Positions 1 through 24,000 of a stretch of 24,000 nt of DNA are shown one piece after another. The position numbers and the translations under genes were made by a program. The DNA lies in the NCBI RefSeq assembly GCF_036550295.1, contig NZ_JAXKGQ010000011.1; one strand, given 5' to 3'. The first letter of the stretch is position 1. Every line of letters starts with the position of its first letter. The notes under the pieces are model-generated. The model was not told the DNA's origin and did no database searches. It saw nothing but the letters and a program-made list of their open reading frames with translations. Origin of the DNA: Terrisporobacter sp. (lineage in GTDB: Bacteria; Bacillota; Clostridia; Peptostreptococcales; Peptostreptococcaceae).

Positions 1-218
1 TAATCCTTAATAACTTTGACACCATCTAGTTTAAATGTCATGGTTTCTTGGTCTAATATCATATTGTCTGAATCTACTTTATTAGATTTTTCTTTTTCTT
101 TCTCCACTTTCACTTTAGTATCGCTATCTTTTGATGTATCACTTGTATCGCTAGAACATCCCACCATTAAACTTCCTACTAATATACTAGCAGTTAATAT
201 ACTTAATACCTTTTTCAT
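1..218 (-). CDS. Putative lipoprotein, N-terminal part (gene runs off the left edge)
   Basis: Absent from the ORF track because there is no stop in the window. Minus-strand ATG at 218..216 is preceded by GGGGTGA (230..224). Translation is MKKVLSILTASILVGSLMVGCSSDTSDTSKDSDTKVKVEKEKEK..., i.e. a signal peptide with a lipobox-like LMVG|C followed by an S/D/T/K-rich linker. The frame stays open to position 1. The listed + ORF 16..222 is its antisense shadow. Confidence 0.6.
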   Translation of the reverse strand, partial: MKKVLSILTASILVGSLMVGCSSDTSDTSKDSDTKVKVEKEKEKSNKVDSDNMILDQETMTFKLDGVKVIKD

Positions 219-340
219 ATAAATCACCCCTTATATAAAAAGTATATCAGCAAAGTCGGTTTTTAGGAAATCATTTGCATAAAATCTCATAAACCATATA
301 CAAGATATTGGCTAACTTTGATAATTCTTGTAATTAACGC

Positions 341-496
341 CTAGTTTATATTAATAAGGTTTGTTCTTAATTTTTCTAGTAGAAATACTTCTACTTCTTT
401 GTTGTCCCTAGTTAGGTTGCTTCCATGTATGTAGTGGTAATTTAGTTCTTTTAGGTAGTCTATTACTACGTTTTCAAATAATTATTCTGTAAACAT
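341..496 (-). pseudogene. hsdR: Type I restriction enzyme R subunit (HsdR), N-terminal 52-codon stump with in-frame stop
   Basis: The minus-strand frame from ATG 496..494 (GGGAGAGAG upstream) reads MFTE*LFENVVIDYLKELNYHYIHGSNLTRDNKEVEVFLLEKLRTNLININ*. This matches the usual HsdR N-terminal pattern (E..vi..L..lgY.yi.G..l.rd..evlL...L...l..iN). There is a TAA at codon 5 and the frame ends at 341. The roughly 1000-aa helicase/nuclease body is absent. Confidence 0.55.
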
Positions 497-573
497 ATTT
501 CTCTCTCCCAGTATAGTTTGTATGTTGATTATACTTGGATTTCTATAAGAGTAAAAGTTACTTATTATTTCTT

Positions 574-602
574 ATGGACAAAAAATTTTTATTATTGTCC
601 AT
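574..602. promoter_or_regulatory. Perfect 8-bp inverted repeat (ATGGACAA-N13-TTGTCCAT), candidate operator abutting the -35 of the 649..1845 operon
   Basis: ATGGACAA at 574..581 and its exact reverse complement TTGTCCAT at 595..602. The A5T5 core between them is itself palindromic. The right arm overlaps the predicted -35 by 2 nt. Confidence 0.4.
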
Positions 603-644
603 TACATTTAATTATTTAATTGGTATAATTTTTTAAGGAGGTGA
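601..644 (+). promoter_or_regulatory. Sigma-A type promoter with extended -10, plus strong RBS, for the 649..1845 operon
   Basis: -35 ATTACA (601..606), 17-nt spacer, TGgTATAAT (621..629, extended -10 with consensus TATAAT). AAGGAGGTGA at 635..644 lies 4 nt before ATG 649. Confidence 0.55.
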
Positions 645-648
645 TTTT

Positions 649-1437
649 ATGGAATCAAAAAAATCTTTAAATAGTATTGCTAATTCAATTAGTGATGAAC
701 TTTTTTTAAATTCACCTGATGGAAAAGAAGTTATTAGCTACAAAACACTTATTAGAAATTTCGAAAAATTTATTGAAAAGAGTGGAGGAGATATAAAATC
801 TATGAAAGATTCTTCTGGGAAAATATTCTTTGAAGAGTCTGAATCTATATTTATTAAAGCTATTTTAAGAGAATCCATTGATAAAAACAGTTATATATAT
901 AAATTTTTAAAAGGAAAAGATGATGAAGTTTCATTCGATCAAATTAAAGAATTTATGGATAATATTCATGATTACATGCAAAATAAACTTCCACAAGAAG
1001 AATGTGATGCCTACATGGCATACATGGATCAAGCTTTGCAATATAGCGTAATCATGGAATTACATAATATATATAATATTATTGAATGTATAAATCTAAA
1101 TTTACAAAATTATATTTATACTTTTCAGCTAGAAAGTATGATAAATTTACGAAAAAAACTAGAACAAGAATTTGTCAGAACTACTGCAAATTCTATTTTA
1201 AACATGGAAGAATTTTGTGAATTTGTAAGTCAAACTAGTGAAATTTTTGATGGAGATGCATCACAACTTTTGAACTATGATGATTTTGATTTGCTAACTC
1301 AAGTTGAATACTCTAATAGAGATAAAGATACACTAAAGTATATTAACTCAAACCCTTTAATAAAAAAGCATATTGAAGAAAAAATAGGTAAGAGCATTGA
1401 TGAAATATTCAAAGGCGTTATAAATAAAATTGATTAA
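649..1437 (+). CDS. Hypothetical protein, 262 aa, acidic and predicted helical, no recognisable family
   Basis: Long ORF with a near-perfect RBS and promoter. No motif I can assign by eye. First gene of a two-gene cassette. Confidence 0.75.
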   Translation: MESKKSLNSIANSISDELFLNSPDGKEVISYKTLIRNFEKFIEKSGGDIKSMKDSSGKIFFEESESIFIKAILRESIDKNSYIYKFLKGKDDEVSFDQIKEFMDNIHDYMQNKLPQEECDAYMAYMDQALQYSVIMELHNIYNIIECINLNLQNYIYTFQLESMINLRKKLEQEFVRTTANSILNMEEFCEFVSQTSEIFDGDASQLLNYDDFDLLTQVEYSNRDKDTLKYINSNPLIKKHIEEKIGKSIDEIFKGVINKID

Positions 1438-1449
1438 TAATTATTATAT

Positions 1450-1845
1450 ATGAAAGGATGTGCTATTATGGGTATGTATAAAGGTAGAATCACTAAAATA
1501 GAAAAAGAGGAATTTACATCCTGTTTATTAACACAAAAAGTTAAAAGTAATAATCAACCATATTATGATAATTCTCCAAAATATAATGGAAGTAATGGTA
1601 CTTATACAAGTAACTATCACACAGATTATTATGTTTATTTACATTTGACAATTTATGGAGAAACATCACAAGATAATCAAAGGGTTAAAATGGATATTAG
1701 AGATGATATCTTAAGAGTAAATAACTTGAAACGTATCTCTAGTAAAAAAATGCAACAAATTATAAATGACAATGTAGGTAGAAAAGTAACTTTTGATATT
1801 ATAAATAGACACATAATTTTCGATCCTAATATGCTAAAACTTTAA
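1450..1845 (+). CDS. Hypothetical protein, 131 aa as listed (about 125 aa if it starts at ATG 1468), basic, no recognisable family
   Basis: ORF begins 12-30 nt after the upstream stop, implying an operon. AAAGGA at 1453..1458 is better spaced for the in-frame ATG at 1468 (MGMYKGRITK...) than for 1450. Followed by a hairpin terminator. Confidence 0.7.
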   Translation: MKGCAIMGMYKGRITKIEKEEFTSCLLTQKVKSNNQPYYDNSPKYNGSNGTYTSNYHTDYYVYLHLTIYGETSQDNQRVKMDIRDDILRVNNLKRISSKKMQQIINDNVGRKVTFDIINRHIIFDPNMLKL

Positions 1846-1984
1846 TTATCGATAAAAATGGAAGTAAGTATTATTTTCTTATGAATTAATTTCAAAAATT
1901 ATCCAATTGGATATGAAGGGATATATTTGGATTAGCTATGTGTATTCCTATTTTATAAGATTTTCATAATTTTTAATTTATAAT

Positions 1985-2025
1985 AAAAAATGGTACTATT
2001 TATATTAATAATAGGTACCATTTTT
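1985..2025. terminator. Bidirectional rho-independent terminator shared by the convergent genes 1450..1845(+) and 2050..3990(-)
   Basis: AAAAAATGGTACTATT (1985..2000) pairs with AATAGGTACCATTTTT (2010..2025) with one bulged G. An A-tract on one side and a T-tract on the other give a U-tail on both strands. Confidence 0.6.
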
Positions 2026-2049
2026 CTACAGATTTAAGCTAGTACTTTA

Positions 2050-3990
2050 CTAGCTTTTTCTTTTACTTATTTCATCATTAAGGCATACTTCATCATTAAC
2101 CTTAATTATAATTAATATAACTAGCCTTAAAAATATCATATAATTAGATTCATGTGTTTTTTCATCTTCATCTCCATTCGGCTGAGTTCCATGACTATAA
2201 TTATTTCTTAAATTTAAACCATTGTTAAAACTAGCTCTATTCAAGTAATAATTAAAATAATCACATTCCGGCTTTGAAAACAAGGAACTCTCAAAGTTAA
2301 TTATATTTTTTAACTCCATTATATCAATAGTTTCTCGCATTTCAGATGGGTACTTCCAATAACTAATAAATTCATTGTTACATAAATCATTTAATATATA
2401 GATTTTCTTATCATCATATATTTCAATATATCCTTCATTATCTATTCTTATATAATGATTATTTATAAGCCAATTAAGGTCATTTTGTAAATATTCACGA
2501 TAATCATTGATATTTACTTTCTCATTTCTTAATAATTCATAAAAATTTTTATATCTATCTTCAACTTTCTCTATATAAGATAACATGCACTGGTCTGAGA
2601 AGAAATAGTAGGTAGCAAGTTTAAACTCATCTCCATATCCATATACATATTTTTTATTTAATAAGCTTGGTATATCTTTAAAAAATAGATGATTAGATGA
2701 CATCTGTAATAATTCTTGGTCTATATCGCCATCATTTACATACATAGAGAATTGTTTTAAAATAGATTCCATTTGAGGTAGAATTGTTGTACACTTTTCT
2801 AAGTATAAAGAATTCTCAGAAGGCATTTTTATATTAAAACCTGATATACCGAACTCATTCACCAAATAATCTTTAAAAAACCATTCTATAACATCTTCTA
2901 GCCTTATATCTATCCTTTTAAGTTCCGCATAATATGCTGTTAATTGTAACCTTGATAATATATCTTTTCTATCAAATCCAGAACCTGTAACATATGCTTT
3001 TTTAGATCTCATTAGTATATTTTTTTCAAGTATTCCCATTTCTTGAATTTTGCTTATTAATGTTATTCTCATTTGCATATCTACAAATCTAAATATATAT
3101 ATAAAATTATTCAACAATGTATTGTAATCTTTATTTTCTTTAAGCCATTTCTGGCTATATATTACTTCACAATTATTCCCGGTAATATTTGTATCTATGA
3201 TTTCCTCTTGAGTTTCTGAAAAACCTACAATAGTTTCCATTGTAAATCCAGATTTAGATTCAAATATTTTATTAGTCTCTTCTTCAAGCTTTCTTTTTGC
3301 ATATAATCTAGTTTTATCAGATATACTTAATTCATTAGTACTATTTATATTTTTAATAATTCTTAAATAGTTAGGATTAGGATTGGGGCTATCAATATAA
3401 TTTCTTATAATTTCTTCTTTATCTGTTAAAGTAAGTTCTTGTGGTAAATAAATATTATCTATATTGTGATTATGATATACTTCATACTTATCTAATATCA
3501 ACTTTGCAGAAAAATTATTAGATAATAATTCTTCTCTAATAGTTTTTCCATAATAATTTACTATTTTTTTATATTTTAATAAATCATAAATACTATTTTC
3601 AGATTTATGTAAGATGTACTTAATCATATTAGGTGAAATTTTTTTGTAAATATTAAAGTCATTAAATAGTTCCCAAAAACTTGATTTGTAACATATTTCT
3701 ACTGACTCAAAAACTTTTTCAATATTTTTATCTGAAATACAACCTAAAAATTTACCTATTATACCCATATATAATTTAGAGGTTTGTCGAGACATAGATA
3801 TTTCTTCAGGAGACCAATAGTTTGGATATATTCCTTTTTCGATATATTTTCTAATATTATTTAATTCTATAATGTCATTAATATCATCATACTTTTTATT
3901 CTTATCAAAGCTTTTGATTACTCTTTCAATACTTTCTACATGATAACCAATTGGTAAATCATTAATTTCATAATATTGCACTCTTTCCAT
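2050..3990 (-). CDS. Large orphan protein (646 aa) with C-terminal Rx4H HEPN-like motif; candidate R-M-associated RNase/abortive-infection effector
   Basis: Uninterrupted 1941-nt ORF with RBS GGGAGTGA 3-6 nt before the ATG. It lies on the same strand and immediately downstream of hsdM-hsdS. The C-terminus reads ...LFSKPECDYFNYYLNRASFNNGLNLRNNYSHG... (R595 at 2206..2208, H600 at 2191..2193), followed by the hydrophobic helix YMIFLRLVILIIIKV. No P-loop (GxxxxGK[ST]) is visible anywhere. Coding status is confident; function is inferred. Confidence 0.85.
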   Translation of the reverse strand: MERVQYYEINDLPIGYHVESIERVIKSFDKNKKYDDINDIIELNNIRKYIEKGIYPNYWSPEEISMSRQTSKLYMGIIGKFLGCISDKNIEKVFESVEICYKSSFWELFNDFNIYKKISPNMIKYILHKSENSIYDLLKYKKIVNYYGKTIREELLSNNFSAKLILDKYEVYHNHNIDNIYLPQELTLTDKEEIIRNYIDSPNPNPNYLRIIKNINSTNELSISDKTRLYAKRKLEEETNKIFESKSGFTMETIVGFSETQEEIIDTNITGNNCEVIYSQKWLKENKDYNTLLNNFIYIFRFVDMQMRITLISKIQEMGILEKNILMRSKKAYVTGSGFDRKDILSRLQLTAYYAELKRIDIRLEDVIEWFFKDYLVNEFGISGFNIKMPSENSLYLEKCTTILPQMESILKQFSMYVNDGDIDQELLQMSSNHLFFKDIPSLLNKKYVYGYGDEFKLATYYFFSDQCMLSYIEKVEDRYKNFYELLRNEKVNINDYREYLQNDLNWLINNHYIRIDNEGYIEIYDDKKIYILNDLCNNEFISYWKYPSEMRETIDIMELKNIINFESSLFSKPECDYFNYYLNRASFNNGLNLRNNYSHGTQPNGDEDEKTHESNYMIFLRLVILIIIKVNDEVCLNDEISKRKS

Positions 3991-4049
3991 AATTCACTCC
4001 CTATAAAATAAACTATATATATTCTTTATATTTTATTTTCAAAATAGTA

Positions 4050-4076
4050 AGTTCTTGACATAAACTGTCAAGAACT
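4050..4076. promoter_or_regulatory. Perfect 11-bp palindrome (AGTTCTTGACA-taaac-TGTCAAGAACT) between hsdS and the 646-aa gene: an operator/promoter or the hsdS terminator
   Basis: The arms 4050..4060 and 4066..4076 are exact reverse complements. Each arm carries a consensus -35 hexamer TTGACA. On the minus strand TTGACA is followed after 16 nt by TACTAT, about 50 nt upstream of ATG 3990. As a terminator it would be weak: an AT-rich stem and an interrupted T-run. Confidence 0.45.
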
Positions 4077-4164
4077 GTTTAATTTAATATGTTATACTTA
4101 ATTATAAAATAATTCAATTTATACTAATTTATATAATTCTAACATAAAACAACCTTATATATCA

Positions 4165-5382
4165 TTATTTTATATTTATAGTTCCATTCATAAGTACAGG
4201 TAATAAAATACTTCTTATTTCTTCTAGTTTTTTATTTTCTTGTCGTATTTCATATATATATTCAAAAATATTTTTTGCTAATGAATTGAACTTAACAGTC
4301 ATATTTTTATCAGGTATTGGCAATTTTAATGAAGTTAGATTTTTTTGGTTTATTTTTGGTTGAACAGCTCCTGTTACTAAATGAGTAACATTAGTATTAC
4401 TTAAATATAAATAAACAAATTCATTGCTAAATTCATTTTTCCCTTTCAGTACATGTGCATGATTATTTACCCAAAACTTTCCTCCTACATATTGAAGTAT
4501 CGGAAATCCATCTTTATCTATAACAGTTCCATCTTCACCCATTAATACATGTATTCCTTCAAATATATAGTCATCAACATAATCCATTAATGATGCTGCA
4601 CCATAATAAGGGTATATATTTGCTCTTTTCTCTCTTTCTCGTTTAGATAATGGTATCCTTTTAGAATCTAATATTTCACTAATATCGCTAAAACTTCCTA
4701 CTTCCCATCCCTTAGGAATCATTCCAAGTTCACTTTCAACCATCTCTCCACCACTAGATTTATAAGGCTGACCATCTTCATTAGGAAACTCAAAATCAAC
4801 AAACCATCTTTTATAGATACTCTGAGCCATCTCCTCTAAAGTCTTATTCATCTCATTATTTAACTCTATTTTATCATCTAAAGAAGATAAAATATTAGCT
4901 ATTTTTTCTTGTTCCTCTAATGACGGTAATTTAATAACTAAATCTTTTATTATCTTTGTTGTTAAACTACCTCTAATACTATGTCCATCAGATAACTGAC
5001 GTAGTTCATCATATCTTCCCTTTAAGTTATAATATAGATATTTATTGTGTATTTTAGCATTATTTGTTCTAATAGCTATTAATGATTGATTAATATACGT
5101 ATCAATATTACAAAAAGAAGTTTGACCTCTTGTATAACCTTGTCCAGCCGAAGCTATAACTATATCACCTTTTTTAGCAAGTTTAGTTGACGAGTTATTA
5201 ACACCATCTAAAGTAATTGTTTTTTCAGTTGAATTTATAAAGTTATTTCTTGTCTCTCCAGATGATAACCAAGGAATACTTCCATTCCAATAGTTAGTAT
5301 TTTTTGTTGATGGCGTTCCACCACTAAAAATATTTTCACATATATCTCCTAAACTATACTATTTCCACTCACTACAACTCAT
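4165..5382 (-). pseudogene. hsdS: Type I R-M specificity subunit HsdS, full-length frame (406 codons) interrupted by an in-frame TAG at codon 8
   Basis: ATG at 5382..5380 overlaps the hsdM end (ggatATGagttgTAG), the typical coupled arrangement. The frame reads MSCSEWK*YSLGDICENIFSGGTPSTKNTNYWNGSIPWLSSGE...LPSLEEQEKIANILSSLDDKIELNNEMNKTLEEMAQSIYKRWFVDFEFP...LLPVLMNG. That covers TRD1, the central conserved region, TRD2 and the C-terminal conserved region. The TAG is at 5361..5359. No in-frame ATG/GTG/TTG occurs between it and ATG 4851, which starts the 228-aa track ORF covering only TRD2. Confidence 0.8.
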
Positions 5383-6865
5383 ATCCAATTCCTCCAAGTT
5401 GCTTTCTTATCTCATCTTCCAGCTCCCTTGACTTTGCAAACTGCTCAGATAAAGTCTTAGTAAGTCTTTCCATCTTCTCCTCAAAAGGCTCACCATCATC
5501 TTCAACATCCTCAATACCCACATATCTACCAGGAGTTAAAATATAATCATTATCCTTAATCTCATCCATATTAGCAACTTTACAGAATCCTTTTACATCT
5601 TCGTAATTTTCTTCCTTTTGCCAACTAATATAAGTATCAGAAATCTTTTTAATATCCTCCTCACTAAGCTCTCTCAGTCTTCTATTTACCATATCACCCA
5701 TTTTACGAGCATCTATAAATAAAGTCTGTCCTTTGTGTTTTTTATCTCTATTAAAGAACCAAATACAAACAGGAATACCTGTTGTATAGAATAACTTATC
5801 AGGAAGAGCTACTATACAATCCACTAAATCATTATTTAAAATAGTCTTTCTAATCTCACCCTCATTAGAAGTATTAGAAGACAGAGAACCATTAGCAAGA
5901 ACTACTCCAGCTTTCCCCTTTTGACTAAGTTTATCTAACATATGCTCTATCCAACCGTAGTTAGCATTACCAGCAGGAGGTGTTCCCCATTTCCATCTTG
6001 GATCATCTAATAATAATGGTTGTCCCCAGTCACTTTGGTTAAATGGAGGATTAGTTAGTATGAAATCAGCTTTTAAATTTTTATGTAAATCTTCATGGAA
6101 AGTATCGGCATTTTTACTTCCTAAGTTATTTTCTATTCCTCTTATAGCCATGTTCATTTTAGCCAGTTTCCAAGTAGTTGGATTTGACTCTTGACCATAT
6201 ACACTTATATCAAAGGCATTTCCACTATGTTCTTCTACGAATTTTAATGATTGAACAAACATACCACCACTTCCACAAGCAGGGTCGTATACATATCCTT
6301 TAAATGGCTCTATCATTTCTACCATTAGCTTAACTATTGATTTAGGTGTGTAGAACTCTCCTCCACCTTTACCTTCGTTAGCTGCAAATTTTCCTAAGAA
6401 GTACTCATAAACTCTTCCCAGTACATCTTTTTCTTTTCCTATACTACCACCCACATTTATATTAGTGAATAAGTCTATTATTTCACCCAATATTCTTTTA
6501 TCTAACTCTGGTCTAGAGTAATTTTTAGGAAGTACTCCTCTTAAAGAATCATTGTCTTTTTCTATTAAATCTAGGGCATTATCTACTATTTGTCCTATTT
6601 CTGCTTGTTTTGAGTGTTTTGCTATATAGTCCCAACGTGCATTTTCTGGCATCCAGAATACCCCTTCTGCCATATATGCATCTATATCTTCTGCAAAGTC
6701 CTCATCTTCTTCCATTAACTCTCTATGTTTTTCCATAAAAGTATCTGAAACATATTTTAAGAATATAAGTCCAAGTACAACGTGTTTATATTCTGCTGCA
6801 TCCATATTGTTTCTTAGTTTATCGGCACTTGCCCATAACTTTTCTTCAAATCCTATTGTTGCCAT
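5372..6865 (-). CDS. hsdM: Type I R-M DNA methyltransferase subunit HsdM (N6-adenine)
   Basis: 497 aa. Has the HsdM N-terminal domain (EEKLWASADKLRNNMDAAEYKHVVLGLIFLKYVSD), SAM motif I (VYDPACGSGGMF) and catalytic motif IV (LTNPPFN). RBS AAAGGAGAAAAATC precedes the ATG. Confidence 0.95.
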   Translation of the reverse strand: MATIGFEEKLWASADKLRNNMDAAEYKHVVLGLIFLKYVSDTFMEKHRELMEEDEDFAEDIDAYMAEGVFWMPENARWDYIAKHSKQAEIGQIVDNALDLIEKDNDSLRGVLPKNYSRPELDKRILGEIIDLFTNINVGGSIGKEKDVLGRVYEYFLGKFAANEGKGGGEFYTPKSIVKLMVEMIEPFKGYVYDPACGSGGMFVQSLKFVEEHSGNAFDISVYGQESNPTTWKLAKMNMAIRGIENNLGSKNADTFHEDLHKNLKADFILTNPPFNQSDWGQPLLLDDPRWKWGTPPAGNANYGWIEHMLDKLSQKGKAGVVLANGSLSSNTSNEGEIRKTILNNDLVDCIVALPDKLFYTTGIPVCIWFFNRDKKHKGQTLFIDARKMGDMVNRRLRELSEEDIKKISDTYISWQKEENYEDVKGFCKVANMDEIKDNDYILTPGRYVGIEDVEDDGEPFEEKMERLTKTLSEQFAKSRELEDEIRKQLGGIGYEL

Positions 6866-6896
6866 GATTTTTCTCCTTTTTCTTTTTATATGTTTT

Positions 6897-6905
6897 ATTA
6901 TATCA
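6897..6905 (-). promoter_or_regulatory. Candidate extended -10 (TGaTATAAT) for hsdM
   Basis: The minus strand reads ...acaTGaTATAATaaaac... about 30 nt upstream of the hsdM ATG. The -35 is poor (TCTTAT). AT-rich context makes false positives easy. Confidence 0.3.
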
Positions 6906-6912
6906 TGTATTT

Positions 6913-7400
6913 CTACAAAATAAGACCTGCTATATGAATATTATCCCAAATAGCAATCAAAACATCACTTATACACTCTTTTTCATAATTTCCAAGATGT
7001 AATTCACCATAATTTTTCCATTATATATACCAGCTTAATTTCTTTTCAGCAGAAACAAATTCTTCTCTACCATAGCCAATATCTACTTCTTTAAGTTTGG
7101 CTGGTGTATTCATAATATAGTCAATTACTGGAGCTATATTTTTGTGTTCCTTAGCTGAAATAGGGAACACTGGCACATTTGGTGCATTTGTTTCTAAGAA
7201 TTTTACATATTTATCTGTTTCTTCATCACTTAATAAATCTATTTTATTTAAAACTATGGCATCTGCTTCTTCTATTTGAGAATTAAGCAAGTATACCATT
7301 TCTTCTGGTAAGTTTATTTGCTCTTTTTGGATCAGTAATAACTATAAAAGGTGCTAAATCAAATTCCCCTTGATATTCTTTGTTTAATTTATGATTTACA
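6913..7400 (-). pseudogene. G3E-family P-loop GTPase (CobW/HypB/UreG-like), 5'-truncated fragment with a frameshift and an in-frame stop
   Basis: Track ORF 7021..7299 contains QIEEADAIVLNKIDLL (NKxD guanine-specificity motif). After its TAA (7023..7021) the same frame stays open for 35 more codons (WKNYGELHLGNYEKECISDVLIAIWDNIHIAGLIL*) down to 6913. Upstream, a different frame reads ...NKEYQGEFDLAPFIVITDPKRANKL, implying a frameshift near 7300..7330. No P-loop-encoding N-terminus is found, so the 5' limit is uncertain. Confidence 0.55.
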
Positions 7401-7791
7401 TTATATGCTATTTTTTTAATACATATTGATGTGGTAACAAAAAAAGTTTAAAGATTTTATTGTACAAAGTAATATAATACGAAATAAAAATACTTTTGAT
7501 ATGATATAGATCCCATCATCACTTATTTCCTTATTATTACAAGAAAGTATATGCTTATAAAGACTATCTTCCTGTTGTGAGTGAATCAAAACAATACCTG
7601 TCAAACTTATCAAACTTTTAAAAACTGTATTTTATCAACCTGAGGGATACGATATTGGTGAGAATTGATAGTAAACTCCAAACTTTGACAAATAGTATAA
7701 AATGAACGTTCTCATAATATAACTAATTTAAGATAAAACTTGAAATTTGTCGTACTTTATTTTAAGTATGTATTTTATAATTTATATAAAT

Positions 7792-7827
7792 AAAAGTGTG
7801 TAAATGCCCATATTTTTACACACTTTT
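7792..7827. terminator. Orphan hairpin (13-bp perfect stem) in a gene-free stretch
   Basis: AAAAGTGTGTAAA (7792..7804) and TTTACACACTTTT (7815..7827) are exact reverse complements with a 10-nt loop. A/T tracts sit on both sides. No intact gene ends nearby. Confidence 0.45.
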
Positions 7828-7998
7828 AAATTTTATTTGCAAAAACATTCGTGTATTATAATTTTACTATTTATTGTATACTTATTTTGTATTATAATTA
7901 TAATTAAAGTGTCATTTTAAATTACACAGTATAATTAGTGTGATTTATTTTACTTATATATACTATTTTATTTATATATATATTGAGGGAGGTATATT

Positions 7999-8613
7999 AT
8001 GATAAATAACGATATAATAAAACAAAATAATCTAGCATGTGAAAATATACTATTAACAAAAGAAGAATTCACTAATGCTAGAAGTGGGGTATTTAATATT
8101 AAGCTCACACCAACAAAATACGTTCCAAATGATTGGTTTGAAAAAAATTTAAAAAACCATAAAATACTATGTTTATATTCTGGTGGTCAAAAACACATCC
8201 ATCTATTAGCTGCCAGTGGTGCAATTGTAACAGTTTATGATACAAATCATAATCAATTAAAAGAAGATGAAAAATTTGCAAAAGAAAATAACCTTATGAT
8301 TTCCACAATCGAAGGTGATATGACTAATTTGGAAATATTCAAGGATAATTTTTTCGATATGATTTTTTGTCCTTTATCTGATGCATACATTCCTGATATA
8401 TTTCCCATTTTTAAAGAATGTCATAGAGTTTTAAAATCTGGGGGAAAATTTTTATTTTCAAGTATAAATCCTTTTACAAAACACAATCAAACTTTAGAAG
8501 ACTTAATTGGAGGACAAACTTTGGCTGGTTTTCATATTAATGGATTTTATGAAGACAATAATAACACTTGTCATGATAACTTTAAATATTTTGCTACAAA
8601 AGCAATAAAATAA
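7999..8613 (+). CDS. Class I SAM-dependent methyltransferase (Methyltransf_11-like)
   Basis: 204 aa with RBS GAGGGAGG. Shows the motif I-like segment KILCLYSGGQKHIHLLAASGAIVTVYD, then GDMTNLEIFKDNFFDMIF and ECHRVLKSGGKFLF (post-II/III pattern), and the C-terminal GGQTLAGFHINGFYED. Substrate cannot be determined. Confidence 0.75.
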   Translation: MINNDIIKQNNLACENILLTKEEFTNARSGVFNIKLTPTKYVPNDWFEKNLKNHKILCLYSGGQKHIHLLAASGAIVTVYDTNHNQLKEDEKFAKENNLMISTIEGDMTNLEIFKDNFFDMIFCPLSDAYIPDIFPIFKECHRVLKSGGKFLFSSINPFTKHNQTLEDLIGGQTLAGFHINGFYEDNNNTCHDNFKYFATKAIK

Positions 8614-8714
8614 GTATTCTGTATACTTGTCTTTTTTGTGAAGGTTTTTATTATATTGTGTCTAATTTTTGAATTATGAATTATTAAATTATAATTAAAG
8701 GTTGGTGTATAAAT

Positions 8715-9053
8715 ATGGTAAATAATATGGTAAATTTCCCTTATAATTCTCTAGGGGTTGCAAGAGTTGATTCAAATGGTGTTGTTCACAATCATATATA
8801 TCATCAATGTCCTGTTGGTAGAGTTGACACTAACAATATAATTCACAATGATCCTATAAATAATTCTCCCGTTGGTAGAGTTGATAGTGATGGTGTTGTA
8901 TATAATCATCCTACTAATTACTCTCCTGTAGGTAGAGTTGATAAAGATGGTTTTGTTTATAATAAACAAAATATAAAAGTTGCCAGAGTTGAAGGCGATG
9001 ATTTATTAAAAAGCGCTGGTGCTTATTTATTACTAATCGATAATTTAAGATAA
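8715..9053 (+). CDS. Small protein (112 aa) built from tandem 19-aa [P]VGRVDxxGxVxN repeats
   Basis: Translation contains GVARVDSNGVVHNHIYHQC / PVGRVDTNNIIHNDPINNS / PVGRVDSDGVVYNHPTNYS / PVGRVDKDGFVYNKQNIK / VARVEGDD... It has no signal peptide and is followed by a hairpin. An alternative in-frame ATG lies at 8727. Confidence 0.65.
   Translation: MVNNMVNFPYNSLGVARVDSNGVVHNHIYHQCPVGRVDTNNIIHNDPINNSPVGRVDSDGVVYNHPTNYSPVGRVDKDGFVYNKQNIKVARVEGDDLLKSAGAYLLLIDNLR
8757..8999 (+). repeat. In-frame tandem DNA repeat, period 57 bp (units start at 8757, 8814, 8871, 8928; shortened fifth unit at 8979)
   Basis: The core GTTGGTAGAGTTGA(C/T) recurs at exactly 57-nt spacing three times, then at 51 nt. Inter-core sequence is diverged, so these are old repeats rather than a recent duplication. 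Confidence 0.8.
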
Positions 9054-9070
9054 TTTAAATACCAAAAAAT

Positions 9071-9095
9071 AAAGACTTGCTTTTAGCAAGTCTTT
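9071..9095. terminator. Hairpin terminator between 8715..9053(+) and the helicase remnant(-)
   Basis: AAAGACTTGC (9071..9080) and GCAAGTCTTT (9086..9095) are exact reverse complements with a 5-nt loop. The A-run at 9064..9070 gives a U-tail on the minus strand. The plus-strand tail is weak. Confidence 0.5.
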
Positions 9096-9700
9096 ATGCA
9101 TATTCAAAATAAGATTCATATATGTTTTTAATTTCCTTAGCAAAGGAATTTTTATTAAAGTTCTTTGAATGTATTATTAATTTTTCACTGGCTCTAGTCA
9201 TGCCCACATAAACTAACTTTCTATCCATTATTTCTTTTTTCTTGTCTAAATTAGGATAAAAATAATCCACATCCATTAATATTACAACTTTTCCTTCAAG
9301 TCCCTTTGCTGAATAGTATCTTCATCATCACTTTTATAAAATCTGCTTACTCCTTCTTGCAAACTTTCATTTTATTGAATAAATTTCAAAGCCATATGAG
9401 CAATTTCTTTGACTGTTCTATAACATGTTTTTAGAAAATAAGAACGACCTCGCATATTTCCAAGCTTATTCCAACTGTGCTCTTTTGCATTGTAATATCT
9501 TTTATATAAGAAAGTGACCAATCCTTAACTTCTAATATGGAAATTCCCCTATTTTCATCTATTAAGATAAAATCTGGTACGAGTTTTGAGATGGTGGGTT
9601 GTACATACAAATAAGCTTCATCTTGATAATTTTTATATAAGAGTTTTATTTTGTTTAGCAGTTCTTTTTCGCCTTTAGTAAGTTTTTTAGATTCGTTTTT
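9094..9700 (-). pseudogene. NERD-domain / SF1 (UvrD-like) helicase gene wreck: N-terminal NERD fragment fused by deletion to the C-terminal helicase motifs, with multiple stops and frameshifts
   Basis: Frame 9700..9431 reads KNESKKLTKGEKELLNKIKLLYKNYQDEAYLYVQPTISKLVPDFILIDENRGISILEVKDWS...*, a NERD-like D-F-x-L-I ... E-V-K pattern. Frame 9321..9094 reads RYYSAKGLEGKVVILMDVDYF...KLVYVGMTRASEKLIIH, matching SF1 helicase motifs V and VI. Region 9331..9430 has short helicase-like pieces in other frames and a TGATGATGA. No start codon and no Walker A region are present. Confidence 0.6.
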
Positions 9701-9811
9701 TTAATTATAACTATATTTTTTTAAAAATTATTCATAATTTAACACAAAATTAATATATTATATCTATAATTATTTATATAATATATTAATAAATTTCTAG
9801 GAGGAGTTTTT

Positions 9812-11140
9812 ATGAGTAGTCTTGATGACCTCTCGAGGAGCATATTTCCTCAACTATTATTAATTGTAGTACTAACACTTATAAATGGATTCTTTGCAGC
9901 TGCAGAAATGGCCTTTGTATCAGTAAATAAACATAGAATTGATTGTTTATGCGAAGAAAAAAACAAAAAAGCAATTCTCTTGAGAAAATTACTAGATGAT
10001 CCAAGTGGTTTTTTATCTACCATACAAATAGGAATTACTTTGGCAGGATTCTTCTCCAGTGCATCTGCTGCAACCACACTATCAGTAAGGTTTTATTCTT
10101 TAATTTCACCTTATAACATACCTTATGCCAAAGAAGTCTCCATGATTTTAATAACTATTATCTTATCTTTTTTTACATTAATATTTGGAGAACTTGTTCC
10201 AAAGCGAATTGCTTTAAAAAAATGTGAAAAAATTTCACTACTATCAGTTAAACCTATTTATTTTTTCTCCATAATTTCAAAACCTTTTATTAAAATTTTA
10301 TCCCTATCCACAAAACTAGTTTTAAAAATTACTAAAAATGATGATGTGAAAGATGAAAACAATATTTCCACAGAAGAAATAAAATTACTAATTACCCAAT
10401 CAGAAAAAAATGGTACTATTAACTTCATGGAAAAAGAAATGTTGAATAAGGTTTTTGATTTTTCCGATAAAACATCAAAGGAAATTATGACATCTAGAAC
10501 AGATACAGTTTTAATAGATATAAATGATGATAAAGACAATATAGTAAATATACTGCTTCACTGCAAATATTCTAGAATACCTGTTTATGATGATTCTGTA
10601 GATAATATAATAGGTATTTTGTATATGAAAGATTTGACATCTTATTTAATAAAAAAAGATTTAAATAATTTAGATTTAAGAAAAATTCTCCACTCTCCTT
10701 GCTTTGTACCTGAAACTAAAAATATAGATGAGCTATTTCTTTTACTAAAACAAAGTAAAAATCATATGTCCATCTTAATTGATGAATACGGTGGTTTTTC
10801 TGGAATAGTAACTATGGAAGATATAATCGAAGAAATAGTTGGTGACATTGAAGATGAGTATGACATAGATAATAATAAAATAGTAAATTTAGGCAATGGC
10901 TCCTTTGAAATAAAGGGCAATATGTCTATTATAGATTTTAACAATATATTTAATACTAACTTGAAATGTGATGATTTTGATACTATAAATGGATATATAA
11001 TATCATTAATTGACAAAATCCCAACTGAAGAAGAAAATATTGTCTTAAATATTGAAAATTATAAAGTAAAAGTCGTAAAAGTTGAAGACAATAGAATTGA
11101 AACAGTAAAAATCAGCATGATAAATGAAAATGCAAGTTAA
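9812..11140 (+). CDS. CNNM/HlyC-CorC family transporter (DUF21 membrane domain, CBS pair, CorC_HlyC domain)
   Basis: 442 aa with RBS AGGAGG. Family signatures are LINGFFAAAEMAFVS and FGELVPKRIAL. The central CBS-pair region includes IPVYDDSVDNIIGILYMKDL and ILIDEYGGFSGIVTMEDIIEEIVGDIEDEYD, followed by the C-terminal transporter-associated domain. Confidence 0.9.
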   Translation: MSSLDDLSRSIFPQLLLIVVLTLINGFFAAAEMAFVSVNKHRIDCLCEEKNKKAILLRKLLDDPSGFLSTIQIGITLAGFFSSASAATTLSVRFYSLISPYNIPYAKEVSMILITIILSFFTLIFGELVPKRIALKKCEKISLLSVKPIYFFSIISKPFIKILSLSTKLVLKITKNDDVKDENNISTEEIKLLITQSEKNGTINFMEKEMLNKVFDFSDKTSKEIMTSRTDTVLIDINDDKDNIVNILLHCKYSRIPVYDDSVDNIIGILYMKDLTSYLIKKDLNNLDLRKILHSPCFVPETKNIDELFLLLKQSKNHMSILIDEYGGFSGIVTMEDIIEEIVGDIEDEYDIDNNKIVNLGNGSFEIKGNMSIIDFNNIFNTNLKCDDFDTINGYIISLIDKIPTEEENIVLNIENYKVKVVKVEDNRIETVKISMINENAS

Positions 11141-11164
11141 TAAAAATAATTTAAAAAATATATT

Positions 11165-11192
11165 AAAAAGGACCTTTATGGGTCTTTTTTTT
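11165..11192 (+). terminator. Probable rho-independent terminator after the CNNM gene
   Basis: AAAAAGGACC-tttatg-GGTCTTTTTTTT: a short imperfect GC-containing stem with one bulge and an 8-T run. Confidence 0.45.
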
Positions 11193-11361
11193 AATATATT
11201 TTTTTAAATCTTCTTTTTATTTAAATTACTTAATCCTAGGCACTTTTTGTAAATTTCTTTCTTTAAATTTTGGATTTTTCTGGAAATTATTATTGTTTTT
11301 TCTAATTAATTGTACTACTATTTTTTTATCAAATCATTTAAAATTCTAAGGAGGAAAAGAT

Positions 11362-11913
11362 ATGTTATTATTATCAGAAAAAGACATTATTTTAGATAAA
11401 ATATTAAGAAGTTACGAAGTTTATTATGATATAGAAAAATGCGAAAATGAATCACTTCCTCTTGTGGCAAAATGTGAATTTCATGTTCATAATGAGAAGT
11501 ATGTTCTTTCTCAAAAAGCACAGCTTTGGGCAACTGATGCCAATGAATATGTATATATATTTAAAGTAGATAATCTAGATGCCAATCTTTTTAATAAATG
11601 TAAAGATTATGCCTATGAAAATGGTATGAAACTTATCAATCCAAAATCAGGTCATATGTATTCTTATATCACAACTATTTTCATATGCGACTCTTGCGAT
11701 GAAGAATCTGAAAAACTTATCAAAAAAACAAAAATTACTAAAAACTTTAAATTCTCTCTTCATGGTTGGATGGATTTCCATATAGCTTGTATTGATATAG
11801 GCAAAAATAGTATTTATGGAAATACCAGCGGCAAAGTGACATCAAGATTTTTAAAAGACTTATTTAAAAAGAAAAGTTCTCGCTTTAAAAAATTAAAGAA
11901 AGAATATGTTTAG
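11362..11913 (+). CDS. Hypothetical protein, 183 aa, lysine-rich C-terminal tail
   Basis: ORF with RBS AAGGAGGAAAAG. No motif I recognise. Lies upstream of cstA on the same strand. Confidence 0.7.
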   Translation: MLLLSEKDIILDKILRSYEVYYDIEKCENESLPLVAKCEFHVHNEKYVLSQKAQLWATDANEYVYIFKVDNLDANLFNKCKDYAYENGMKLINPKSGHMYSYITTIFICDSCDEESEKLIKKTKITKNFKFSLHGWMDFHIACIDIGKNSIYGNTSGKVTSRFLKDLFKKKSSRFKKLKKEYV

Positions 11914-11994
11914 ATAAGTTATTTAAAATGATAGTTATAAATTTTATATAAATAACTATAAAAATTTAATAATCATTTTAAAGGGGGTAAGCGT

Positions 11995-13728
11995 ATGAGC
12001 GCAGTAGTTTTATTAGTTGTTAGTATTGTAGTATTATTCATCGGCTACGTTACTTATGGTAAATGGCTAGCTGATCAATGGGGAATCGATGAAAAGAAAG
12101 TAACACCTTCCCATGAATTTGAAGACGGTCTTGATTATTGTCCTGCAAAAGCTCCCGTACTTCTAGGTCACCACTTTTCATCTATAGCTGGTGCTGGTCC
12201 TATAAATGGTCCTATACAAGCAGCAGTATTTGGATGGGTTCCTGTTTTACTTTGGGTATTGATAGGTGGTATATTCTTTGGTGCAACTCATGACTTTGGT
12301 GCATTATTTGCATCTATTCGTCATAAAGGTCAATCTATAGGTGAAGTTATAGGACAAAATATAGGTGCTCGTGCTAAGAAATTATTCTTAATTTTCTCTT
12401 ATTTAACATTATTATTAGTAGTAGCAGCCTTCGCTTCTATAGTTGCTGAAACTTTCAAGGCTACATTTACTGAAAGCGGTGCAGTTGACACTGTAGCAAG
12501 TGCCGCAAATGCTTCAACAGCAATGATATCATTATTATTTATATTAATAGCAATTGCCTTTGGTTTCTTCGTTTATAGACGTAATGCTTCTCTTGGAGTA
12601 TCTACAGTAATAGGTGTTGCAGCCATAGTTGCTTGTATAGCAATAGGACTAAACTGGCATCCACTTTACTTAAGTTCTACAACTTGGATGGTTATAGTTG
12701 GTATATATATATTAGTTGCTTCTGTAACTCCTGTTTGGATATTACTTCAACCTCGTGATTATTTAAGTTCATTCTTATTATATGGTATGATAATACTTGC
12801 AGTTGTTGGTATAATAGGATCTCATCCTTCTTTAGATATACCAGCATTTACTGGATTTGTTGATACAGTAGCTCCAACTGGAACATCACTTGGATATTTA
12901 TTCCCTGCTTTATTTGTTACTATAGCATGTGGTGCAATATCTGGATTCCACTCTTTAGTTGCTTCTGGTACTACTGCAAAACAATTAGATAGTGAAAAAG
13001 ATGCAAGACCTATAGCCTATGGTTCAATGTTAATAGAATGTGTACTTGCTGTTATATCTGTTTGTGCAGTAGGATACATTTGGAAAGACTATGCAGCAGG
13101 AACAACTGTAACTCCTACAGTAGTATTTGCTTCAGGTATAGCTGGAATGTTAAGTAAAATACCAGGACTTTCTAATACTTATAATATAGCTTATTCATTA
13201 TTAGTCTTAACAGTTTCTGTTTTCTGTTTAACTTCACTAGATACTGCAACTCGTTTAGCTCGTTACATGTTCCAAGAATTCTGGTTAGAACCCGGTGAAA
13301 CTAGAGATCAAGCTACAGGACTTAAAAAAACTTTAACTAATCCTTACTTAGCAACTGCCATAACTGTTGTTTTAGGTATATCTTTAGGGCTTACTGGATA
13401 CTCAAATATCTGGGCATTATTTGGTGCAGCTAACCAATTACTTGCAGCCCTTGGATTATTAGCTGTTGCAGCTTGGCTTGGTAATATAGGTAAAAATAAT
13501 AAAATGTTATTCTTCCCTATGATATTTATGTTAATAGCAACTGTTACATCTTTAGTTTTAACTGTAAGAAGTAACGTAATTGCAATTACTGCAGGTGGTG
13601 CTGGTCTTGGATGGTGCTACATACGTACAATCTTAGCCGTACTTCTCATAATACTTGCCGTAGTTCTTATGATTGAAGGTATAAATACTATAAGAAATCA
13701 ATTCCGTAGAGTTAAAAAAGCAAGTTAA
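11995..13728 (+). CDS. cstA: Carbon starvation protein A family transporter (peptide/pyruvate uptake)
   Basis: 577 aa, polytopic. The N-terminal region YGKWLADQWGID...PAKAPVLLGHHFSSIAGAGPINGPIQAAVFGWVPVLLWVLIGGIFFGATHDF is the characteristic CstA signature. RBS AAGGGGG. Confidence 0.93.
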   Translation: MSAVVLLVVSIVVLFIGYVTYGKWLADQWGIDEKKVTPSHEFEDGLDYCPAKAPVLLGHHFSSIAGAGPINGPIQAAVFGWVPVLLWVLIGGIFFGATHDFGALFASIRHKGQSIGEVIGQNIGARAKKLFLIFSYLTLLLVVAAFASIVAETFKATFTESGAVDTVASAANASTAMISLLFILIAIAFGFFVYRRNASLGVSTVIGVAAIVACIAIGLNWHPLYLSSTTWMVIVGIYILVASVTPVWILLQPRDYLSSFLLYGMIILAVVGIIGSHPSLDIPAFTGFVDTVAPTGTSLGYLFPALFVTIACGAISGFHSLVASGTTAKQLDSEKDARPIAYGSMLIECVLAVISVCAVGYIWKDYAAGTTVTPTVVFASGIAGMLSKIPGLSNTYNIAYSLLVLTVSVFCLTSLDTATRLARYMFQEFWLEPGETRDQATGLKKTLTNPYLATAITVVLGISLGLTGYSNIWALFGAANQLLAALGLLAVAAWLGNIGKNNKMLFFPMIFMLIATVTSLVLTVRSNVIAITAGGAGLGWCYIRTILAVLLIILAVVLMIEGINTIRNQFRRVKKAS

Positions 13729-13747
13729 TTATTATTAATATAAAAAT

Positions 13748-13782
13748 AAAGGATATACTCCAATGAGTATACCCTTTATTTT
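13748..13782. terminator. Bidirectional terminator between the convergent cstA and the symporter gene
   Basis: AAAGGATATACTC-caat-GAGTATACCCTTT (one mismatch) followed by ATTTTATTT. An A-run lies on the other side. Confidence 0.6.
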
Positions 13783-13784
13783 AT

Positions 13785-15209
13785 TTAAATTGCTTTTTCT
13801 TCTTCTTCATTATTTGTCCAACATTGAACATTTTCTAATCCTTCTATATTTGATGCATCAAATATAGGATCTTTTATACCAGCTTTCTTTTGATCCGAGT
13901 AATCTTTTAGAGCTATAAATGCATATTTTCCAAGTAGAGCTATGGCAACTAAGTTAATCACTGCCATTATTCCCATAAATACATCAGCTAAGTCCCAAAC
14001 TAATTGAACTTTTGCCACTGAACCAAATAGCACCATACAAACAACTATTACTCTAAATATATTTAAAATAACTTTATTTCCACTCATAAATTCTATATTT
14101 GACTCTCCATAGTAGTAGTTTCCAACTATAGAACTAAAAGCAAATAATAATATACATACTGCTATAAAAATATTACCTATTGGCCCTATTTGAGATGAAA
14201 GAGCTGCTTGTGTTAATTCTATACCTTCAAGACCAGCACTTGCATAATCTGAATATAATAATATTATAAATGCTGTACATGAACATATTACTATTGTATC
14301 TGTAAATACACCTAAAGTTTGGATTAAACCTTGTTTAACTGGGTGAGTTACATCTGCACTAGCAGCAGCATTTGGAGCTGAACCCATACCTGCTTCATTT
14401 GAGAATAATCCTCTTTTTATACCAACTAATACCATACCTCCAAATGAACCTACAGCCATTTCTCTAACTCCAAAGGCATTTTCACATATAGTTTTTATCA
14501 CATTTGGTATTTCACCTATATTTATTGCAACAACAAATAAAGCAACTAATATGTATAATACTGCAAATATTGGTACTATTATTTCAGATACCTTTGCAAT
14601 TCTATGTACTCCACCAAATATTATAATTCCTGTTAAAACAGATAATACTATACCTACTGCTAATTTATTTACACCGAAAGCATTGTTAAATGCCACAGTT
14701 ATTGTATTTGATTGAACTGCATTAAATATAAATCCAAAACATACTGTTATAAGTACTGAGAACACCATACCCATTGTTCTACTTTTTAGACCTTGTTCCA
14801 TATAATATGCAGGTCCTCCTCTAAATCCTTCATTATCTTTTACTTTAAATATTTGAGCTAATGTGGATTCAACAAAACTTGATGCTGAGCCAATAAGGGC
14901 AATAATCCACATCCAAAATACTGATCCTGGTCCTCCTGCAACAACTGCCATAGCAATCCCTGCTATATTTCCTGTTCCTACACGTGATGCTGTAGATATA
15001 CAAAATGCTTGGAATGACGAAACTGATCCGTCCTTTTTCTCTCCCTTTGCTCCATCTCCTAAAAGTCTAAACATTTCTTTAAAAAATCTAAACTGTACAA
15101 AATTAGTCCTAAAAGTAAAGTAAAGTCCAAGTACTATTAACATTACTATTAATAGTTTAGACCATAAAAGTTCGTTTACGTTTGATACTAAGTTGTTTAA
15201 TAACTCCAT
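13785..15209 (-). CDS. Alanine/glycine:cation symporter (AGCS) family protein
   Basis: 474 aa. Contains SSFQAFCISTASRVGTGNIAGIAMAVVAGGPGSVFWMWIIALIGSASSFVESTLAQIFK and SNEAGMGSAPNAAA, both typical of the AGCS family. RBS AGGAGG. Confidence 0.92.
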   Translation of the reverse strand: MELLNNLVSNVNELLWSKLLIVMLIVLGLYFTFRTNFVQFRFFKEMFRLLGDGAKGEKKDGSVSSFQAFCISTASRVGTGNIAGIAMAVVAGGPGSVFWMWIIALIGSASSFVESTLAQIFKVKDNEGFRGGPAYYMEQGLKSRTMGMVFSVLITVCFGFIFNAVQSNTITVAFNNAFGVNKLAVGIVLSVLTGIIIFGGVHRIAKVSEIIVPIFAVLYILVALFVVAINIGEIPNVIKTICENAFGVREMAVGSFGGMVLVGIKRGLFSNEAGMGSAPNAAASADVTHPVKQGLIQTLGVFTDTIVICSCTAFIILLYSDYASAGLEGIELTQAALSSQIGPIGNIFIAVCILLFAFSSIVGNYYYGESNIEFMSGNKVILNIFRVIVVCMVLFGSVAKVQLVWDLADVFMGIMAVINLVAIALLGKYAFIALKDYSDQKKAGIKDPIFDASNIEGLENVQCWTNNEEEEKAI

Positions 15210-15411
15210 TTAATATTCCTCCTGACTATTTTATATTTGAATTTTTTTATCATATATTTTGTGAAAATGAAGGAAAAAATCTTTTTCATTCATTTATCCT
15301 AATTATATGACAATATTTATTTAAATTCAATATAATTTTGCATTTTTTCGATATTAAATTGCAAATTACACAGCAAAAATACACAAAAAACATTTTCCTG
15401 ATATATTTTTT

Positions 15412-15468
15412 GTACAAAAAAAGAAATTATTTTGAAGTAAATTTCATTTTTATTTAAAAATAATTTCT
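15412..15468 (-). terminator. Possible ilvD terminator (AT-rich 12-bp stem, long loop)
   Basis: AGAAATTATTTT (15422..15433) and AAAATAATTTCT (15457..15468) are exact reverse complements with a 23-nt loop. The A-run at 15412..15421 gives a U-tail on the minus strand. The stem has only one G:C pair, so it is weak. Confidence 0.35.
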
Positions 15469-15488
15469 TTATTAATTTATATGTATTT

Positions 15489-17150
15489 TTAAAATTCTAA
15501 AATTGCACCTCTATCTCCTGATGTAACCATTTTGCTATATCTTTTAAGATATCCTGTAGCTATTTTCGGATCTTTTGGTGACCATTTTTTTCTTCTTTCT
15601 TCCATTTCTTCTTGTGATACTTGAAGATTTAAAGTTTTTTCATTTATATTTATATTTATTATATCTCCTTCTTCAACTAAAGCTATAGGTCCTCCCACAG
15701 CAGCTTCAGGAGAAACATGTCCTATAGATGCTCCTCTAGATGCTCCCGAAAAACGTCCATCTGTTATAAGAGCAACACTTTCTCCAAGTCCCATTCCCGC
15801 TATGGCTGAAGTTGGATTTAACATTTCCCTCATACCAGGACCTCCCTTTGGTCCTTCATACCTTATGACAACCACATCACCTGGAACTATTTTTCCACCT
15901 TTTATAGCAGTTATGGCATCTTCTTCACAATCAAATACTCTTGCTGGTCCACTATGTACTAACATTTTATCACAAACTGCTGATCTTTTTACTATACTTC
16001 CATTTGGTGCTAGATTTCCTTTAAGTGCTGCCAATCCCCCAGTTTCACTATATGGATTATCTATTGGTCTTATAGTATTGATGTCTTTATTTTCACAATT
16101 TGCTATATTTTCTTTTACAGTTTTTCCTGTTGCAGTTATTAAGTCAGTATATAATAAGCCTTTTTTGCTGAGTTCATTCATAACTGCATATACTCCTCCA
16201 GCTTCATTTAAATCTTCCATATAAGTATAGCCTGCTGGTGCTAAGTGACAAAGATTTGGAGTTTTCTCGCTAACTTCATTGGCTAAATCAAGAGTTAATT
16301 TCACCCCTGCTTCATGGGCTATGGCTGGTAAATGTAGCATGGAATTTGTAGAACATCCAAGGGCCATATCTACTGTTAAAGCATTCATAAAGGCTTTTTG
16401 AGTTAATATATCTCTTGGTCTTATGTTTTTTTCATAAAGTTCCATAACTTTCATTCCTACATGTTTTGCCAATTTTATTCTTTCAGAATATACGGCAGGT
16501 ATAGTTCCATTTCCTTTAAGTCCCATTCCTATGGCTTCAGTTAAGCAGTTCATGGAATTTGCTGTGTACATTCCTGAACATGAACCACATGTTGGACACA
16601 CTTTATTTTCAAATTCTACAACTTCTTCTTCTGTCATTGTACCTGCTGCATAAGAACCTATGGCTTCAAACATGGAAGATAAACTTCTCTTTTCTCCCTT
16701 AACACGTCCTGCAAGCATTGGTCCTCCACTTACTAATACTGTTGGCACATTTATTCTAGCCGCTGCCATTAAAAGTCCTGGTACATTTTTATCGCAATTT
16801 GGCACCATGACTAGAGCATCAAATTGATGAGCACGTGCCATAACTTCTGTTGAATCTGCTATAAGTTCCCTACTTGCAAGAGAGTATTTCATTCCTTCAT
16901 GACCCATGGCTATTCCATCACATACAGCTATGGCTGGAAATACTACAGGAGTTCCCCCTGCCATGGCAACACCAAGTTTTACTGCATCTACTATTTTATC
17001 CAGATTCATATGACCTGGTACTATTTCATTATATGAACTTACTATCCCCACTAAAGGTTTATTCATTTCCTCTTTAGTATGACCTAATGCATTGAACAAA
17101 GAACGGTGTGGTCCTTGCTGAATTCCTTTTCTCACATTATCACTTTTCAT
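15489..17150 (-). CDS. ilvD: Dihydroxy-acid dehydratase
   Basis: 553 aa. Contains [23 protein letters not shown]..., [38 protein letters not shown] and [22 protein letters not shown], all canonical IlvD/Edd family blocks. Confidence 0.97.
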
Positions 17151-17239
17151 AAAAATCCCCCAATTTATCGTTATATTTTAAAAATTCAGATAATTCACAA
17201 CAAAAAACGATACATTTTTGTAAATAATTATATATGATA

Positions 17240-17268
17240 ATCTTAATTCCATCTTTTTACAATGTCAA
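17240..17268 (-). promoter_or_regulatory. Candidate ilvD promoter
   Basis: The minus strand reads TTGACA (17268..17263), a 17-nt spacer, then TAAGAT (17245..17240), about 90 nt upstream of the ATG. No T-box or other leader RNA signature is seen. Confidence 0.35.
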
Positions 17269-17480
17269 TTATTTTTTTAGTATAAAAATAAGGATAAATA
17301 CTGAAAATAAAATTTGCGTTCAATATACAATGATTTTAAACTTTGTTAACATTTTATTTTTCAAAATTTTCTGAAAATTAGTAGCTTTTCTAATCACTTT
17401 TGTATATAATGAACTTATAGTAATAAATAAAGTTTATTTATAATATAGTTAAATAAAATAAGAATATTTAAAAAGGAAAG

Positions 17481-17777
17481 GTGATTACTTTGAAAAATGT
17501 TATAGGTTTTGATCCAATCAAATGTGAATACAAAACTATCACTATGTGTAATTTGCAAGGTGGAGGTAAAACTTTATTTGACCTTCAAAAACTAATGAAT
17601 GGTGCTTCTTATTCTATTATGAATCTTAAACTTCAGCAGCTTGAAGATATAGGTTTAATATTCAAAAGAGTAAATTATGCTTATCCTGCTCAAGTAAAAT
17701 ATTTCTTAACTATAAAAGGATGGGAATGTGTAAGATCTCTTCGTAGTTATGTTGATGTGGATAGTATTGCTGTATAG
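17481..17777 (+). CDS. Divergent HxlR-like winged-helix regulator (98 aa, non-ATG start)
   Basis: YPAQVKYFLTIKGWE corresponds to the HxlR wing motif (PPRVEY.LT.KG), and LKLQQLEDIGLIFKRV to the recognition region. The track start is GTG 17481, directly abutting AAGGAAAGG. The in-frame TTG at 17490 is better spaced. Confidence 0.55.
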   Translation: MITLKNVIGFDPIKCEYKTITMCNLQGGGKTLFDLQKLMNGASYSIMNLKLQQLEDIGLIFKRVNYAYPAQVKYFLTIKGWECVRSLRSYVDVDSIAV

Positions 17778-17823
17778 GAGTTTTTTACAAATGATATGTA
17801 TAAAAAATATTGAATAGAAAATG

Positions 17824-17852
17824 CCAAGTTAAATAACTTGGTATTTTTTTTA
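17824..17852 (+). terminator. Rho-independent terminator
   Basis: CCAAGTT-aaat-AACTTGG (perfect 7-bp stem) followed by TATTTTTTTT. Confidence 0.7.
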
Positions 17853-17933
17853 TAAAATTTTTTAAAGTTTGTATCATTTATAAATAAAAGATAAAACTAG
17901 TAGTAAATAATATTTAAAAAGGATGATACAAAT

Positions 17934-18215
17934 ATGACAGAAGAAAAATTAAATAACTTAAATTTTATTAATAATAAATGGAAATCTTTAATTATTTATA
18001 ATTTATATAGTGGCTCTAAAAAATTTACTTATCTACTAAATTTAAGTCCTACTATAAGTCAAAGTGCATTATGTGAAAATTTAAAAGAACTAGAAATAGA
18101 TAATTTAATAATCAAAAAATATTTTTATGAATATCCCCCTAGAGTTGAGTATTTCTTAACAAGCAAAGGATATGAGTATGCAAAATTAATAAAAGAATTT
18201 GAAAAACTTGGATAA
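17934..18215 (+). CDS. HxlR family transcriptional regulator (93 aa)
   Basis: NKWKSLIIYNLYSG (GKWK..Il..L pattern), LCENLKELEIDNLIIKK and YPPRVEYFLTSKG are canonical HxlR blocks. RBS AAAGGATG. Confidence 0.8.
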   Translation: MTEEKLNNLNFINNKWKSLIIYNLYSGSKKFTYLLNLSPTISQSALCENLKELEIDNLIIKKYFYEYPPRVEYFLTSKGYEYAKLIKEFEKLG

Positions 18216-18228
18216 ATTTTTATCCAAG
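18207..18228. terminator. Bidirectional hairpin shared by 17934..18215(+) and 18230..18709(-)
   Basis: CTTGGAT-aaattttt-ATCCAAG. It overlaps the + gene stop codon. An A-run lies before it and a T-rich run after. Confidence 0.5.
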
Positions 18229-18229
18229 T

Positions 18230-18709
18230 TTATTTTATATTGTTTTTATAAAATTCTTTTATTTCATTATAAGCAACTTCCAAGTTTCCATTGGAATACT
18301 GAAGGTTTACATTATAGTCTCCTCTAACTTTATATTTTACTTTGGGAAATTTTATGCTTTTACCTTTTTCATCCTCTTTTTTTATTTTTATAGCAATAAC
18401 ATCAACAGGTCTATCTTTATATTCATCATTATCAATATATATTTCTGATATATCATTCCATGATAAGTACTCTCCCTTTGTGTATTTTGTCTTTATTCCC
18501 TTTTTATTTACTTGCAGTAATACATCCGGTGATATTAATCTCACAATTAAATAAATTGTGTAGCAACCAAATGCTATAAGGCCAATTAGTCCAACTATTA
18601 GAGAATTTACTTGTATAGCATATATTGCTCCCAAATCCCCTATGATAGAAAGTATTAAATATATTGCTATGTCTTTTCTAGATCTTTTGTAAATTATTTC
18701 TTTATCCAT
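18230..18709 (-). CDS. Small membrane protein: two TM helices plus a C-terminal soluble (bacterial PH-like?) domain
   Basis: The track ORF extends to 18790, but AAAGGAGAG lies 6 nt before the in-frame ATG at 18709 (MDKEIIYKRSRKDIAIYLILSIIGDLGAIYAI...LIGLIAFGCYTIYLIVRL). The two hydrophobic helices are followed by LLQVNKKGIKTKY...LSWNDISEIYID, an architecture resembling YcxB/STM3941-type proteins. The fold assignment is a guess. Confidence 0.65.
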   Translation of the reverse strand: MDKEIIYKRSRKDIAIYLILSIIGDLGAIYAIQVNSLIVGLIGLIAFGCYTIYLIVRLISPDVLLQVNKKGIKTKYTKGEYLSWNDISEIYIDNDEYKDRPVDVIAIKIKKEDEKGKSIKFPKVKYKVRGDYNVNLQYSNGNLEVAYNEIKEFYKNNIK

Positions 18710-18963
18710 AAATTGCTCTCCTTTCATAATCCTTGATATATCTATATTATATATCAAAAAATAAATAATTGCTTGTTTAAAGTATTTCATAATTAATTCA
18801 TTTATTTTTAATATAAAGTATACGCTATATATGCTTATTTATTTTTTATGATATATTTTTTTATTTTTACAGATACATTGTATTGTATTTTTGTTTAATT
18901 AATGATAATATATATCCAACAAATGTTTAGCAACATAAACAATTATTAATTTCAGGTGATTAT

Positions 18964-20055
18964 ATGACTTTTAGAGAAAAAGAAATTTTACAAATTTTAA
19001 AAAGCAATCCTATGATATCTCAACAGGAAATTGCTGATATGTTAAATATATCTAGAACCTCTGTTGCTGTTCATATAACTAATTTGATGAAAAAAGGTGA
19101 ACTATTAGGTAAAGGATATATTTTAAAAAAGGAAAATTATGTTACTGTAATTGGTGGATCTAATATGGATATTCAAGGATTTCCAAACAATCCCCTAGTA
19201 ATGCATGATTCCAATCCTGGCAAAGTTGACATATCTATGGGAGGGGTTGGAAGAAATATTGCAGAAAATTTAAGTAGATTAAATATAAATACTAAATTAA
19301 TTTCTGCTGTAGGAAATGATTTATATGGAAATACTATTTTATCAGAATGTAAAAATTTAAATATTGATGTAAATGATTGTTTCATCTCTGATGAATACTC
19401 CACATCAATTTATATTTCTATTTTAAACAATGATAAAGATATGCAACTTGCCATAAGTCATATGGATATAACTGAAAAACTTAATGAATCATTTATTCAT
19501 TCCAAATACAAAAGCATAAATGATTCAAAGGCAATAGTTATAGATACTAACTTATCTACAGAGGCCATAGATTTTATAACAAGAACTTACTGCCATGTGC
19601 CAATATTTGTAGATACAGTTTCCACTGCAAAATGTCTTAAGATTAAAAATATCTTAAGTAGATTTGAAGCAATTAAATTAAACAAATATGAATCAGAAAC
19701 TTTATCAAATATAAAAATAGAAAACTTAGATGATGTTAAAAAATCAGCACAGTATTTTTTAGATAAAGGTATAAAAAATGTATTTATAACTTTGGGAAGT
19801 GATGGAGTTTACTGTGCAAATAATAAAGAAATGTTTCATATACCCGGTGTAAAAATAGACATAATAAATGCCACTGGAGCTGGTGATGCTTTTATGTCAG
19901 GAATAGTTTATGGATTTATGAATGATTTCAATTTAAATGAAACTGCTAAATTTGCTATAAGTTCATCACTTGTGGCACTATCTCATAAAAACACAATAAA
20001 TCCAAACTTTAGTGTTGATTTAATAAACAAAACAATAAAAGAATTTAACTTATAA
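18964..20055 (+). CDS. psuK: Pseudouridine kinase (PfkB family) with N-terminal winged-helix HTH
   Basis: 363 aa. N-terminal HTH is EKEILQILKSNPMISQQEIADMLNISRTSVAVHITNLMKKG. The PfkB ribokinase-like core shows GGVGRNIAENL and the C-terminal NATGAGDAF anion-hole motif. It is immediately followed by psuG, which supports the specific call. Confidence 0.8.
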   Translation: MTFREKEILQILKSNPMISQQEIADMLNISRTSVAVHITNLMKKGELLGKGYILKKENYVTVIGGSNMDIQGFPNNPLVMHDSNPGKVDISMGGVGRNIAENLSRLNINTKLISAVGNDLYGNTILSECKNLNIDVNDCFISDEYSTSIYISILNNDKDMQLAISHMDITEKLNESFIHSKYKSINDSKAIVIDTNLSTEAIDFITRTYCHVPIFVDTVSTAKCLKIKNILSRFEAIKLNKYESETLSNIKIENLDDVKKSAQYFLDKGIKNVFITLGSDGVYCANNKEMFHIPGVKIDIINATGAGDAFMSGIVYGFMNDFNLNETAKFAISSSLVALSHKNTINPNFSVDLINKTIKEFNL

Positions 20056-20085
20056 AATAATATAAAAAATAAAGGAGTTAATACA

Positions 20086-21006
20086 ATGTTAAAAAAATAT
20101 TTACAAGTACATCCAGAAGTTGAAGCAGCAGTAAAAGAAGGAAGACCAGTAGTAGCATTAGAGTCTACAATAATATCTCATGGTATGCCTTATCCACAAA
20201 ATGTTGAAATGGCAAGCAATGTTGAAAATATAATAAGAGAAAATGGTGCAGTTCCTGCAACTATAGCTATTATAGATGGTGTTTTAAAGGTAGGTTTAAC
20301 TAAGGAAGAAATAGAATTCTTAGCAACAAGTAAGAATGTTGTTAAAGCTTCTAGAAGAGATTTACCTTTCATAATATCTAAAAAATTAACAGGAGCTACT
20401 ACTGTTGCTACTACTATGATACTTGCTGATTTGGCAGGAGTTAGAGTATTTGCTACAGGAGGAATTGGTGGAGTTCATAGAGGAGCTGAAACTACTATGG
20501 ATATATCTGCTGACTTAGAAGAATTAGCTAATACTGATGTGGCTGTTATATGTGCTGGAGCTAAATCAATATTAGATATAGGTTTAACTTTAGAATACTT
20601 AGAAACTCACGGCGTTCCTGTTGTAGGATTTGGTACTGATGAAATGCCTGCGTTCTACACAAGAAAATCAGGATTTGATGTTGATTATAGAGTTGACTCT
20701 TCTATGGAAGTTGCAACTGCCCTAAAGGCAAAATGGGACTTAAACTTAAAAGGTGGTATGGTTATAGCTAACCCAATACCAACTGAATTTGAAATGGATT
20801 ACGATACAATAAACAGCGCTATAGAATCTGCCTTAAAAGAAGCAGATGAAAAACACATTGGTGGGAAAGATGTTACTCCTTTCTTATTAGACAAGGTTAA
20901 GACTATAACTGAAGGAAAATCTCTTGCTTCAAATATAGAACTTGTTTACAACAATGCTAAAGTTGCTGCAAACATAGCAAAAGACTTAGCTTCATTAAAT
21001 AAATAA
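20086..21006 (+). CDS. psuG: Pseudouridine-5'-phosphate glycosidase
   Basis: 306 aa. Contains [31 protein letters not shown] and [24 protein letters not shown], the characteristic YeiN/PsuG (IndA family) blocks. RBS AAAGGAG. Confidence 0.95.
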
Positions 21007-21014
21007 TTTAAAAA

Positions 21015-21051
21015 GAGTGCAATCTTATATTTGATTGCACTCTTTATTTTT
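21015..21051. terminator. Strong rho-independent terminator after psuG (also the nearest hairpin downstream of the convergent MATE gene)
   Basis: GAGTGCAATC (21015..21024) and GATTGCACTC (21033..21042) are exact reverse complements with an 8-nt loop, followed by TTTATTTTT. AAAA precedes the stem. Confidence 0.85.
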
Positions 21052-21134
21052 AACTTATGAATTTGAGCGAGGGACGAAGTTGTTGAAGACATGAAGTTCA
21101 GCACCCACGAAGTGGCTTAAGCATAGGTAATTTT

Positions 21135-22484
21135 TCATATGGTTACATCATTTATCCAATTTCCTCTTTTTATTCTAAAGTACCCTAGAATACCTTTTAG
21201 TATTTCATCGCTCTTTAACATTATAAAAATTAAGGGAACACTAAAATTTAAGTAAAAAGCTGATAAAATACCAAGAGGTATGGCTAAAAACCATAATGTA
21301 ATCATTTCGTATTTAAAAACAAATTTATTATCTCCTCCACCTCTAAGTATACCAAATAATAAATTAGAACTTAAGGATTTAAATAAGATTACTACAGAAG
21401 TGGCAATCATTATATCTTTAGCTATAAGTTTAGTTTCTTCACTTACATTATAAAAATTCACAATAATATCCTTCGTCAATAATATAAAAGAAGATGACAT
21501 TATTCCACACAACATACTTAGTATTATAATTGTATTTGCATAGGATTTAACTTTTTCATAATCACCTTCGCCTATGGTATTTCCTATTATTACTGATGAA
21601 GCAGATGATAATCCTTGAATAAATAGTAATGCAATCTGATATGCCACGTTATTTATGCTATTAGCTGCCACCACATTAATCCCCATCCTTGATACAATTA
21701 AAGTTATTATGGTAGAACCTATAGTCCAACAAAATTCATTTAAAAATATGGGTGTTGCAACTTTAATATATTGTCTTCTTAATTTTTCACTAATACTGTG
21801 CATATAACTTATTCTATAATTTATATTATTTTCAAAAAATCTTATATAGATAATTATAAGTATACATTCACAAATTCTAGCTATCACCGTTGCTATGGCA
21901 GCCCCCTTTATACCAATGGGTGTAAAATTAAATTTTCCAAGAATTAGTATATAATTTAAAATGACATTAATAATTAAAGATATCATATTAATAAGGGCTG
22001 GTATTTTTACTTTTTTTATTGATCTTAAAACACTAGTACTAATCATTGTTATACTAAAAAATACATAACTTAATGAAGAAATCCTCATATAAATTATGCC
22101 CTTTTCTATAACTTTATTATCACTTGTAAAAATCATCATAAATATTTTAGGAAAAAATAAAGCAATGATTAAACAGCTTAAAGATAATAAAATTGCAAGA
22201 AGATATGCTAAACTCAATATTTTATTAATATTTATCTTATCTTCTTTTCCAAAATATTGAGCACACATAACATTTGCACCGCTGCCGATTCCCATTAGAA
22301 GTACCATAAGTATGAAAAATAATTGACCTCCTATGGATGATGCTGATAACTCTATTTCTCCTAAAGTTCCTAGCATTATGGTATCTGCCATATTAACAGA
22401 TACAGAAATTAAATTTTGAAAAGTAATTGGTATGACTATACTTAAAATTGCTTTATAGAAATTTTTTTCTTTACTTAAAACCAT
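21135..22484 (-). CDS. MATE family efflux transporter
   Basis: 449 aa with about 12 predicted TM segments. The N-terminus ILSIVIPITFQNLISVSVNMADTIMLGTLGEIELSASSIGGQLFF follows the typical MatE pattern, and a second MatE-like half is present. Confidence 0.9.
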   Translation of the reverse strand: MVLSKEKNFYKAILSIVIPITFQNLISVSVNMADTIMLGTLGEIELSASSIGGQLFFILMVLLMGIGSGANVMCAQYFGKEDKININKILSLAYLLAILLSLSCLIIALFFPKIFMMIFTSDNKVIEKGIIYMRISSLSYVFFSITMISTSVLRSIKKVKIPALINMISLIINVILNYILILGKFNFTPIGIKGAAIATVIARICECILIIIYIRFFENNINYRISYMHSISEKLRRQYIKVATPIFLNEFCWTIGSTIITLIVSRMGINVVAANSINNVAYQIALLFIQGLSSASSVIIGNTIGEGDYEKVKSYANTIIILSMLCGIMSSSFILLTKDIIVNFYNVSEETKLIAKDIMIATSVVILFKSLSSNLLFGILRGGGDNKFVFKYEMITLWFLAIPLGILSAFYLNFSVPLIFIMLKSDEILKGILGYFRIKRGNWINDVTI

Positions 22485-22554
22485 ATATAATCATCCTTTG
22501 ACATATTATATGACAGTGAATGACTATTTATAAATATAAGATCATCACAAAAAA

Positions 22555-22592
22555 GAGTATAAATTGACTTTTATCAATTTATACTCTTTTTT
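22555..22592 (-). terminator. Rho-independent terminator after the P-type ATPase gene
   Basis: GAGTATAAATTGA (22555..22567) and TCAATTTATACTC (22574..22586) are exact reverse complements with a 6-nt loop. A/T runs on both sides give a U-tail on the minus strand (TTTTTTGTG). Confidence 0.8.
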
Positions 22593-22596
22593 AAAT

Positions 22597-24000
22597 TTAT
22601 ACTTCATTAAAATATTGAAGTAATTTTTTATTCTTATTTAAATAAGTATTTCTTTCTATTTCTTTACTGGCATTTCTTTTATTATATTTTAATAATAAAG
22701 CTGAATTTATAATTACAATAACTGAACCCACATTGTGAACAAGGGCTCCTACCACAGGACCTAATAAATCTGTCATGGCTAAAATTACAGCTAAAAAATT
22801 AAGTGTCATAGAAAAAATTAAATTTACTCTTATAGTTTTCATCATTCGTTTTGATATTTTTAATAAATGAGGTAAATTATTTATATCATCTCTAACTAAA
22901 ACTATATCTGCTGCATCTACTGCTATATCACTGCCCACATTTCCCATGGCAATTCCCACAAAAGATTTTTTAAGTGCAGGAGCATCGTTTATTCCATCTC
23001 CCACCATACATACCATTTTATTATTTTTTTCATATTCATCTATTAAATTTAATTTATCTTGAGGAAAACATTCGGCTTTTACTTCTTCTATTTTCACTTG
23101 CTTAGCTACTCTACTTGCCACATATTTATTATCTCCAGTTAAAAGTACAGGACTTATACCTAAATTTTTTATACTTTCTATCATTGATATTGATTCTTCT
23201 CTTAAAGTATCACTAAGTATTATATATCCACCAATTTTATTATCTATGGCCACATATATAATTGATTTTCCTTGATTTCTAAATTTTTCTCTTATAAATC
23301 TAATGTCTTCTCTTTTAATTTTTTCATCTAAAAGTAAATGTTTGTTTCCTGCTAATATTTTTTTATTATTTACTTTAGCAATTACTCCTCTACCTGGTAT
23401 CATTTTAAATTCCTCAGGTATTTTAATTTCTTTATTATATGTTTCTTTAAAAGATGATACTATGGCTTTTCCAAGGGGATGTTCTGAATATAATTCACAT
23501 GAGGCTATCATTTCATAAAGTTCTTCATTTTTTATATTATCTATTAAACTTACAACTTCTTCTACTTTTGGTTTACCATAAGTTAATGTACCTGTTTTAT
23601 CAAAAGCAATTTTGCTTATAGATGAAAGTCTCTCTAAGGCATCTCCTTCTTTTACTAATATACCGTTCTTAGAGACATTTCCTATGGCTGCAACTATGGC
23701 AGTTGGTGTGGCAAGAACTAAAGCACAAGGACAAAATACAACAAGAATTGTAACTGCTCTAATAATTTCCCCTGTAATTATCCATGTTAATAATGCACTT
23801 ATAAAAGCTGCAACTACAATATATGTTGCCCATTTATCTGCTATACCAACTATCTTAGCTTTGCTGGCATCTGCACTTTGAACAAGCTTTACCATTCTTT
23901 GAATAGAACTATCTTCTCCAACTTTTGTTGCTTTCATTTCAAAAGAACCAAATTGATTTACTGCTCCAGAACACACACTATCTCCTTCACTTAAATCAAG
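22597..24000 (-). CDS. Heavy-metal translocating P1B-type ATPase, C-terminal about 467 aa (gene continues past the right edge)
   Basis: Shows the CPC metal-binding motif in TM6 (VVFCPCALVLATP), phosphorylation site FDKTGTLT and hinge VGDGINDAPAL. The frame stays open upstream of the listed Met to position 24000. Metal specificity is not assignable by eye. Confidence 0.93.
   Translation of the reverse strand, partial: LDLSEGDSVCSGAVNQFGSFEMKATKVGEDSSIQRMVKLVQSADASKAKIVGIADKWATYIVVAAFISALLTWIITGEIIRAVTILVVFCPCALVLATPTAIVAAIGNVSKNGILVKEGDALERLSSISKIAFDKTGTLTYGKPKVEEVVSLIDNIKNEELYEMIASCELYSEHPLGKAIVSSFKETYNKEIKIPEEFKMIPGRGVIAKVNNKKILAGNKHLLLDEKIKREDIRFIREKFRNQGKSIIYVAIDNKIGGYIILSDTLREESISMIESIKNLGISPVLLTGDNKYVASRVAKQVKIEEVKAECFPQDKLNLIDEYEKNNKMVCMVGDGINDAPALKKSFVGIAMGNVGSDIAVDAADIVLVRDDINNLPHLLKISKRMMKTIRVNLIFSMTLNFLAVILAMTDLLGPVVGALVHNVGSVIVIINSALLLKYNKRNASKEIERNTYLNKNKKLLQYFNEV

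Follow-up and report, generated by a model that had tools for sequence, protein, structure and literature searches.

The type I restriction-modification (R-M) locus in this 24,000-nucleotide stretch of a Terrisporobacter sp. contig (NZ_JAXKGQ010000011.1; the whole stretch is called the window below) raises the question of what is done by a 646-aa protein encoded between hsdS and hsdR, and whether it depends on the restriction enzyme beside it. A sequence-only reading had described this protein as an orphan with an HEPN-like Rx4H motif, a candidate R-M-embedded abortive-infection RNase kept latent by HsdMS in the manner of PrrC. The features of the locus are collected in Table 1.

Table 1. Positions of the 646-aa gene, its signals and motifs, and the surrounding R-M genes in the window
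Feature	Position	Strand	Remarks
DUF5067 lipoprotein gene, start only	1-218	minus	continues past the window edge
hsdR 5' stump, 51 codons, stop at codon 5	344-496	minus	80% aa identity to N-terminus of intact HsdR
Two unassigned ORFs, 262 aa and 131 aa	649-1437; 1450-1845	plus	more cargo of the hsdS-hsdR slot
9-bp-stem hairpin	2036-2056		overlaps stop codon of the 646-aa gene; between convergent genes
PDC-S56 family gene, 646 aa	2050-3990	minus	intact ATG ORF; NCBI WP_331854328.1, 'hypothetical protein', Terrisporobacter sp.
Conserved C-terminal block, aa 570-634	2089-2283	minus	E575, N584, R595, N596, H600, Y617 and long terminal helix; putative HEPN-like catalytic centre
R595-N-N-Y-S-H600	2191-2208	minus	only Rx4-6H in the protein; from translation
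Ribosome-binding site GGGAG	3997-4001	minus	6 nt 5' of the ATG; visible in the sequence itself
11-bp perfect inverted repeat AGTTCTTGACA-N5-TGTCAAGAACT and overlapping promoter-like site	4044-4076 (hairpin 4050-4076)	minus	terminator-like, after hsdS
hsdS C-terminal half, sole intact ORF portion, 228 aa	4165-4851	minus	second target-recognition domain
hsdS reading frame	4165-5382	minus	in-frame TAG at codon 8 (5359-5361)
hsdM, type I methyltransferase, 497 aa	5372-6865	minus	Pfam N6_Mtase 1.5e-116 and HsdM_N; PADLOC MTase_I 1.7e-218

The gene itself was found as described, with an intact 1941-nt ORF, a good ribosome-binding site, a gap of exactly 174 nt from the hsdS stop and the same orientation as hsdM and hsdS. 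The exact protein sequence is present in NCBI, where its sole label is 'hypothetical protein'. Terminator-like hairpins bound the gene on both sides (the scan of the region gave three such sites, where shuffled sequence would give 0.2). The upstream hairpin is overlapped by a promoter-like sequence for the 646-aa gene, TTGACA-16-TACTAT, whose 10/12 match is not above chance in the AT-rich DNA here. With a hairpin and a promoter-like site standing between hsdS and the 646-aa gene, it is doubtful that this gene belongs to the hsdMS operon.

The gene does occupy the slot between hsdS and hsdR in a type I R-M locus, in the order hsdM, hsdS, 646-aa gene, more cargo, hsdR. The hsdR stump before which it had been placed is real, and over 200 nt it is 86% identical to the start of the real hsdR; two opposite-strand ORFs nevertheless separate it from the 646-aa gene, and the intact hsdR (1009 aa; PADLOC REase_I 1.5e-299) lies further out, beginning about 430 nt past the left edge of the window. 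The two intervening ORFs had no match in Pfam, PADLOC or PHROGs; they are constant in this genome's contigs and are not conserved beside homologues of the 646-aa gene elsewhere. In hsdS, alignment to the intact 413-aa HsdS of P. sordellii revealed the in-frame TAG, and the 228-aa ORF matches the C-terminal halves of the PADLOC Specificity_I models. In four of five metagenome contigs that come from different samples the same 228-aa gene call was made, and in the error-prone L084 one of 208 aa; the local nonsense codon is fixed. In the orthologous R-M locus of P. sordellii (hsdM 87% and hsdR 81% identical at the nucleotide level), a SIR2_2 gene fills the same slot. The hsdR stump is a recombination relic, and the 646-aa gene, flanked by the hairpins and the promoter-like site, is swappable cargo, put between hsdS and hsdR by recombination.

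We compared the protein with the PADLOC models and found that PDC-S56 (PDLC05039) matches it at E 3.3e-248 (823.6 bits), with residues 2-643 aligned to profile positions 6-646 of 649; a sister model, PDLC05038, matches at 2.3e-32. PDC candidates are genes embedded in type I R-M, BREX or DISARM loci (Payne et al. 2024, bioRxiv 10.1101/2024.01.29.577857), and the 646-aa gene likewise sits inside a type I R-M locus. It shares with PDC-S56 the full-length HMM match, this embedding and the single-gene organization without a conserved partner. As no substantive difference was found, the protein belongs, on the strength of its profile match, to PDC-S56, an already catalogued candidate phage-defence family. 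The proposal of an undescribed effector family thus does not hold, the family having been catalogued by the very embedding logic on which that proposal was built. We found no published experimental, functional or structural characterization of PDC-S56 in the literature, and neither S56, PF13910 nor the accession appears in the accessible parts of the supplement of the HEPN paper (PMC3710099) and of the tables of the PDC paper.

Nor is the protein an orphan. The full-length sequence has more than 500 homologues, and a profile of the C-terminal half retrieved 1,243 representatives of 50%-identity clusters at E<=1e-3, 775 of them at E<=1e-30. Nearly all of the full-length matches listed for this profile are about 640 aa long, indicating a uniform architecture; the exhaustive representative search was filled by the family's own members, which would hide any remoter relatives in its tail. 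Relatives occur in 186 species genomes, mostly in Bacillota and also in other phyla, and plasmid copies were found in Enterococcus, Bacillus thuringiensis and Pseudoalteromonas. There was no homologue in 50,697 phage records or in PHROGs. The distribution of PDC-S56 is patchy, and the gene is horizontally transferred.

The R595-x4-H600 motif is encoded as had been reported, in a protein that contains just 8 His in total. The accompanying caveat about chance occurrence was well founded: 28% of shuffles of the 646-aa protein contain an Rx4H, so that the motif alone means nothing and it is conservation in the family that carries weight. This conservation, the point on which the sequence-only reading had made its case depend, proved nearly complete. 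Among 76 representatives at <=50% identity, R595 is present in 75 (the remaining one has K), N596 and H600 in all 76, and E575 is invariant. In a set of 77 sequences, down to 24% identity, R595, N596 and H600 are all invariant, and 6 of the 18 invariant positions sit in the C-terminal block. The family's sole invariant His is grouped with R, N and an upstream invariant Glu within 26 residues. The RNxxxH motif is retained in a 26%-identical homologue from an Enterococcus hirae plasmid. Further invariant clusters lie outside the block, at N294/T291, K447/Y450 and S465/Q467. In HEPN proteins, the R of the Rx4-6H motif is followed by a polar residue (N/D/H; PMC3710099), and R595-N596-x3-H600 shows the same pattern. 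Since the motif is near-invariant and survives at 26% identity, the R-N-x3-H cluster is best read, from sequence, as an HEPN-type RNase site.

An AlphaFold2 model of the whole protein (mean pLDDT 89.6, pTM 0.83) and a separate prediction of the C-terminal half (aa 331-646; pLDDT 90.5) were used to look for structural relatives. In the predicted model a helix spans residues 573-583 and a short helix residues 594-599, followed by a loop and a helix from 607 to 645. The motif accordingly sits where a helix ends and gives way to a loop and then the long helix, in agreement with the HEPN description (PMC3710099), while E575, although invariant, is outside the usual Ex3[KR] context of HEPN. Searches with Foldseek of both models against PDB and BFVD returned no match with E<0.25, and none of the credible ones was an HEPN protein, so the structural comparison that had been suggested gave no significant match to a solved HEPN. 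The best matches to the C-terminal half were winged-helix DNA-binding proteins, which were non-significant (E of at least 0.8). An HMM search of PDB sequences with three family profiles found no solved relative. The protein has no significant Pfam or NCBIfam domain, in line with the earlier statement that no P-loop or other nameable motif precedes the Rx4H. The idea that the hydrophobic C-terminal helix spans a membrane was considered and rejected: the helix contains R621 and K630 and is predicted to be continuous (pLDDT 94-98). A PD-(D/E)xK site at E398-K399 was also rejected because this segment is helical in the predicted model.

The Pfam search did yield a HEPN-family signal at the motif, albeit one below threshold. 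DUF4209 matched the protein with 15.4 bits (E 0.02) over aa 589-605 only, the gathering threshold being 22.3 bits. Besides the plasmid homologues, the scans took in two diverse sets of 38 and 76 members and the ten members that diverge most, and all matches were sub-threshold and confined to the motif. DUF4209 was the only Pfam family to recur among PDC-S56 members (the window protein, 2/38 and 4/76), with E<0.1 in just 7 of the 125 members scanned; the best E among 114-124 other members was 0.0026, always under 22.3 bits. This family (PF13910), the C6orf70/ERMARD-type HEPN family, (Anantharaman et al. 2013, PMC3710099), has bacterial members that are described from R-M related operons. It shares with PDC-S56 the signature G-L-(N/D)-L-R-N-x3-H-G, which reads GLNLRNNYSHG in the window protein and GLNLRNVLWHG in human ERMARD. 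However, the motif of ERMARD is near residue 195 of about 680, whereas that of PDC-S56 is C-terminal, and profile-profile alignment to ERMARD was limited to the motif. With hhalign, 76 family representatives aligned with 16 mammalian ERMARD sequences over a stretch of just 32 columns around the motif (probability 0.7%, E 0.082), a weak test, as the ERMARD profile is shallow and holds no bacterial DUF4209 members. The ERMARD/DUF4209 proteins were fetched with a human sequence as bait, which the database returned at 100% identity and assigned to PF13910.

Another known system that resembles PDC-S56 is HEC-08 (DUF3644 HEPN), a single-gene defence embedded in Hma systems, whose motif His is required for defence. 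Both are single large proteins with one Rx4-6H motif, discovered by embedding. HEC-08 belongs, however, to another HEPN family; its HEPN domain is N-terminal, is followed by zinc-finger-like domains and matched solved HEPN structures, which PDC-S56 did not in Foldseek.

With moderate confidence, we think that the PDC-S56 gene is a widespread, self-contained, single-gene candidate anti-phage effector of the abortive-infection type, with an HEPN-type RNase site and independent of R-M. The E575/R595-N596-x3-H600 cluster would form a metal-independent RNase site; as there is one motif per chain, this site would need homodimerization to be completed. Predicted to consist of an N-terminal part that is all-alpha, a small beta unit and faintly winged-helix-like alpha/beta inserts, the first approximately 570 residues may keep the nuclease switched off and detect a sign of infection. 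Once activated, the protein would cleave host and/or phage RNA and abort infection, most likely working independently of the R-M enzyme. Of the original idea of an R-M-embedded abortive-infection RNase, the embedding, the listing as PDC-S56 and the conserved motif stand, while dependence on HsdMS and novelty do not.

That dependence is the core of the alternative modelled on PrrC, in which the protein would be latent on the HsdMS/HsdR complex and be freed to act as an anticodon nuclease once the type I enzyme is inhibited by a phage. PrrC and RloC share with the 646-aa protein a C-terminal Rx4H-type motif and, here, the siting between hsdS and hsdR. They carry an N-terminal ABC-ATPase, whereas in our protein Pfam and NCBIfam detected no P-loop or ABC domain and PADLOC no PrrC match, as the earlier reading had it. 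Type I genes adjoin about 10% of the homologue loci, mostly on the same strand, as a guard of this kind would suggest; but of 80 loci no more than 8 have hsdM within 10 kb, the other 72 being without it, and there is no conserved neighbour, whereas for PrrC a location inside type I R-M loci is close to the rule. In the local locus, the terminator-like hairpin and promoter-like site after hsdS, the fixed nonsense codon in hsdS and the presence of SIR2 in this slot of the orthologous system also speak against it. We consider this alternative quite improbable, and a PrrC-like coupling of PDC-S56 to HsdMS unlikely; the latency by analogy with PrrC that had been proposed does not hold across the family, given the 72 loci and the relatives that adjoin McrBC, and the hairpins and the hsdS nonsense codon speak against it as well. 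The relatives beside McrBC, which are 63-64% identical, do make a looser 'restriction guard' role conceivable. In a broader version, which strikes us as unlikely, PDC-S56 would be a structurally new single-chain immune sensor-effector with a regulatory body of about 570 residues that has no solved counterpart. Its RNxxxH centre would either belong to a very divergent branch of HEPN or be an RNase site that arose by convergence, and its same-strand siting by type I and type IV (McrBC) restriction would reflect a general back-up or guard role when phages neutralize restriction.

The neighbourhoods of the homologues bore out only in part the expected recurrence beside R-M and defence genes: they are rich in defence and mobile genes and show recurrent same-strand adjacency to restriction systems (type I and McrBC), with hsdM near only the 8 loci mentioned. 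The flanking genes encode integrases, resolvases, SLFN-type helicases, ResIII, KAP and STAND NTPases, another HEPN family, AbiO, Nhi and other PDCs, and the Enterococcus plasmid copy lies amid TIR, helicase and recombinase genes. Of all flanking families, integrases, resolvases and recombinases are met most often, which, with the plasmid copies and the patchy, horizontally transferred distribution, would suit a selfish function, either as a toxin or addiction module that stabilizes an island or plasmid or as an anti-defence or competition factor. We regard this as very unlikely: no conserved antitoxin-like partner was found in the homologue loci, phage records and PHROGs hold no homologue, and many copies are chromosomal, beside restriction or defence genes and outside recognizable elements. 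It is rather unlikely, too, that the protein is not an RNase and that RNxxxH is structural or binds a ligand or nucleic acid, the protein having another activity (winged-helix-like DNA binding, or a centre formed by N294/K447/S465/Q467) in defence or in an unrelated accessory role. The lack of a structural or profile match to a solved HEPN protein, the winged-helix proteins at the top of the Foldseek results, the frequency of Rx4H in shuffles and the invariant polar clusters outside the C-terminal block, which might make up some other active or ligand site, all fit such a function. Against it, the winged-helix matches are non-significant, the sole invariant His is accompanied by R, N and Glu within 26 residues, the motif resembles HEPN in its spacing, in having a polar residue next to R and in its helix-loop-helix setting, and DUF4209 is the only recurrent Pfam signal.

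The locus offers a clean natural case of cassette exchange in the hsdS-hsdR slot, with PDC-S56 in one and SIR2 in the other of two orthologous R-M systems, and the leftover hsdR stump marks the recombination event. The putative sensor region of PDC-S56 is one without a solved structural relative. More than 1,000 sequence clusters make up the family; most are from Bacillota, and its carriers include anaerobes of the gut as well as Enterococcus and Bacillus plasmids. If confirmed as a defence RNase, PDC-S56 would extend the set of validated systems by one that is widespread and consists of a single gene.

The 646-aa product of the gene between hsdS and hsdR had been taken, in a sequence-only reading, for an orphan candidate HEPN-like RNase in the "PrrC slot" of a type I R-M locus. 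It is no orphan: the PADLOC model for the phage-defence candidate family PDC-S56 (PDLC05039) matched it end to end (E 3.3e-248), a word-indexed search returned >500 homologues, mostly of 640-660 aa, and an exhaustive search with a profile of the C-terminal half gave, counted as representatives of 50%-identity clusters, 1,243 at E<=1e-3 and 775 at E<=1e-30. The exact protein is present in NCBI as a "hypothetical protein" of Terrisporobacter sp. (WP_331854328.1) and also occurs on many metagenome contigs; Pfam gave only sub-threshold matches for it and NCBIfam none. Relatives were encoded in 186 species-representative genomes, the majority from Bacillota, with scattered ones in Cloacimonadota, Mycoplasmatota, Fusobacteriota, Bacteroidota, and a single MAG from archaea. 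Distant copies are plasmid-borne in Enterococcus, Bacillus thuringiensis, and Pseudoalteromonas. No homologue was found in phage genomes or PHROGs. According to Payne et al. (bioRxiv 10.1101/2024.01.29.577857), PDC families are genes embedded in type I R-M, BREX or DISARM loci, which entered PADLOC once mobile-element and housekeeping functions had been filtered out. Thus, reasoning from the PrrC slot was already in systematic use, with PDC-S56 among its outputs, and the earlier interpretation, right in kind, was wrong on novelty. Most PDCs are called unvalidated in later surveys, and no published text on PDC-S56 itself was found. The gene is a further member of a catalogued, uncharacterised candidate family.

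The motif RNNYSH (codons 595-600) is the sole Rx4-6H in the protein, which has 8 histidines. Since Rx4H arises in 28% of shuffles of the 646-aa sequence, its occurrence in a single sequence is no evidence. R595, N596, and H600 were invariant in 38 diverse homologues. Across 77 full-length sequences, with identities as low as 24%, no more than 18 positions were invariant, and the C-terminal block holds six of these (L570, E575, N584, R595, N596, and H600), plus Y617. Among representatives at <=50% identity, E, N, and H were found in 76/76 and R in 75/76 (with one Lys). Even the Enterococcus hirae plasmid protein, 26% identical, retains LRNKYEH.

AlphaFold2 gave a confident model (pLDDT 89.6, pTM 0.83), in which helix 573-583 is followed by a short helix carrying the motif (594-599), then by a loop and a terminal helix of 39 residues; the C-terminal half (aa 331-646) was predicted separately (pLDDT 90.5). 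Foldseek searches of PDB or BFVD with the full model and the C-terminal half gave no significant match. Of the marginal hits, none of them reliable, the best were alpha-solenoids when the whole protein was the query and winged-helix domains when the C-terminal half was. Sequence searches with family profiles brought up no relative of solved structure. One Pfam family recurred among PDC-S56 members, DUF4209, always sub-threshold and always confined to the motif. DUF4209, with its RNxxxHG signature, is classed by Anantharaman et al. as the C6orf70/ERMARD HEPN family, which "occurs in R-M related operons". ERMARD/DUF4209 and PDC-S56 have GLNLRNxxxHG in common, but PDC-S56 stays below the Pfam threshold, and in a profile-profile comparison with genuine ERMARD proteins this motif alone aligned (probability 0.7%). 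Because of these motif-only matches, membership in DUF4209 was not established. The prediction of an HEPN-like RNase function is based on the motif, on how well it is conserved, and on the secondary structure around it. Since each chain has a single motif, a HEPN site would require a homodimer.

The sequence observations of the earlier reading were accurate except for "orphan": the intact ORF, its RBS (GGGAG, 6 nt upstream of the start codon), the gap of exactly 174 nt from the hsdS stop (4165), the same-strand hsdM and hsdS, and the hsdR stump were all recovered (Table). A promoter-like site, TTGACA-16-TACTAT, overlaps the inverted repeat upstream of the gene, with the -35-like TTGACA inside the repeat, and a second hairpin overlaps the gene's stop codon. 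Because of these signals, the gene appears to be transcribed as a unit by itself and not as a third cistron of the hsdMS operon. The repeat might also serve as an operator.

Table. Features of the R-M locus and of related loci
Feature	Position	Strand	Remark
DUF5067 lipoprotein gene, start only	1-218		continues past window edge
hsdR 5' stump, 51 codons	344-496	minus	stop at codon 5; 80% identical to N-terminus of intact HsdR
hsdR 5' relic	344-541	minus	stump plus ~47 nt upstream; 86% nt identity to intact hsdR start
262-aa ORF	649-1437	plus	between gene and hsdR stump
131-aa ORF	1450-1845	plus	between gene and hsdR stump
PDC-S56 gene, 646 aa	2050-3990	minus	intact ATG ORF, read from sequence
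11-bp perfect inverted repeat, AGTTCTTGACA-N5-TGTCAAGAACT	4050-4076		between hsdS and gene; terminator-like after hsdS
hsdS ORF	4165-4851	minus	strong Pfam and PADLOC matches
In-frame TAG, codon 8 of hsdS frame 4165-5382	5359-5361	minus	Glu in P. sordellii orthologue
hsdM	5372-6865	minus	strong Pfam and PADLOC matches
92-aa ORF	7021-7299	minus	just upstream of hsdM
Further island genes	L081 18135-21381		downstream of intact hsdR, outside window
Relatives at 63-64% identity	L090 11984-15206; L088 12312-14645		downstream of prfC, 58 nt upstream of mcrB-mcrC
SIR2_2-domain gene, 664 aa	L092 12794-14788		P. sordellii GCA_009678755.1; between intact hsdS and hsdR

On longer contigs of the same genome, the order is hsdM, hsdS, the gene, two opposite-strand ORFs, the hsdR stump, the lipoprotein gene, and an intact 1009-aa hsdR that starts ~430 nt past the window edge. 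The truncated hsdS call (228 aa) was identical in four of five contigs from separate samples; the fifth (L084), an error-prone contig with hsdM and hsdR split as well, gave 208 aa. Because only the second target-recognition-domain half is intact, the R-M system may have lost its activity or may work with an HsdS of half size. The two opposite-strand ORFs, found on hundreds of contigs of the same organism, had no match in Pfam, PADLOC or PHROGs and could be a further embedded cargo module. The 92-aa ORF resembles CobW/HypB-type GTPase domains at their C-terminal end only and appears to be a gene fragment, suggesting insertion of the entire R-M island into or beside a disrupted gene. The further island genes encode an HTH protein with an N-terminus resembling PADLOC RmrA/HTH models, a protein with a NADase_transloc domain, and an AAA-ATPase_like plus PDDEXK_9 protein.

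No conserved neighbouring gene was found in 80 homologue loci, as would suit a module of one gene that is complete in itself and has no antitoxin dedicated to it. The genes directly flanking it were of mixed kinds, with many functions of defence and of mobile elements among them (integrases, resolvases, SLFN-type helicases, ResIII, KAP and STAND NTPases, another HEPN family, HpaII, AbiO, Nhi, and other PDCs); around the copy on the E. hirae plasmid are TIR, helicase, and recombinase genes. A selfish mobile-element role is very unlikely. A type I hsdM was present within 10 kb in 8/80 loci and absent from the rest; where present, it mostly shares the strand of the gene, which follows hsdS or hsdR. 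By rough estimate, <1% would be expected for a random gene. The 63-64% identical relatives (Paraclostridium sordellii and an allied genome) lie directly upstream of McrBC, which also adjoins the gene in one further locus. The McrB gene of P. sordellii is shorter, at 428 aa, and the one after it (233 aa) is without Pfam annotation. With hsdM nearby in some loci and McrBC in others, the family associates with restriction systems generally and is not dependent on type I R-M.

The orthologous R-M of Paeniclostridium sordellii (nucleotide identity 87% for hsdM and 81% for hsdR; hsdS intact, 413 aa) has a SIR2_2 gene, i.e., defence-type cargo, in the same slot, which in the window holds PDC-S56, the two ORFs, the hsdR relic, and the lipoprotein gene. 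The simplest reading of these sequences is that one cassette replaced another when hsd loci recombined via their conserved hsdS and hsdR ends; the relic, a copy that breaks off after "LININ", looks like the scar of such an exchange. Together with the transcription-unit signals, the family contexts, and the TAG in the local hsdS, this exchange argues against the PrrC analogy, and we consider a guard tied to HsdMS very unlikely. Some non-nuclease function of the motif, kept alive by the failure of Foldseek and profile searches to find a fold match, is a somewhat less remote prospect, though still unlikely.

The family is of moderate interest, being large, of predicted function, and without a solved structural relative. 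We slightly favour PDC-S56 as an autonomous single-protein defence candidate, in which the C-terminal E/R-N-x3-H centre would act as a HEPN-type RNase, held off by the large N-terminal sensor or regulatory body and turned on by infection.
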